A program made the position numbers and the translations under genes. Below, in pieces: positions 1-64,000 of a stretch of 64,000 bases of DNA. Numbering within the stretch: position 1 is the first letter of the stretch; each line of letters opens with the position of its first letter. A model generated the notes under the pieces. The model was not told the origin of the DNA and made no database searches. It saw nothing but the letters and a program-made list of their open reading frames with translations. Source of the DNA: Candidatus Babeliales bacterium (GTDB lineage: Bacteria > Babelota > Babeliae > Babelales > JANWKD01); the NCBI GenBank assembly GCA_963701665.1, contig OY969622.1:64001-128000 (forward strand), given 5' to 3'.

Positions 1-23
1 AACATTCGCAAGAAAGGCTTGCT

Positions 24-1334
24 GTGAACTGCTTAGAATTCTTTACGACCATTAATACGGTAATTGGTATACCGTTTACATTTCTTTTTTTGATTGTGGG
101 CATTATTCTGACTATAAAAACAGGGTTCCCACAAATTTTTGCATTTGGGCATTTCAGAGAACTCATTAAAGATGGGTTAAAACGTACGCATACAGGCAAT
201 CTTAAAACAATTGACGCTTTTCATGCACTGTTTACTGCGATGGCGACATCAATTGGTATTGGGAATATTGTAGGCCCTTCTCTTGCCATTGTTGTTGGTG
301 GCCCAGGTGCGCTTTTTTGGTTGATCGTGTATGCCTTTTTTGGTTCCGTAACGAAGTTAACGGAAGTTGTTTTTGCTATGTATTATCGCACAAAAACTTC
401 TGATGGACGTATTTTAGGGGGACCGGCAGAATATTTAAAAATGGTGCATCCATGGTTTGCCAATTGGTATGGTATTACAACGGTATTTTTGTTTGCAGGA
501 TGGTCAGGTATTCAATCAAAAGCATTAGCAGAAATTTTATTAAAAAATGGCATGCAAGAATGGGTTACGGGATTAATACTTGCTTTGTTTACTTTTTATA
601 TTTTAATTGGCGGTGCACAACGCGTTGGCAATATTGCTAGTAAATTAGTACCACTTATGTTTACTCTCTATGTTATGTTTAGTATGTGGATTTTGCTCAG
701 TGATATACCATCACTTTTTGCTGCATTTAAAATAATCGGCAGATCCATTTTGACACCAACAGCACCTATAGGAGGTTTTTTAGGGTCAACTATTTTTTCT
801 TGTATCAAAGAAGGTGTTTATAAGAGTGTTTTTATTACTGAGTCAGGTATGGGCACCTCATCAATTGCGCATTCGATGTCAGATGCAAAAAAACCAATAG
901 ATCAGGGTATCTTGGCAATGTATTCTGTGGCTGCTGATACACTTTTATGTTTGCTGTCTGGATTGCTTGTAATAACCACAGGAATTTGGAAAATGGGAAC
1001 TTTCAGTAATTCCTTAATTTTTAAGGTATTTGAATCTGAATTGCCGACCATTGGCCCATTATTTTTTATTATGAGTGTAATATTATTTGTTGCTACAACG
1101 GTGCTTGGTAACACTTTTAATGGTGGCCAAAGTTTTGCAACGTTCATTAGTAATTATCGTTGGCTCCGATCATATTATGTTTTTGTGTGTTGTATTATTT
1201 TCCTGAGTGCAATTATGGAAGTGCCGCTGGTGTGGGCAATTATGGATGTGCTTTTACCGCTTGTTGCGCTGCCTAATCTTCTAGGAATTTTGATACTGGC
1301 ATTTAAACATCCCCATGCATTGCGCTATCCTTAA
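24..1334 (+). CDS. Alanine/glycine:cation symporter (AGCS family)
   Basis: Multi-TM protein with SIGIGNIVG, GGPGALFW, GGPAEY and ESGMGTSSIAH motifs typical of AGCS; GTG start. Confidence 0.9.
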   Translation: MNCLEFFTTINTVIGIPFTFLFLIVGIILTIKTGFPQIFAFGHFRELIKDGLKRTHTGNLKTIDAFHALFTAMATSIGIGNIVGPSLAIVVGGPGALFWLIVYAFFGSVTKLTEVVFAMYYRTKTSDGRILGGPAEYLKMVHPWFANWYGITTVFLFAGWSGIQSKALAEILLKNGMQEWVTGLILALFTFYILIGGAQRVGNIASKLVPLMFTLYVMFSMWILLSDIPSLFAAFKIIGRSILTPTAPIGGFLGSTIFSCIKEGVYKSVFITESGMGTSSIAHSMSDAKKPIDQGILAMYSVAADTLLCLLSGLLVITTGIWKMGTFSNSLIFKVFESELPTIGPLFFIMSVILFVATTVLGNTFNGGQSFATFISNYRWLRSYYVFVCCIIFLSAIMEVPLVWAIMDVLLPLVALPNLLGILILAFKHPHALRYP

Positions 1335-1442
1335 TCGAGAAAAAAGATTACAATCTGAGTATTTTTGACATATATTTTCTTATAAAGTACATTATTTATT
1401 AATATCTTTTTATTATGTTAGAAGTCTTACTAGGAAAATAGT

Positions 1443-1910
1443 ATGAAATTATTAGCTGCCGTTTCGCTGCTTCTTACTATAAGCACCGTATTTGGTAACG
1501 AAGATGATTTTTCTTATATCGATAGTATGAGAAAGAAGACTGATTCTCAGAGTGAATGTAATGAACATCAATGTACCGTTCTAAAGGGTGAGCTAAAATT
1601 TCTTGATGCTCGTATTGCACACAGAAATCTTAAGATTAGAAGAATTGAAGATGCCATGTTACATTATAATGGTCCCATTGGATTCGTAGGAGGAGCTATT
1701 TGTTTTGCTTTTGTTAATCCTGCTATTTCTTTCTTATTACTAGGTGGTGCGCTCGTTAGTATAGGGAATGCACATGTGATAAGCCCTGTTCGACATTCTT
1801 GGCATCAAAAAGTGCTTTTTAACCTTGAACAAAAGCGCGCTGAAGCTCGAGAAAAATTCAAACATACGTGCAAGGATCCTTTACAAAAACCCTTTGAAAA
1901 AGTACCATAA
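1443..1910 (+). CDS. Hypothetical exported/membrane protein
   Basis: Signal peptide [18 protein letters not shown], coiled-coil segment and a Gly-rich hydrophobic hairpin; RBS-like aggaaa upstream. Confidence 0.7.
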
Positions 1911-1978
1911 AACCTGTTTTTGTAGTTATATTTATCTCTATTTTATCCACAAACATATTTCAGGACCGAGGATATTCT

Positions 1979-3952
1979 ATGAACCCACTTGAAAGTTATT
2001 TATTACTCATGCTTGTTGCTGCGTGCGGATTGGCCGTGGTAACTTTCTTGTTTTACAAAATTGTTAAAATAAAAGTTGACAGTGATGTAGCACAGAAAAT
2101 TGCAACCGCAATCTCAGAAGGTGCTATGACCTTTTTGGAAGAAGAATACAAAATAATCGGTATCGTAGCGCTTATTGTTGCGGCATTGTTATGGTATGGA
2201 TTAGGCATGTATGCTGCACTCGCATTTTTAGCGGGCGCTTTGCTTTCTTCTGCGACCGGTTTTATTGGCATGCGCGCGGCCACCTTCGCGAACGTACGCA
2301 CGACAATGGCTGCGAAAAATAAAGGTGAACTCGCGGCATTCTCTGTTGCATTTTTTGGTGGCGGCGTCATGGGTTTTGCAGTGGCAACGTTCGGTCTTTT
2401 TGGTTTAGCAACCGTGTTTTATGTATTTGGGTACAGCAGTTCATTCATTCCTATTTTGACCAGTTTTGGTTTAGGCGGCAGTTTGGTTGCATTTTTTGCG
2501 CGCGTTGGTGGTGGTATTTTTACTAAATCTGCTGACGTTGGTGCTGATTTAGTAGGAAAAGTCGAAGCAGGAATTCCTGAAGATGATCCACGTAATCCTG
2601 CAGTTATTGCTGATAACGTTGGTGATTGTGTTGGTGATACTGCCGGTATGGGCGCCGATATTTTTGAATCATATGTGGGCGCAATGGTTTCTAGCATTAT
2701 ATTAGCGCTTGGCAGTACCAACTATAATAATTTCATGTATACCTCGTTGCCTTTGATGCTTTCAGCAATTGGTTTGATTAGCTCTATTATAGGTTTGTGT
2801 TCAAATTTCTTTTTGCGTGTGAATCCTGCTGCCATGTTGCGTTATGCAACGTTTATTGCGATTTTTGTTTTTGCGTGCGCGAGTGGCGGCTATCTTTACT
2901 ATTTTGATCTTGATATGCATCTTTTTGTTTCGATTATATTTGGATGCCTTGCTGGTATTATTATTGGATTAATTACAGAATATTATACCGGTGGACAACC
3001 GGTGATTAATATTGCAAACAGTTCTCGCTCGGGTGCAGCAACCAATTTAATTTACGGATTATCAGTTGGTATGGAGTCAACAGTAATTCCCGTTGTTTTA
3101 CTTGCAATTGCGGTGTTATGCGCATTTAACTATGGCGGCGGACTTTTTGGCGTCGCACTTTCAGCAGTTGCTATGCTTGCAACCGTTGGTATTACCATGA
3201 CGGTAGATGCGTATGGCCCAATTGCTGATAATGCGGGCGGTATCGCAGAAATGTCAGATTTTGGTCCTAATGTTCGTGCTATTACTGATAAACTTGATGC
3301 ACTCGGCAATACAACAGCGGCAATGGGCAAAGGTTTTGCCATAGGTTCAGCATTGTTAACAGCGCTCGCTCTTTTTGCAGCATATTCAGAGTTAGCAAAA
3401 TTGACTGCGCTCAACGTTCTTGATCCATTAGTATTAGGTGGTATGTTCATTGGCGGTGTAATGCCGTTTTTAATATCAGCATTAACGATGCGCTCGGTTG
3501 GTCAAGCAGCATTGAAAATGGTAATGGAAGTGCGCCGACAATTTAAAGAAATTCCTGGCCTTATGGAAGGAACAGCAGAACCCGATTACAAACGATGTAT
3601 TGCCATTAGTACACAAGCAGCATTGCATGAAATGGTTTTGCCCGGTGTACTCACGGTAATTTTGCCGGTAGTTATTAAATTTACGCTCGGCGTACAAGCA
3701 CTTGGTGGTCTTTTGGTTGGTGCGACGCTCGTTGGTGTCCTTCTTGCGCTCATGATGGCAAATGGCGGTGGCGCGTGGGATAATGCAAAAAAATATATTG
3801 AAGCTGGTCATCTTGGCGGCAAAGGTTCTGATGCGCACAAAGCGGCGGTTGTTGGCGACACCGTTGGAGATCCTTTCAAAGATACATCCGGCCCCGCGCT
3901 CAATATTTTAATTAAGTTAATGTCAATCGTTGCATTACTCTTAGTTTCGTAA
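1979..3952 (+). CDS. hppA: Membrane-integral ion-translocating pyrophosphatase (K+-dependent type)
   Basis: [46 protein letters not shown] and [10 protein letters not shown] signatures. Confidence 0.97.
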
Positions 3953-3961
3953 ACATTGATT

Positions 3962-4006
3962 AAAAAAAGAAGAGCATGATTTGTTTAATCATGCTCTTCT
4001 TTTTTT
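3962..4006. terminator. Bidirectional intrinsic terminator
   Basis: aaaaaaagaagagcatgatt / aatcatgctcttcttttttt inverted repeat between convergent genes. Confidence 0.85.
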
Positions 4007-4025
4007 GCTATTTATTGCTTAATTA

Positions 4026-4712
4026 TTATTCTTCATCTTCTTCAACAGCGACATAACGAATTTTTTTCCCGCCAGGTCCTCTGCGTGTTATTTGTTGTGG
4101 CGCAGATTTTTTTTGTTGCGCTGTTCTTTTTGCTTGCGCGCGTGTTGTGCGTGTTGGTTTTTTTGGTTCTTCCTTAGCAGGTGCTGGAGCTGCGACAGGT
4201 TTTTTTTCTTTCTTTTCTTCTTTTTCAATAACTTGTTTTTGTTTTCCTGCACCCTGTTTTTGCATTCCGCCATTTTTTAATTGCTCAACAAGATCAGTTA
4301 AGTTGCCTTTTGAGATACCGCCAATGCGAGAAAACAATTGTCCACCATTTTTATCGAAAAAAATAATTGTTGGGTATCCTTCGACCTTTAATTCACGCAT
4401 AACGTCAGGTGCATGATCGCCATCTGCAGCAAGGAAATTTATACTAGCACCATATTCTTTTGCTAATTGTTCATATGGTTCTTTGAGTTCTTTGCATGGG
4501 CCACACCATGATGTGTAACATTTTACAACCATTGGTTTTCCAGCATTTTTATATCTGTTGAATTCATTCATTGATTTAACGTCAATGACTTTATGTGCTG
4601 ATCTAGATGGTACAATGTCGATAGCACCCATGAGACATTCTTCTTTGGCATGTAGCATGCCGATGAAAGCGAATGTTACAATAACATTACCGAGTGCTTT
4701 AATGGTATTCAT
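4026..4712 (-). CDS. Exported thioredoxin-domain protein with basic low-complexity C-terminal tail
   Basis: WCGPC active site, EGYPT cis-Pro loop, N-terminal signal-like segment, K/R/Q/A/P-rich tail. Confidence 0.85.
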   Translation of the reverse strand: MNTIKALGNVIVTFAFIGMLHAKEECLMGAIDIVPSRSAHKVIDVKSMNEFNRYKNAGKPMVVKCYTSWCGPCKELKEPYEQLAKEYGASINFLAADGDHAPDVMRELKVEGYPTIIFFDKNGGQLFSRIGGISKGNLTDLVEQLKNGGMQKQGAGKQKQVIEKEEKKEKKPVAAPAPAKEEPKKPTRTTRAQAKRTAQQKKSAPQQITRRGPGGKKIRYVAVEEDEE

Positions 4713-4727
4713 AGCAAAATCCTTATA

Positions 4728-5141
4728 TTAATTGGTTGTAATACTTTTTATTTTTTTGCTGAAATCTTCAGAACGTGGTATGCCAGCTTTTTTCTCAATA
4801 ACGTTACCTGCTTTGTTGCAATACATTATTGTTGGATATCCAGTTATAGTATATTTATCTGCAACTTCTTTATTTGCATCACAATTTACGTTCATAAATC
4901 TAACATCTGGATATTCTTGCGATATCTTTTCAAATGTTGGTGCAAATTTTTTACATGCAGGACACCAAGGTTCATAAAATTTTACTATGGCGGGTTTACC
5001 TTCGTGTAACTTTGTTTCAAATTCTGCAGGCGAGCCTTTGAATTCTTCTACCGTGCATTGTATACTAATATGCATCACTAAAATCATGCACGATGTTAAT
5101 ACTATAGATTTCATCTGACAAATCTCCTTTTTTCTTTTCAT
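4728..5141 (-). CDS. Thioredoxin-family protein, probably exported
   Basis: WCPAC and GYPT motifs; hydrophobic N-terminus from the second Met (MKSIVLTSC...). Confidence 0.85.
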   Translation of the reverse strand: MKRKKEICQMKSIVLTSCMILVMHISIQCTVEEFKGSPAEFETKLHEGKPAIVKFYEPWCPACKKFAPTFEKISQEYPDVRFMNVNCDANKEVADKYTITGYPTIMYCNKAGNVIEKKAGIPRSEDFSKKIKSITTN

Positions 5142-5583
5142 TTTTAAGATAGAGGTTTTGTTATTTGTGTGTCAATACTACGCAAGTGTTGCGTGAGTGA
5201 CACATTTTTTGTGAGGAAAAAAGCACAACTGTTTACAATATTTAGGTCATTCATTTATACAATAAATCTTATGGAGAGATTACTATTTGTATTGAGTGGG
5301 AAACTTATTTCATAAAAAAATGAAGAATATGTTTTGTATTTATGACTATTAAATTTTTGTTTGCTTAGAAGGATTTAAGGTGGTACAGTAGATGATAATG
5401 TCATTAATTAATTTTACAAATAGAAAAACAATCTGTTTTGTTTTAATCTGCTTTTTTGTCCGCCTGCTGTACAAGCATGTTGCATAATTTTTTAACAATA
5501 AGGAGTAGATAGGAAGCATGTTTTGTTATTTTTGTATTTTTTTAACAGGGTATTTTTATCTTTAGCATCTAAAAAGGAAAACT

Positions 5584-8154
5584 ATGAATTCTCAGAGCAG
5601 TCTCATAAATGGGGGTTTTGAGACATCAGCTGTGCATAAAAGTACATTTGATCATATGATGGTAACTAAAAGAAATGGTAACCGTGTGCCATTTGACAGT
5701 GATAAGGTGTATGCCACCATTAATCGTATCATGGGCAATTTATCATCACTCGTTTCTATTGATTTGATTGTCAAAGAAGTTATAAAAAATATTTATGACG
5801 GCGTAACAACACAAGATCTCGAAAAAGCATTTGTTTTATCTGCTATTGTATTTTTAGAACAAGATCCTTCGTATGGTGTTATTGCAGCACGACTGTTATT
5901 GCAGGCTGTTTACAAAGAGGTTTTTAAAGTTTCCGCAACTGATGCTACTCTTACTGCTTTGTATCAAAATGCTTTTATTACGAGTATTGAACGTGGTGTT
6001 GAAAATAAGATTCTAAGTCCTGCTATGCTTGACTATGATTTAGAATTTTTAGCACAAAACTTGCGTGTTGAACGTGACTATTTACTCGAATATCTGGGAT
6101 TGCAAACATTATACGATCGCTATTTTCTTAAAATTAATAAAAAGAAAATTGAATTGCCGCAAACGTTCTGGATGCGTATTGCAATGGGACTTGCTTTGCA
6201 AGAACCAAATAAACAACAAAAGGCACTTGAATTTTATGAGCTCTTTTCCACCTTGCGCTATATTTCTTCAACGCCGACATTATTTCATTCCGGCTATATT
6301 ATTCCTCAATTAAGTTCCTGTTATTTAACAACAGTCCATGATGATTTGGCACATATTTTTAAATGCATGGGTGATAATGCGCAATTATCAAAGTGGGCTG
6401 GTGGTATAGGTAATGATTGGACTAATATTCGTGGCACTGGATCCATGATTAAAGGCATCCATGCAACGAGCCAAGGCGTAGTTCCATTTTTAAAAATTGC
6501 TAATGATGTTGTTGCAGGTATTACGCGCAGTGGTATCAGGCGTGGTGGTACGTGTGCCTACCTTGAAACATGGCATTTAGATATTGAAGAATTTCTTGAT
6601 CTTCGCCGAAACACTGGTGATGAACGCCGTAGAACGCATGACATGAATACTGCAAATTGGATTCCAGATCTTTTTATGAAGCGTGTGCTTGCTGATCAAG
6701 AATGGACTTTGTTTTCACCGGATGAAGTACCGGACTTACATGATCTTTATGGCAAAACATTTGAGCAGCGTTATGAAGAGTATGAACAAAAAGCAAAAAA
6801 TGGACAAATGATACAGTTTAAAACTATATCTGCGCTTAAATTGTGGCGTAAAATGTTGAGTAGACTTTTTGAAACTGGGCATCCTTGGATTACGTTCAAA
6901 GATCCGTGTAATATTCGTTCACCACAAGATCATGCTGGTGTTGTACATAGTTCAAATTTGTGTACGGAAATTACGCTCAATACCTCAGTTGATGAAACTG
7001 CGGTATGTAATTTAGGATCAGTCAATCTATCGCGGCATATTGTTAATGGTGTGCTTGACGAAGAAATGCTGGCGCAAACGATTAAAACTGCAATACGTAT
7101 GCTTGATAATGTTATTGATTTAAATTTTTATCCAACTATCGAAGCAAAAAATTCAAATATACGCCATCGCCCTGTTGGTCTTGGCTGTATGGGATTTCAA
7201 GATGCTTTATTTAAATTAAATATTCCTTTTGATTCTGAAGAAGCAGTTACCTTTGCAGATAATCTTGGGGAAAAGTTTTTATATTATGCCGTTCTTGGTT
7301 CTTCTGAATTAGCGCAAGAACGTGGTACCTATAAAAGTTATAAAGGTTCTAAATGGGATCGGGACATTTTTCCACTCGATACGATCGAGCTCCTTGAAAA
7401 AGAACGAGGGATGCCGATCGAAGTTTCGCGTTCAAGTTCACTTGACTGGACGCCAGTTAGAAGACATGTAAAAGAATGGGGGATGCGAAATTCTAATGTG
7501 TTAGCAGTTGCGCCAACAGCAACCATCGCTAACATTGCCGGTTGTTATCCATGCATTGAACCTATGTATCAAAATATTTATGTAAAGGCAAATATCGCTG
7601 GTGAATTTACCGTGATAAATACCTATTTAGTACACGATTTAAAAGCATTAGGATTGTGGAGCCAATCAATGCTTGAGCAATTGAAATATTATGATGGTAA
7701 TTTGCAAATGATTGATGAAATTCCAGATCATCTTAAACGTAAATATAAAGGTGCATTTGAGTTAGATCCTACCCACATGATCAAAATTACTGCTGCGCGT
7801 GGTAAGTGGGTAGATCAAAGCCAATCGCATAATGTTTTCATGCAAGGAGTATCTGGGCAAAAATTGCATGAAATCTATACAACAGGCTGGCGTATGGGAA
7901 TGAAAACATTTTATTATTTGAGAACTCTTGGTGCAAGTCAGATAGAAAAGTCTACCTTAGATGCTAAAAAATGGGGCTATACACAAAAAAGAGAATATAA
8001 AGATGGTTCTTCATCTGATATGCAATCTGAGACTATTATGTTTAGTCCTAACGTTGCTTCATCTGCTGAGCAAGCCGAGCCTATTGCATTTAGCCCTGCG
8101 AAGGCGTACGTGTGTGATATAGATAATCCGGGTGAATGCGAATCATGTCAGTAA
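5584..8154 (+). CDS. nrdA: Ribonucleoside-diphosphate reductase alpha subunit with ATP cone
   Basis: VTKRNG ATP cone, QLSSCYL, SSNLCTEI, VCNLGS, APTATI, TFYYLR, C-terminal CESCQ. Confidence 0.97.
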   Translation: MNSQSSLINGGFETSAVHKSTFDHMMVTKRNGNRVPFDSDKVYATINRIMGNLSSLVSIDLIVKEVIKNIYDGVTTQDLEKAFVLSAIVFLEQDPSYGVIAARLLLQAVYKEVFKVSATDATLTALYQNAFITSIERGVENKILSPAMLDYDLEFLAQNLRVERDYLLEYLGLQTLYDRYFLKINKKKIELPQTFWMRIAMGLALQEPNKQQKALEFYELFSTLRYISSTPTLFHSGYIIPQLSSCYLTTVHDDLAHIFKCMGDNAQLSKWAGGIGNDWTNIRGTGSMIKGIHATSQGVVPFLKIANDVVAGITRSGIRRGGTCAYLETWHLDIEEFLDLRRNTGDERRRTHDMNTANWIPDLFMKRVLADQEWTLFSPDEVPDLHDLYGKTFEQRYEEYEQKAKNGQMIQFKTISALKLWRKMLSRLFETGHPWITFKDPCNIRSPQDHAGVVHSSNLCTEITLNTSVDETAVCNLGSVNLSRHIVNGVLDEEMLAQTIKTAIRMLDNVIDLNFYPTIEAKNSNIRHRPVGLGCMGFQDALFKLNIPFDSEEAVTFADNLGEKFLYYAVLGSSELAQERGTYKSYKGSKWDRDIFPLDTIELLEKERGMPIEVSRSSSLDWTPVRRHVKEWGMRNSNVLAVAPTATIANIAGCYPCIEPMYQNIYVKANIAGEFTVINTYLVHDLKALGLWSQSMLEQLKYYDGNLQMIDEIPDHLKRKYKGAFELDPTHMIKITAARGKWVDQSQSHNVFMQGVSGQKLHEIYTTGWRMGMKTFYYLRTLGASQIEKSTLDAKKWGYTQKREYKDGSSSDMQSETIMFSPNVASSAEQAEPIAFSPAKAYVCDIDNPGECESCQ

Positions 8155-8168
8155 TATAAGGAAAAGTT

Positions 8169-9173
8169 ATGATACAAAAAAAAACAATCTTAAATAATAG
8201 TGTTACTGATCCTAATAAAATATTGCCTATGACCTATATGTGGGCACGTCAACATTATAAAGATGGTATTGCAAATAATTGGACGCCAGAAGAAATTTCT
8301 ATGCAACAGGATGTTGAGCAATGGAAATCTGCAACATTTTTATCAGAAAAAGAACGCCGATTAATTTTGTGGAACCTCGGTTTTTTTTCAACAGCAGAAT
8401 CATTAACGGCGAACAATCTAGTGTTGGCAGTGTATCGTCATGTTACCAATCCTGAATGCCGTCAATATTTATTACGCCAAGCATTTGAAGAGGCGGTGCA
8501 TACGGATACATTCATCTACTGTTGTGACACATTAGGACTTGATCCTGATGAGATTTATAACATGTATAATACAATTCCTTCAATTGCCCAAAAAGACGCG
8601 TTTGTGATCGATCTGACGCAATCAATTTTTGACCCTAACTTCAAAACAGAAACACAAGAAGATATCAAGCGCTTTGTGCATGATCTGATTGGCTATTATG
8701 TGATCATGGAAGGCATTTTCTTTTATGCTGGTTTTGCTATGATGCTCGCGCTCAAACGCCAAAATAAGATGATCGGTATTGGTGAGCAGTTTGAATATAT
8801 CATGCGCGATGAGAGTGTGCACTTGGCATTTGGCTGTGATTTAATTAACGCGATCAAAGCTGAAAATCCTGCAATTTGGACTGAAACATTCCAACGAGAA
8901 ATCATCGAATTAATTAAAAAAGCAGTTATTTTAGAAAAACAATATGCAAAAGATGCGTGTCCTGAAGGGTTACTTGGTATAAACGCTCAACAATTCAGTG
9001 ATTATGTTGAATACATTGCCGATCGCCGTTTAGAACGTATCGATTTGCCAAAAGTGTATTTCACAGAAAATCCATTTCCATGGATGTCGCAATCGACAGA
9101 TTTGTCAAAAGAGAAGAATTTCTTTGAAACGCGTGTAACCGAGTACCAAACTGCCGGTTCACTCGAGTGGTAA
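8169..9173 (+). CDS. nrdB: Ribonucleotide reductase beta subunit, class Ic (R2c)-like
   Basis: Ferritin-like ligands FFSTAESL, EEAVH, MEGIFFYAGF, RDESVH; NFFETRVTEY tail; Phe at the usual radical-Tyr position. Confidence 0.95.
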   Translation: MIQKKTILNNSVTDPNKILPMTYMWARQHYKDGIANNWTPEEISMQQDVEQWKSATFLSEKERRLILWNLGFFSTAESLTANNLVLAVYRHVTNPECRQYLLRQAFEEAVHTDTFIYCCDTLGLDPDEIYNMYNTIPSIAQKDAFVIDLTQSIFDPNFKTETQEDIKRFVHDLIGYYVIMEGIFFYAGFAMMLALKRQNKMIGIGEQFEYIMRDESVHLAFGCDLINAIKAENPAIWTETFQREIIELIKKAVILEKQYAKDACPEGLLGINAQQFSDYVEYIADRRLERIDLPKVYFTENPFPWMSQSTDLSKEKNFFETRVTEYQTAGSLEW

Positions 9174-9201
9174 AAGGCACTTATTTTTTTATCTTGATAA
9201 T

Positions 9202-9234
9202 AAAAGAGGCGTACGTTTTTGTACGCCTCTTTTT
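9202..9234 (+). terminator. Intrinsic terminator after nrdAB
   Basis: aaaagaggcgtac / gtacgcctctttt hairpin with T-run. Confidence 0.85.
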
Positions 9235-9329
9235 CTTTGAAGACGCGCGTACTATTTCATTGATTTCATGAAAATTATAGAGGTACTATGAAAGAAGAAA
9301 TTTAGATGCTCTATAAAAGGAAAAGAGCT

Positions 9330-10565
9330 ATGAAAAAGTACGATCGATTTTTAGCAAAGTTATTACTGTTTTGCAGTTTTATTGTGTCTTTGTATGGAAA
9401 TGTTGAATATGCGTTGCATGAGTTGAGAAAAAGGCTTGATGACTTGCACTTTGCATTAAGAGAATCTCAAACAGGGCTAAAAGACCTTCCGATTGAGGTT
9501 GTTGAGAAAATGTTACTTGATAGCATTCCTGATTTTAGAGATATAAGGCAGCCAGGTATTGCAAGAACTGCTTTTTTAGACACAGTTAAATCATTAAGAA
9601 ATTTTTGGCAAACAAATAAAACATATTCTAGTATTTTTTATGACTCAACTTTTAAAAGACTTGTTATGAGGAGATTGTTTAACGGTCTTTCATTTGACAT
9701 ATTGGAAAGCACACCTCTTATACCTATGCCAGAAAAAATTTCATTAGATACAAGTGTTTTTGGTAATATTGCAAATGCTTTTTATTATATACATAATCTA
9801 CACAATAAATTGATATATGACGTTAGCATTGAATTATCTGATCGTGAAAAGGGCATTAAAGATGCGTTGCAGCAACTGGTTGTCACAGGTATTAGCCCAA
9901 ATTTCTTTATGGATTATAGAAATTTATTTCATATCGCAATCGAATATGATTCCCCTCAAATTGTCATAGATATGGTTAATCAAGGTGCCGATGTTACGAT
10001 ACCAACTAAGCCTTATACGGCTGGGATTGTTCCTGCATCTTATCCTGTTATTGCTGTGAAGTATAACCAAATACCCTTTATATTTGCCTTTAGTTACTCG
10101 CCCAAATCGGCCTTCTTTTTATTAAATCAAAACTTAGTTGATATAAAAGCCATTAAAGAACGTCTATCACAGGCATGGCCATATTATAAAATTTATAATG
10201 ATCGAGTAGAGGTTAGACGTCAGGTTAGCTATTATGCAAAAATTGTTAAACAGTTAGTAGAAAATGGTATTGATGCTGACACGGAAGTTGTAGTTACTAT
10301 TCAAAATGATATGGCAATCACAAATTCATTTTTGGCGTTCTTTTTATCCTACTATGACTCCTATAGGTTATATGATGAAGAGCAAGAGGTATTAGAAGTT
10401 ATTAAATTCCTTTTGGATAATAAGGCGAAAATAAATAAAAGATATTATATGGTTGATTGGGCTAAAAATCAGACCCCACTTGAGTTTGCACGTGCACAAA
10501 AGGGATCATTTCCAGAACTATATAAGCTTATTGAGAAATATAAAGATAATCCTGATAATAATTAA
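9330..10565 (+). CDS. Exported protein with F-box-like motif and degenerate ankyrin repeats
   Basis: Signal peptide; LKDLPIEVVEKML; LFHIAIEYDSPQIVIDMVNQGADVT, VKQLVENGIDAD, VIKFLLDNKAKIN, TPLEFA. ORF track start is 9306; 9330 preferred. Confidence 0.65.
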   Translation: MKKYDRFLAKLLLFCSFIVSLYGNVEYALHELRKRLDDLHFALRESQTGLKDLPIEVVEKMLLDSIPDFRDIRQPGIARTAFLDTVKSLRNFWQTNKTYSSIFYDSTFKRLVMRRLFNGLSFDILESTPLIPMPEKISLDTSVFGNIANAFYYIHNLHNKLIYDVSIELSDREKGIKDALQQLVVTGISPNFFMDYRNLFHIAIEYDSPQIVIDMVNQGADVTIPTKPYTAGIVPASYPVIAVKYNQIPFIFAFSYSPKSAFFLLNQNLVDIKAIKERLSQAWPYYKIYNDRVEVRRQVSYYAKIVKQLVENGIDADTEVVVTIQNDMAITNSFLAFFLSYYDSYRLYDEEQEVLEVIKFLLDNKAKINKRYYMVDWAKNQTPLEFARAQKGSFPELYKLIEKYKDNPDNN

Positions 10566-10608
10566 TGTTTAAAATTGGTGGAATCTAGAACATCAATACA
10601 TTCTTACT

Positions 10609-11049
10609 TTAGCAAGTCGAGTGTAATAATGCTCCAACGCGTATCTTTTGTGCAGCCAATTCATTATATAATTTAACTGCTTCTGGCGTGCGCATGCGAT
10701 AAATTTTTATATTTTTGCCTTCAAGATATGTTATAGTTTCATCTTTAATTTGTAGGACTCCATCAACGCCTTCTGATAAAATTATAACATCAACATTATC
10801 AATAAAGTCAGTAAGATCGGCTATTTGGGTGCCTGGGACGTGGCGTGTACCTGTTTTATTCCAATTCCATTCTTCATGGTGGTTGGGCCAAATTCTGCAA
10901 TCTCTATATTCAGTTGCATTAACAACGATTTTTCCCCATTCAAAATGGGTAATTAATGCATTGGCTATATTTGTAGTATTGCATGAGGTAGTCATTATGG
11001 TAAATGCACAAAGTATAACGCTTAATAAAAAAATATTTGCGATTTTCAT
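10609..11049 (-). CDS. Mth938-like domain (AAMDC-like) protein with signal peptide
   Basis: WG..V...YRDCRIWP...WNW..TGTRH.PG.Q and C-terminal EAVKLYNEL...RVGALLHSTC match the AAMDC/Mth938 family. Confidence 0.85.
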   Translation of the reverse strand: MKIANIFLLSVILCAFTIMTTSCNTTNIANALITHFEWGKIVVNATEYRDCRIWPNHHEEWNWNKTGTRHVPGTQIADLTDFIDNVDVIILSEGVDGVLQIKDETITYLEGKNIKIYRMRTPEAVKLYNELAAQKIRVGALLHSTC

Positions 11050-11591
11050 TTTAAAGGCCTTTCTTTCTTATACAGTTCTAATGCATCAAGAACAAGTTTC
11101 TGCGCTTCAGCTTTATTGAAAAACTTTTCAATAACCACTTTCTTTTTTTCTAATGTCTTATAGTTTTGGAAAAATTGCTTGATCGTTTCAAGAAGATCAG
11201 TTGGCAGTTCTTCAAGAGAGGTAATGGTATTTACTGCATGATCATGCGTTGCAACAGCAATAATTTTATCATCTTGTTGCCCACCATCAATCATGTGTAT
11301 AGCGCCAATTACTGTTGCTTCAACAATACTTGAAGGGATCACTTGTTCTGAACAAATGACAATAACATCAAGAGGGTCATTGTCAGGACAATAGGTTTGG
11401 GGGATAAAGCCATAATGTACCGGATAGGTAAGATGCGTAAGTAAAACTCGATCAAGGCGTAATAAACCACTTTCTTTATCGAGCTCATATTTGGTTTTTG
11501 AGCCTTTTGTTATTTCGATAATCGTATTAACGCTTTTAGGGACATTTTCTCCTGCGCTAACCTGATGCCATGGATGCTTTATCATAGACAA
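11046..11591 (-). CDS. ppa: Soluble inorganic pyrophosphatase (family I)
   Basis: HPWH, KYELDK, YGFIPQTY, DNDPLDV, DDKIIAV. Confidence 0.95.
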   Translation of the reverse strand: MSMIKHPWHQVSAGENVPKSVNTIIEITKGSKTKYELDKESGLLRLDRVLLTHLTYPVHYGFIPQTYCPDNDPLDVIVICSEQVIPSSIVEATVIGAIHMIDGGQQDDKIIAVATHDHAVNTITSLEELPTDLLETIKQFFQNYKTLEKKKVVIEKFFNKAEAQKLVLDALELYKKERPLK

Positions 11592-11783
11592 ACCTTCCTA
11601 TTTGATGTGTGGTATTATCTTTTATTTTAACCCAATTACACAATTAAACAACAGCCTGCTTTAGGACTAAATTTTATATATTAATTGAAATAATTAACAA
11701 TATGAAATTAAGCTATTTTTCTTGGCAAGAATAGGTAAAGCTCAGGTATACTAGTATAAAAACAGTAAAAAAAAGGTGTTTTT

Positions 11784-12299
11784 ATGATTAAACAAATTGC
11801 CCTTATTATTGCCCATGTTGGTTACCAACCAATCGAATATGGTATTCCCAAAAAGATCTTCCAAGAAGCTGGCTATAAGGTAGTGACGGTGAGCGACAAA
11901 GCTGGCACCGCGCAAGCAACGGACGGCTCAAAAACCAAGGTTGATCAAGTTATTTCCAATATTGATCCGTACGACTACGAAGCGCTCGTTTTTGTTGGTG
12001 GTGGCGGCGCAATGGATCATCTTGATAATGATGCCAGTTATGCATTGATACAAAAAGCTGTGATGGCAGAAACGATACTTGCTGCAATTTGTATCGCCCC
12101 TCGCATTTTGGCAAAAGCGGGCGCGTTAGTGACGCACAATGCAACTGGATGGGATGAAGATGGCCAACTAAAAAGCATCTTTGATAAACACGCTGCAATT
12201 TATCTGAAAGCTCCTGTTGTGAAAGATAAATTAATAATTACTGCTCAAGGCCCTGCACAAGCTGCAGAATTTGCGCACGCTGTGTTATCAGAAATTTAG
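11784..12299 (+). CDS. DJ-1/PfpI family protein
   Basis: GYQPIE, VFVGGGGA, AAICIAP (nucleophile Cys), ITAQGP. Confidence 0.9.
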   Translation: MIKQIALIIAHVGYQPIEYGIPKKIFQEAGYKVVTVSDKAGTAQATDGSKTKVDQVISNIDPYDYEALVFVGGGGAMDHLDNDASYALIQKAVMAETILAAICIAPRILAKAGALVTHNATGWDEDGQLKSIFDKHAAIYLKAPVVKDKLIITAQGPAQAAEFAHAVLSEI

Positions 12300-12383
12300 T
12301 AAATAGCTAGCTGTAAAGCGCTATTGATCTTTTTATTTTCTATTGTATTATAAAATATAGTTTTTATAAACAACGAGGGACAT

Positions 12384-12767
12384 ATGAAAAAAATAACAGC
12401 GTTTTTTCTTAGCTTGTGTGTATTCAATATTGCTCATGCAATGCAGGAAAAAAATAAGGGTAAACGTCGACCTAAATCTATAGAACTTGGATCTTATTTT
12501 TTAGATCGAAACCGCCCAAAATTATCATGGGATCAAGCGGTACCTGGCATAGTAGCCGCTGTCGACGATAAAACTAATTCATTGTATTTCTCCGAAGAAT
12601 GGCTCGAACATATGGGAAAGATGGCGGACACAATTCTTTCATTAGATACATTGCTTAACAGTAGTGAGCAATTCTCAGATGATAAGTTTATCAAAAGGCA
12701 TGAGCAGCTTATTTCACAAATTGGTCCGAAAAACGATGAAGACGAATTTTGGCTCATTAAAAGTTAA
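12384..12767 (+). CDS. Hypothetical exported protein
   Basis: Signal peptide ending AHA-MQ; RBS gaggga. Confidence 0.7.
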   Translation: MKKITAFFLSLCVFNIAHAMQEKNKGKRRPKSIELGSYFLDRNRPKLSWDQAVPGIVAAVDDKTNSLYFSEEWLEHMGKMADTILSLDTLLNSSEQFSDDKFIKRHEQLISQIGPKNDEDEFWLIKS

Positions 12768-12772
12768 TAATT

Positions 12773-12815
12773 AAAATATTCCAATCATTATGTTTTTTAA
12801 TGGTTGGAATATTTT
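12773..12815. terminator. Bidirectional terminator-like hairpin
   Basis: aaaatattccaatcatta / taatggttggaatatttt between convergent genes. Confidence 0.7.
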
Positions 12816-13610
12816 TTATTTTCCTGATTTCGTTGGCGGCATTGGTGCTGTTGTTGGATGTACAGTTTTTTCACACGGTGTTGTTAATGGCGTCACCCAT
12901 TTTGTAATACGTTGCTCAACAACATCCCAATTTATATTATTTTCAAACAATTGAATGTACGACGCGCGTTTTGTACCGAAATCAATAAAATACGCGTGTT
13001 CATACACATCAAGCACGAGGAGCGGCATTACTAAAACGGGCACTGTTTGATTGTGCGCATCGAGGGTGAAGTTATGAATTCTGTTATCGTCGAGTGAATA
13101 TCCAGTAATTACCCAGCCGCGCGCAGAAAGTCCGCACGCGTTCAGATCATTTTTGTAGGCATCAAGCGATCCGAACGCTTCTAGAATGAGTTCCATCATC
13201 TGATCGCCAGGTTTGTTCGATTTTTTTCCACTTATATTTTCAAAATAAAGACGATGTAAAATATCACCATTCATGGCAAATGTTTCAGCAACTTTTAAAG
13301 AACGAAATTGTGAATACGTCGTACTGGTTGGATTGGTTGTATTGATTGTATTGAGCGTTTGTTCAATTTCATTTCGTTTTGCAACATATCCCTGATATAA
13401 CGTCATATGCTCTGCAATTTGATCGGTGGTGAGCCATGGAATTTGATCAAATTTAAATTTTTGTGCTTCATAAATTGGCAATGGTAACTTTTTTGACATT
13501 GATGCAAACGCAGGATCAATGAGAGGTGCCGGTGCACCCTTTTTATCAGCACATATATAAAAACTTTGCGCAATACACCATATAAATATGTATAAATTAT
13601 TTTTTTTCAT
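12816..13610 (-). CDS. Fe/Mn superoxide dismutase with N-terminal signal-like extension
   Basis: AEHMTLYQGYV, NGDILHRLYF and LDVYEHAY metal-ligand motifs. Confidence 0.9.
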   Translation of the reverse strand: MKKNNLYIFIWCIAQSFYICADKKGAPAPLIDPAFASMSKKLPLPIYEAQKFKFDQIPWLTTDQIAEHMTLYQGYVAKRNEIEQTLNTINTTNPTSTTYSQFRSLKVAETFAMNGDILHRLYFENISGKKSNKPGDQMMELILEAFGSLDAYKNDLNACGLSARGWVITGYSLDDNRIHNFTLDAHNQTVPVLVMPLLVLDVYEHAYFIDFGTKRASYIQLFENNINWDVVEQRITKWVTPLTTPCEKTVHPTTAPMPPTKSGK

Positions 13611-13659
13611 TATTTTCTCCCATCTTGTGATGGTAGCAGTATAGAAAATGTATCACATG

Positions 13660-14475
13660 TTACGCAAGTGAAAAAAAATCATCACTTTTTTTCAGAAATC
13701 CTTCTGCAAGCAAATCTTCTATAGCATTCTCAATGCGCATCGGTTCGCGCTCTATGAGTAATTTGAATTGTGCGATGGTGAGTGTTTGCTCACGGGAAAG
13801 TAATTTGAGTATCGTGCCGCGGATTTGCCGATCGGATCCTTCAAATTTACTTTGTTTTGTATGATGTTTGCTCAAGCGACTTGGATTTATAGTGGTTTTT
13901 TTGAGCATAACGCCATAATCCATGAGCGCATAATACCATTCGCGTGGATGTTCATGATCGAGCGTTTCTTGAACGAGCGGCAGAAGTTGTTGATCAGAAA
14001 TTGCACGCGCGTTACTGAAAAAACAAAAAATAAAAACCGTGCGAATATTTGTCTCAATAAAAATTGTAGGTTTATCATAAGCGAACGCAACGATTGATGC
14101 AGCTGTTGCTTTGCCAATACCGGGAAGTGTAACGAGCGTTTCAGGATTATCGGGAACGATACCATTATGTTCTTGTACAATTATTTGTGCCGTACGGTGC
14201 AATGCAAGTGCGCGCCTATTGTAGCCGAGGCCTTGCCATTGTTTTATGACATCAGATTGTGGCGCGTGCGCCAAAGTCTCTAACGAGGGAAAATAGTTCA
14301 TGAACTGTTCATATTTTGGTTGCACGCGATATGTTTGTGTCTGTTGGAGCATAATCTCTGAAATGAGCACGCCATAAGGATTTTCGATGTTTCGCCATGG
14401 AAACTCCCGCTTGTGCTGATAATAATAGTGCCAAATAGTTTTTTTAAACTCTGAAAGTTGTTTTTCTGAATACAT
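13660..14475 (-). CDS. mutY: A/G-specific adenine glycosylase (short MutY, HhH-GPD)
   Basis: REFPWR, SEIMLQQTQ, WQGLGYNRRA, LPGIGKATA; start moved to MYSEKQ at 14475 to avoid overlap with the divergent gene. Confidence 0.88.
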   Translation of the reverse strand: MYSEKQLSEFKKTIWHYYYQHKREFPWRNIENPYGVLISEIMLQQTQTYRVQPKYEQFMNYFPSLETLAHAPQSDVIKQWQGLGYNRRALALHRTAQIIVQEHNGIVPDNPETLVTLPGIGKATAASIVAFAYDKPTIFIETNIRTVFIFCFFSNARAISDQQLLPLVQETLDHEHPREWYYALMDYGVMLKKTTINPSRLSKHHTKQSKFEGSDRQIRGTILKLLSREQTLTIAQFKLLIEREPMRIENAIEDLLAEGFLKKSDDFFSLA

Positions 14476-14583
14476 GCTAAGAGCCACGCAAATTTTTTTT
14501 ACCAAAAATGATGAATTAGTGATAAGACTTCTTGTATACAATAAGTATAGCACACGCAAAAAAATATTTTTAAAAAAAAAGGA

Positions 14584-15381
14584 GTGAAAAATATGCATGC
14601 TCTTAGTTTGTTTTCTTCAATTTTCATGCAATCTGCGGCAGTCATTTTTGTGTTCATGACATGCGCATTCGGCATTTCACGCTGGATGAGAAAAATATCA
14701 ATCGTTGATTGCTGTTGCTGGGGTTTGGGCTTTGTCATACTCAGTTGGTATCTTTTGATAATGCACGGTGACATGTGCAGCAGGCAAATATTAATGATAA
14801 TACTAATCACCGTGTGGGGATTACGATTAAGTGCGCATATTTTTATGCGTAGTTGTGGCAAACCGGAAGATATTCGTTATGCAAAATTAATTGAGTCGTG
14901 GCATTTGAACCGAAATTTGCAAATTTATGTAAAAATTTTTTTGGTGCAAGGTTTTTTCATGTTTCTCATTGCTGTTCCAATTATGCTTATAGTACGTGAT
15001 TGCAGCAAAGAGCTCACTATGCTTGATTATGTTGGCGTTGTGGTATGGTTTGTAGGATTTTTATTTGAGAGTGTCAGTGATTACCAATTGCAACTTTTTT
15101 TACAAAGCCCAGAAAACAAAGGAAGGATTATGCGCACTGGTTTATGGGCGTATACGCGTCATCCGAATTATTTTGGCGAAGTAGTTATGTGGTGGGGAAT
15201 CTTTTTAATTGCGCTCAATGCTCAATACGGCATTTTTGCGCTCGTTAGCCCATTAGCAATTTCATGGTTATTATATGTATCATGTATTCCAAAGCTTGAA
15301 AAACATTTGGAAAGCAATGCCGAATTTCAGGCATATAAACGATCAACGAGTGTTTTTTTTCCATGGAGATTTGGGAAGTAA
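14584..15381 (+). CDS. DUF1295 / steroid 5-alpha-reductase-like membrane protein
   Basis: WGLRL, EDIRY, ESVSDYQL, GLWAYTRHPNYFGE, Y..STSVFFPW. Confidence 0.9.
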   Translation: MKNMHALSLFSSIFMQSAAVIFVFMTCAFGISRWMRKISIVDCCCWGLGFVILSWYLLIMHGDMCSRQILMIILITVWGLRLSAHIFMRSCGKPEDIRYAKLIESWHLNRNLQIYVKIFLVQGFFMFLIAVPIMLIVRDCSKELTMLDYVGVVVWFVGFLFESVSDYQLQLFLQSPENKGRIMRTGLWAYTRHPNYFGEVVMWWGIFLIALNAQYGIFALVSPLAISWLLYVSCIPKLEKHLESNAEFQAYKRSTSVFFPWRFGK

Positions 15382-15727
15382 AAAGATATTTGTTGATACA
15401 AATGTCTTAAACTAAAAAACAAAAATCATTTCTCTTTTATTTTTTATGTTTACCTTTCGCAAGGTATGCGGCCCTGTGCGGGCAGCACCCTCCTATGCTT
15501 ATCCACGCCTTCCGGCTTGGCAAGTTACGTAGGACAGGCCAATGTATTGCGTGCCCAATACATTGGATACAAGGGCAAATAAGAGTGCAAGCCTCTTATT
15601 TATCTCCCTAACGCAAACAAGTCGACCTTGCGCATTATCATGCGGCAAGGTCTCCGACATGTTGTGCTTATATGGAAATCGATTTATCAGATGCTTACGA
15701 TTGCAAGTTAACTTCTTAAACAACAGC

Positions 15728-15770
15728 GTCATTCCGAGGCGAAGCCGTGGGAACCCAGAACTTAATTAAA
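15728..15770. repeat. Palindromic element copy 1 (left arm only)
   Basis: gtcattccgaggcgaagccgtgggaacccagaactt nearly identical to 37376-37411; cut off at the IS200 end. Confidence 0.8.
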
Positions 15771-16323
15771 CAACACACGGCTTAAAAGCCGTGGATTTAG
15801 AAGCACGAGATGAAAGCTTTTTATTGATTTCTAACATAATTGAGAATTGTCTCTTCCGAACAATGTCCAAATGTTTCGGAGAAATATCCATCCGCCCAAA
15901 AATCATTACCCCACAAAAATTTCTTTATTTCAGGCAATTCAGTTCTAAGCATTTTACTTGAAATGCCTTTGAGTAGTTGAACGGCCTTGCTCACACTTAT
16001 ACTTGGTGGTAACTGTATTACAAGATGTACATGGTCTATCTGAATATTTAATTCCTGAATTTCCCATGCATTAATTTCTGCACATTCTCGCAAGAGTTCT
16101 CCTAACCTACTCTTAACGTTTCCTTCTAATACTTTTTTTCTATATTTCGGTAACCAAACTATATGATACATGTGCCTATGTGTTGTATGCGCTCCGTGCC
16201 AATATTTCTTTGCCATACCATTAGTATGACAAAACGAACCTCGCTTCGCAAAAATTTACATTTTTGCTTTACTCGCGCATTTGATGACATTCATCCCCAG
16301 GTTTAAAACCCTGGGGTTTTCTG
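15766..16323 (-). mobile_element. Minimal IS200/IS605-family element (tnpA only)
   Basis: tnpA flanked by subterminal hairpins cacggcttaaaagccgtg (~15776-15793) and ccccaggtttaaaaccctgggg (~16295-16316); exact ends approximate. Confidence 0.8.
15821..16216 (-). CDS. tnpA: IS200/IS605 family Y1 transposase
   Basis: YHIVWLPKYRKKVL, HUH motif DHVHL, KGISS, FWADGYF, catalytic Tyr in NYVRNQ. Confidence 0.95.
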   Translation of the reverse strand: MAKKYWHGAHTTHRHMYHIVWLPKYRKKVLEGNVKSRLGELLRECAEINAWEIQELNIQIDHVHLVIQLPPSISVSKAVQLLKGISSKMLRTELPEIKKFLWGNDFWADGYFSETFGHCSEETILNYVRNQ

Positions 16324-16325
16324 TC

Positions 16326-17336
16326 ATGGAAATAATTTATGTGAACGGTAAGAATAATGCTCAATATGTATTGGATACTCTATATCGTTTATTCAAGGAC
16401 GTTGAAGGTCTAGATATTGCTCCTCGCTATAATGAAAAAATTACTAGTCTCATTTACTATGCACAAAGCCATGGTGATCGGAAGGTGCTATACCCGCAAG
16501 AATACGTACAGCCAAACATGGAAGTATTCGCACCAGATTATGTTGATCCAGAACATCCCGTTGATTATCGTTTGAATAATCCTGCAAAAGGGAATTTATC
16601 GGTATTGTTTCCTAAAACACAAATAGAAGAACAGCAATTGCCTAAACGATTAACTAATATTTCTTATGAGAGTTTTAAAGGAAGCCGTCAATTTCAGACA
16701 TATCCTGAACAATTAATGCCTTTGAATAAGGCATTAAATATAGATGCCGGTGGATATTATCAGAATGGCTATATCTATATTGCAGCTAAAGAAGGATTTA
16801 ATGGTCCAGAAGCTAGAGATTTAGCAGAGGGTGTTAAAGAACGGTCTGTACAAGAGTATAAAATTCATCTTATGCCAAAAAGTGCTGATGATGTAATGCT
16901 TATACTTGAAAATATTTTCAAAGAAGCAACAATACATGAAAAATTAAAGAATGTAATTCATAATATGAAGTTCAAGCCCGGCATTGATTTTTCTTTATCA
17001 AAAGGGGATATGGAAAAACAGTTGTATAAATCAGGCACTCATGAAATTATTCCTATCATAGTAATATATGTGAACGGCAAGAATAATGCTCAATACGCAC
17101 TGGATACTCTATATCGTTTATTCAAGGACGTTGAAGGTCTAGATATTACTCCTCGCTATAATGAAAGAATTACTAGTCTCATTTACTATGCACAAGGTAA
17201 TGGTGATGAGAAGGAGCATTACCCGCAAGATTATGTACAGCCAAATATGGAAGTATTCGTGCCAGATTATGTTGATCCAGAACATCCCATTGATTATCAT
17301 TTGCGCAATCCTGCAATTGATAATGAGATCAAGTAA
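16326..17336 (+). CDS. 5'-truncated tandem-domain hypothetical protein (possible pseudogene)
   Basis: An ~85-aa block occurs twice; first 15 codons of the 16281 ORF are IS hairpin sequence; in-frame ATG at 16326. Confidence 0.6.
   Translation: MEIIYVNGKNNAQYVLDTLYRLFKDVEGLDIAPRYNEKITSLIYYAQSHGDRKVLYPQEYVQPNMEVFAPDYVDPEHPVDYRLNNPAKGNLSVLFPKTQIEEQQLPKRLTNISYESFKGSRQFQTYPEQLMPLNKALNIDAGGYYQNGYIYIAAKEGFNGPEARDLAEGVKERSVQEYKIHLMPKSADDVMLILENIFKEATIHEKLKNVIHNMKFKPGIDFSLSKGDMEKQLYKSGTHEIIPIIVIYVNGKNNAQYALDTLYRLFKDVEGLDITPRYNERITSLIYYAQGNGDEKEHYPQDYVQPNMEVFVPDYVDPEHPIDYHLRNPAIDNEIK
16333..17316 (+). repeat. Intragenic direct repeat of ~255 bp, period 729 bp
   Basis: 16333-16587 matches 17062-17316 at high nucleotide identity. 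Confidence 0.9.
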
Positions 17337-17511
17337 TATTATTTCAGTCCTTGTAACAAGTTCAATTTGTGAAACTCCCGACTAGACATTCTACAGCTAG
17401 AGAGTGAAATATCCTCTCGGGCTTTTTTCATATCAAAACCCTTGCTATCTTCTTTTATGATTATGTAAAATCTCCTTGAGGCATACCGTTCATTAAAAAA
17501 GGGGTACTGTT

Positions 17512-18204
17512 ATGAAAAAAATTTTAGTTATCGTACTGTTATTTTTCTCGTGTTCATTGCAAAGCATGCAAGAAATAATGCGAGCACAACCGACTAGTAA
17601 AAAAATGGCGCAAAAAATGCTTGTGAGGGGCTTTATTGAACATCAAAAAGGAAAATCCAAAGATATCGAAGAAAGAGAACTTACCACGCAAGCCTTTGTC
17701 CAAAACATTGATAACATAGTTATCGAAAACGGCTTCAATAGCACAGAAAGACAGGAATTAGCAAAGACGAACGATGAATTACGTATGCATGATGTCAATG
17801 ATGACCAAACATTTATCGGCCTTTATGAATTAGCACGATTTGCAAATGTCTTACTGAGCAAAATTGCAACTAAACAACCCAAATCTATGCCAATCTATCT
17901 TGAGCAAACTTTTGTACTCGGAAGGTTGTCAACATTGGCAGCAAAAATAGCCTGTGATCAATTAGACGAAGAAATACTTTCTCAGCAAATGTCAGAATAT
18001 TATGTTGTAAGTCCTCGACCAAAGATAACCGCTCAATCTCCTTTTGCAAAAAAATCTCACAAAACTTCTAAAAAAGTAAGAATACAGGAACCCGAAGATT
18101 CAACGCCAAGATTCATTCTAGCTGAAATTCCAAAGGCACAGTTGAAAGCGGTAATTGCAAACCCGGACAAGTTCTTCGAAGAAGATTTGGAAGAAGTTGC
18201 ATAA
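17512..18204 (+). CDS. Hypothetical exported protein
   Basis: Signal peptide MKKILVIVLLFFSCSLQS-MQ; RBS agggg. Confidence 0.7.
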   Translation: MKKILVIVLLFFSCSLQSMQEIMRAQPTSKKMAQKMLVRGFIEHQKGKSKDIEERELTTQAFVQNIDNIVIENGFNSTERQELAKTNDELRMHDVNDDQTFIGLYELARFANVLLSKIATKQPKSMPIYLEQTFVLGRLSTLAAKIACDQLDEEILSQQMSEYYVVSPRPKITAQSPFAKKSHKTSKKVRIQEPEDSTPRFILAEIPKAQLKAVIANPDKFFEEDLEEVA

Positions 18205-18205
18205 T

Positions 18206-18832
18206 TTACATTTGCAGCAACACTGCGCGTGCGGGCGCACCGTCAACATGCATAATTGCGAGCGGTAAACAGACGAGCACGTAATGCCCTTCGTGAACGT
18301 GTGCAAGGCGAAGTCCTTCAAGAATGCCACATCCTTTACTCAGTAATAATTTGTGGGTTTCATGCTCTGGTTGATTACGCTCAATACCTAAATAATCTAT
18401 GCCGATCGTTTTTATGTTTTGCTTCACTAAATATTCTGCACCACTTTTATCAAGATACACAAATTCAGCGTTAAATGGCGCATCATTGGCCAATGAACTA
18501 TTTTTGGTTTTGAATACTATAATTTCTTGATATTCGAATGTGTACTTTTTAAGTACCGATTCAGAAATAACCGCAACATCATCGTCGAGTGCAATGACGC
18601 GGCATGGCCCCAGATACTGTGTCAAAGGAATTTGATCGATGCTTTTGCCATCTTTTAAAAAATGAAGCGGAGCATCAACGTGCGTTCCTGCATGCGTGTG
18701 CATTGTCACCCGATGTTCTGTGGCATCACTCGAGCTTTTGGAAATGTTTTCGAGGGTAATTTTATTGTTATTCTTGTAGGTAGTCATGTGTTCAGTAATT
18801 GGCCAACTGATATCAATAATATTCATAAGCAT
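18206..18832 (-). CDS. Cyclase-family (KynB-like) metal-dependent hydrolase
   Basis: HTHAGTHVDAPLHF, IGIDY, ILEGL, DGAPARAV. Confidence 0.9.
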   Translation of the reverse strand: MLMNIIDISWPITEHMTTYKNNNKITLENISKSSSDATEHRVTMHTHAGTHVDAPLHFLKDGKSIDQIPLTQYLGPCRVIALDDDVAVISESVLKKYTFEYQEIIVFKTKNSSLANDAPFNAEFVYLDKSGAEYLVKQNIKTIGIDYLGIERNQPEHETHKLLLSKGCGILEGLRLAHVHEGHYVLVCLPLAIMHVDGAPARAVLLQM

Positions 18833-18838
18833 TAACCC

Positions 18839-19741
18839 TTATACTTTTTTGAATGGATGACCGCCAAACTGATTGCGCAACAGGGCAACGATTTTTGTGG
18901 CATAATTGCCGCCAGTGCGCACCGACCATTCACGAATTTTTACTGAATCTTCAATCAAAGGTACGGGTACTTTTTTTTCATGCGCTTCTTGTACCGTCCA
19001 TATACCAGTGCCGTTTGAGGCGATTTCACCCGATACATTCTTTAATTCTTGATCATGTGCAAAAATGTTCTCTGCCAATTCCAAAATCCATGAACGTATA
19101 ACAGCACCATTATCCCAAACTGATGCAATTTTTTCTAAATCAAGTTGGGGATAGCTGCCATTTTTGAGCAATGAAAATCCTTCTGCATACGATTCTAATA
19201 AAGCATATTCAATGCCATTGTGCACCATCTTTACATAATGTCCTGCACCTGAAGGACCGAGATAGGCATATCCATGTGGCGCAGCCAACGTACTAAACAC
19301 TCTTTCTAGATTAAGAAATGCAGCATGATCACCACCGATCATAATTGAAAAACCTGTCTCGCGTCCATGAATGCCGCCTGAAACACCACAATCAAGGAAT
19401 GATACTGAAAGCGTTTCCAACTCTTTTGCACGGCGTACAGAATCCGTAAAATGACTATTGCCGCCATCAACGATGATAGCGCCTGGCTTTAACAATGGAC
19501 GCATTTGCTCAAGAACAGAATCAATGATTGCACCAGCCGGCACCATTAACCATGCAACTTGAGTTTGCTGTAAAATAAGTTCTGCACGATCAACAAGTTC
19601 ACCGCCTAAAGCAGCTAACTCATTCCGTGCTTGCGTATTTGTATCAAAACCGACGACGTGAAAACCTGCTTTTAATAATCTGAAAGCAATAGCATTGCCC
19701 ATTTTTCCAAGACCAATAATGCCAATTTTCATGATTGCCAC
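18839..19741 (-). CDS. gnd: 6-phosphogluconate dehydrogenase (short decarboxylating type)
   Basis: GLGKMG, VDGGNS, DCGVSGG, GAGHYVKMVHNGIEY, LRNQFGGH. Confidence 0.95.
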   Translation of the reverse strand: MAIMKIGIIGLGKMGNAIAFRLLKAGFHVVGFDTNTQARNELAALGGELVDRAELILQQTQVAWLMVPAGAIIDSVLEQMRPLLKPGAIIVDGGNSHFTDSVRRAKELETLSVSFLDCGVSGGIHGRETGFSIMIGGDHAAFLNLERVFSTLAAPHGYAYLGPSGAGHYVKMVHNGIEYALLESYAEGFSLLKNGSYPQLDLEKIASVWDNGAVIRSWILELAENIFAHDQELKNVSGEIASNGTGIWTVQEAHEKKVPVPLIEDSVKIREWSVRTGGNYATKIVALLRNQFGGHPFKKV

Positions 19742-21135
19742 CTCATATGATGCTTATCTGCAAATTCTTCCAATTCTTTAGGGCCACGTGATTCCTTTTG
19801 ATATGCATATAACGGTAAGTGTAATGCTTTAATTTTTTCTATAATATCCCATGCAAATTCAATTTCATCAAAGCGTACTGAAATTGATTGTTCACCAATA
19901 AGCACTTCTTGCAACACTAATTCGTACGTATTTCCTTTCACAGAACCAAAGGTACATTCATAACAAAAATCCATAGTCACGGGCATAACCTCGATCAAGA
20001 GACCCGGTTTTTTTACGTTCAATTCGAGTGAAAAGAGCGGTTTTGGCAATACACGAATGGTGAGCTTATTTGCTTGGCTAGGGCAACTTGAACTTAAAAG
20101 ACATTTAACGTGTTTGAATTGCACGGTAATAACCGTATCTTTCGTATTCATGCATTTCCCCGTTGTTATATAAAATGGCACCCGTTGCCAACGTGGCGTA
20201 TCGATCATAAATTTTAATGCCGCAAAGGTTTCAGTTTTTGAACCCTCGGCAACACCCTTTTCTGAAAGATAGCCATCATATTGACCCAAAATGCCATCTA
20301 CCGGATAAATTTTTTGCAACACTGCAGCGACTTGATCGCGCACGGCATCACCACTTAATAACCGCGGTGCTTCCATGGAAAGCAGGGCTAAAATCTGCAT
20401 AAGATGATTTTGCACGACATCTTTGAGCGCGCCGTACGCATCATAATACAACCCTCGTCCTTCAACACTGACCGTTTCTCGTAATGCGATTTCAACCCAA
20501 TCAATATTTTCATAATTCCATAAAGGTTCAAACACGCGATTAGTAAAACGAACGAGTGCCAGCGTGCCAATGATATCTTTTGCCAAATAATGATCAACAC
20601 GATAAATTTGCGATTCATCTAAATACTGTGAAATTACTTTGTTAATCTGTCCTGCAGACGCGCGATCTTGGCCGAACGGTTTTTCATAGACAACGCGACA
20701 CCACCCTCGTTTCTGATCGTTTTGTTTTTTATAAATGACATTATGCTGCCCGAGTGCTTGCGAAACGGGTGCAAAAAATTGCGAGGGTAACGCCATGTAA
20801 ACGAGTGTGTTAACGACATCAGTGGCAAGTTTCTTCTTCTCAGTCTCAAGAAAACGCGCGAGATGTTCAACATCATCAGCGTTAGCAAAATCTGTTTTTT
20901 GATACACAAAATGTGAACAAAATTCTTGCCACGTTGCCTCATCAAATTCTTCAACAAACGGCAATGCTGTTTTCAAAATATCTGGCGTTGTTATTGCTTC
21001 ACGCCCAACGCCACACAATAACCATGATGATGGCAAATGCTTATGTTTTAACAAACTATAAAGAGCCGGCAGCAACCTGCGTTTTGACAAATCTCCTGTT
21101 GCACCCAACAAAATAATGATGATACTTTCATTCAT
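19729..21135 (-). CDS. zwf: Glucose-6-phosphate 1-dehydrogenase
   Basis: GATGDL, EKPFGQD, YRVDHYLAK, DVVQNHLMQ. Confidence 0.95.
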   Translation of the reverse strand: MNESIIIILLGATGDLSKRRLLPALYSLLKHKHLPSSWLLCGVGREAITTPDILKTALPFVEEFDEATWQEFCSHFVYQKTDFANADDVEHLARFLETEKKKLATDVVNTLVYMALPSQFFAPVSQALGQHNVIYKKQNDQKRGWCRVVYEKPFGQDRASAGQINKVISQYLDESQIYRVDHYLAKDIIGTLALVRFTNRVFEPLWNYENIDWVEIALRETVSVEGRGLYYDAYGALKDVVQNHLMQILALLSMEAPRLLSGDAVRDQVAAVLQKIYPVDGILGQYDGYLSEKGVAEGSKTETFAALKFMIDTPRWQRVPFYITTGKCMNTKDTVITVQFKHVKCLLSSSCPSQANKLTIRVLPKPLFSLELNVKKPGLLIEVMPVTMDFCYECTFGSVKGNTYELVLQEVLIGEQSISVRFDEIEFAWDIIEKIKALHLPLYAYQKESRGPKELEEFADKHHMRWQS

Positions 21136-22451
21136 TGTGCTAATAAATTCCTTGTTTCTTGTTTATATGATTCAACATTGGGTTGATCAAACGGATTAAC
21201 TTCTAAAAGAAATCCTAAAAACATCATTTCAATCATTTTAAACTGTAAAAACTGCCCACAATACCATGCATTTAATGCGGGAAATTCAATTGAGATAAAA
21301 GGCCTTTTTTGTTTACGATAGGCTGCTTTTACCCCGTCAATAATTGCTTGCATAATATACGGTACCGATTTGCCTTGAATGTTTGCAACTAAATGACCAA
21401 ATTCAGGAAGGTCAGGCACCATAAGACTATTTTTTTCAGGGCGTACGCTCACAAATGTGTTACATTTATCACGCGGGCCACCTAAATAAAGCTGGCCAAC
21501 TGAATGCAAATCAACGGTGCCAACAGAAACGGTAGGATTGATACCACGCTCCACAACAGCGCCATGAATATCATGTTCTTTGCCAATACTCTCACCCATC
21601 AATTGACGATACCAAGCACCCATGCTGCGCAGCTCGTGGGAAAAAACAAACATATCTTGAATGATAATGCCTTTTTTGTATTGTGCAAATATCGTTGCTG
21701 CACTATGCGCCACCGCATTATATTCGATGATACCAGTCGCCATCTCTTTAACTGATCCTGCGCCAGCTAGAAGATCGTATATCGGCACTTTCAACATGCC
21801 CAATGGGAATAACCCGACAGCAGAAAGCACTGAAAATCTGCCACCAACTTTTTTTGGTATAGGTAAAAGTGCGTAATGATTTTTTTGTGCATAGCGCCAA
21901 AGTACTGAATCTTCATCAGTAGTTATCACGATATACTCTTGATAATCATCAGGGTGATACTGCTGCAACAGTGATAAAAAAAGTTCAAAATTTACGATTG
22001 TTTCTGTTGTAGTGCCAGATTTGGTAATGACATTTATTAAAATGCGATTACCTTTTTCCAATTCATGCTGTGCAATGATCAGTAAACTTTTTAAATACTG
22101 AGCATCAACCGTATCGGCACAATACATTTTAAGTACAGGATCCAGATCGTTATAAAGAATGCCATGCAATGCTTCATGGATCGCAAGAATACCAAGATTT
22201 GAACCTCCTATACCGATCACAAAAAGACACGTTGCTAGCAGTTGCTTTTTTTCATCAATCAAGGCTTGTACTTTTGCATGATACTCAACATCAAATGGTA
22301 CATAGACTGATGCATAGACAGAATCATACTGTTGTGCAAATGCCTGCTTGAGGCGCGCAATTTCTGGTTCTAATTTTTTTAGACTTGCTAACAATTCTCC
22401 TTCTGTACACAAACTGGCGCTCAAATCAATATGTAAGAAATCCATACTCAT
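21132..22451 (-). CDS. pgi: Glucose-6-phosphate isomerase
   Basis: IGIGGSNLG, TKSGTTTET, VGGRFSVLS, QLMGESIGK, DLHSVGQ, NPFDQPNVESYK. Confidence 0.95.
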   Translation of the reverse strand: MSMDFLHIDLSASLCTEGELLASLKKLEPEIARLKQAFAQQYDSVYASVYVPFDVEYHAKVQALIDEKKQLLATCLFVIGIGGSNLGILAIHEALHGILYNDLDPVLKMYCADTVDAQYLKSLLIIAQHELEKGNRILINVITKSGTTTETIVNFELFLSLLQQYHPDDYQEYIVITTDEDSVLWRYAQKNHYALLPIPKKVGGRFSVLSAVGLFPLGMLKVPIYDLLAGAGSVKEMATGIIEYNAVAHSAATIFAQYKKGIIIQDMFVFSHELRSMGAWYRQLMGESIGKEHDIHGAVVERGINPTVSVGTVDLHSVGQLYLGGPRDKCNTFVSVRPEKNSLMVPDLPEFGHLVANIQGKSVPYIMQAIIDGVKAAYRKQKRPFISIEFPALNAWYCGQFLQFKMIEMMFLGFLLEVNPFDQPNVESYKQETRNLLAQ

Positions 22452-22698
22452 TCCTTTATATGCACGTGTCGAATTTTTTCTCGTAGATTACTATAACACG
22501 AAGAGAATTGTAGTGCGCTGTAATTTTTCAAAAATTGATGACGTTGTCCAAGTTTTAACGACTAATAGGATTACACGGAAAGTCGCTCACACAGCGCCAC
22601 TCGCTGTTGCAAAAGGGTAATGCGCTCTTGCTTTTATCCCATTATTATTTTAGAATCACGGGTACATGTTTAACCCACAACTAAAAAGGAATCCACTT

Positions 22699-23391
22699 AT
22701 GAACTTCTTCAAGTATTCATTACTTGCTTTTTGTTTTCTCATTTCAGGATTCAATTATGCAGAGACCCCTGATACGATGCCTTCCGAACAATCTATGATT
22801 GATGCGCAATCTGACATGAGCCTTTGTGTACGCTCATGTGATGATGAGCAACTCTCAATGCTTGAGATATGCCGCATTGTTTTAACAGAATGCGCAGAGG
22901 TATATCTCACCTTATACGATGGAGAAAAAGACGATCTTGTTAGAATGGCAACCGAACTCATGACTCTACAAACTATGGTTGAACAATACTGCGATAGCTG
23001 TTTGAAAGATGATCCAATAATGAAGAAATACAAAGAGTTCATGCGGCTTGAAAACATGAGTTTGCATGGTACAGTAGGATGTCAATCATGCGATGAGGCA
23101 AACTATGAGGCTGTTAGAATGCCATTCAGCATAAAAACGTTCTTAGAAAATCAGGATATGCAAGCGTTTTACGATACTCTTGATACAGAAGAAAAAAAGC
23201 AATATAAGCACATCGTTAAAGGCATGAATAATTTCTGCCAAGATGTTGTTAAAACCATTGAAATGATTGTTGATCATTACCCTTCACTTAAAGAAAAGAT
23301 CAAAGCAGAACTTGAGGCCCAAGGATTAAGACTCATGATTACCGTTCAATTTGATGAGCCACTTCCTTCAGCAACCTATCAAGTTATCTAA
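22699..23391 (+). CDS. Hypothetical exported protein with several Cys pairs
   Basis: Signal peptide MNFFKYSLLAFCFLISGFNYA; CVRSC, CDSC, CQSC; RBS aagga. Confidence 0.7.
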   Translation: MNFFKYSLLAFCFLISGFNYAETPDTMPSEQSMIDAQSDMSLCVRSCDDEQLSMLEICRIVLTECAEVYLTLYDGEKDDLVRMATELMTLQTMVEQYCDSCLKDDPIMKKYKEFMRLENMSLHGTVGCQSCDEANYEAVRMPFSIKTFLENQDMQAFYDTLDTEEKKQYKHIVKGMNNFCQDVVKTIEMIVDHYPSLKEKIKAELEAQGLRLMITVQFDEPLPSATYQVI

Positions 23392-23408
23392 ATCTACGTT
23401 CATTAATT

Positions 23409-23447
23409 AAAAAAAGAGCACATGTTTTTGCATGTGCTCTTTTTTTT
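23409..23447. terminator. Bidirectional intrinsic terminator
   Basis: aaaaaaagagcacatg / catgtgctcttttttt. Confidence 0.85.
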
Positions 23448-23455
23448 AACGCCCA

Positions 23456-23866
23456 TTAAATTTTAATTCGTTCAAGTGCTTTCATGGTCTTAAGATATTC
23501 ATTAATACGCGAACAAATTTCCTGCGCAGTTTCCTCATTGTAATCATGCGTTGTTGCATTTCTAGCTTCAGAAATATCTAAGAGTTTTTTAGTTTCTTCT
23601 TCACTAATCATGCCCAGTAAAAAACATTCACGAAAAATTGCCTTTGGAGAAGAAAGCTCAATAGAATGAAATTTTTTTATATATTGTTGGAGAAACTTCC
23701 AGCACATTTCATAACAAATTTCAAAATGCTTCACCAGTGATGCAACAGCATTTTCTGACTCTTCTTCTTGAGATGCGCTATTAAATTTTGAGGAAAAATT
23801 CAAACTACGTTCCAAAGCATGCAGGGACTTTATAAACTTCTGATGGGCACTTATTAACCTTTCCAC
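23456..23866 (-). CDS. HEPN / HI0074-family nucleotidyltransferase substrate-binding protein
   Basis: FEICYEMCWK, SPKAIFRE, RNATTH (R-X4-H); overlaps the upstream MNT gene. Confidence 0.88.
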   Translation of the reverse strand: MERLISAHQKFIKSLHALERSLNFSSKFNSASQEEESENAVASLVKHFEICYEMCWKFLQQYIKKFHSIELSSPKAIFRECFLLGMISEEETKKLLDISEARNATTHDYNEETAQEICSRINEYLKTMKALERIKI

Positions 23867-24144
23867 AAAATTCCCTCTTTTAAGATATTTTCTTTCAGTG
23901 CTTGAGGAACACGATTGAGGTCAACAACATCAACTTTTTGTGGAATATTAAGGGCATCGATCATGCTCACTATTTGCCCTTTTTGAGTCATCGATAGCGG
24001 CTCTTTAGCATCAATGGCTATATCAATATCGGATGTCGCTACATAATTTCCTCGTGCACGCGATCCAAAAAGATATATTTTTGCTTCAGGGAAAAAAATC
24101 TCAATAACTTTAATAATTTGTTTTTTTTGTTCTTGGTTTAGCAT
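23854..24144 (-). CDS. Minimal nucleotidyltransferase (MNT)
   Basis: YLFGSRARG...SDIDIA, KVDVV; 96 aa. Confidence 0.9.
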   Translation of the reverse strand: MLNQEQKKQIIKVIEIFFPEAKIYLFGSRARGNYVATSDIDIAIDAKEPLSMTQKGQIVSMIDALNIPQKVDVVDLNRVPQALKENILKEGILWKG

Positions 24145-24203
24145 ACTTTGCTCTTACATGGGTTATAAATGCTATTTTTTATCTTACTACAGCAAAACAA
24201 TTT

Positions 24204-25298
24204 TTAATAATTCAACACAGCTGGCGAAATGCTATATAACCTCTTTTTTTTAGATGGATCTAACACTACAAAAAAGCCATTTTGTACCCATTGCTGACAC
24301 ATCGCACGCGCAGTTCTGGGTTGAACTTTAAATGCTTTTTCAACATCATGCGCTGTGATAACATCCTTTTTTTTGAAAAGCTGTAGTGCTTTTTGCTGGC
24401 GAACATCAAGCCGGGATAATTGACCTGAAGAATCTTGCAATCCCTTTTTTTGCGCACGTTGAGCATGAAGTTTTACTCGCTCAAAACTATGTACTAATCC
24501 AGCACAGAAATATTCAACCCAAGGAGTAATATCAGCTTCCTCGCGACCTTCATAATAATTATGTGATGGCCCAATTGATATTGCGTGATAATATGCAGGT
24601 AAATTATTGGCATAATATTCTTCAAGTGAGTATAACCCTTTCAATCCATAACCCCCTGCATGTAATAAAAATGAGGTAAGTAACCGTGCGGTTCTCCCAT
24701 TACCATCAAAATAGGGATGAATCGTAGCAAATTGGTAATGCATTAATGCAGCACGCAAAGGACAAGGCAACTCCTTTTCTGTTTTATTAACCCATGTGAC
24801 CAAATCCTTCATGAGCTTTTGCACATCTTTAGCTTCGGGAGGAAGATATACAATTCTACGTGTTGCACTATCACGAATAATATTTTGTCCATCACGGTAT
24901 GACGTTGCTGTTACTTTCTTTTTTCCATCGCCCATCACAAGCGCATGAAGAGCTTTTATAGTAGCTTCACTCAATACAATTTTCTTTTTCAATATATTTT
25001 TTAGATAATCAAGTGCAGCATCATAGCCCCAAACCTCTTTTTCATCCCGTTCTCTACCGGGAAAATTCTTTGCATCCTCAATTACTTCTTTTACCTGCTG
25101 TGATGTTAAACGATTACCTTCGATAAAAGTAGAATAATGAATAGATTCTATTCGTGCAGTTTCACGTAAACTCGCAAGTACCACTGAATTTATTGGCAAT
25201 GTATCAATTTCTTGGCGTAATGCTTCAATTTTCATCAAATCTGATGCAATACCTGGTGTAATGGTATAATTTGGTTTAAACATCGTTTCCTTTGCCAT
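24204..25298 (-). CDS. Fic-domain protein with C-terminal wHTH
   Basis: STFIEGN, HPYFDGNGRTAR; C-terminal HTH-like region; start may be 25283. Confidence 0.92.
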   Translation of the reverse strand: MAKETMFKPNYTITPGIASDLMKIEALRQEIDTLPINSVVLASLRETARIESIHYSTFIEGNRLTSQQVKEVIEDAKNFPGRERDEKEVWGYDAALDYLKNILKKKIVLSEATIKALHALVMGDGKKKVTATSYRDGQNIIRDSATRRIVYLPPEAKDVQKLMKDLVTWVNKTEKELPCPLRAALMHYQFATIHPYFDGNGRTARLLTSFLLHAGGYGLKGLYSLEEYYANNLPAYYHAISIGPSHNYYEGREEADITPWVEYFCAGLVHSFERVKLHAQRAQKKGLQDSSGQLSRLDVRQQKALQLFKKKDVITAHDVEKAFKVQPRTARAMCQQWVQNGFFVVLDPSKKKRLYSISPAVLNY

Positions 25299-25343
25299 TA
25301 TTATGCCGTTATCCTGCCATTATTATGCCATTAAATGCCATTA
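25293..25343. repeat. Five tandem TGCC(A/G)TTA octamers at 10-11 bp spacing
   Basis: Copies at 25293, 25304, 25315, 25326 and 25336, over the fic start region. Confidence 0.85.
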
Positions 25344-25384
25344 AAATTCAAGAGTTTTTATCAACGTAATTTTTTAATGGCGTA

Positions 25385-28111
25385 TTAAAATTTCCATCTC
25401 ATTTCAACTTCACCGCCAAAGTCGCCACGTTCATCACGAATAACGCGTAAAGCGCTATCATCGGCAAAGAAGTATTCAACCTCTAACTTTATATCTTCAG
25501 GCAAACTAAAGTTTCGTTGAATAATACCGTGAAGCTGATCGTTCACATCAACTTCAATAGCACCACGAAAGCCGCCACGCCCTTGAGGATCGAAGAATTT
25601 AGGCACAAACCGAATATGTTTGAACGGGCCAAGGATTTCTTTAAAATACCGTTCCAAACGTGATGATGTTTGTTCAGGGCCAAAAAGAATATTCTGAATT
25701 CCTTGCATAAGTACTGATGGCATAACAACGCTCAATGAACCTTCCTCAGATCCAGCCAAAAGCAACGTAATAATTTGTTCTTCGGTCAGTGGTGGGCTTG
25801 ATTCAAATGAAATACGCGGGTTTTGTAATGAACCATCACAACGCATCACAACATGATATTTTCTAATCATGCCCTTTGCAACCAGCTCAAAATAAGGATC
25901 AAAAAGTTGATTAGGCACAAAATAAATACGCCCTTTGGTGATTGCTAATGGTTTATACGGAAATGCTAAACTCCCTCGTTCAACACTCATGTCACCTGAC
26001 ACTAAAGGATTTTGCACCGATCCTTTAATAGCCACGTTCATGCGCGCGCTTGCATCTAAAAAGGATGTTTTGATGGGAATCGAATCTTTGGTTTCAATAT
26101 GCATATCGAGTATGCAATCAAAAGGTTCTTGTGACGATGATTTAGACGACGATTTAAACGATAAAAATCCTTGTTTTTGTGTCGCAAATGAAAAAATATT
26201 TTTTTTGACAAATCCGCGATCAATAATAAGGGCACCCTTGAGGCTTGGAATGGTATTTTTTTTGTATGCAACAATAAAATTTCCTGAAAGCAAAGCAAAA
26301 ATATCTTTTTCAAAGGTAAGTAATGTTTTTAAAATACGGCACGGTACATAGGCAAAAGACAAACCGTACGCATCATCAAGTATGAATGTCGCATGATTCG
26401 TTTCGAGCGAACCGCGATCAAGTTGAACTTTTGTATCATCAAAAACAAGCTTCTTTTTTTGTAAATCTAAAGAAAGGGTGCTCGTAATGCCATGCACGAG
26501 ATTATAAATGGTCGGAATACGAATGTTGCATGCTGCTGTTGCCAAAGAAAGTTTTACAAGATTATTCTGCAACGTTCCGGTAAATAAAAATGTTCCCTCG
26601 CCACTCACTTTATAACCAACGAATGATTCTATGCACGGCTGCAGGAGAGCGTGCGAAAAAAAACCGTTACATCGTACGGTGTCATTATAAGAAACTTCGC
26701 TTGAAAAAACGCACGCTTGCTGCGCATCAAGAACTTTAAGCATGCACTGTTGTTTTTCAAAATCCATAGAGCCAGTTAACGAGTGTTCATTAATGGTGCC
26801 CGAGAGCGTGACAACTAAGTCGCGCGCATGCACCTGCGCACTCGCTTCAATAATTTTATTATCCTCATCAAACGCGTGCACCGTTGCTAATAACGTGCCC
26901 TCGTTTGGCGTAAAATCAACTTCAAGATGCACGGCATCTTGCGCAAGTGTGTAGGAAGTCGATGGGATTGTTAAGCGTTCGGGATTTGAACATTCCATCC
27001 GCCCCTCACGTTCAGCTCTATCAAAAAACCAGGATCCTTCAAGAATAGTTTGATTACCGCGCGTATAAAAAAAATCGCCAAACCATCGATGCAGATCGCT
27101 CCCAAATGTAGCAGTTAAGTCGCCTAATGAGATGCCGGCACACGTTATATCAGAAATGGTAAGGAGGCCGTCAAGCTGGCTATGCTGCGAGCAGGTGCCG
27201 GCAATAGTCAGATTTGCGTGACCTTGCACAAGCGATGTATCGCAATAAAATTTCTGACCAAAAGCGAGTGGCAACCGTACCTTAATATCGCCTTGCACTG
27301 CAGTTTTATCGAGTAACGTAAGAGAATCAGCGCCAATATATAATGATTCATCGTTGTTTTTTAGATGGAAAGATCCATATGATTCATGCCAACTAATGGC
27401 ATAAGAACATCCATGAACAATGCCAAGATCTGGCAACATTACAGAACCATGCACATTGAGATGTACTGCAGGCTCATTCACGTTTTTAACCGAAGCCCCG
27501 AGCGTGCATGCCCAATCTTTACACATAGTTTTTTCATGATGTTTGACACAGCCTTGCGTTGTTTTTAAATCAAGTTTTAATGCTCTACGATACATCGATG
27601 CATAAATTACAAAATGTGTTGTGTATTCAATCGCACGTTCAAAATCTTGCAAAAGAAAAGCACCTTTTTTGACCTGCAATTCTCGCAACCCGATCGGAAA
27701 ACCTGGCGCACCTCCCATCAAACGTAATAAATGATGTACAATACCAATATCGGTATCTTGCAGACGTGATTGGGCATACATACCTTCTAATTGCACGGTA
27801 AGATTAATATTTCGCGTTATGAAAAAATCAAGCCATGAAAAACTAAGCTGAAATTTTTTTGCACGCCATTGCCATAGATCTTTTTCTGTTGAAATGGTGA
27901 CAACATCGTGAAGTTCTAAACTGCCCCCCAGAATACTTACACTTTTTACGGTACCTTCTAGAGTGCAGGCGAAATTTTCTAAAAAAATAATTTTTAAATT
28001 TTTCTCGATAAAACTTTTAAAATAACGATCATGTTCAAGCAGCAAGAAAAAAACCATGATGCCCAAACAAAGTACCGCTGCCGTTACTTGGGCTAACTTT
28101 GCATAATTCAT
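25385..28111 (-). CDS. tamB: Translocation/assembly module TamB-like protein
   Basis: N-terminal TM anchor, long beta-rich body, DUF490-like C-terminus (GSLQNPRISFESSPPLTEEQIITLLL, ends RWKF). Confidence 0.8.
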   Translation of the reverse strand: MNYAKLAQVTAAVLCLGIMVFFLLLEHDRYFKSFIEKNLKIIFLENFACTLEGTVKSVSILGGSLELHDVVTISTEKDLWQWRAKKFQLSFSWLDFFITRNINLTVQLEGMYAQSRLQDTDIGIVHHLLRLMGGAPGFPIGLRELQVKKGAFLLQDFERAIEYTTHFVIYASMYRRALKLDLKTTQGCVKHHEKTMCKDWACTLGASVKNVNEPAVHLNVHGSVMLPDLGIVHGCSYAISWHESYGSFHLKNNDESLYIGADSLTLLDKTAVQGDIKVRLPLAFGQKFYCDTSLVQGHANLTIAGTCSQHSQLDGLLTISDITCAGISLGDLTATFGSDLHRWFGDFFYTRGNQTILEGSWFFDRAEREGRMECSNPERLTIPSTSYTLAQDAVHLEVDFTPNEGTLLATVHAFDEDNKIIEASAQVHARDLVVTLSGTINEHSLTGSMDFEKQQCMLKVLDAQQACVFSSEVSYNDTVRCNGFFSHALLQPCIESFVGYKVSGEGTFLFTGTLQNNLVKLSLATAACNIRIPTIYNLVHGITSTLSLDLQKKKLVFDDTKVQLDRGSLETNHATFILDDAYGLSFAYVPCRILKTLLTFEKDIFALLSGNFIVAYKKNTIPSLKGALIIDRGFVKKNIFSFATQKQGFLSFKSSSKSSSQEPFDCILDMHIETKDSIPIKTSFLDASARMNVAIKGSVQNPLVSGDMSVERGSLAFPYKPLAITKGRIYFVPNQLFDPYFELVAKGMIRKYHVVMRCDGSLQNPRISFESSPPLTEEQIITLLLAGSEEGSLSVVMPSVLMQGIQNILFGPEQTSSRLERYFKEILGPFKHIRFVPKFFDPQGRGGFRGAIEVDVNDQLHGIIQRNFSLPEDIKLEVEYFFADDSALRVIRDERGDFGGEVEMRWKF

Positions 28112-28632
28112 GTAAGACAGATCCAGGAACTCTCAAGACGGTATAAACGAAGTAATGAAATTGATGAAATTGGAACGGTTAGGGCGTAGGTAATTTTTTT
28201 TTCTGCATCAGCCATATAAATAGTACCGGGTGTCATAGAGCCATCGGGAGAAAAATGCACCGTATTATTTTTAAACGTTATTGCTTTGGAAATACTCTGT
28301 TTTGGGCTTGATGGCGGACCGTAAGCATTGGGGCTAAAACCAAATAACACTCCTTGTGGCACATGATATTCGGTAACATCGGTGTAATAGCGTCGCGTAC
28401 GTTCATCAAAAACTAATTTTTGTTCTTTTTGTGTTGCACACGCTTTTTGTTGTAAATAACGGAATAAGATCGACATTTTTTGCGCGTGCGCATGCACAAT
28501 ATGTCTGCGCAAAACACTCGTTTGTGATAACGAGAGTGTAATGATGAGCACCATCAACGCAAGAACGATACCTACTTGGAAAATAAGAAACCCGTTAGAG
28601 CTCTTCTTGATCTCCTTCAATGGTCGCCACAC
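28108..28632 (-). CDS. Prepilin-like minor pseudopilin (GspH/FimT-like)
   Basis: Basic leader then G|FLIFQ hydrophobic helix; F.PDG..TPGTI motif; follows gspE. Confidence 0.7.
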   Translation of the reverse strand: MWRPLKEIKKSSNGFLIFQVGIVLALMVLIITLSLSQTSVLRRHIVHAHAQKMSILFRYLQQKACATQKEQKLVFDERTRRYYTDVTEYHVPQGVLFGFSPNAYGPPSSPKQSISKAITFKNNTVHFSPDGSMTPGTIYMADAEKKITYALTVPISSISLLRLYRLESSWICLT

Positions 28633-30307
28633 GCAGCACCTCTTCTGGTGTTGTTAAACCTTCTTTAATTTTTCGTACGCCATCTTGTACCAAAAGTGTC
28701 ATGCCTTCGGCTACGGCTTGCTTTCGTATAACTGCCATATCAGCTTTTGCAATGGTAAGTTTTGCAATTTCACTGCTCATTTCCATAATTTCAAAAATTG
28801 CTATACGTCCTTTATAGCCGTTCACACACTCTTCACAGCCCACCGCTTTATAGAAAATAATTGAAGCAGCTTGTAGCTTTGGTATGCCAAGTAATTTAAG
28901 CACCTCATCATCAGGTTTATACGGTTTTTTGCACTTATCACACAACTTACGTACAAGACGTTGTGCAAGTATTGAAACAATTGATGATGCAATTAAAAAT
29001 GGTTCTATACCCATATCAATTAAACGGGTGATAGTAGCTGGCGCATTATTTGTGTGAATAGTACTTAATACTAAGTGCCCAGTAAGTGCCGCTTGAATAG
29101 CAATCTGTGCTGTTTCTTGGTCACGCGTTTCACCGATCATCACGATATCCGGGTCTTGACGTAAAATTGCACGCAAGGCTATAGCAAATGTCAACCCAAT
29201 TTTTGTGTTTACCGCAACTTGAGCAATGCCAGGCATTTGATATTCAACAGGATCTTCAACGGTAATAATATTAACTTCGGGGGTGTTTAATTTACTTACA
29301 ATTGAGTAAAGTGTGGATGTTTTACCAGAACCTGTTGGACCTGAAACTAAAATAATACCATTTGAACGCGCAATGCTTTTCATAATAACATTGTAGTCAC
29401 GCTCACTAAACCCAAGATTTTGTAATGTACCAAACGTTTTTGATTTATCGAGTAAACGCATAACGATACGCTCACCATAATTAACGGGCAATACGCTCAC
29501 ACGAATATCGATCGTTTTATCAGCCACTTTGATTTGAATTCTGCCGTCTTGCGGTAATCTTTTTTCGGCAATATTCATGTTGGCCATAATTTTAATACGA
29601 GAGACCAAAGCTCCTTGGATACGTTTTGGCGGCGTAAATGCAGGGTACATAATACCATCAATGCGATAACGCACGCGCACTTCTTTTTCATATGGTTCGA
29701 TATGAATATCAGAAGCCCCTCGTTTTACTGCTTGCACAAAAATATGATTTACTAATTTTATGATGGGCGCTTCACCCGCCATGGCTAAAATATCTTTTTC
29801 GCCAATCTCCTCAAATTCCATAGTTTCAGGAGCAGCAGCTTTTTCCTCTTCAAGCTCTTCAATCATTTGTTTAGTACCCTCAAGAGGGTAATAACGATTG
29901 ATGCCATCGATAATGGTTTGTGGCGTTGCAATAGCAATTGCTGCGCCGCCTCCCAATAACATATTTAATTCATCGAGGGGTTGATAGAATGTTGGATTTG
30001 CCGTCAATAAGGTAACATTGGTATCAAGCATAACGGGCATGACAACATTTTGACGTAAGAACTTAAGGGGTATTTTGGCAAGCAACGCAGGATCAGCCAT
30101 TTTTTCAGTAACTTTTTCAATAAGCTGATATCCCGTTTGTTCAGCATAGGCACGGGCAATATCTTCTGGCGTAACATAGTGCTGGCCGATCAAACAATCA
30201 GTAAAAGGGAGTCCAGTTTCTGAAACTTTCAGCTGACATTCTTTTATCTGCTCGTCACTAATTATCCCCTTACTACGCAGAATCTCTTCTATAGTTTTTT
30301 TCGCCAT
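28595..30307 (-). CDS. gspE: Type II secretion / type IV pilus assembly ATPase (GspE/PilB)
   Basis: ASDIHIEP, PQDGRI, GPTGSGKTST, LRQDPDIVMIGETRD, TGHLVLSTIH, tetra-Cys motif. Confidence 0.93.
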   Translation of the reverse strand: MAKKTIEEILRSKGIISDEQIKECQLKVSETGLPFTDCLIGQHYVTPEDIARAYAEQTGYQLIEKVTEKMADPALLAKIPLKFLRQNVVMPVMLDTNVTLLTANPTFYQPLDELNMLLGGGAAIAIATPQTIIDGINRYYPLEGTKQMIEELEEEKAAAPETMEFEEIGEKDILAMAGEAPIIKLVNHIFVQAVKRGASDIHIEPYEKEVRVRYRIDGIMYPAFTPPKRIQGALVSRIKIMANMNIAEKRLPQDGRIQIKVADKTIDIRVSVLPVNYGERIVMRLLDKSKTFGTLQNLGFSERDYNVIMKSIARSNGIILVSGPTGSGKTSTLYSIVSKLNTPEVNIITVEDPVEYQMPGIAQVAVNTKIGLTFAIALRAILRQDPDIVMIGETRDQETAQIAIQAALTGHLVLSTIHTNNAPATITRLIDMGIEPFLIASSIVSILAQRLVRKLCDKCKKPYKPDDEVLKLLGIPKLQAASIIFYKAVGCEECVNGYKGRIAIFEIMEMSSEIAKLTIAKADMAVIRKQAVAEGMTLLVQDGVRKIKEGLTTPEEVLRVATIEGDQEEL

Positions 30308-30564
30308 AACACCATGCTCCAAGCTAGCCTAATAATCAATAACCTTTATTAAAGGTAGATTTCTTTGAGAATCTTTATTCTAAGATACCAGATTTTCTTC
30401 ACTTCTTGCTAGTATTGGTCACGTACTTAACATTAATAGTAATGCACGATAGTGCTATCATTTTTAATTTTAAAAACTCTTTTAATAATTTTATTGTGTT
30501 CTTTTAATGGTATTTTGTAAAAATTTGTAAGAGATAATGTTAATCACAATCATCAAAGGAAAAA

Positions 30565-32868
30565 ATGAAGTTCATAGATAATTTTTACCTATCAATCATC
30601 ATATTTCTATTGCCATTTTCTGCTGCATTTGCCGCGCATCGCGAAGGCCCAGAACCAAAAGAGGTTGAAGCACGTCAAGAACTAGAAACTAAAACCAAGG
30701 AAGCAGCAAAAAAAGAAATCGAAATTGAACAAAGAAAAAAAGAAATCGATAAAGAAGTAGAAGACCGTAAGATTAGTGAAGAAAAAGCTAACCAAGAGAA
30801 AATCAAGCTCGACGGAGAAATGGAAACTTCGCTCGATGCCAAACGACAAGCCCTTGACGATCTATTAAGCTTTAAACCTGATGATACAGCAACATTAGAA
30901 AAACAAAAGAAAGCTTTACAAGAAAAAATAGACACCATTGAAACCCAAATCAAAGTACTTGAAAAAAGCATAGCATCAACAGGAACTTCAACAGGTGGTT
31001 CAACAACCCCCCCGCAGAAAGAAGTTTCTGCTACTGAGCTTAACTGGGGAGACCGGCTAAGTAAAAATTTACAAGCATGGCACAAGACTGTCTTGGCAAA
31101 TATTTATGAATTAATAAGCGATCCTATCTTTGCGAGAAATTTACGTAGAGAATTAGTAACACTCTATACAGAATTAAAAAATCCTTTACAAGCAGAAAAG
31201 AATTCATTAGCGGCAGATTATTTGAACATTAAAATGGGACTTGAGCCGGGGAGCATCTACAAACTTGTATCTAAGGTACAGAAAGGAACCGATGAATTGG
31301 ATAAGATTAGCCAAAAAGAAAGGCAAGACATAGCTAATCTTAAGTCAACTGACTATGCAGGAAAACAAGCAATTCAAAAAAGAGCCGCTCAAGAAAGAGC
31401 TGAGTACGCAAAAACAATACCGGTTGAGGATTTGCTTAAGGAAGTAATCAATCTACAAGCAAAGCTTGAAAATCCTAAGAATCTACAAAGCGCTGGCGTA
31501 TCAAAAGAAATGGTTGCAACACAAGTAAAAAAACTTAATGCAGAGATTGAATCAATCAAAAATGTCCTTAAAGCCAGCGAAAGGGGTTGGGGACCACGAA
31601 CGGAGAAAGAAAGAGCATTGACTGCAGAAAATCAAAGAGCATACCTTGATAACCTTAACAATTTACCGATAGCTAAAGAATTTTCTAAACGTTCTAAAGC
31701 TGTTTTAGACGCACTCAATAATCCTAAAGATTTTATAAAGTCTTCAGTAACACGCGAATACAACGATTTAATAAATTATTTAAGCAACTTAGGAGCAATT
31801 GATTATACTCTTTTTCCCGAAGTTGATATTGGTAGAGGAATAACCTCCAAATTAAGCACAACCTATAATTCTTTACTAGAAGCGTATGAAAATTTTAGGA
31901 ACAGCCCGGATTTTGAAAAACTTAGTACAACAAGCAAGATAACAATATTAAAAAATATGAAAGCATTAACTAATAATATAGCAAGGGTAATGCATGAATC
32001 TGCCGCAATAGAAGAATACAAAAACATTGAGTCATTCTCAGGGAAAGGAAAGACAGCCTATCAAGATTTGACTAAAAAAAATGCAAATGCAAACATTGTC
32101 GATCCAACAGTATTAGAAAAAACTGAGACTTCTATTGGTGAAGATAAACAAAAAATTGAGGCCCTATTAGAAAATATAACCTCTGATAAAAATGCTCCTA
32201 GTACGCTCGATACACTAGCAACCTCATTAGATAAAAAAGTTGAAGACTTGCTTATAAAAATTTCACAAGCAGATCCTTCAGAGCGATCTTTAGAATCTCT
32301 AAATAGGCTTGCTAATGCTTTAGATAATTTGAGTAACCAAGTTGTTGCTGTCTATCAAACGTCAGCTCTTTCGCAAGAGGCAAAAATTGCCCTGTTGAAA
32401 ACATATCTCGAATTGGATGGCAGATTTAAACTAATTTCATCGCAAATTATACGAGATAAAAGTGCTTTATCAACGTTAATCCCTACTCTTGAAGGTGGCG
32501 TTGCGCTCGTCCAATTACCACAGGTCGTAAGGGCAAATGTAAAACAGTTACAAACAAAACCTACGATAGAAGCACCACAGCAAACATTTGATCGTAAAAC
32601 CGGAAAGCCTACACAAAACCCTATCAGGCAAAATGCTACAATGACTTTACAAAATGCAGACAATTTATGGTCGGAGGGAAACAGCATTAAGGCTATAACA
32701 GCAGGTACACCAGCAAATAAATACCTAGCTGGCGTCAGAGACGCAAACATTAAAGCGCCTGAAACGAATGAGTGGATAAAACTTACCGCAGAGGCACTTC
32801 TTGAGAAAGCTTCCCCTAAACAGGGTGATACCAATCAACCGACTGAAGGGACTGGTTATGGTGATTAG
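30565..32868 (+). CDS. Large exported alpha-helical/coiled-coil protein (paralog of 55613-57808)
   Basis: Signal peptide; K/E-rich coiled coil; colinear similarity to the 731-aa ORF. Confidence 0.8.
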   Translation: MKFIDNFYLSIIIFLLPFSAAFAAHREGPEPKEVEARQELETKTKEAAKKEIEIEQRKKEIDKEVEDRKISEEKANQEKIKLDGEMETSLDAKRQALDDLLSFKPDDTATLEKQKKALQEKIDTIETQIKVLEKSIASTGTSTGGSTTPPQKEVSATELNWGDRLSKNLQAWHKTVLANIYELISDPIFARNLRRELVTLYTELKNPLQAEKNSLAADYLNIKMGLEPGSIYKLVSKVQKGTDELDKISQKERQDIANLKSTDYAGKQAIQKRAAQERAEYAKTIPVEDLLKEVINLQAKLENPKNLQSAGVSKEMVATQVKKLNAEIESIKNVLKASERGWGPRTEKERALTAENQRAYLDNLNNLPIAKEFSKRSKAVLDALNNPKDFIKSSVTREYNDLINYLSNLGAIDYTLFPEVDIGRGITSKLSTTYNSLLEAYENFRNSPDFEKLSTTSKITILKNMKALTNNIARVMHESAAIEEYKNIESFSGKGKTAYQDLTKKNANANIVDPTVLEKTETSIGEDKQKIEALLENITSDKNAPSTLDTLATSLDKKVEDLLIKISQADPSERSLESLNRLANALDNLSNQVVAVYQTSALSQEAKIALLKTYLELDGRFKLISSQIIRDKSALSTLIPTLEGGVALVQLPQVVRANVKQLQTKPTIEAPQQTFDRKTGKPTQNPIRQNATMTLQNADNLWSEGNSIKAITAGTPANKYLAGVRDANIKAPETNEWIKLTAEALLEKASPKQGDTNQPTEGTGYGD

Positions 32869-33080
32869 GCGAAGAAATTTTAGCAATAGCCCAAAATCTA
32901 GCATTTTTTAGTTGCTTTTTATCAAGTTTTGATGCCGACTTTGGTCGGCATCTACATGAGTTGTGCCCATTTTTTTGATTTCTTGCTAGTCTTATCCGCT
33001 TGCTCATGAAAGCATGCTATGGTACCATGAGAAATGAGACAAAGCGGATTCATTGTAAATTATACAATGAACACAAGAGT

Positions 33081-33188
33081 GTCTTCCCGAGGAGCAAAGC
33101 TCCGTGGGGATCCAGAACTTTAATAAATTCCTTTATGGACTAATTTTATTATCTGGGTTGCCGCGCCACATACGTGGCTCGCAATGAC
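33081..33188. repeat. Palindromic element copy 2
   Basis: gtcttcccgagg...gtggggatccagaactttaataaattccttt...taattttattatctgggttgcc...tcgcaatgac. Confidence 0.85.
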
Positions 33189-33252
33189 AATTTGTTTTCA
33201 ATATATCCGTCTTAAGGACAAAATTTTATCTATCAAAATGGGCGTATTAAAT

Positions 33253-34122
33253 ATGTCAAAATTACTCTCTTCAATGCTATGTCTACTTTTAATGGTACTT
33301 GCCGGATGCACGCACCGCTCAGAAATACAGCAAAAGGCAAAGAAAAATACGCGCGCGTCGGAAAAAAAGATCGAAGTCGCTCAAGATTTGGTTGCACCGC
33401 CTGAAATGAAAAAAATGCTAAAAAATATGACTATCCCTGAGCTAGAAAGGGCAAAGAATTATTGCGTTGCCACAGGCAATAAAGCTCAAGCTATTATATA
33501 TCTTGAACAAATAATCATCTTAGCCACCGATCAAAATATGCTCAAAGATGTACGCTTGGAATTAGCAGATCTTTATTTCGATCAAGGAAGTATCAGCAAA
33601 GCGAGCAAAATGTACGCCTCGTATTTAGGGCTTTATCCAGGCAGTGAAGACCGTGCGTACGTTCATTATCGAGCAATTTTATGCAGATTTTATGAAACGT
33701 ACAGTTCTGACCGTGATCAAACTCCCACCGAAGAAGCCTTAATTTTAACGCAAGAATATCTTAACCGCGTCATTTCGGATAAAGAACTGTATGCTGCTTA
33801 TAGCACCGATGTTGAAGTTATCCAAAAACAATGCTGCAAAAAATTATTTGATCATGATAAAGGCATCCTCGATTTTTACTATAAAAAGGGCAACTTCAAA
33901 GCTGCACAATTACATTTATTACATATGAAAAAAATGTATGCAAAATTATATAAAGAATCGGAACCCGAGTTATTAACCTGCGAATGCGATATTGCCTACA
34001 AAACACACGACACCGCTTTATTATTGGCAAAACAAGCTGAACTCAAAGCAAAATATCCTGAGTTCCATACAACAGTAATCGCTCAGCAGGAAGCTAAGAA
34101 AAATTATGGAAATCGCTTCTAA
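33253..34122 (+). CDS. bamD: Outer-membrane assembly lipoprotein BamD-like (TPR)
   Basis: Lipobox LAGC; LADLYFDQG, LYPGS, DRDQTPTEEA, FYYKKGNFKAA. Confidence 0.8.
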   Translation: MSKLLSSMLCLLLMVLAGCTHRSEIQQKAKKNTRASEKKIEVAQDLVAPPEMKKMLKNMTIPELERAKNYCVATGNKAQAIIYLEQIIILATDQNMLKDVRLELADLYFDQGSISKASKMYASYLGLYPGSEDRAYVHYRAILCRFYETYSSDRDQTPTEEALILTQEYLNRVISDKELYAAYSTDVEVIQKQCCKKLFDHDKGILDFYYKKGNFKAAQLHLLHMKKMYAKLYKESEPELLTCECDIAYKTHDTALLLAKQAELKAKYPEFHTTVIAQQEAKKNYGNRF

Positions 34123-34504
34123 AACCGGCAAACAAACGCGTGCTGCACTTGGCAAACAAGGCGAAGAATTTACCCAGCAATGGTTAAAAAAGAATAATTA
34201 TACTATTCTTGCCACAAATTATCGCACAAAGCAGGGTGAAATCGATATCATTGCGCGCCAAAAAAATGTCATTGCTTTTATTGAAGTAAAATTACGATCA
34301 CACGATTATTTTCAACTTTCACAAGTAATCACACCATCAAAGCAGAAAAAGATTATTGCATGCGCACTCGATTATAGTATGCGCCACACTATAACTTCAT
34401 GCGTTTTGCGTTTTGATATTGCACTTTTGCACTGTAATGACAACGGTTTTTCACTTGAATATATTCCTAATGCGTTTACTAAACGCGAAGGAGATGTCTC
34501 GTGA
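34106..34504 (+). CDS. YraN/UPF0102 family endonuclease-like protein
   Basis: GKQGEE, NYRTKQGEIDIIA, FIEVK, RFDI. Confidence 0.92.
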   Translation: MEIASKTGKQTRAALGKQGEEFTQQWLKKNNYTILATNYRTKQGEIDIIARQKNVIAFIEVKLRSHDYFQLSQVITPSKQKKIIACALDYSMRHTITSCVLRFDIALLHCNDNGFSLEYIPNAFTKREGDVS

Positions 34505-35169
34505 ATACTGTTTTTAAACAAGAGCTTATACAGCGAAGCATTACTGCCTTTGTACTTATTTTTGCCGGTCTCTACATTTTTTTTGCATTACCGCCATGGT
34601 GTTTTTCTTTAGTTATTTTTTTGATTGCTCTCTATACTGCAGCTATTGAAATGCCACATTTACTACCCTATAAAGGGCTCAAGTTTTGGTTATTAGTCAG
34701 TATATATCCTTTATTACCCTTTCTTTTAATCATACTGCTTAATCAAAATATTCATTATAGAATGCTCGTTTTTCTAGCTTTTGTTGTTGCAAGCAGCAAT
34801 GATATCGGCGCTTATTTTACTGGAAAACTCTTAGGCAAAAACAAAATGTTGCCTTCAATAAGCCCCAAAAAAACGTGGGAAGGTTTTGCGGGCGGTTTTT
34901 TATTAACGGCACTCGCCTTATGGTATATTGCGCATTTCCATAATAAACCAACATCACTCGCATGGTTTTTTGTATTCGCATTGGCTTTTGCCATTATTGG
35001 CACCGCGGGGGATTTTTTTGAATCATGGCTGAAAAGACGAGCAAACATAAAAGATAGTGGTTCGCTTTTACCGGGACATGGCGGCACATTAGATAGATTT
35101 GATAGTGTGCTTTTTATTATACTATTCATATATTTTTGCAAGGGCCCATTGTTACATTTATTTTTCTAA
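34501..35169 (+). CDS. cdsA: Phosphatidate cytidylyltransferase
   Basis: DIGAYFTG, ISPKKTWEG, GDFFESWLKR...KDSGSLLPGHGGTLDRFDS. Confidence 0.95.
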   Translation: MNTVFKQELIQRSITAFVLIFAGLYIFFALPPWCFSLVIFLIALYTAAIEMPHLLPYKGLKFWLLVSIYPLLPFLLIILLNQNIHYRMLVFLAFVVASSNDIGAYFTGKLLGKNKMLPSISPKKTWEGFAGGFLLTALALWYIAHFHNKPTSLAWFFVFALAFAIIGTAGDFFESWLKRRANIKDSGSLLPGHGGTLDRFDSVLFIILFIYFCKGPLLHLFF

Positions 35170-35187
35170 AAAATAAAAGTTGGCAGT

Positions 35188-36123
35188 ATGTATGTGTTAC
35201 TCTTTTGTTTTATCTTTTTGGTAGAATGTTTTGCACAAGATGCGGTGTCCAAATTTTCTCAACACAAAAGAGCTATTCCCTCGTTACAAACTATCATAGA
35301 ATATAATCTGCTCCATTATCATTGTGAATTAGAAGCTGAGGGCGAAAAAGCTGATGAGACTTTTGAAAACTATATAAAATTATGCGAACAACACGAAGTA
35401 GCCCCTCGCATAAAAACGTTACTCGCTCGATGTTTGATCACATCACATAATGTTGAAGCAATTAACACCTTCAATAAAAATGCCCCTACACACAAATATC
35501 CTCAACTAGCTTATGATGTTTTTTTAAATCAAAAACTAAGTTCCGAGAATAAAAAAGCTATTATTATTTTTATGCGTAACTATCCAGAAGAAAAATTGGT
35601 AGGAAAACCGTATCAAATCCTCGATGCCTTAATTAAATATTACACACCTATTACCCATTATTTTAATAATCGGCTTTTGTTTGCATGCCAAAATTCTATT
35701 GAGCCTTGCATCTTTAACTTTCTTTTAAAAAAAGGCGATCAACCTTTCGAGCTTGTTATTTGGCATTTGATTGGCAATCAGAAACCAGTTCCTGAAATTC
35801 ATGAAAACATGCTTGGAAAATTAGAATATTTAACAGGTTGTACCGTTAATATATCGCCAACCCCACCTAATCCATTTATACCCTCAACAAATTTAAAACC
35901 ATTAGAATATGCAGAATCAATGCTTGCATGCTGGTCTGATCAGGAATGGACTCGAGGGTTCTATGAAAAAAGATTTGAACAATTTAAAAATTTTTCACTT
36001 ATTCTCAATGAAATCATCTCCCCAGAAACGATAGAAAAATACATTAACTTCTATACGCGCGTTGTGGAGCTATTGAAAAATAGTAAAAACATAATGCCCG
36101 GTACGGAATTGCAAACTCAATAA
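35188..36123 (+). CDS. Hypothetical exported protein
   Basis: 311-aa ORF with short signal peptide ending CFA-Q; no confident domain. Confidence 0.65.
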   Translation: MYVLLFCFIFLVECFAQDAVSKFSQHKRAIPSLQTIIEYNLLHYHCELEAEGEKADETFENYIKLCEQHEVAPRIKTLLARCLITSHNVEAINTFNKNAPTHKYPQLAYDVFLNQKLSSENKKAIIIFMRNYPEEKLVGKPYQILDALIKYYTPITHYFNNRLLFACQNSIEPCIFNFLLKKGDQPFELVIWHLIGNQKPVPEIHENMLGKLEYLTGCTVNISPTPPNPFIPSTNLKPLEYAESMLACWSDQEWTRGFYEKRFEQFKNFSLILNEIISPETIEKYINFYTRVVELLKNSKNIMPGTELQTQ

Positions 36124-36182
36124 ATTCTTGTATCTTTATAGCTGAAAGCTACATTTGTTACACATTTTTATAAAAAGATACT

Positions 36183-36365
36183 ATGAAATCATATCTTCTT
36201 TTAGCATTATGTATTTTATCAAGCATCTCTCTTAATGGCATGGACTGGTATTATATCAAACAATCAATACATTATGGTCAAAGCAACACCACATGTATTC
36301 CGCAAAATAAACCGGAAAGCATTACAGCACAAAAGATTCTGAATAAAGACACCAAGTCAAAGTAA
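36183..36365 (+). pseudogene. Short, probably truncated exported-protein gene
   Basis: Signal peptide MKSYLLLALCILSSISLNG-M then a stop after 60 aa, abutting the convergent nitroreductase. Confidence 0.4.
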
Positions 36366-36367
36366 CG

Positions 36368-36943
36368 TTATTTTGCAAATAATCCTTCAAATAGTATCTC
36401 ATTGAGAGGTTTGCGATCGTTGGGAAAATCAACATCCTGTAATTTTTTAGGAAGTTGTTCAACGTTACCATAGACACCAACGGCGACCATAGCTTCAACG
36501 GTGTATGTATCTGGAATCTTGAGCACTTGGGATGCTTTGTCGTAATTGAAGCCTTCCATACCATGCACAACAAGACCAAGTATTGAACCTTGTAATGCTA
36601 AGTTTTCCCACGCAGCTCCAGCATCAAACGAGTGAGTACGGGAAGGCCTGCCATCATAATCAAACACCTTATGGGAAACAATCACCATCAAAACAGCCGC
36701 GTTCTTTGCCCATGCTTGGTTTGCAGGTTCTAGCAAATCAAGAAATGTTTGCCAATAAGAAGAATTTCTTTTGGCATAGATAAAACGCCATGGTTGATTA
36801 TTGAAGGAGGATGGCGCCCACCGTGCCGCTTCAAAAAGCATCATTAATGTTTCGTTAGAAATTTCTTCACCCGTCATTGCACGGGATGACCAACGATTTA
36901 AAATGATGGGGCTAATTGGATAGTTCGATTTTCTTTGCTTCAT
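36368..36943 (-). CDS. Nitroreductase family protein
   Basis: RWSSRAM, AARWAPSSFNNQPWRF, FDAGAAWENLALQ, HGMEGF, RKPL; ATGA overlap with the VKOR stop. Confidence 0.93.
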   Translation of the reverse strand: MKQRKSNYPISPIILNRWSSRAMTGEEISNETLMMLFEAARWAPSSFNNQPWRFIYAKRNSSYWQTFLDLLEPANQAWAKNAAVLMVIVSHKVFDYDGRPSRTHSFDAGAAWENLALQGSILGLVVHGMEGFNYDKASQVLKIPDTYTVEAMVAVGVYGNVEQLPKKLQDVDFPNDRKPLNEILFEGLFAK

Positions 36944-37338
36944 ATGATCCCATTTATTTTCATACATGTAACAAGCAATAATACATTAATTACATACATA
37001 GAAGTACACAAAATGCATAATGCTTTAATTTTGAAGTACAAAAGATACGCAAAATAACATGACATGAGGCAACCAATAATTACGGTGATTAATAAGAATG
37101 TTTGTTGATGCAATGCAGCAAAGACAAAGACTAAAACATAAAAAGCAAATGCCAGCCACGCATTTGAAATATAAAAAATTGATGCGTATTTACTTTTCAT
37201 TGGTTTTGTACAGGAAATAGTATCAGAGAGATCGCACACCGGTTTATACGATGGCGTTTTTTTTATTTTCTGTTCCAAAACATTGGTATATAAAGAAATG
37301 ATCATACCAAGAAGAGCTAAAACCATAATTATTATCAT
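36940..37338 (-). CDS. Vitamin K epoxide reductase (VKOR) family protein
   Basis: CDLSDTISC loop, SKYA, CILC redox motif in a TM helix. Confidence 0.9.
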   Translation of the reverse strand: MIIIMVLALLGMIISLYTNVLEQKIKKTPSYKPVCDLSDTISCTKPMKSKYASIFYISNAWLAFAFYVLVFVFAALHQQTFLLITVIIGCLMSCYFAYLLYFKIKALCILCTSMYVINVLLLVTCMKINGII

Positions 37339-37375
37339 TGAACCCTCTCTTTTTTAAGATAAATAAAACACTCCC

Positions 37376-37526
37376 GTCATTCCGAGGCGAAGCCGTGGGG
37401 ATCCAGAACTTTAATAATTCCTTTAAAGGAACTAATTTTATTATCTGGATTCTACTTCGTTAAAACTTCGTAGAACAAGTTGCCAACTCCTTCGGAGCTC
37501 ATAGAGCGAAGTAGGATCGCAATGAC
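37376..37526. repeat. Palindromic element copy 3, with nested extra hairpins
   Basis: gtcattccgaggcgaagccgtggggatccagaacttt...ttatctggatt...tcgcaatgac. Confidence 0.85.
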
Positions 37527-37532
37527 GTTCCT

Positions 37533-38957
37533 TTATGACAATCTTTGCAAAATTTCTGCTTCATTAAAATATAATTTTTGTCCTTTCACCAGCTGATAAT
37601 GATCTGGGCCTTTACCTAATAGCGCTATAATACTTGTCGAGCGCGAACATTCATACGCTCGTTTTATAGCACACTCGCGATCAAGTTCGATATAAATTTT
37701 TGAACGAAATGAATCTTGAACGCCCGCAAGCATATTATCTACAATCACAGCAGCATCTTCAGAGCGCGGATTATCGGTGGTAAAAAACACGACGTCTGCA
37801 TACTCTGCCGCTAGGGCGCCCATAATGGGACGTTTTCCGGCATCACGATCGCCACCCGCGCCGCATACGACAATTAAATGGTCAGTGAATTCACGAAGCG
37901 TTTTAAGTACCGAGGAAAATGAAGAAGGGTTGTGCGCATAATCGATAAATGCGCGTGCACCATTTGGCATACAATATAATTCTAATCGACCGGGCACCGT
38001 GTGAAAGGTCGTTAACGAGTGCGCTAATTTTTTAAGCGAGGGTTCATAGGCATGACACGCAGCGAGTGCACCAAGAATATTAGCTGCGTTAAATTCGCCA
38101 ATGAGCGGCGAGGTTAACGCCACAACATTTCCGTTGTGATGCACCTGTGCTTTGATACCAAGCAGTGAATATGAAAGATCACTCATATAATACTCTGCAT
38201 GAGTATCAGTGCAACTATATGATGAAAAATGTGGATTTTTTTCTAGCAACTGTGCGCACCATGCATTATCGCGATTTAAAAGAATCTTTGTATCAGGCTT
38301 TTTGTGCCCAAAAATTTTACATTTCGCTGAAAAATAGTCTTGCATTGATTCATAAAATTCACCATGTTCTTGATCGAAATTAGTGAACAAAATAGTATCA
38401 AACGCAATGTTATGCACACGTTCAAGGGATAATGCTTGTGCTGCAACTTCCATGATGACAACATCAACCGCATAAAGCACACATTGCTGCAAAAAAGCTT
38501 GCAAATAATCTGGCTGTTGCGTCGTTAATTGCGTCGGTAAGATGGTAGTTAAAATTTTATTATGCACTGAACTGAGCATTGCTGTTTTAATGCCTTGCGA
38601 ACGCAGCAAATATTCAATTAAGAATACTGATGTCGTTTTACCTTTTGTTCCCGTCACGCCAATAATTTTTAATTTTTTTGCAGGATATCCATAAGCGAGT
38701 GCGCTCAATTCTGCTAACGCGCGCCGAATATTTGGCACGCGCATGAGAGAAGCATTTTTTTGTGCAATAAGTTCTTGATGCTCATCGCTCAAATACTCGT
38801 TTTCTTGAATAACGATCGTTGTCGCCCCTCGTTCAATGGCCTCGGGAATAAATTTTTTGCCGTCCAAACGCGTGCCTTGTATAGCAATAAACGTTGAACC
38901 GTGAGTAACAAAATCCGTGTGCGCAGTAACAAGAAAGTGACGCGGAAACTCAACCAT
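37533..38957 (-). CDS. murE: UDP-MurNAc-L-Ala-D-Glu:meso-diaminopimelate ligase
   Basis: GVTGTKGKTT, VPGRLE, IDYAHNP, GAGGDRD..KRPIMG, DNPR (DAP-specific), GKG. Confidence 0.95.
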   Translation of the reverse strand: MVEFPRHFLVTAHTDFVTHGSTFIAIQGTRLDGKKFIPEAIERGATTIVIQENEYLSDEHQELIAQKNASLMRVPNIRRALAELSALAYGYPAKKLKIIGVTGTKGKTTSVFLIEYLLRSQGIKTAMLSSVHNKILTTILPTQLTTQQPDYLQAFLQQCVLYAVDVVIMEVAAQALSLERVHNIAFDTILFTNFDQEHGEFYESMQDYFSAKCKIFGHKKPDTKILLNRDNAWCAQLLEKNPHFSSYSCTDTHAEYYMSDLSYSLLGIKAQVHHNGNVVALTSPLIGEFNAANILGALAACHAYEPSLKKLAHSLTTFHTVPGRLELYCMPNGARAFIDYAHNPSSFSSVLKTLREFTDHLIVVCGAGGDRDAGKRPIMGALAAEYADVVFFTTDNPRSEDAAVIVDNMLAGVQDSFRSKIYIELDRECAIKRAYECSRSTSIIALLGKGPDHYQLVKGQKLYFNEAEILQRLS

Positions 38958-38963
38958 AGATTT

Positions 38964-40316
38964 TTACCGGTTTTTACGCGCGGATTTTTGATACGCCGCT
39001 AATCCTTTTTTGAGCTGCGGCAACAGCCAGATAATTGCAAAAATATTGATACTCAATAAGCACGCGCTAATAATATCGGCCAAATTCCACACTAAATCCA
39101 CTTTTGCTAAAGCGCCTAAAAAAGTTAAGAAGCAGAAAAGCAAATTACCGACAACTAGATAGGAACCTCGTGTCAAAAACAGCCAGCAGTTGCGTGCAAT
39201 ATAAGCGTAGGCAACTAACACGCCTAAGCCAAAACTCATTGAAAGGAAGGTAACTATCCACCCGCCAGCGACGCCAAATACTGTTTCATAAGCGCTGATC
39301 GTTAAATCTAAACTTGTTTTTCCATTATCCCAAACACCACTTGCAACAAGCATGAGAGCAATAACAAAGCAAACAAGATTTGCGCTGATAAAGGTGCCTA
39401 ACATTGACATGATGCCATCTTTTGCTGGCTCCGTGCTTCCCGATCCGCCAAAAATTACTGCTGCCGTTCCCAATCCCGCCTCAGTTGCATTGAGTGTGCG
39501 TGATGTGCCAAACCTAATTGCTTGTTGGAGCGTATAGCCAAGAACGCCACCTGTTAATGCTTGAACGGAAAATCCGGCTTTAAGAATAAGTTTAAGTGCA
39601 GGCAGCAATGCCGCATAATGATAGCAAACAACAATGATTGCTGAGACAAAAAAAACACCCACTTTGACAGGAATAATTGCATCAGAAACTTTAACAATTC
39701 TTTGTGCGCCGCCAAAAACAACATAGAGCATAAAGACCAATAAAATGATTGCTATTAAAAGAGGTTGCACACCAAAAATATGCACACAGCCAAGTTGAAT
39801 AGTATTTGCTTGCATTGCATTACCGGTAATAAGAGCATATGCAAAACAAAAAGCTGCATACACATAAGGAAGAAATTTTCTACCCGGCACTTTGCTTAAA
39901 TATACCATGGGTCCACCAACAAGACCTCCACCAAGATGTTGCACGCCAAATACGGTACTTAAATATACTTCAGCATAACGAATTGACATGCTCATCAGAC
40001 CAAATATGAACATCCATACTGCCGCACCAGGGCCGCCAGAATATACAGCTGTCGCCATCCCACCAATACTGCCATTACCAAGGCTCGCACTGAGTGCATT
40101 TATAAATGCTTGAAAGGGCGTCATATCACCTTTGCTGCCTTCTTTAACCGATCCGGGTGTTACCAAAAGCTCCCATGCTCTAAGGAAATAACGAATTTGT
40201 ACAAAGTGAAGTGCAGCGGTAATTACACACGCTGTTACAAAAAAAAGAATAATGAGTGGCCAGTTCCATAAAAAGTCATTTATTGCCATGGCAAACTCAT
40301 TAACACCTGCTAACAT
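38964..40316 (-). CDS. Alanine/glycine:cation symporter (AGCS family)
   Basis: PFQA, LGNGSIGG, GGPGAAVWM, GGPMVY, EAGLGTAA; ORF track start 40343. Confidence 0.9.
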   Translation of the reverse strand: MLAGVNEFAMAINDFLWNWPLIILFFVTACVITAALHFVQIRYFLRAWELLVTPGSVKEGSKGDMTPFQAFINALSASLGNGSIGGMATAVYSGGPGAAVWMFIFGLMSMSIRYAEVYLSTVFGVQHLGGGLVGGPMVYLSKVPGRKFLPYVYAAFCFAYALITGNAMQANTIQLGCVHIFGVQPLLIAIILLVFMLYVVFGGAQRIVKVSDAIIPVKVGVFFVSAIIVVCYHYAALLPALKLILKAGFSVQALTGGVLGYTLQQAIRFGTSRTLNATEAGLGTAAVIFGGSGSTEPAKDGIMSMLGTFISANLVCFVIALMLVASGVWDNGKTSLDLTISAYETVFGVAGGWIVTFLSMSFGLGVLVAYAYIARNCWLFLTRGSYLVVGNLLFCFLTFLGALAKVDLVWNLADIISACLLSINIFAIIWLLPQLKKGLAAYQKSARKNR

Positions 40317-40438
40317 GATAAATATTCCTTTCAAAAACTTCATTATAAAACGTAATAAAGTGAGAAAATAATTTTTTATTCAATAGGAATGAGTATACTA
40401 AAAAATAGGTATTGACACTACTTTCCATAAGGTACGCC

Positions 40439-40855
40439 ATGAAAATTTTAGCCTTAGATTTAGGCGATGCGCACGTCGGATCTGCCCTTAGTGATTCTCT
40501 CTTGTTTTTTGCAAAGCCATATAAAACAATAAAAACGAGAGACCTCACTGCTTTTTTGAATGAGCTTTTCTCCCATGAGCAGGTTAACACTATTGTTATT
40601 GGCTATCCAAAAACAATGAAAGGAACTGAAAGCGAGCAGACAAAAAAGATTGTTGCCACAAAAGAAACACTCGAGGTTAAATTCCCTGATAAAAAATGGA
40701 TTTTATGGGACGAGCGTTTGAGCAGCAAACGAGCGGATACCCTTAAAAAAGCAACGTCAAAAGAAGAAAAATTGCACTCGCATTCGATTGCAGCGGCATT
40801 TATTCTTGAATCGTATCTCTCGTATTTAAAAATAATGCAATCTAACGAACAGTAA
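40439..40855 (+). CDS. ruvX: YqgF/RuvX family nuclease (pre-16S rRNA processing)
   Basis: MKILALDLG, VIGYP, WDERLSS, AAAFILESYL. Confidence 0.93.
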   Translation: MKILALDLGDAHVGSALSDSLLFFAKPYKTIKTRDLTAFLNELFSHEQVNTIVIGYPKTMKGTESEQTKKIVATKETLEVKFPDKKWILWDERLSSKRADTLKKATSKEEKLHSHSIAAAFILESYLSYLKIMQSNEQ

Positions 40856-40856
40856 T

Positions 40857-40880
40857 CCCCCCTATATCAAAGTAGGGGGG
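40857..40880. terminator. GC hairpin between ruvX and the convergent gene
   Basis: ccccccta / tagggggg. Confidence 0.6.
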
Positions 40881-40894
40881 AACTAATTATACGT

Positions 40895-43396
40895 TTAGCT
40901 TTCAATGTTTTGGCCGATAGTTGTTGGCCCAGCAACGCCGAAACCGCCGAAATTAGGGAAATTAATTTGATCTGTACCATTATTTGTGGCAACACAGTTA
41001 ACCGGGAAAAGAAAAAAAGTGGGTGATGGAGCATTGAAACCAATATTATTAAGCGTTGCGTTACAATCCGTAAAACTATAATTTTGACCGCTTATTATAC
41101 CAAAACCAGTACCACCATTCTGGCTCGCACTACAACCAATAAAAGTCTGTGAATTACCTACAAGATCAAAGCCATCTGTAACATTATATAATGCCGAACT
41201 ATATTGACCAGTAAACTCACCATTTTGTATGCTAAAACCTACTTCATTATGAGATGCAATACAATTTTCACAGGCAGTTTTCGTACCTTGTACTAAAAAT
41301 CCAGTTCCATTTGAATTTGTTGCACTACAATTAGCTAATAAAGTATCAGTAACACCGGTAAATATCGCAAAGCTGCTGCTATCATTGATAACACTTCCAT
41401 TACATTGGTCTGCTACACAATTGTATAGGGATACATTATCAGCGTCCACTACGTATCCATACGCAAAATTACCAATCTCATCTGCTGTTTGCAAAATTTG
41501 AATTGCTTGACAATCAATGAAAATATTATCATTTGCAGTTGTTTCAAAGCCAACTGCATTGCCGGCATCGTCTCCCGTTGGTGATACAGATATATTAGAT
41601 GCCACACAATTTTTAAATAGATTATCGACCCCGCTAGAAATAAAACCTACTGCATTTGTTAATCTACTTGATAAGCCTAACGCTTGACAATTTTGAACTA
41701 CGGAGCCCATGCAGGCTAACTGAAATCCTGCAGTATTTGTCCCAGCACCATTTGATGCAGCTAAGCAAGAATCAAATAAACAGTTCTGACCTGCGTCTAC
41801 GCGGAAGCAAACAAAAGCATTGCCATCGCAATCTTGAACGTCACATGATATAAATCTAAAGGTTATTGCATCGGTTGCATAAATACCTGCAAGGGTCCCT
41901 CCTGTTATCATATTGCTAACGGATATATTAACAAGATCCATACCAAATTGTTGTCCACCTTCTGCATTTAAGTAGACACCATAAACACTAGCATCGGTAA
42001 TACTGACATTAGAAATTTCTGTATATAAACATCCTCCTGCTAATTCCATACCAAAGGAGCCTGTGTTTGCAATATATACATTTTTGATGGTTGAATCGAT
42101 TAAAAAGCTAAACAGCATACCTATGCCCGTTGTATTTGCTACCGTTACACCATCCATGAGCAAATAATTGTCCCCATCACTGAAGAAACCTTGCGCAACA
42201 GTATCAATATAAATATTGAAGAATCTATTACCATTACCTGTTGAACTTATTGCGGTCAAACCTGGCGATTCAGTGATACTTATATCTTCAATTGTTGAAT
42301 TCGTTGTGTTATTAAGAACAATCCCCACCGATGAATTTGTTATTGTGCCATTTTTTATGGTAGTCCCTACGATTCCTGATCCTACTGTAACACCACCAGT
42401 CGTAATCGTGTGAGCGTTCAGATCGAGAGTGACATCATTTGCAGTTATCACAAATGAACCGCTAACATCATTTGCAAGACAATAATAACCACTTTGTGTT
42501 ATGGTTACTGGAGCTGTGAGGGATGTTGCAAAACATGCGGTAATAGCATTGAGTTCGGTAAATACGAAAGACAAATCGATACTTGCAATCGCGCTAAACG
42601 TTCCATCAAACCCATCTGCTAAGATGGTCCATGTTTGTTGAAATTCTGATGTAATATTGTTACAGCATGCGTTAAGTGCGGTAAATGTCCCATCAAACCC
42701 GTCTGCTAAAATGGTCCATGTTTGTTGAAATTCGCTCGTGATATTTTGACAACACGCGTTGAGCGCGGTAAATGTCCCTTGAAAATTCTCCTCAATAACA
42801 ACTGTCAATGTATCAACGAGCTCAGTCAAAATAGATACTGTAGAAATAAACGTACTTACCGTTTCTATTAAGATTTCACTTGAAAATATTGAAATGGTTA
42901 ACAGAACATCATTAAGTATTGAAAACGTTGTTATAAAATTATTTTCAATCTGCTGGCAACACTGATTCAAATTCGTCAGTATTACATTCAATAAATTTCT
43001 GATAGATGAAAGGTCACAAGCTCCAGGCCCAACAATAAATGGCCGCTGTTCTTCTCGCGGCGCTTTCAACGTATCATCATTTGGCAATTCATTAACTAAT
43101 ACTTGATATCGCGCAAGTAATAAAGGATATGCTAGTATTAAATCTTGTAACGGTAATGAATTAGCATTATGTTCAAGTCTTTGGCAACATCTCATTAATG
43201 CTTCAACAGCAGATTCATGATGTATGTAATCATCAAGAGTCAAATTTTCACATAAACCTTTAATAAAAGTTTTAATCGTTTCATCGACGGTAATTTCATT
43301 CTGCAATTCACTACTCGTTGGATCTGGCATGTTAGCGGCAATCACTACGCTAAAACTAAACATGATCATCAAAAACAAACTCGATAAAGACTTCAT
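40895..43396 (-). CDS. Exported Cys-Cys-repeat protein A with C-terminal right-handed beta-helix
   Basis: Signal peptide, pro-domain, GPGACDLS, CC repeats, then ITQSGYYCLANDV / VTLDLNAHTI and parallel beta-helix repeats (C.A..N..GF); RBS aggag before ATG 43396. Confidence 0.8.
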   Translation of the reverse strand: MKSLSSLFLMIMFSFSVVIAANMPDPTSSELQNEITVDETIKTFIKGLCENLTLDDYIHHESAVEALMRCCQRLEHNANSLPLQDLILAYPLLLARYQVLVNELPNDDTLKAPREEQRPFIVGPGACDLSSIRNLLNVILTNLNQCCQQIENNFITTFSILNDVLLTISIFSSEILIETVSTFISTVSILTELVDTLTVVIEENFQGTFTALNACCQNITSEFQQTWTILADGFDGTFTALNACCNNITSEFQQTWTILADGFDGTFSAIASIDLSFVFTELNAITACFATSLTAPVTITQSGYYCLANDVSGSFVITANDVTLDLNAHTITTGGVTVGSGIVGTTIKNGTITNSSVGIVLNNTTNSTIEDISITESPGLTAISSTGNGNRFFNIYIDTVAQGFFSDGDNYLLMDGVTVANTTGIGMLFSFLIDSTIKNVYIANTGSFGMELAGGCLYTEISNVSITDASVYGVYLNAEGGQQFGMDLVNISVSNMITGGTLAGIYATDAITFRFISCDVQDCDGNAFVCFRVDAGQNCLFDSCLAASNGAGTNTAGFQLACMGSVVQNCQALGLSSRLTNAVGFISSGVDNLFKNCVASNISVSPTGDDAGNAVGFETTANDNIFIDCQAIQILQTADEIGNFAYGYVVDADNVSLYNCVADQCNGSVINDSSSFAIFTGVTDTLLANCSATNSNGTGFLVQGTKTACENCIASHNEVGFSIQNGEFTGQYSSALYNVTDGFDLVGNSQTFIGCSASQNGGTGFGIISGQNYSFTDCNATLNNIGFNAPSPTFFLFPVNCVATNNGTDQINFPNFGGFGVAGPTTIGQNIES
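42604..42777. repeat. Tandem 87-bp (29-aa) repeat inside protein A
   Basis: GTFTALNACC(Q/N)NITSEFQQTWTILADGFD occurs twice. Confidence 0.9.
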
Positions 43397-44120
43397 ATCA
43401 GGCTCCTTTTTAAAAACGACTCTTCTCAATTGTACCTACGTTACCGCACTCTAATCCGGGATTTCAATAAAATAAAAACGAAATATAGATAGCCCAAAAA
43501 GGTTATTCCATTACCAGTTAAAATCTTTTTCATAGATCATGCCATTTCAAAAATCCAAAAATAAACCCAGAATTACGCAAAAAAGATCCAATACGGTGGG
43601 TTGTTGAAGGAACATTTTCTTGGATGAATCAATTCAGATGTGTTTTTATTCGTATTGTTTCCAGAAAAGTTTAGTTTGCAGACAAGCTCTTAATTCTTGA
43701 TATCGCGCAAGTAATAAAGGATATGCTTGTATCAGATCTTGTAACGGTAATGAATTAGCATTATTTTCAATATGCTGGCAACATCTCTTTAATGCCTCAA
43801 CACCAGATTTATGATGTATGTAATCATCATGAGTTAAATTTTCACACAAGTCTTTAATAAAAGTTTTGATCGTTTCATCGACAGTAATTTCAGGTTCAGT
43901 AGTTGGATCTGGTAAGTTCCCGGCAATCACGGTGCTGAAACTAAACATTATCATCAAAAACAAACTCGATAAAGGCCTCATATCAGACTCCTTTTTAAAA
44001 AATAACCCCTTAATTGTGCCCACGTTGCCTTACTCTAATCTGGGATTTCAAGAAAGTAAAAACAAAAATATAGATAGCTCAAAAAGGTTATTCCGTTACC
44101 AATTAAAATCTTTTTCATAG
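43102..44120. repeat. Diverged duplication of ~430 bp (43102-43535 vs 43696-44120)
   Basis: Both copies contain the sulfotransferase C-terminus YEKDFNW*, the intergenic region and the 5' part of gene A. Confidence 0.9.
43646..43981 (-). pseudogene. Truncated paralog of protein A (signal peptide and pro-domain only)
   Basis: MRPLSSLFLMIMFSFS...YPLLLARYQ closely matches protein A, then diverges and stops. Confidence 0.85.
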
Positions 44121-44914
44121 CCAAGATCTATAAGCAATTGCCCAGCAACTTTTTTAAAAGCAGCTTTATGTCTTTCTAAGAAATGTTCTTTCCATGAGCC
44201 AATTTTGCCTTCACGAAACGTCGTCGTTCCGCCAAATAAGACTGACGAGATTTTTTTTGCTTCTTCTCTCGTAATAACATGGCCAAGGAAACTTGCTATT
44301 GCAATAATCTCATGTATCTGTGTTTCTTCATCGCCCCCACCTTCTTTACCTACTAATTTTTCAAATGTCGTCGCGTATACATTAGGTTCAAATCGCCATG
44401 GTAAATAGAGGTTATAAAATGATGCTACATCTTTTACATGAATCCATGGATTTTGTGCAAGAAATATTGTTGACCATAGCATACTTCCATCTGTTATCAA
44501 TGCATCAATAAGCTCATCTAAACTCCATTCATGCTGAGGAGCCCTCTCTATAGTTTTTATCCAAAAAGCTGCCGAAACAATTTGATCGCGTGGATCTCTA
44601 TAAATAAAAACTTTTTTAATACGTACATCGTTCAATTTTTTTATATTTTTTTCAACATAAATCGCATGAGCTATAAGAATAAAAAGCGGACTCGTCATAA
44701 GTATTTTAACCGCTTGATCATCGATCAAAAAGAATCTCTTACGCGGAATAGCCAACTGTGCATAGCAAATTTCTGTCAGCATCTTTAATAATAAATTAGT
44801 GCCACATTTGGGGATAGTGATTGCTGTTACACGATACATATCCTCAGAGCATTGTCCACCTAGTAATCCAACGTAAAGTATAACGATTCCCAGTATATTT
44901 TTTCTCATATTCAT
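44096..44914 (-). CDS. PAPS-dependent sulfotransferase 1 (signal peptide)
   Basis: 5'-PSB loop IPKCGT, 3'-PB RDPRDQIVS, FREGKIGSWK. Confidence 0.9.
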   Translation of the reverse strand: MNMRKNILGIVILYVGLLGGQCSEDMYRVTAITIPKCGTNLLLKMLTEICYAQLAIPRKRFFLIDDQAVKILMTSPLFILIAHAIYVEKNIKKLNDVRIKKVFIYRDPRDQIVSAAFWIKTIERAPQHEWSLDELIDALITDGSMLWSTIFLAQNPWIHVKDVASFYNLYLPWRFEPNVYATTFEKLVGKEGGGDEETQIHEIIAIASFLGHVITREEAKKISSVLFGGTTTFREGKIGSWKEHFLERHKAAFKKVAGQLLIDLGYEKDFNW

Positions 44915-45007
44915 TATCTCCTTCTGATTAAACTGAGGACCGACAGCTCAAATCAAAGGCTATACTGATGGGAAAAAAATACAACCATAGTTAAAAGATT
45001 AATAAAA

Positions 45008-45242
45008 TAACGCGAATTCGATAAAAAAAATTATCAACTTATCACAAAAATATCTCGAAATGTCATCACGAGGAACGTAGTGACGTGGTGACCCAGAACT
45101 TTAATAAATTCCTTTTAATGAATTAATTTTATTATCTGGGTTGCCAACTCCGCTAAAAGCTGCATAGATTCGCAATGACAATTCTGTTTTTATATTATTT
45201 TCTTAGGCTAAATTTATGTTTTTATACATCGAATTCGCGTTA
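45008..45242. mobile_element. MITE-like element with perfect 15-bp terminal inverted repeats enclosing palindromic element copy 4
   Basis: taacgcgaattcgat (45008-45022) / atcgaattcgcgtta (45228-45242). Confidence 0.65.
45062..45179. repeat. Palindromic element copy 4
   Basis: gtcatcacgagg...cccagaactttaataaattccttt...taattttattatctgggttgcc...tcgcaatgac. Confidence 0.85.
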
Positions 45243-45261
45243 AAATAATAAGGTATTACAG

Positions 45262-45386
45262 GGAAACGAAGGGTGCGCAAACCAAAAAATTGTGAGTACT
45301 AAAGAAATGCTCGAGACTACGTTCCCTGATAAAAATGGGTATTATGGGATGAACGATTAAGCATTAAACGTGCTGATGTTCTTAAA
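45262..45386 (+). pseudogene. Frameshifted remnant of the ruvX 3' half
   Basis: Aligns to 40622-40747; encodes ...TKEMLETTFPDK / WVLWDERLSIKRADVLK with frameshifts. Confidence 0.8.
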
Positions 45387-45417
45387 TATGATTAATGCTA
45401 ATGACACTTATTAATGA

Positions 45418-45444
45418 AGGTTCTCCTAATACCTAGGAGAACCT
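45418..45444 (-). terminator. Hairpin downstream of CC-repeat protein B
   Basis: aggttctccta / taggagaacct. Confidence 0.55.
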
Positions 45445-45466
45445 CATCATTTTGTGCCTATGAATG

Positions 45467-46384
45467 CTAACAGGTGCCAACATATGAATCAAGTATACAT
45501 GCACTATTACCTGCAAGATTGTTCAACCTCGTACCATCTGAAACAATAGAGCCATTTGTAGCCATAAGACCAGTAATCAAAGTACTAACTTCAAAGCAAC
45601 AAATAGAAAATGTTACTCTAAGGGTGTTAAAACAACCGGAAATGTCAGTTAATAACGTATTAAGCTCATTTAAATCAGTAGTCAAATCGAAAAATATAGT
45701 ATCAAAATTATTAGTAAGAATGCTGTAGGTGGAGTTAAACCCAAAAGCAATTACCGAATACGTACCTTGAAAATCATTGGCTACTTCTTCACAACAGGTA
45801 GTAAGATCATTTTGATTATGAGCTAAAACAGTAAAAGTCCCAGCAAAATCGTTCGTAATAGTTTCACAACAGACATTCAATATATTTTCTATAGCAGCTA
45901 ATACGGTAAGCGTTCCACTAAAATCAATAGAATTATTTGCACAACATTGCGTAAGCAACGGATATATTTCTTGACTAAGATAATTATATACACCAGCAAG
46001 ATCACATTGCAAAGGGCCGAAAAGCACACCGGGACTATAACGGGATTCTTCTGGAATCATTTCTAATATATGCATTATGTCAGAGAATGCTTCTTGAAGA
46101 GTATTTTCATCACATTCAGTTTTATTTTGCGTCAACTGTTCATAGCATCTCAATAAGCTCTCAGGGAGGCATTCTTCCTTTCGCTGTGCTATCTTATTTT
46201 CAACTATCGTAATTATAAGAGATTTAAGGTAAGAATCATCGGCAAGAACAGTTTTTTTTGTGGCATTGTTATTCTGTTGCACTAGTATTGATGCGCTATC
46301 ATCAGAGGTACTTTCAGCATGATACAAGATACCAATAATAATTAAAAATAATAAAAACAATCTAAAATTATTTTTATTTTTCAT
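45467..46384 (-). CDS. Exported Cys-Cys-repeat protein B
   Basis: Signal peptide, LLRCYEQL pro-domain, GPLQCDL, CC pairs at 25-aa spacing; RBS aggag. Confidence 0.85.
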   Translation of the reverse strand: MKNKNNFRLFLLFLIIIGILYHAESTSDDSASILVQQNNNATKKTVLADDSYLKSLIITIVENKIAQRKEECLPESLLRCYEQLTQNKTECDENTLQEAFSDIMHILEMIPEESRYSPGVLFGPLQCDLAGVYNYLSQEIYPLLTQCCANNSIDFSGTLTVLAAIENILNVCCETITNDFAGTFTVLAHNQNDLTTCCEEVANDFQGTYSVIAFGFNSTYSILTNNFDTIFFDLTTDLNELNTLLTDISGCFNTLRVTFSICCFEVSTLITGLMATNGSIVSDGTRLNNLAGNSACILDSYVGTC

Positions 46385-46494
46385 GGAATTACTCCTTTTT
46401 TAAGATGCACTACCATTTTGTATACTAAAAAGAAGAATAAATAGAATGCAAGACATAGTAGAAGATAGAAAAAAATCCTTTTGCGATAAATAGA

Positions 46495-46516
46495 AAGGGG
46501 CACTTGTGTGCCCCTT
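46495..46516 (-). terminator. Hairpin downstream of CC-repeat protein C
   Basis: aaggggcac / gtgcccctt. Confidence 0.55.
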
Positions 46517-46541
46517 AAAACATTCTACTTACCGTGTTAAT

Positions 46542-47447
46542 TTAACAAGTATTAAACTCGAAAGCGGTGTTTAAGGTACAGTTAGTAAGATCTTCATAGC
46601 TAGAAATAATGTTATTAATAGTCTCATATGTAGTAATAAAATTATTATTAGCCTCGTTTAATAAATTTATCAGATCGTCGCAGCAATTAGCTATTTGGAA
46701 TTCTAAACTGGTGCAACAGGCGTCAAAAGTACCATTCATCTCTCCTACAACAGTATCTAACTCATTTACTAAAGGTATAATAACCCCAAATCCTGCATCT
46801 AATACACTATAAGTACTGTTAAATGCATATGCTAATGCCGAAAATGTGCCGCTGAATTCTGTAAATATCTCTGCACAACATTGGGTAAGAGTAGAATCTA
46901 ATTCGTAGAGCGCGCTAAATGTACCATTGAAGTCATTAGCAATAGTTGCGCAACACTGCGTAAGCGTATTCTCAAATTCACTCAATACGGTAAAGGTGCC
47001 ATTGAAATCAGTAGTCTCGTTATTACAACAAACAACAAGTGCGTCATAGAACTTTCTTAATAATTGATAAATTCCGGACAAATTACATGTTGGTGGTCCT
47101 GCTAAAACATTGGGCACATGTTCGCGAGGGGATTTGTCTGTCATAGATTGTAATTTAATTATTAGTTCGGGTAGAACATTTTTTAATGTTTCTGGCGCAC
47201 AAGTATTGTTTTCATAAAGCTCTTGGTAGCATGCCAATAACTCAGGAGAAATATTTCTCTCAGAATCCTCTAAAGCGTGCTCAACAAAAAAGGTTACCAA
47301 TGTTTTTACTATTTCATGCTCAACTATTATAGTATAACACGGGTCCAAACTGCTTTTCGTATCTGCACCTTGTAAACTTACTACACAATTTTGCGTTAAT
47401 AATAGTATAAGAAAAAGTTTTAAAAAATTTCTCACACGCATAAACAT
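46542..47447 (-). CDS. Exported Cys-Cys-repeat protein C
   Basis: Signal peptide, LLACYQEL, GPPTCNL, five CC pairs, repeated DFNGTF; RBS gagggg. Confidence 0.85.
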   Translation of the reverse strand: MFMRVRNFLKLFLILLLTQNCVVSLQGADTKSSLDPCYTIIVEHEIVKTLVTFFVEHALEDSERNISPELLACYQELYENNTCAPETLKNVLPELIIKLQSMTDKSPREHVPNVLAGPPTCNLSGIYQLLRKFYDALVVCCNNETTDFNGTFTVLSEFENTLTQCCATIANDFNGTFSALYELDSTLTQCCAEIFTEFSGTFSALAYAFNSTYSVLDAGFGVIIPLVNELDTVVGEMNGTFDACCTSLEFQIANCCDDLINLLNEANNNFITTYETINNIISSYEDLTNCTLNTAFEFNTC

Positions 47448-47524
47448 GATACCCCTCTTTTTAGAAAATTGTCTCTTTCATAGTCTCAATCCCTTATGCT
47501 CAAAAATTATGTATGCCACATCTA

Positions 47525-48562
47525 TTAGCCACATGTATGGGCTGTTGGACAGAAAGGATCCGGTACAAGGTGTGTACTTGCTACGCAAAAGTTGTTACAT
47601 TCATGACCTAAGAATGATGCAACAATACTCACAGCGTTTGCTACCTGACTACCCAGCGCAAGCAAAGATTCAAACAATGATGCACAACAATTATCGATTT
47701 GAGTTTCAAAGTTAGTGCAATTTGATGTTAGTGTGGTTAGAACATCATTCAACACTATTGTTATAGCATCGAGCAGTGTAACTGTCCCATTAAAATCTGC
47801 CGTAATTATTGTTTCAGTGCTATTAAATCCATAGTTTAAAGCACTATATGTGCCGCTAAGATCATAGAATTCTACCGCGCAACAATTTGTTAATGTAGTC
47901 TCAAATTCCGCTAAGGCAGAAAATGTACCGTTAAAATCATTAGTAATATTCTCACAGCATATTGTTAAAGTATTTTGAATATAGGCTAAGTCAGAAAAAA
48001 TCATGCCAAAATCTATCGTGTTATTATTACAGCATTGCGTCAGTAAGCTTTCTATGGTCATAAGCAGGTCAATAACTATGGAAGTATTACATAACAATGG
48101 CCCAACGATGGGATGTATTTTTGGATGCAATACCTTTGTATTCGTATCTGCCAAAACATCCAGACTTACTTTTATCACATTACGTAGATCTTCTATTAAA
48201 AAATCGTTTTTATTATTTGATATCTGCTCATAGCATTGCAAGAATCCGTGGGGAAGAGCATTTGTCAAACCTTGCTCTAGAGCATTTTCAACAATAGATG
48301 TTATATAGGATTTGAAAATAGGGTCTTCAACTTTTACATAGATTACATCAGAATTAATTGTTTCCAAAAATTGTATATTTAGTTCATCACCGAGCTTAGA
48401 ATATTCGGCCATGAAATTATCTTTATATGCTTCATCAAATTCCTTAGAGGCTTCTACGAGGAATTCACGACCATCATTTTGCATCATGCCTTGTATTGGC
48501 CACGGATAATGTTGCAGTATTAAAATTGTAAAAAAGAGATTTATACACTTTCCATATTCCAT
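47525..48562 (-). CDS. Exported Cys-Cys-repeat protein D
   Basis: Signal-like N-terminus, FLQCYEQI, GPLLCNT, four CC pairs; RBS aggag. Confidence 0.85.
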   Translation of the reverse strand: MEYGKCINLFFTILILQHYPWPIQGMMQNDGREFLVEASKEFDEAYKDNFMAEYSKLGDELNIQFLETINSDVIYVKVEDPIFKSYITSIVENALEQGLTNALPHGFLQCYEQISNNKNDFLIEDLRNVIKVSLDVLADTNTKVLHPKIHPIVGPLLCNTSIVIDLLMTIESLLTQCCNNNTIDFGMIFSDLAYIQNTLTICCENITNDFNGTFSALAEFETTLTNCCAVEFYDLSGTYSALNYGFNSTETIITADFNGTVTLLDAITIVLNDVLTTLTSNCTNFETQIDNCCASLFESLLALGSQVANAVSIVASFLGHECNNFCVASTHLVPDPFCPTAHTCG

Positions 48563-48620
48563 CTAATTTTACTCCTTTTTTCCCTATTTTTACTTGCATC
48601 ATAAAAACAATTTTATCAAT

Positions 48621-49565
48621 CTAGGGTGTACCCCCACAAATTACGCAAGATATGTCGAAGTTTCCACAAACTATGCAACTCGTTGCCGCTGCAAGTTCTT
48701 GGGCATAATCTGTATTCTCCATCATAGTAATTGATTCACTTAAGATAGCACTTGCACTCGATATTAATTCATTACAACAATTAGTAAGCTGGCTTTCAAG
48801 GCTACCACAGCAAGCAATTATTTGGTCAAGAACGGTATTTGCTAGACTTATGTCTGTATCTAACAAAACTTCTACCGTATTAAAATCTGAAGCTAAACGA
48901 GGGAACAATGTATTGATTCCATTGGCAATAACCGTAAATGTACCGATAAAAGCATTATTAAAATCTATACAACATGTAGAAAGCGTATTTTGTATAGCGT
49001 TTATCACGGTAAAAGTACCCTCAAAGTCTGCTGTTGCATTTGCACAACATTGCGTCAAGGTGCCTTGCAAATCATTGAGCTCCGCAAAAATTGCATCAAA
49101 CGAGATGGTAGCCGCATTACAACACTGCGTAAGAAGTCTATAGAGATGGTTAAGCAGACCAATAATCTCAGAAAGATCACATCCTGCAGGCCCTGCAAGA
49201 GGACGTTGCGTTTGGGGGCGAGATGCTTTTACCATTCGATTTAATCCAGCCGTTAAATCAGGAAAAACATCAATAAGATCTTTTACTAAAAACTCTTTCT
49301 CATCTTTACAGACTTGTTCATAGCAGTTTAGCAAACCATTTGAAAGTTGCTCCTGCGCATTATCTTGTAATGCATTTTCAACTAAACTAATCACATAGGA
49401 TTTAAAATGAGGATTATCAACAACGATGCTCTCCTGCACAATGTCACCATGTTGCAGCGCAGCTATTGCAAGATTATCGAATATTATTTCACTTTTCACA
49501 CAGAAAGAAATATGTGGTATTATAAAAAATATAGATAAAAACCATGATTTATTCTTTAATCTCAT
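48621..49565 (-). CDS. Exported Cys-Cys-repeat protein E
   Basis: Signal peptide, LLNCYEQV, GPAGCDL, five CC pairs, C-terminal CIVC...CVIC; RBS ggggag. Confidence 0.85.
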   Translation of the reverse strand: MRLKNKSWFLSIFFIIPHISFCVKSEIIFDNLAIAALQHGDIVQESIVVDNPHFKSYVISLVENALQDNAQEQLSNGLLNCYEQVCKDEKEFLVKDLIDVFPDLTAGLNRMVKASRPQTQRPLAGPAGCDLSEIIGLLNHLYRLLTQCCNAATISFDAIFAELNDLQGTLTQCCANATADFEGTFTVINAIQNTLSTCCIDFNNAFIGTFTVIANGINTLFPRLASDFNTVEVLLDTDISLANTVLDQIIACCGSLESQLTNCCNELISSASAILSESITMMENTDYAQELAAATSCIVCGNFDISCVICGGTP

Positions 49566-49672
49566 AAAATTCTCCCCTTTAAAATATACTGTTGTTTTAA
49601 TACTAAAAAGAAGAGTAAATATAATGCAAGAATTTTTAAGATTACTTCATGACAACGACCAAAAATTTGCCT

Positions 49673-50491
49673 TTACCAACCGAAGTCTTTTTCATAACCA
49701 AGATCTATAAGCAGTTGCCCTGCAACTTCTTTAAAAGCAATTTTATGTCTTTCTAAGAAATGTTCTTTCCATGAACCAATCTTCCCTTCACGAAATGTCG
49801 ATGTACCCCCAAATAATTCGTCGGCAATTTTTTTTGCTTGTTCCCAAGTAAGAGGTTTACCTAAGTGATTTCCTATTGCGATAATTTCTTTTATTTGTTC
49901 ATCCTCACTACCACCTCCTTGTTTTCCGATTAATTTTTCAAACGTTGTGGTATATACATCTGGCTCAAATCGCCATGGTAAATATATATTATAAAATGAA
50001 GCTATATCCGTTATTTGAAGCCAGGGATCGTCAGACAAAAATACTTTGGACCATAAGAACCCGGTGTTCATTATCAATGAATCAATAAGAACATCTAAAT
50101 CCCATGTTTTTTCCTCTATCCTTTCTATAGTCTTTAGCCAAAAAGCTGCAGAGACCACTTGATCACGAGGATCTCGAAATATAAAAACTTTTTTTATTCG
50201 CTCATTACTCATTTTTTTAATATTATCATTAACATAAATTGCATGTCCTACGAGCAACCACCTTGGATCCATCATCAGCATTTTTATGGCATTGGCATCA
50301 ATTAAAAAAAATCTTCTACGAGGAATAGCTACCTTCGCATGAGACATCATTAAAAGCATTTTCGCTAATAGCATGGTACCACATTTAGGGATAGTTATTT
50401 CTGCGACACGATATAAATCAGGATATTGCTGAGCGCATAATCCAACATTAATTATGAATAATGCTATTTTTACTACGTTTTTTATACTCAT
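49673..50491 (-). CDS. PAPS-dependent sulfotransferase 2 (signal peptide)
   Basis: IPKCGT, RDPRDQVVS, FREGKIGSWK; close paralog of sulfotransferases 1 and 3. Confidence 0.9.
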   Translation of the reverse strand: MSIKNVVKIALFIINVGLCAQQYPDLYRVAEITIPKCGTMLLAKMLLMMSHAKVAIPRRRFFLIDANAIKMLMMDPRWLLVGHAIYVNDNIKKMSNERIKKVFIFRDPRDQVVSAAFWLKTIERIEEKTWDLDVLIDSLIMNTGFLWSKVFLSDDPWLQITDIASFYNIYLPWRFEPDVYTTTFEKLIGKQGGGSEDEQIKEIIAIGNHLGKPLTWEQAKKIADELFGGTSTFREGKIGSWKEHFLERHKIAFKEVAGQLLIDLGYEKDFGW

Positions 50492-50611
50492 GCCTTCTTA
50501 CCCTTCATTGTAGCTACATATTCTTTTTTAATTTTAGTTTTATGAAAAAAAACGTAGATGAAGCAAGAAAAAAGCTCTAATTTCATGAAGGTCGATGATA
50601 AAGCTTATTCA

Positions 50612-51424
50612 TTACCAGTTAAAATCCTTTTCGTAACCGAGATCTATAAGTAGTTGCCCTGCAACCGCTTTAAAAGCAATTTTATGTCTTTCTAAGAAAT
50701 GTTCTTTCCATGATCCAATCTTTCCTTCACGAAATGTCAATGTACCCCCAAATAATTTGTCGGCGATTTTTTTTGCTTCTTCCCAGGTAAGGGATTTACC
50801 TAGGTGATTTGCTATTGCAATAATTTCTTTTATTTGTTCATCCTCGCTACCGCCTCCTTGTTTTCCGACTAACTTTTCAAATGTTGTGGTATATACATCC
50901 GGTTCAAATCGCCATGGTAAATATATGGTATAAAATGAAGTTATATCAGTTATTTGAAGCCATGGATCATCTGAGCAAAGTACTTCAGACCATAAGGGCC
51001 CAGTATTCATGATCAGTAGATCAATAAGCACATCTAAATCCCATGTGCTTTCTGGCATCCTATCTATAGTTTTTATCCAAAAAGCTGCAGAGACCACTTG
51101 ATCACGCGGATCTCGAATTATAAAAACTTTTTTTATTTGTTCGTTACTTATTTTTTTAATATTATCATCAACATAGATTGCATGTGCTATGAGCAACCAC
51201 ACTTTACTTTCCATAAACATTTGCATGGCATCATCATCAATTAAAAAAAAACTTCTACGAGGAATAGGTAATTTTGCATGAGTCATCATTAAAAGCATTT
51301 TCAGTAGCATGTTGGAACCACATTTAGGAATAGATATTCCTACAACACGATATAAATCACCGTTCGCACATAATCCAAAATGAATTATGAATAATGCTAT
51401 TTTTACTATGTTTTTTATACTCAT
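50612..51424 (-). CDS. PAPS-dependent sulfotransferase 3 (signal peptide)
   Basis: IPKCGS, RDPRDQVVS, FREGKIGSWK; tandem paralog of 49673-50491. Confidence 0.9.
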   Translation of the reverse strand: MSIKNIVKIALFIIHFGLCANGDLYRVVGISIPKCGSNMLLKMLLMMTHAKLPIPRRSFFLIDDDAMQMFMESKVWLLIAHAIYVDDNIKKISNEQIKKVFIIRDPRDQVVSAAFWIKTIDRMPESTWDLDVLIDLLIMNTGPLWSEVLCSDDPWLQITDITSFYTIYLPWRFEPDVYTTTFEKLVGKQGGGSEDEQIKEIIAIANHLGKSLTWEEAKKIADKLFGGTLTFREGKIGSWKEHFLERHKIAFKAVAGQLLIDLGYEKDFNW

Positions 51425-51645
51425 TACCTTCTTGCCTTCATTTTTCAGAGCCTTGACATCTCTCTAACCATTTTAATAATGTTGCCACAAGTTTTGTAAT
51501 ATACTACTTGACTCATTCAAAATAATACCAGTTAAATGCTGCACATTAATAATTATTATTTTTACGAAGTAACGGAGGTGAAATAGCATAAAAGGTGATG
51601 TGTGTAATAATATCATTTAATTATTTTAAAAAGGACAGATAAAAA

Positions 51646-52203
51646 ATGAAGAAAAAATGGTCTAATTGTTTTAAACAAATTTTTTCGATGGTATTGCTAT
51701 TTGGTCTTATTTCAACTATAGGCGCTCAGCCATCAACTACGACGGTGAATTGGCACTGGTTAAGTGACGAATCGTGCGATAATACAAATAGTGGTATAAC
51801 ATCTGGTGTTGTCGATGCTAATATTGATATTATTGGTCATAATTCACTTTTTGGTATTGTTAGTGTTAAGGCATTAACATCCGATATTTTAGTTACGGTA
51901 ACTAATGGTGATGCTACTATTACTGGATCAGCGAACCGATGTGATGGCGGGCCAACTTATCCAGCGCGAGTATTTTTTTATGCTGCAGAAGATTGTAACA
52001 TAACATTTCAATTAGCAAATAGCCTTGATTTTTACGGTACGAGCAGCGGGAGTAGGCTTCTTGATTTTTTAGTCACCGTTTCTGGCCCTGGAACTTTTAA
52101 TTTCTTGATGGAAAACGGTAGTAATCTTAATTTTAATCCCCGAACAGAAGAAAGTGGTGGTGTATCATTCTTCTTGGCGTATGGTAGTTTTTCGGGAATA
52201 TGA
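51646..52203 (+). CDS. Hypothetical exported beta-rich protein, possibly an N-terminal fragment of a larger gene
   Basis: Signal peptide ending IGA-Q; G/S/T/N-rich beta-strand pattern; ends abruptly at tga-tag. Confidence 0.6.
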   Translation: MKKKWSNCFKQIFSMVLLFGLISTIGAQPSTTTVNWHWLSDESCDNTNSGITSGVVDANIDIIGHNSLFGIVSVKALTSDILVTVTNGDATITGSANRCDGGPTYPARVFFYAAEDCNITFQLANSLDFYGTSSGSRLLDFLVTVSGPGTFNFLMENGSNLNFNPRTEESGGVSFFLAYGSFSGI

Positions 52204-52265
52204 TAGTCACCTAAGTTAAAACACGCTCTTAACACCTCTATAATAGAAGATGGACCGTTAAAACA

Positions 52266-52302
52266 AAAAAGAGGCGTTTACAATAAGTAAACGCCTCTTT
52301 TT
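52266..52302. terminator. Bidirectional intrinsic terminator
   Basis: aaaaagaggcgtttac / gtaaacgcctcttttt. Confidence 0.85.
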
Positions 52303-52326
52303 AAATTTCAGAATTAAGATAATAGA

Positions 52327-52680
52327 TTAAAATCTATTTCTTGGAGGACGAGAAGAACCCCAACCACCGCTGCCGCCATTACCGCGATTACCGCCGCGAT
52401 CACCGCCAAAACGATTATCACTTCGAGGGCCGCGAGCTTCAGGGGCACGTGCTTCATTTACTCGTAGGGCTTGTTTTTCCAACTCGTAACCATTCAATTC
52501 GGCTATTGCTTGCTGAGCTTCAGCTGTAATAGGCATATCAACAAAAGCAAATCCACGGGTATCACCAGTAAATTTGTCTTTGATAATTTTAACTGAGGAG
52601 ACTTCGCCTTTTCCAGCAAATAACTGTCTTAGCATGTCTTCTGTCACTGTACGTGCAACATTGCCAACATATATGTTCAT
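52327..52680 (-). CDS. RRM-domain RNA-binding protein with Gly/Arg-rich tail
   Basis: RNP2 IYVGNV, RNP1 RGFAFVDM, LRVNEAR, GGDRGG tail. Confidence 0.95.
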   Translation of the reverse strand: MNIYVGNVARTVTEDMLRQLFAGKGEVSSVKIIKDKFTGDTRGFAFVDMPITAEAQQAIAELNGYELEKQALRVNEARAPEARGPRSDNRFGGDRGGNRGNGGSGGWGSSRPPRNRF

Positions 52681-53073
52681 AGGTATATAAACTCACAAAA
52701 AAAAAATTAAAAAATGAAACTCAACAAATAGTATTAACCCTACTTTTAATTAACCAGCCTTTCGTCGGAATTAATATGATTATATAGTAAGTATAGCAGC
52801 ATAACCCAATAAAGCAAAAAAACTCTGTTTACAACCAAAAAACAGGATCCATTACCCCTATTATTTCATATTGCGAATTATTTTTGCCCTATACTGGCTC
52901 AAAGACCATTAAAAGACCATTAATTGAGTAGCCCTAGCAATTCTGATATACTCTCCTGTATCTCTTGTCTAGTCCCTTGCCAAAAGAATAATGTGCCTGC
53001 TTTACTAGATACTATATCTTTAGAGAAATTAGATTTTCAAGCATTACACATAAAGATCATTGGAGACTGTTAT

Positions 53074-55611
53074 ATGATCGCACAGATATTAGCAAAGATT
53101 GTGGGTACTGCCAATGTACGCCAATTAAGAAAACTCAGGCCCATTGTTGATCATATTAATAGCTTGGAGCCTAAAATAAGCGCTCTCACTGACGAGCAAT
53201 TGGGTGCAAAAACTAATGAATTCCGAGAACAGTTAAGCAAAGGCAAAACCCTCGATGATATTTTGCCCGAAGCGTTCGCCGTTGTACGCGAAACCGCCAA
53301 ACGAGAGTTAGGGCAACGCCACTTTGATGTCCAACTTATTGGTGGCATCGTATTGCATCAAGGTAAAATCGCCGAAATGAAAACGGGGGAAGGTAAAACC
53401 CTCACAGCAACCTTGCCTTTATACCTTAATGCCTTGAGCGGCAAAGGTGCTCACTTAGTCACGGTGAATGATTACTTGGCAAGACGTGATGGCACCTGGA
53501 TGGCGCCTGTATTCAATCGCCTAGGGCTCAACGTGGGCATTTTACAAAATCATATGGGCGATAAAGAACGCAAAGAAGTGTATAACGCTGATATCGTCTA
53601 TGCAACTAACAACGAACTCGGTTTTGATTATTTACGCGATAATATGAAATTCAGGCTTGAAGATTACGTTCAGCGAGAACTTCATTATGCCATCGTTGAT
53701 GAAGTTGACTCAATCTTGATTGATGAAGCGCGAACGCCACTCATCATTTCAGGTTCTTCAGATAAAAGCAGTAACCTCTATGCGCAAGCAAATGCCGTAA
53801 TCCCTCGTTTGAAAAAAACTGAAGATTATGAGGTCGATGAAAAAGCACGCTCGGTACAATTAACTGAATCCGGCGTTGATAAAGTTGAGGCTGCATTTCA
53901 TATTGATAACTTATATGCAATTGAACATCTCACGCTGCTGCATCATATTAATCAGGCATTGCGCGCTCATGCATTGTTCAAAAAAGATGTTGATTACGTT
54001 GTCAAAGATGATGAAGTACTTATCGTTGATGAATTTACCGGCCGAATTTTTTCAGGTAGACGCTATAGTGATGGATTGCATCAAGCAATAGAAGCAAAAG
54101 AAGGAGTAAAAATCGAGCGTGAAAGCCAAACACTCGCTTCTATTACACTCCAAAATTTCTTCCGTTTATATAAACGTTTAGCGGGTATGACAGGAACTGC
54201 GCTCACCGAAGCTGAAGAATTTCATAAAATTTACGGACTTGATGTTATTTCAATTCCAACGAATCAACCTATGATTCGTATCGATAAGCCAGATCTAATA
54301 TTCTTAACAAAAGAAGCAAAATATAAAGCAATTGCACAAGATGTAAAAGAACGGTATGTAAAAAAGCAGCCAGTTCTTATCGGTACTATTGCTATTGAAA
54401 CTTCAGAACTTTTAAGCAGTATTCTCCACGCACATGGCGTCCCCCATGAAGTGCTCAATGCTAAACAGCATGAGCGAGAAGCAGAAATTGTTGCTCATGC
54501 GGGCGAACCGGCACATGTAACCATCGCCACCAACATGGCAGGCCGCGGTACTGATATTAAATTAACACCAGAATCTATCGCAGCAGGCGGTTTATATATT
54601 CTTGGTACCGAGCGTCATGAAAGTAGACGTATTGATAATCAGCTGCGAGGGCGATCGGGACGTCAAGGCGATCCTGGAGAGTCTCGTTTTTACATTGCAC
54701 TCAACGATGATCTCATTCGCATATTTTCAGGCGATCTCATTGAAAAAAATATGCGCCGCGTCGGTATGCAAGAAGATGAAACGATCGAATCGCGGTTTAT
54801 TTCTAAATCGATTGAAAACTCTCAAGAAAAAGTTGAAAAAAGAAATTTTGATATCCGTAAACATCTCCTTGAATATGATGATGTGTTAAACCAACAACGG
54901 ATTGTGGTATATGCTTATCGCCGTTCTATTTTAGAAGGCGCCGATGAAATTTACGGCTTTGTCCGTGAGCTCATTCGTGAATCCGTGCATGACATGATCA
55001 AGGAATTTTCTCCAGCACGCACGGTTTCACCCGAGGCTTTTGAAAATATCCTTAAACCGTTAAGCACCATGACAGGTATTCCCGTTGATGACTTACATAA
55101 AGAAGGATTTTCTACTTCAAGTTCTGAAAACCTTGAAACAGATATCGTAAATTTCTTGCTCATGAAATATGATCTCTATCGCAATCAACAGCCATCTGAA
55201 AGAGTTCAAGAAGCTGAGCGTTGGCTCATGCTTGAAACTCTCGACAATGCCTGGAAACAGCACATGCTCAATCTAGGACATTTAAAAGAAGGTATTGATT
55301 TGCGAAGCTGGGGTCAAAAGAATCCTTTGATTGAATATAAACGCGAAGCATTCGCTATGTTCCAGGAAATGATGCAACAAGTTCGTTGGGAAATTGTTCA
55401 TCATGTATTCCATCTCAATCTTGAACATTTCAACAAAGCAGAACTTGAAACAAAACGTCAACGTGAGCTTGATCAACTCAATTTAATATCAGCAGAAATG
55501 GGCGATAACGAAACCCCAAAAACAGTTGTCAATAAAGAAGAGAAAGTTGGCAGGAACGATCCATGCCCATGCGGTTCGGGCAAAAAATATAAAAAATGCC
55601 ATGGATCTTAA
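53074..55611 (+). CDS. secA: Preprotein translocase subunit SecA
   Basis: [57 protein letters not shown] motif; RBS ggag before ATG 53074. Confidence 0.98.
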
Positions 55612-55612
55612 A

Positions 55613-57808
55613 TTAAATATCCCAACCGGCAGATTCTGTAGCTCCCCCTGCTGGCTGAGAAGCTGAAGCTTCTAATGACTGCGCATATGTTTCGATTAAT
55701 TTTGCACCTTCAGTGACAGGTGAACTAGTTTTTGCAAGAGGTACTTGATCAATTTGATCGATAAGAACATTTTGTTCATCGATATTTTTTTGAGAAACAT
55801 TTGCTCCGGCATCCCATATATTTTTTGCAAGCTCAATTGTGGATTTGTTTGGTAGTGATCCTGTCGTAGGGATTTTCTGTATCTCCTTAACATTTGATCT
55901 TATTACCTGCGGCAACGTTACAACATTATTACCAATAACGGCTGTTAATGCGCCTTGTACTCGAGATGCTTCACTTGCTAATTGATCGAATCTAATATTC
56001 ATTCTCAAATATGCTTTTGCTAATACTCGTGCAACTTCTGAAGAAAGATCACCTTTTAACATAGAACCATTAACTTCTCCCATTAAATCACTCAGGGCAT
56101 TCAAAATTCGTTGTAGAGACTCTAGTTCCCTCTGTGAAGGATCAGCTTTTGAAATTTCTTCATAAATTTTCTTTATGTTTGCATCAAAATTTTTGAGTAA
56201 GGCATCTATTTTTGCGTCATTTTCAGGCGCCAATGTTTTTAAGGCATCCTGAATAACAATTTTATCATTGCCTAAGGCAGTTTCTATTTTTTCCAACCTC
56301 TGAGGATTAATTATTGTAGCATTTTTGTTCTTGGCAATTAAAGCTTCATACGTTTTAACCTCCTGAGAGTTAAACTTATTTCTTAACTCAATGTCTTTCA
56401 TGATATTTGCATGCTCAATTTCAAATCTTTTTGCCTGTGAACCAAAATAGTTGAATCTTTTTTGTATCACTTGTTGTTTATCTTTTGGAAGCTTTTTAAA
56501 TGCATCACTACGAATAAAATTACCATATGTATCTTGAATTTTTTGATAAGATTGCATTAAGACATTAGTTATCTTCTCACCAGTTCTTGGATCAGATAAT
56601 AATGAGTACTTCACTTTTGCTAAATCATCTAAATAGAACATCATGGAAGAAAAATCTTTTTCGTTTTTTCCATAGCCTGTCATATTGCGATCCAAAAATG
56701 CAGTAAGATTTTCAAGATTGTTCTTACTTAACAACGAATTTGCTCGTTTCTGTGTTGCTTCAGCTAGTTGTTCTAATTCACTCTTTACTGGTCCCGGCCC
56801 AACTGATTGCAAATCCATTTGTTTTATAAGACTTTCAACATCACTGCTCAATATAGCTAATTCTTTTTTAAGAGCTTCTTCCGATATGCCAACACTTTTA
56901 GCAAATTCTGCAGTATTTATTCTTGCTATCTCATTACGCAACTCTAAAACATTCAATGCTATATCTTTAATGGCATTTTTACTGAATGCCTTTTCTCTTG
57001 CTACTTGCGCATCTCGTTTTATCTTTTCTGTATCGGCTTTTGATGTACTCTTTTTCAGCTTTTCAGTCTCAATACGATTAATTGCATCCAATTTTGCTAT
57101 ATAGCCTTCCAAAGCATACATTGAATCCTGAATGGCTAAGGTAACACCGTGCATTTTATATCTCAAACGATCAGCCGCTAAAAGATTTTCAGTTTGTTGT
57201 AAGGGTTTATTAAGCTCTCCATATAAATCTGCAAGTTCCTTATAGCCATTCATAGCCCCATTGTAATCACCGAAAGCCTCAAAAACCTTAGTCAATTTTG
57301 ATGTAACCCATATTTCAAAATTCTTACCAATTCGTTGACCTAACGTAAGCTCGGCTTCAGATATTTTTGAAGGTTCAGTCGTTGTTGATGTTCCTTCTGA
57401 TGCTAATGTGCTCTGAAGTTTTTTGATTTGTATTTCAATATTTACTTTTTCCTTGGCAGCTAATTCTTTTTCAACTTTCAAAGTTACCGAATCTTTAGGC
57501 TTAAAATTTAATACTTCAGCCACTGCCTTTATTTTAGCTTCTAAAGACGTCTGTAATTCCTCATTAAGTTTAATAAGGTCTTCTTGTGCTATTTTTTCAC
57601 TAGCTTCGTCACCGCTTTTTCTTTTTTGTTCAATCTCTTGTTCTTTTCTTATGATCTCTTCTTGCTTAGCAGAAACCTCTTTAGTTTTCATGCTTAATTC
57701 TTCACGGGCTTCACTAACATCTCTAACTCGACCTTCATGAGAAGCAGAAAATATAGAAAAAGGAAGCAACAAAAACCAAACATACATCATGAAAAAACTA
57801 AGCTTCAT
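55613..57808 (-). CDS. Large exported alpha-helical/coiled-coil protein (paralog of 30565-32868)
   Basis: Signal peptide; shared blocks EAR.EL..KTKE, FKP.D, NLLAAD/NSLAAD, IS.ADPS.R.LESL, LPQV.R.NVK. Confidence 0.8.
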   Translation of the reverse strand: MKLSFFMMYVWFLLLPFSIFSASHEGRVRDVSEAREELSMKTKEVSAKQEEIIRKEQEIEQKRKSGDEASEKIAQEDLIKLNEELQTSLEAKIKAVAEVLNFKPKDSVTLKVEKELAAKEKVNIEIQIKKLQSTLASEGTSTTTEPSKISEAELTLGQRIGKNFEIWVTSKLTKVFEAFGDYNGAMNGYKELADLYGELNKPLQQTENLLAADRLRYKMHGVTLAIQDSMYALEGYIAKLDAINRIETEKLKKSTSKADTEKIKRDAQVAREKAFSKNAIKDIALNVLELRNEIARINTAEFAKSVGISEEALKKELAILSSDVESLIKQMDLQSVGPGPVKSELEQLAEATQKRANSLLSKNNLENLTAFLDRNMTGYGKNEKDFSSMMFYLDDLAKVKYSLLSDPRTGEKITNVLMQSYQKIQDTYGNFIRSDAFKKLPKDKQQVIQKRFNYFGSQAKRFEIEHANIMKDIELRNKFNSQEVKTYEALIAKNKNATIINPQRLEKIETALGNDKIVIQDALKTLAPENDAKIDALLKNFDANIKKIYEEISKADPSQRELESLQRILNALSDLMGEVNGSMLKGDLSSEVARVLAKAYLRMNIRFDQLASEASRVQGALTAVIGNNVVTLPQVIRSNVKEIQKIPTTGSLPNKSTIELAKNIWDAGANVSQKNIDEQNVLIDQIDQVPLAKTSSPVTEGAKLIETYAQSLEASASQPAGGATESAGWDI

Positions 57809-57875
57809 TTTTATCCTTTATTGATTTACTTTTTCTTTTATTAATAAAGGATTTTTATTTTAAAAAGCAATAAAC

Positions 57876-58092
57876 CATATCTTCCGTCTCAATCTTGAAC
57901 ATTTCAATAAAGCAGAACTTGAGACCAAGCGGCAGCGTGAACTTGATCAACTCAACTTGATATCGGCAGAAATGGGTGACAATGAAGCACCAAAAACGGT
58001 CGTCAATAAAGAAGAAAAAGTTGGCAGAAATGATCCATGCCCATGTGGTTCGGGTAAAAAATATAAAAAATGCCATGGATCTTAAATTAAAT
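57876..58092 (+). repeat. Diverged 217-bp duplicate of the secA 3' end (55402-55618)
   Basis: Ungapped alignment; encodes [10 protein letters not shown]...[20 protein letters not shown]. Confidence 0.95.
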
Positions 58093-58100
58093 TTGATATG

Positions 58101-58127
58101 GAAATCATGTGGTATTCACATGATTTC
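58101..58127. terminator. Hairpin after the secA duplicate
   Basis: gaaatcatgtg / cacatgatttc. Confidence 0.65.
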
Positions 58128-58152
58128 TATGCACATCTAGTTAGAAAAAAAT

Positions 58153-58341
58153 TTAATTTGATGAGTTATTTTTCTTTTTTTTATCAGGAGTAGTGATCTT
58201 TATGGGTTTTAACTTTTCAGGTTGCTTACCCTTATATTCATCATAGTTGAGCTTACACTCAGATTTTTTTTCATAATCTTGCATTGCAAAACAAAAAGCG
58301 CTCGCTAAACACAGACAACAACCTAGTAATATTTTTTTCAT
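58153..58341 (-). CDS. Small exported hypothetical protein (62 aa)
   Basis: RBS ggaga, then signal peptide MKKILLGCCLCLASAFCFA-MQ. Confidence 0.6.
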   Translation of the reverse strand: MKKILLGCCLCLASAFCFAMQDYEKKSECKLNYDEYKGKQPEKLKPIKITTPDKKKKNNSSN

Positions 58342-58357
58342 GTAATTCTCCCGAGGT

Positions 58358-59332
58358 CTAAGATATACATTCATTCTGCTTAGATATACTATGGCTTTGG
58401 TAATTTTGTATAGACATTTTATACCACTCAAGCGTTCTTTGCATACCTTCTTCCAGAGAGATTTTCGCCTTCCATCCAAGCGCGTGAATTTTATCAACAT
58501 TCAGCAATTTGCGCGGTGTACCATCAGGTTTTGTGGTATCAAACACAAGTTCACCCCGAAATCCAACGATGTCTTTAATAAGATTAGCAAGATCTGCGAT
58601 GGAACAATCGTACCCAACGCCAACGTTAATTGGTTCTGATGCATTGTACTGCTGCATTAAAAAAAGAGAAGCATCGGCAAGATCATCAACGTATAAAAAT
58701 TCACGAAACGCGCGACCAGTGCCCCAAATTGGCACAGAACGCGCGTTTGTACTATAGGCATTATAAATTTTTGCAATCAGCGCGGGTACCACATGCGAGG
58801 TTTCAAGATTAAAATTATCTCCCGGGCCATATAAATTGGTTGGCATGCATGAAATAAAGTTAGTGCCGTGTTGTCTGTTATATGATTGGCAAAGATTAAT
58901 GCCAGCAATTTTTGCAATCGCATACGGTTCATTTGTTTTTTCAAGTGTGCCCGTTAATAAATATTCTTCACTAATAGGCTGAGGGCACAGGCGCGGGTAA
59001 ATGCAGGAAGAGCCCAAGAATAATAATTTTTTTACGCCGTGTTGATAGGCCGCGTGAATAACATTCGCTGCTATCATGATGTTGTCGTAAATAAAATCTG
59101 CAGGAAAATCATTATTTGCTTTTATACCGCCAACGCGCGCAGCAGCAAGGAAAACGTACGCCGGTTTTTCTTGCGCAAAAAACTCGTTAGTCGCGCGTTG
59201 ATCGCACAAGTCGAGCGTTTGCACTGTTCTGTATATCAAATTTTTGTAGCCTTGCGCGTGCAATGCTCGCATCAATGCTGAACCTACCAATCCGGTGTGG
59301 CCGGCGACATAAATTTTTTCATGTTTATTCAT
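58358..59332 (-). CDS. fcl: GDP-L-fucose synthase
   Basis: [46 protein letters not shown]. Confidence 0.97.
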
Positions 59333-60438
59333 AAACTATCCACGGAATATGGTGATGTGCCACGAGGCTGTTGAAACAAATTTTCTTGGTTTTCTTGAGG
59401 CGGCTTAACAAGCTTACAATCATGATCAACCATAAGCGTCACTAATCCATCAAAATCCATTTTGGGATACCAGCCCAATGTACGTTGTGCTTTGCGTGAA
59501 TCACCAATGAGAAGATCAACTTCTGTTGGTCTGAAATAATGTTCATCAATACGCACTAATGATTTTTTTGTTTTTGTATCGATACCGCACTCGTCTATGC
59601 CAGTTCCTTGCCATATAAGATTGATATCAACATGAGCAAATGCTTTTTCTATGAACTCGCGCACGGAATGTGTTTTGCCGGTGGCAATAACAAAATCTTC
59701 AGGAACATTTTGTTGCAGCATGAGCCACATCGCTTCGACATAATCTTTTGCATATCCCCAATCACGTTTTGCATTGAGATTGCCAACATATAAACATTCC
59801 TGAAGTCCATATTTTATGCGCGCAACAGCTCGAGTAACTTTTCGTGTCAAAAATGTTTCACCACGCAAGGGCGATTCATGATTAAAAAGAATTCCGTTGC
59901 AGGCATACATAGAATACGCTTCACGATAATTTACGGTAATCCAATAGGCGTACAATTTAGCAGCTGCATACGGTGATCGAGGGCAAAAGGGTGTTGTTTC
60001 TGATTGAGGGACTTCAAAACTGTTACCATATAATTCACTCGTTGATGCTTGATAAAACCTCGTTTTTGAAGTCAAACCGAGCAGCCGTATCGCTTCTAAG
60101 ATGCGTAAGGTACCTAATCCATCAGCATTGGCGGTATACTCAGGCGTTTCAAAAGAAACATGCACATGACTTTGTGCCGCTAAATTATACACTTCATCCG
60201 GTTGAATTTCCTGAATAAGTCTGATTATATTTGTCGAATCAGTAACATCACCATAATGTAAAATAAAATTTGCTGTGTCATACTCATGCGCATCTTGATA
60301 AATATGATCAATACGCGATGTGTTAAATGAAGAGGAGCGGCGTTTTAGCCCATGAACTTGATAACCTTTTTGCAGCAAAAATTCCGATAAATAGGCGCCA
60401 TCTTGGCCTGTAACACCCGTTATTAAAGCTTTCTTCAT
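59329..60438 (-). CDS. gmd: GDP-mannose 4,6-dehydratase
   Basis: [43 protein letters not shown]. Confidence 0.98.
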
Positions 60439-60455
60439 ACTCTACTTCTTTCTAT

Positions 60456-61496
60456 TTATAGATAACGTTCCAGGCCCTTTTTCTTGAGTTCTGCAACAAT
60501 TTGTTTTACGTTCTCAGCTTCAGAACGTTTCATGATAAGAAGTGCATCTGGCGTATCAACAATACAAAGATCATCAACACCCAAGAGTGCAACTAATTTT
60601 TTCGAATCTGCCGTTATTAGATTATTATGCGCTTTAATCTCAATACGGTTGTGCACATCGTTGCGCGAATATTTTTGCTGTAATGATAAAAACGTTTCTA
60701 AATTGCCGACATCTGACCATGAAAAATCAACGGGCATAACGACAATGTCTTTCGTTTTTTCCATGACAGCATAATCTATCGAAATCGACGGCAATGCTTC
60801 GTATAGTGCTTGATTAGGTGAACGCACATACTGTTGTAATGATGTGTACATATCAGGAACGTGTTTTTGGAATTGCTGTAAAAATACCGATATTTTTCCA
60901 CAAAATATGCCTATATTCCATAACATGGACGGCATAGAGGCATATTTCTCTGCTATTTCACGCGATGGTTTTTCATGAAATTTTATGATCGAGCCCACCT
61001 GATCATGCGCTTCTTTGAACTCGATATAGCCATATCCTGTTGCCGGAAATGTTGGTTTAACCCCAAAAAGCACGATTTTTTCATGGTGTTTACCATACTC
61101 AAAGGCATGCGCAATGCTTTGAACAAATTTTTGTGTATCAGGAATATAAGGATCAGCGGGCAAAAATATCACGAGTGCTTCTGGATCCTGACGCGCTAAT
61201 AATAAGCAACTAAGTAAAATCGCCGGTGCAGTATTACGCGAGGCAGGCTCGATTAACAAACTATTAATATTATTTTTGCAATGCTGTTCGATTATATTTT
61301 TTTGTTGTTCCGTTGTTACAACAAATCGATCTTTTTCAGGAACAATCGTAGCAAGACGATTCAAGGTATCTTCTAATAAAGAATGATCATTAACAAACGG
61401 CAATATTTGTTTTGGACGTTTCTCACGACTTAACGGCCATAAGCGCTCGCCTTTTCCCCCTGCTAAAATAACGGCATAATGTGTCATTGAACGCAC
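60456..61496 (-). CDS. manC: Mannose-1-phosphate guanylyltransferase
   Basis: ILAGGKGERLWPLSR..RPKQ, RNTAPA, TGYGYI, FHEKP, SIDYAVME, WSDVG. Confidence 0.93.
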   Translation of the reverse strand: MRSMTHYAVILAGGKGERLWPLSREKRPKQILPFVNDHSLLEDTLNRLATIVPEKDRFVVTTEQQKNIIEQHCKNNINSLLIEPASRNTAPAILLSCLLLARQDPEALVIFLPADPYIPDTQKFVQSIAHAFEYGKHHEKIVLFGVKPTFPATGYGYIEFKEAHDQVGSIIKFHEKPSREIAEKYASMPSMLWNIGIFCGKISVFLQQFQKHVPDMYTSLQQYVRSPNQALYEALPSISIDYAVMEKTKDIVVMPVDFSWSDVGNLETFLSLQQKYSRNDVHNRIEIKAHNNLITADSKKLVALLGVDDLCIVDTPDALLIMKRSEAENVKQIVAELKKKGLERYL

Positions 61497-61512
61497 TCAA
61501 CTAAAGTAATTA

Positions 61513-62244
61513 TTAATTTTTACATTTTGTATTGTGTGCACAAAACAAACGATCAGTCAAAAGAATAAAATATTGTTTTGCAGTTTCCCGCATAATTTTT
61601 GTGGATAACTTTGATTCACCTCTATCGCGATTACGAGCTTCAATGGGCACTTCATAGACCGTTGCGCCACGTTGTAAGAATCGGTAGAGTGATTCGAGAT
61701 TGAAAGAAAAACCTTCAGACTTCAGATTTTTGATTGATGCTTCATTCAAGAGTGCAACATTATACAAACGGAAGGCCCCCATGCAATCATAGGGCATACC
61801 AAGTCCATATTTGATCATATTGCGCCAGAAATTAGTGAAAAATAATCGTATTTTTCCCCAACCATACATGGTACCTTTTCCAGCCCAGCGTGATCCGATA
61901 ACAATGTCATATTTATCTTTTTTATCAAGCATTAAGGGGATATATTTCGGATCATGCGTACCGTCTGCATCCATAGTAATCAAATAATTATAATGATTTT
62001 TATGAGCATAGCGAAAAGCTTCTAAGTGTGCGGTGCCTAATCCCAATTTGGCCGGACGATGTATAACGCGCACCGTGTGATCGTGCTCTGCCAATTCATC
62101 AAGTATTTTACCAGTATTATCCGGTGAATTATCATCACAGAACAAAATATCAATGGGTAGACCAAGGTTTTTCAGTTGGATATATAAACGGTCAACGTTG
62201 GCCCGTTCATTATAGGTCGGAATAAAAACTAAAATCTTATTCAT
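61513..62244 (-). CDS. GT2 glycosyltransferase, polyprenol-monophosphomannose synthase-like
   Basis: IPTYNE, DDNSPD, KLGLGTA, MDADGTHDP, IGSR, R.RGESKL; ORF track start 62286. Confidence 0.9.
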   Translation of the reverse strand: MNKILVFIPTYNERANVDRLYIQLKNLGLPIDILFCDDNSPDNTGKILDELAEHDHTVRVIHRPAKLGLGTAHLEAFRYAHKNHYNYLITMDADGTHDPKYIPLMLDKKDKYDIVIGSRWAGKGTMYGWGKIRLFFTNFWRNMIKYGLGMPYDCMGAFRLYNVALLNEASIKNLKSEGFSFNLESLYRFLQRGATVYEVPIEARNRDRGESKLSTKIMRETAKQYFILLTDRLFCAHNTKCKN

Positions 62245-62336
62245 TAATATATTTCTTTCAGAGTTTATTAAAAAGTGCGGGTGCACAAATAAATAGATTA
62301 ACAGTTCTTATCTTTTTTCCTAGTTTTATACGTAGT

Positions 62337-64000
62337 TTATAACGTTTTTTCGCCGCCGCCCCTGCGCGCCAATGCATCACTCACGAGGGTAAGGTGCGCG
62401 ACATCGATCAAACGCTCGCGGCTAATTGGCATTGGTAACGCTCGTTCTTGTAAAGAGGCAAAAAACTGACGTAACAGCGGTTCATGACCTTTATCCACTG
62501 CAGAAGCTTTTTCATTAAATGAAGCTGGCAGCCCAAATCCTTGCAATGATACATAATCATCCATCACCATTGCTTTGCCATCAAAAAAGAGCTCCATACG
62601 TTCTTTGCCAAGTCCTGGATGACCTAAGGCCGTATACAACAGTGTGCACACTGAACCATCAACAAAACGTATCTGCACAGAAACATTATCCGTTGCAAGT
62701 AGATTTTCATGAGGGGGATTGAGGGATTCAACAGAAATAGAAACTGGTTTTGCACCGACTAAATAATAAAATAAATCAAAAATATGGCATGCTTCACCAA
62801 TAATTCTGCCAGCGCCAATTTCTTTTTGAACCCAGTGTTCTTTAGGAATATAGCCCGCGTTCATACGATAATGAATCATTATCGGAGAACTTCGGTGAGC
62901 AAGAACATTTTTTATTTTAGTAATGAAAGGTGCAAATGATCGGTTGTAATCAACGCATAACGGCAAAGTATCATTTTTTTCTAGAAACGTCGCTAAACGC
63001 TCAAGTTGCTCAAATGAAGTAACCATCGGCTTTTCTGCAAAAACTGCTTTTCCTTTACTTAGTGCCGTTATAATTTGATCACCATGTAATGCATGCGGTG
63101 TTGCAATTACTACAACATCAACTAAATCTTTATCGAATAATTCTTTATCATCAACCAATGCAGTGGCACAGCCATATAAACGAGAAACATTAATTGAATT
63201 AGCAACATCGGCATCCACAATAGCTTCAATTTTTGCCTGTTTTATTTTTGCCACAATCGGCATCAATTTCACTTTTGCAAAACCACCTGCCCCAATAAAT
63301 CCTACGCGCAACCGCGTTGTGCAAGCCGGTTTAAAGATAATGTCCTGTGCCGCCTCTTCATTTTTTTGTTCTTCAGGTACGGCATTATCTTTTTGATCAT
63401 ATGATAAAATAATACCGAGACATTGTTTTTCTTTCAGGCGCTCGTATGCTTGCTCTGCTTGTTCGAGTGGCACTGATTGAGAAACGAGTGCATCAATATT
63501 AATCTGATTTTTTTCTACGAGAGCAAGAAACGCTTGCATGTTTCTATTTTCAGTCCAACGAACGTACGCATAGGGATAATCGTTACCTTCTTGCTCATAC
63601 AACGAATCATAGCGCCCAGGGCCGTAGGAACATGAAACAAGAAAATCAATTTCTTTTTGATAAAATGGCGCGCGTTCAAGACCAAGGCCAACATCACCGA
63701 CAAGAATAACTTTTCCTTTTTTGCGCGTGATTTCCATCGCTTGCTGAACGAGGGCGTTGCTTGATGAAGCCGCGGTTATAATCGTGCAATCGGCACCATA
63801 ATTTTGTGTAAAAAACGCAACATCTTTTTGCAACGAGGGCGATACTGCATTAAACACTCGGTCAGCACCCAATTGTGTAGCGAGTGCAAGACGCTCATCA
63901 AGAATATCAATACCAATAACTGAACAGCCCGCGCGTTTTGCAAGTTGCACCGTAATTTGGCCAAGTAATCCTAAACCTAAGACAGCGACCGTTTCGCCAA
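62337..64000 (-). CDS. Bi-domain oxidoreductase (Zn-ADH-like plus Gfo/Idh/MocA), 5' end outside the window
   Basis: Frame open to the window edge (GETVAVLGLGLLGQ); SYGPGRYD..YE, WTENRNM, IGAGGF, AEKP, GEACH. Confidence 0.9.
   Translation of the reverse strand, partial: GETVAVLGLGLLGQITVQLAKRAGCSVIGIDILDERLALATQLGADRVFNAVSPSLQKDVAFFTQNYGADCTIITAASSSNALVQQAMEITRKKGKVILVGDVGLGLERAPFYQKEIDFLVSCSYGPGRYDSLYEQEGNDYPYAYVRWTENRNMQAFLALVEKNQINIDALVSQSVPLEQAEQAYERLKEKQCLGIILSYDQKDNAVPEEQKNEEAAQDIIFKPACTTRLRVGFIGAGGFAKVKLMPIVAKIKQAKIEAIVDADVANSINVSRLYGCATALVDDKELFDKDLVDVVVIATPHALHGDQIITALSKGKAVFAEKPMVTSFEQLERLATFLEKNDTLPLCVDYNRSFAPFITKIKNVLAHRSSPIMIHYRMNAGYIPKEHWVQKEIGAGRIIGEACHIFDLFYYLVGAKPVSISVESLNPPHENLLATDNVSVQIRFVDGSVCTLLYTALGHPGLGKERMELFFDGKAMVMDDYVSLQGFGLPASFNEKASAVDKGHEPLLRQFFASLQERALPMPISRERLIDVAHLTLVSDALARRGGGEKTL

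Follow-up and report, generated by a model that had tools for sequence, protein, structure and literature searches.

Babelota live inside protists. Their envelope and attachment have so far been loosely described, among other sources in PMC6561590, which reports that LPS genes are absent and speaks of "surface antigens of unknown function." Several described systems resemble components of the locus analyzed here. The MAT fibres of Bdellovibrio form a paralogous, trimeric, signal-peptide-bearing repertoire whose members have the same N-terminal domain and differ in their C-terminal tips (PMC10769870). In the RSV F cysteine zipper, adjacent cysteine pairs in a trimeric coil follow an interchain ring design, and cysteine pairs engineered into such a coil as disulfide rings led to covalently linked oligomers (PMC4476739). 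A conserved Cys-Cys motif cross-links the subunits of the resistant surface fibres (ENA) of Bacillus (10.1101/2020.08.21.260141). Sulfotransferases accompany Sat/CysC in fibril gene clusters of Megavirinae, where glycans decorate the particle fibrils and sulfation is predicted only (PMC10117803), and also occur, as XssA/XssE, in the cyanobacterial glycan cluster for the Wzx/Wzy polysaccharide synechan (PMC8205485).

The window is a stretch of 64,000 nucleotides of Candidatus Babeliales contig OY969622.1, belonging to a genome (G000) assembled as a single contig and 93.56% complete by markers. The sequence-only reading had listed nine minus-strand open reading frames, whose positions and order were confirmed; with corrected gene calls, the features are as follows.

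50612..51424, minus strand: ST3, SULT-like sulfotransferase (PF00685) with a signal-peptide-like N-terminus
49673..50491, minus strand: ST2, recent duplicate of ST3
48621..49565, minus strand: E, short tipless Cys-Cys coiled-coil protein, 314 aa; CC at 148/173/198/252/263
47525..48562, minus strand: D, short tipless Cys-Cys coiled-coil protein, 345 aa; CC at 177/202/227/292
46542..47447, minus strand: C, short tipless Cys-Cys coiled-coil protein, 301 aa; CC at 140/165/190/244/255
46495..46516, minus strand: terminator-like hairpin 3' of C, from a scan whose total hairpin count is at chance level
45467..46384, minus strand: B, short tipless Cys-Cys coiled-coil protein, 305 aa; CC at 147/172/197/262
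45005..45243, no strand assigned: dispersed repeat element in the B-ST1 spacer, 83 BLAST matches in the genome, self included
44096..44914, minus strand: ST1, SULT-like sulfotransferase
43646..43981, minus strand: A', truncated duplicate of A, reduced to its signal peptide and the greater part of its pro-domain
43536..43653, no strand assigned: 120-bp element at the A' break, with two further genome sites at 87.5% identity
43511..43535, minus strand: sulfotransferase 3'-end remnant, part of the duplication of ST end, spacer, and A start
40895..43396, minus strand: A, with pro-domain, KAPR, short CC stalk, and C-terminal right-handed beta-helix, at a RuvX-adjacent site
51646-52203: gene fragment

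The likeliest starts of A and A' are the ATG codons at 43396 (833 aa) and 43981 (111 aa), both preceded by AAGGAG. A' arose by duplication of a segment comprising the sulfotransferase 3' end, the spacer, and the 5' end of A; the copy is 85% identical and ends abruptly beside the 120-bp dispersed element. Given hairpins 3' of both B and C and a 553-bp gap between B and ST1, a single transcript would be conjectural; counts of promoters and terminators were at shuffle level, with no excess. Two soil sequencing runs contained only short scattered pieces.

Judged by sequence, B to E and A are members of an undescribed Babelota family with a common layout of signal peptide, three-helix pro-domain, [KR]APRP, CC stalk, and variable tip. 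The family comprises 173 clusters and is present in 17 of 261 genomes, and its proteins carry 4-40 CC pairs. GPxxC(D/N) is present in A to E, and the CC spacings proposed for the short proteins were confirmed (25, 25, 65 in B and D; 25, 25, 54, 11 in C and E). A filter requiring at least three CC pairs, or either motif, was passed by only 12 of the genome's 1009 open reading frames of at least 150 aa; 11 of these belong to the rod family and the remaining one, secretin-like, has GPxxC(D/N) only. The CC and motif pattern of the rod family is not due to chance. Signal peptides were assessed by eye and with a hydrophobicity heuristic, not SignalP, and a similar hydrophobic N-terminus occurs in 430 of 976 open reading frames of the genome. 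B to E are as little as about 30-35% identical to one another. One claim of the sequence-only reading, that A shares their repeat type, did not hold: its stalk is built of LNACCxNITSEFQQTWT, with spacings of 69 and 29, a repeat of the type seen in the genome's long fibres, and in trees A groups with these rather than with B to E. A carries PF13229, and for its tip a search of PDB sequences at E up to 1 gave nothing. PF13229 was also matched by 43 of the 62 longer family matches scanned; relatives extend to about 3000 aa and have repeat stalks, and tips in long members are beta-helix, WD40, or unassigned.

As the earlier reading had anticipated, no characterised family was matched in Pfam, the ESM Atlas, fold searches, or profile searches, although the lack of a usable ESM Atlas match for C or P0002 shows neither absence nor novelty. 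PF04513 (baculovirus PEP C-terminus; cut-off 38 bits) scored below its cut-off in C (21.8), D (19.1), and E (15) and above it in two long relatives, P0016 (65.4) and P0110 (44.4), in what appears from the sequences to be a match of repeat periodicity. The three-helix model of the pro-domain (pLDDT 81.5) contains one conserved Cys. By profile, a saposin reading of this domain was rejected at an hhalign probability of 7.8%, without the six-Cys pattern. The best fold-search hit was a glycolipid-transfer fold (Z 6.3, rmsd 3.4, 98 aligned), within helical noise, and Foldseek returned no match at E up to 0.001, which does not show a new fold.

The proposed coiled-coil periodicity was borne out: 319 of 352 CC spacings of at most 50 can be written as a sum of 7s and 11s, against a baseline of 22 qualifying integers in 46, and the best CC period is 3.60 residues (58 proteins, with repeats that are not independent). 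Three copies of residues 107-301 of C, the one paralogue modelled, were predicted as a parallel trimer; its CC pairs lie at the interface, as the sequence-only reading would have it. The model scored 0.66 and the best control 0.06, on a scale where 20 of 30 solved pairs, and 1 of 23 single chains, came up to the mark. Contact agreement between runs was at least 81% and pLDDT at least 81, the i-to-i contacts are those of a parallel in-register bundle, and all five CC pairs are in the interface list; the single-chain AlphaFold model of C was poor (pLDDT 46). With ideal helices, C-beta atoms of neighboring chains lay 4.6-5.0 A apart in a trimer, 4.2-4.6 A in a tetramer, and 5.8-5.9 A in a dimer, a crude sketch that leaves the stoichiometry unfixed. 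B to E are predicted to form three-stranded rods of about 26 nm, likely locked by interchain disulfide rings. The genome encodes VKOR and DsbD as well as N-terminally extended thioredoxins; DsbA-type PF13462 was without a match.

Host cytosol is reducing, which favors a different view in which the Cys pairs are metal-binding or reduced and B to E, instead of building a structural coat, serve as secreted effectors of helical structure or as membrane-active proteins. Weak profile matches of the rods to viral HR1 trimers (best E 3e-5) and to saposin-repeat proteins point the same way. This view is nonetheless very improbable given the poor saposin probability, the size and architecture of the long relatives with their repeat stalks and beta-helix tips, and the lack in B to E of any hydrophobic segment of transmembrane level beyond the signal.

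The three sulfotransferases score 31.7, 25.7, and 25.3 bits with PF00685 (Pfam cut-off 22). Across 13 sequences, P35/K36/G38, H83, R106-D-P-R109, and G236 are invariant and S114, R234, and W241 are at least 90% conserved; these residues, which also align to SULT2A, we take to be the 5'-PSB loop, 3'-PB motif, catalytic His, and C-terminal RxGxxGxW. At E up to 0.1, PF00685 was the only match, and none was found to PF13469, presumably the protein-tyrosine sulfotransferase type (RaxST/TPST). All 19 Babelota-titled sulfotransferases have a hydrophobic N-terminus, as do 13 of the 14 titled Chlamydiae, against 1 of 36 from other named taxa. The usual neighbors of this sulfotransferase clade are signal-peptide-bearing glycan enzymes, often with an exported PAPS synthase, and all six Sat-CysC fusions examined have signal-peptide-like N-termini. 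At least one glycan enzyme occurs in 26 of 54 sulfotransferase loci of at least 15 kb, compared with 8 of 64 tiles of G000, a count biased upward as queries were drawn from such loci; the paralogue ST4 adjoins gmd, STELLO, and GT2. The clade is present in 13 of 14 genomes with APS kinase, lying within about 4 kb of it in 10 of the 14. ST1-3 are thus likely to be exported PAPS-dependent glycan sulfotransferases. Neither APS kinase, ATP sulfurylase, nor CysD was found in G000, and since no PAPS synthase was found there, ST1-3 probably use PAPS of the host. APS-kinase matches in G001, G003, and G004 (19.7-21.3 bits) were rejected, as they cover the P-loop end only and vanish at 1e-10.

The closest solved structures are cytosolic small-molecule SULTs such as hydroxysteroid SULT2A (E 7.5e-6; profile E 3e-13). 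Coupled with export signals confined to intracellular lineages and the missing PAPS source, this could indicate host-directed effectors that sulfate protist small molecules (sterols, phenolics) and are unrelated to the rods. The position of the clade among glycan enzymes, with the bias already given, and the surroundings of ST4 make such effectors quite unlikely.

The acceptor would be a glycan carried by the rods or a coat glycan co-expressed with them. N-glycosylation through FNGT sequons was rejected: Asn is absent from 405 of 819 F-x-x-T-(F/W/Y) motifs, the sequon excess is modest (679 versus 536 shuffled), and neither oligosaccharyltransferase (PF02516/STT3) nor GT41 was found in the five genomes tested with each.

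The association of sulfotransferases with rods is a feature of the genus rather than of the phylum. In the only other genome of the genus, G001, four short genes and one sulfotransferase lie together; this sulfotransferase is 60% identical to ST1, and B is probably orthologous to the last of the four short genes ahead of it. In a quick tree, the rod-linked sulfotransferases separate from the paralogues of the glycan clusters as a clade of their own (SH-aLRT 91). The linkage foreseen by the sequence-only reading was therefore conserved in the other genome of the genus and failed across the phylum, where the rod family and sulfotransferases co-occur in four genomes against 2.9 expected, the level of chance. 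One of 78 sulfotransferase loci has a rod-family neighbor, 40 of 44 sulfotransferase-bearing genomes lack a family match, and 13 of 17 family-bearing genomes lack a sulfotransferase match, contrary to a family-wide role in dedicated tailoring. None of 14 further family loci inspected has a sulfotransferase, and a locus scan with P0002 gave three loci, two with long fibres and no sulfotransferase and one unrelated; the rod alignments contain no stretch conserved enough to drive such scans. Tandem expansion of sulfotransferases is common without rods, with eight copies in L172.

These counts would fit a neighborhood due to chance, in which a family of disulfide-stapled fibres met once, in the ancestor of the genus, with a glycan sulfotransferase prone to mobility and duplication, with no functional link, and the dispersed repeats, truncated A', and fragment at 51646-52203 mark the region as rearranged. 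Yet the five-gene module, found at different sites in the two genomes, did not break up while B to E diverged, and its sulfotransferase is a separate paralogue, so that we consider coincidence improbable; the two genomes of one genus amount to one event.

The same module could be taken further, along the lines of the sequence-only reading, as a dedicated system: the rods would be the direct substrates of ST1-3 (on Tyr, Ser/Thr, or an attached glycan), and B to E with A would build one hetero-oligomeric fibre. Sulfotransferases stand on both sides of B to E here and one follows the short genes in G001, the clade is their own, and mature B to E have 34-40 Ser+Thr. Stalk length is equal within each genome: the first-to-last CC distance is 115 residues in all four of B to E and 89-90 in all four short G001 proteins. 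Tree tests of concerted change in stalk length gave p-AU 0.19 and 0.18 (row C including the signal region); a G001-only clade of the short genes also fits (p-AU 0.19, so not rejected), and one-to-one orthology of the four is uncertain. Two A-type genes in G001 lie at the RuvX site without a sulfotransferase or B-E genes, which speaks against the nine-gene system with A as its tip, and the A stalk differs in repeat and length. With no PF13469-type match either, direct sulfation of a single mixed fibre appears unlikely; on sequence grounds, a dedicated system holds at genus level only.

The reading we favor, at a probability of roughly 0.55, is that B to E are exported disulfide-locked trimeric coat rods and that ST1-3 are exported sulfotransferases which sulfate coat sugars with host PAPS. 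The proteins would be exported by Sec, the three-helix pro-domain possibly being removed at the observed [KR]APR-P motif. Stalks of the observed period would then bundle in register, as a predicted trimer, and the Cys-Cys rings may be oxidised by the VKOR, thioredoxin, and DsbD encoded in the genome. B to E would be the short tipless members, and the long members, including A, with beta-helix or other tips, would likely be adhesive fibres. As the two genomes show, one sulfotransferase paralogue of this genus departed from the glycan cluster, joined the four short genes, and tripled here. A bolder version is doubtful at present: a giant-virus-like coat built by this genus outside its cytoplasm, of four rods matched in length and co-assembled as natural cysteine-zipper coils, whose sugars would be sulfated with host PAPS by dedicated exported sulfotransferases within a wider exported glycan factory.

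With the rod family, an entire intracellular phylum gains concrete candidates for its coat and its adhesins, and protein design would gain a natural cysteine zipper with multiple rings. PAPS-dependent enzymes that are exported, in a genome where PAPS synthase went undetected, predict theft of a host metabolite and a site of surface-glycan assembly. In the literature searched (main texts, few subscription papers), neither the rod family, nor exported sulfotransferases in Babelota, nor tailoring with host PAPS of a bacterium's own disulfide-locked surface is described.

ST1-3 share the PSB loop, PB motif, His, and C-terminal RxGxxGxW with the cytosolic SULT family PF00685 and differ in their export-like N-terminal signal and their distance from solved SULTs; signal-peptide-like N-termini, with no PAPS synthase found in G000, also set them apart from the Megavirinae and synechan enzymes. 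Trimeric autotransporter adhesins carry a C-terminal YadA-like membrane anchor, to which neither A to E nor the 62 longer family matches had a Pfam match. Class I viral fusion proteins carry a C-terminal transmembrane anchor, whereas the rods have no segment of that level and match HR1 coils only weakly. The N-terminal domain of MAT fibres is beta-rich and of about 130 aa, and the fibres use intertwined trimeric beta-prisms, many with S74 (PMC10769870); the rods have a three-helix N-terminal domain, a Cys-Cys 7/11 coil, and no S74 match. B to E, moreover, have no tip, and the likeness to MAT is one of resemblance, not homology. The ENA subunit is a DUF3992 jellyroll with a single N-terminal CC (10.1101/2020.08.21.260141), whereas the rods are predicted to be all-helical with many such pairs; Pfam gave no DUF3992 match in A to E, and the models of C and of the pro-domain are helical. 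The zipper of RSV F consists of engineered heptad g-a pairs, and cartilage matrix protein has one natural terminal CEC ring (PMC4476739). In the rods, natural CC pairs recur along a stalk of 3.6-residue period, in a bacterial family.

The nine minus-strand genes that the sequence-only reading took for a dedicated fibre and sulfotransferase system are present, in the order ST3, ST2, E, D, C, B, ST1, truncated A' and A, in a genome (G000) that is a single contig of 1,337,192 bp. Pfam passes all three sulfotransferases (ST1-3) as PF00685 and finds a beta-helix in A. Cys-Cys (CC) pairs lie at residues 147/172/197/262 of B, 140/165/190/244/255 of C, 177/202/227/292 of D and 148/173/198/252/263 of E, so that first and last are 115 residues apart in each of the four. 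Identity to C is 33-36% for B, D and E, and the comparison of B-E shows an invariant CY in the pro-domain, GPxxC, three CC pairs plus a fourth, and two terminal cysteines. A' arose by duplication of a segment that runs from a sulfotransferase 3' end through the spacer into the beginning of A; the copy shows 85% identity and breaks off at a dispersed element of 120 bp.

The genus has just one further genome, G001, and it does not bear out that these genes form one system. There, four short rod genes and, 106 bp on, one sulfotransferase are flanked by unrelated neighbours, and two A-type genes stand apart at the RuvX site without a sulfotransferase; the G000 block is thus a five-gene module set beside an A locus, with the sulfotransferase tripled (SH-aLRT 99). 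Rod-linked sulfotransferases cluster apart from glycan-cluster paralogues of G000, G001 and a further Babelota genome, G003 (SH-aLRT 91, quick tree). All four G001 rods span 89-90 residues from first to last CC, vs 115 in G000, and such matched stalk lengths would suggest co-assembly provided the four rods are orthologous pairs; only B-Z (87/90) and D-W (83/82) pair with moderate support, D-W disappears after re-trimming, and a G001-only rod clade is not rejected (p-AU 0.19).

The rod family extends beyond the locus. Elsewhere in G000 it comprises four genes of ~1550 aa, which carry 16-17 CC pairs, a further two of ~850 aa and one lone pro-domain:

L001/L002 (G000:C1:824470-843346): four giant members (72-residue repeat), beta-helix-like tips
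L003:7655-12770: two medium members, beta-helix-like tips

Searching with a profile that covers the pro-domain plus the first turn of the stalk (E up to 0.001) gave 173 clusters at 50% identity, the tail containing unrelated saposin proteins. The same profile detects the family in 17/261 Babelota genomes, chiefly in families f1, f11 and f17; this is a lower bound, since a second profile adds G025 and G041. PF13229 occurs in 43 of the 62 longer hits scanned, two of them also carrying WD40. The pro-domain, modelled as three helices (pLDDT 81.5) and without a clear match in structural searches, is followed by a [KR]APRP-like motif in 36/58 unique proteins; some members retain the motif without the pro-domain. 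Cleavage may take place at this motif. The helical pro-domain also heads proteins that lack a Cys-Cys stalk (L015:649-1686, L016:1-1944, P0124), so this module may serve export or processing in Babelota more generally. Tandem tip-only genes, stalk-less and beta-helix-like by their N-termini, adjoin long fibre genes at L058:11593-17134, L076:5525-9655 and L072:10416-15227. An ORF cut by the locus end (L003:12868-18000, 1710 aa or more) carries a C1q domain at its C-terminus and is convergent with the two medium fibres. A dispersed repeat of inverted-repeat character with many genome copies occupies window 45005-45243, its best copy (90%) lying immediately upstream of the giant-fibre cluster. 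The 185-aa ORF at window 51646-52203 has as sole match the N-terminus of a 1448-aa protein (G000:C1:934233-938579), near which lies a lone 134-aa pro-domain gene (931909-932313).

The proposed conservation of sulfotransferase linkage fails outside the genus. Of the 261 genomes, 44 carry the sulfotransferase clade and four carry both (2.9 expected, kin genomes not being independent); a rod gene lies within 10 kb at 1/78 sulfotransferase loci from the best 80 of 328 matches, that of G001, and 14 further rod loci contain no sulfotransferase. Such counts would suit rod and sulfotransferase genes that are neighbours by chance, an unlikely reading; the genus-level link suggests that sulfated sugars may be part of the same coat. 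It is equally doubtful that ST1-3 are dedicated to direct tailoring of a B-E/A heterofibre, a role that their position among these genes would fit and the separate A-type site in G001 would not.

Among 58 unique members, 444/482 CC spacings of up to 80 residues are sums of 7 and 11 (50/76 integers qualify), as are 319/352 of up to 50 (22/46 qualify), the repeats not being independent. At the best period, 3.60, the CC pairs stay along the same face of an almost straight helix. The idea that CC pairs meet across chains was modelled as a homotrimer of C, and in that form the prediction agreed with it: three copies of C107-301 scored 0.66 vs 0.06 for the best control. The mark for this score was reached by 20/30 solved pairs and 1/23 single chains, counts that hold only roughly for three copies. 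Trimer runs showed at least 81% contact agreement and pLDDT of at least 81. Predicted contacts join residue i to residue i with all five CC pairs in the interface list, and the model supports a bundle of parallel chains whose Cys pairs face inward. Adjacent Cys pairs engineered as rings in a trimeric coil gave covalently linked oligomers, according to the accessible part of PMC4476739. For B-E, Pfam gave no match that passes its cut-off. It is very improbable that they are non-structural Cys proteins. Candidate thiol-redox genes in the window are:

36940-37338: stand-alone VKOR, syntenic in G001
4026-4712 and 4728-5141: two thioredoxins with N-terminal extensions

DsbD lies ~0.9 kb past the giant-fibre cluster, and PF13462 (DsbA) has zero matches in five genomes.

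The sulfotransferases have intact catalytic motifs, and their closest solved relatives are cytosolic SULTs. By a heuristic other than SignalP (eight ORFs skipped), 19/19 Babelota-titled, 13/14 Chlamydiae-titled and 33/36 untitled or apparently mislabelled sequences have a hydrophobic segment ahead of the PSB loop, against 1/36 from other named taxa. Hydrophobic N-terminal segments occur in 430/976 G000 ORFs, close to the 44% given for Chromulinavorax in the available text of PMC6561590; the window's GDP-fucose genes lack one, so the signal is not universal. The fourth G000 sulfotransferase adjoins GDP-mannose dehydratase, STELLO, GT2 and GT4 genes:

L005:5061-12767 and L062 (G000:C1 ~1119-1149 kb): large glycan cluster with signal-bearing GDP-mannose dehydratase (gmd), STELLO-like, RXYLT1-like, GT2, GT4, fourth sulfotransferase
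Window 59329-60438: second gmd, without signal, with epimerase/reductase, ManC, GT2

Relatives adjoin GT2, GT6, GT11, FkbM and epimerase genes, many of whose products begin with a signal-like segment. Glycan enzymes occur in 26/54 sulfotransferase loci of at least 15 kb vs 8/64 G000 tiles, a count biased upward because queries were taken from such clusters. Kinship with cytosolic SULTs would accommodate small-molecule effectors, a role that is improbable in this glycan setting. In G004 a sulfotransferase is interrupted by an inserted transposase-like ORF (L066:10963-12708).

APS kinase occurs in 14/261 genomes, 13 of them with the sulfotransferase clade and 10 within ~4 kb of a sulfotransferase. 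All six Sat-CysC fusions (PAPS synthases) examined have signal-like starts; a seventh locus, in G037, has just a 236-aa ORF without one.

L170:8334-10007, L171:13266-14942, L172:5321-7084, L173:7673-9352, L174:10898-12598, L175:6009-7685: Babelota Sat-CysC, signal-peptide-like N-termini

Their clusters combine signal-bearing glycosyltransferases and methyltransferases with as many as eight sulfotransferases, apparently an exported glycan and sulfation factory. G000 has no match to PF01583, PF01747 or PF01507, and zero tblastn matches to a relative's Sat-CysC at E up to 1; it encodes four TLC nucleotide carriers. An APS kinase match is absent from 31/44 sulfotransferase-bearing genomes, some incomplete. 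The simplest reading of these gene contents is that the sulfotransferases act outside the cytoplasm on glycans, with host PAPS as donor.

We give a probability of roughly 0.55 to the reading in which B-E would be exported and bundled into rods locked by Cys rings, ~26 nm long (some 175 residues at 1.5 Å), as tipless coat members within an adhesive-fibre family, and ST1-3 would add sulfate to surface sugars using PAPS from the host; this estimate and those for the four alternatives partly overlap and are not meant to total one.

Neither the rod family nor exported sulfotransferases of Babelota are described in the literature searched (main texts, outside subscription journals). Sulfotransferases paired with glycan clusters have precedents in giant viruses (PMC10117803) and cyanobacteria (PMC8205485), as far as the accessible portions of those papers go. 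The rod family works like Bdellovibrio MAT fibres and like ENA fibres, but fails the defining features of each; what is new is the short, matched-length rod subfamily, its trimer model, the genus-limited sulfotransferase link and the missing PAPS source.
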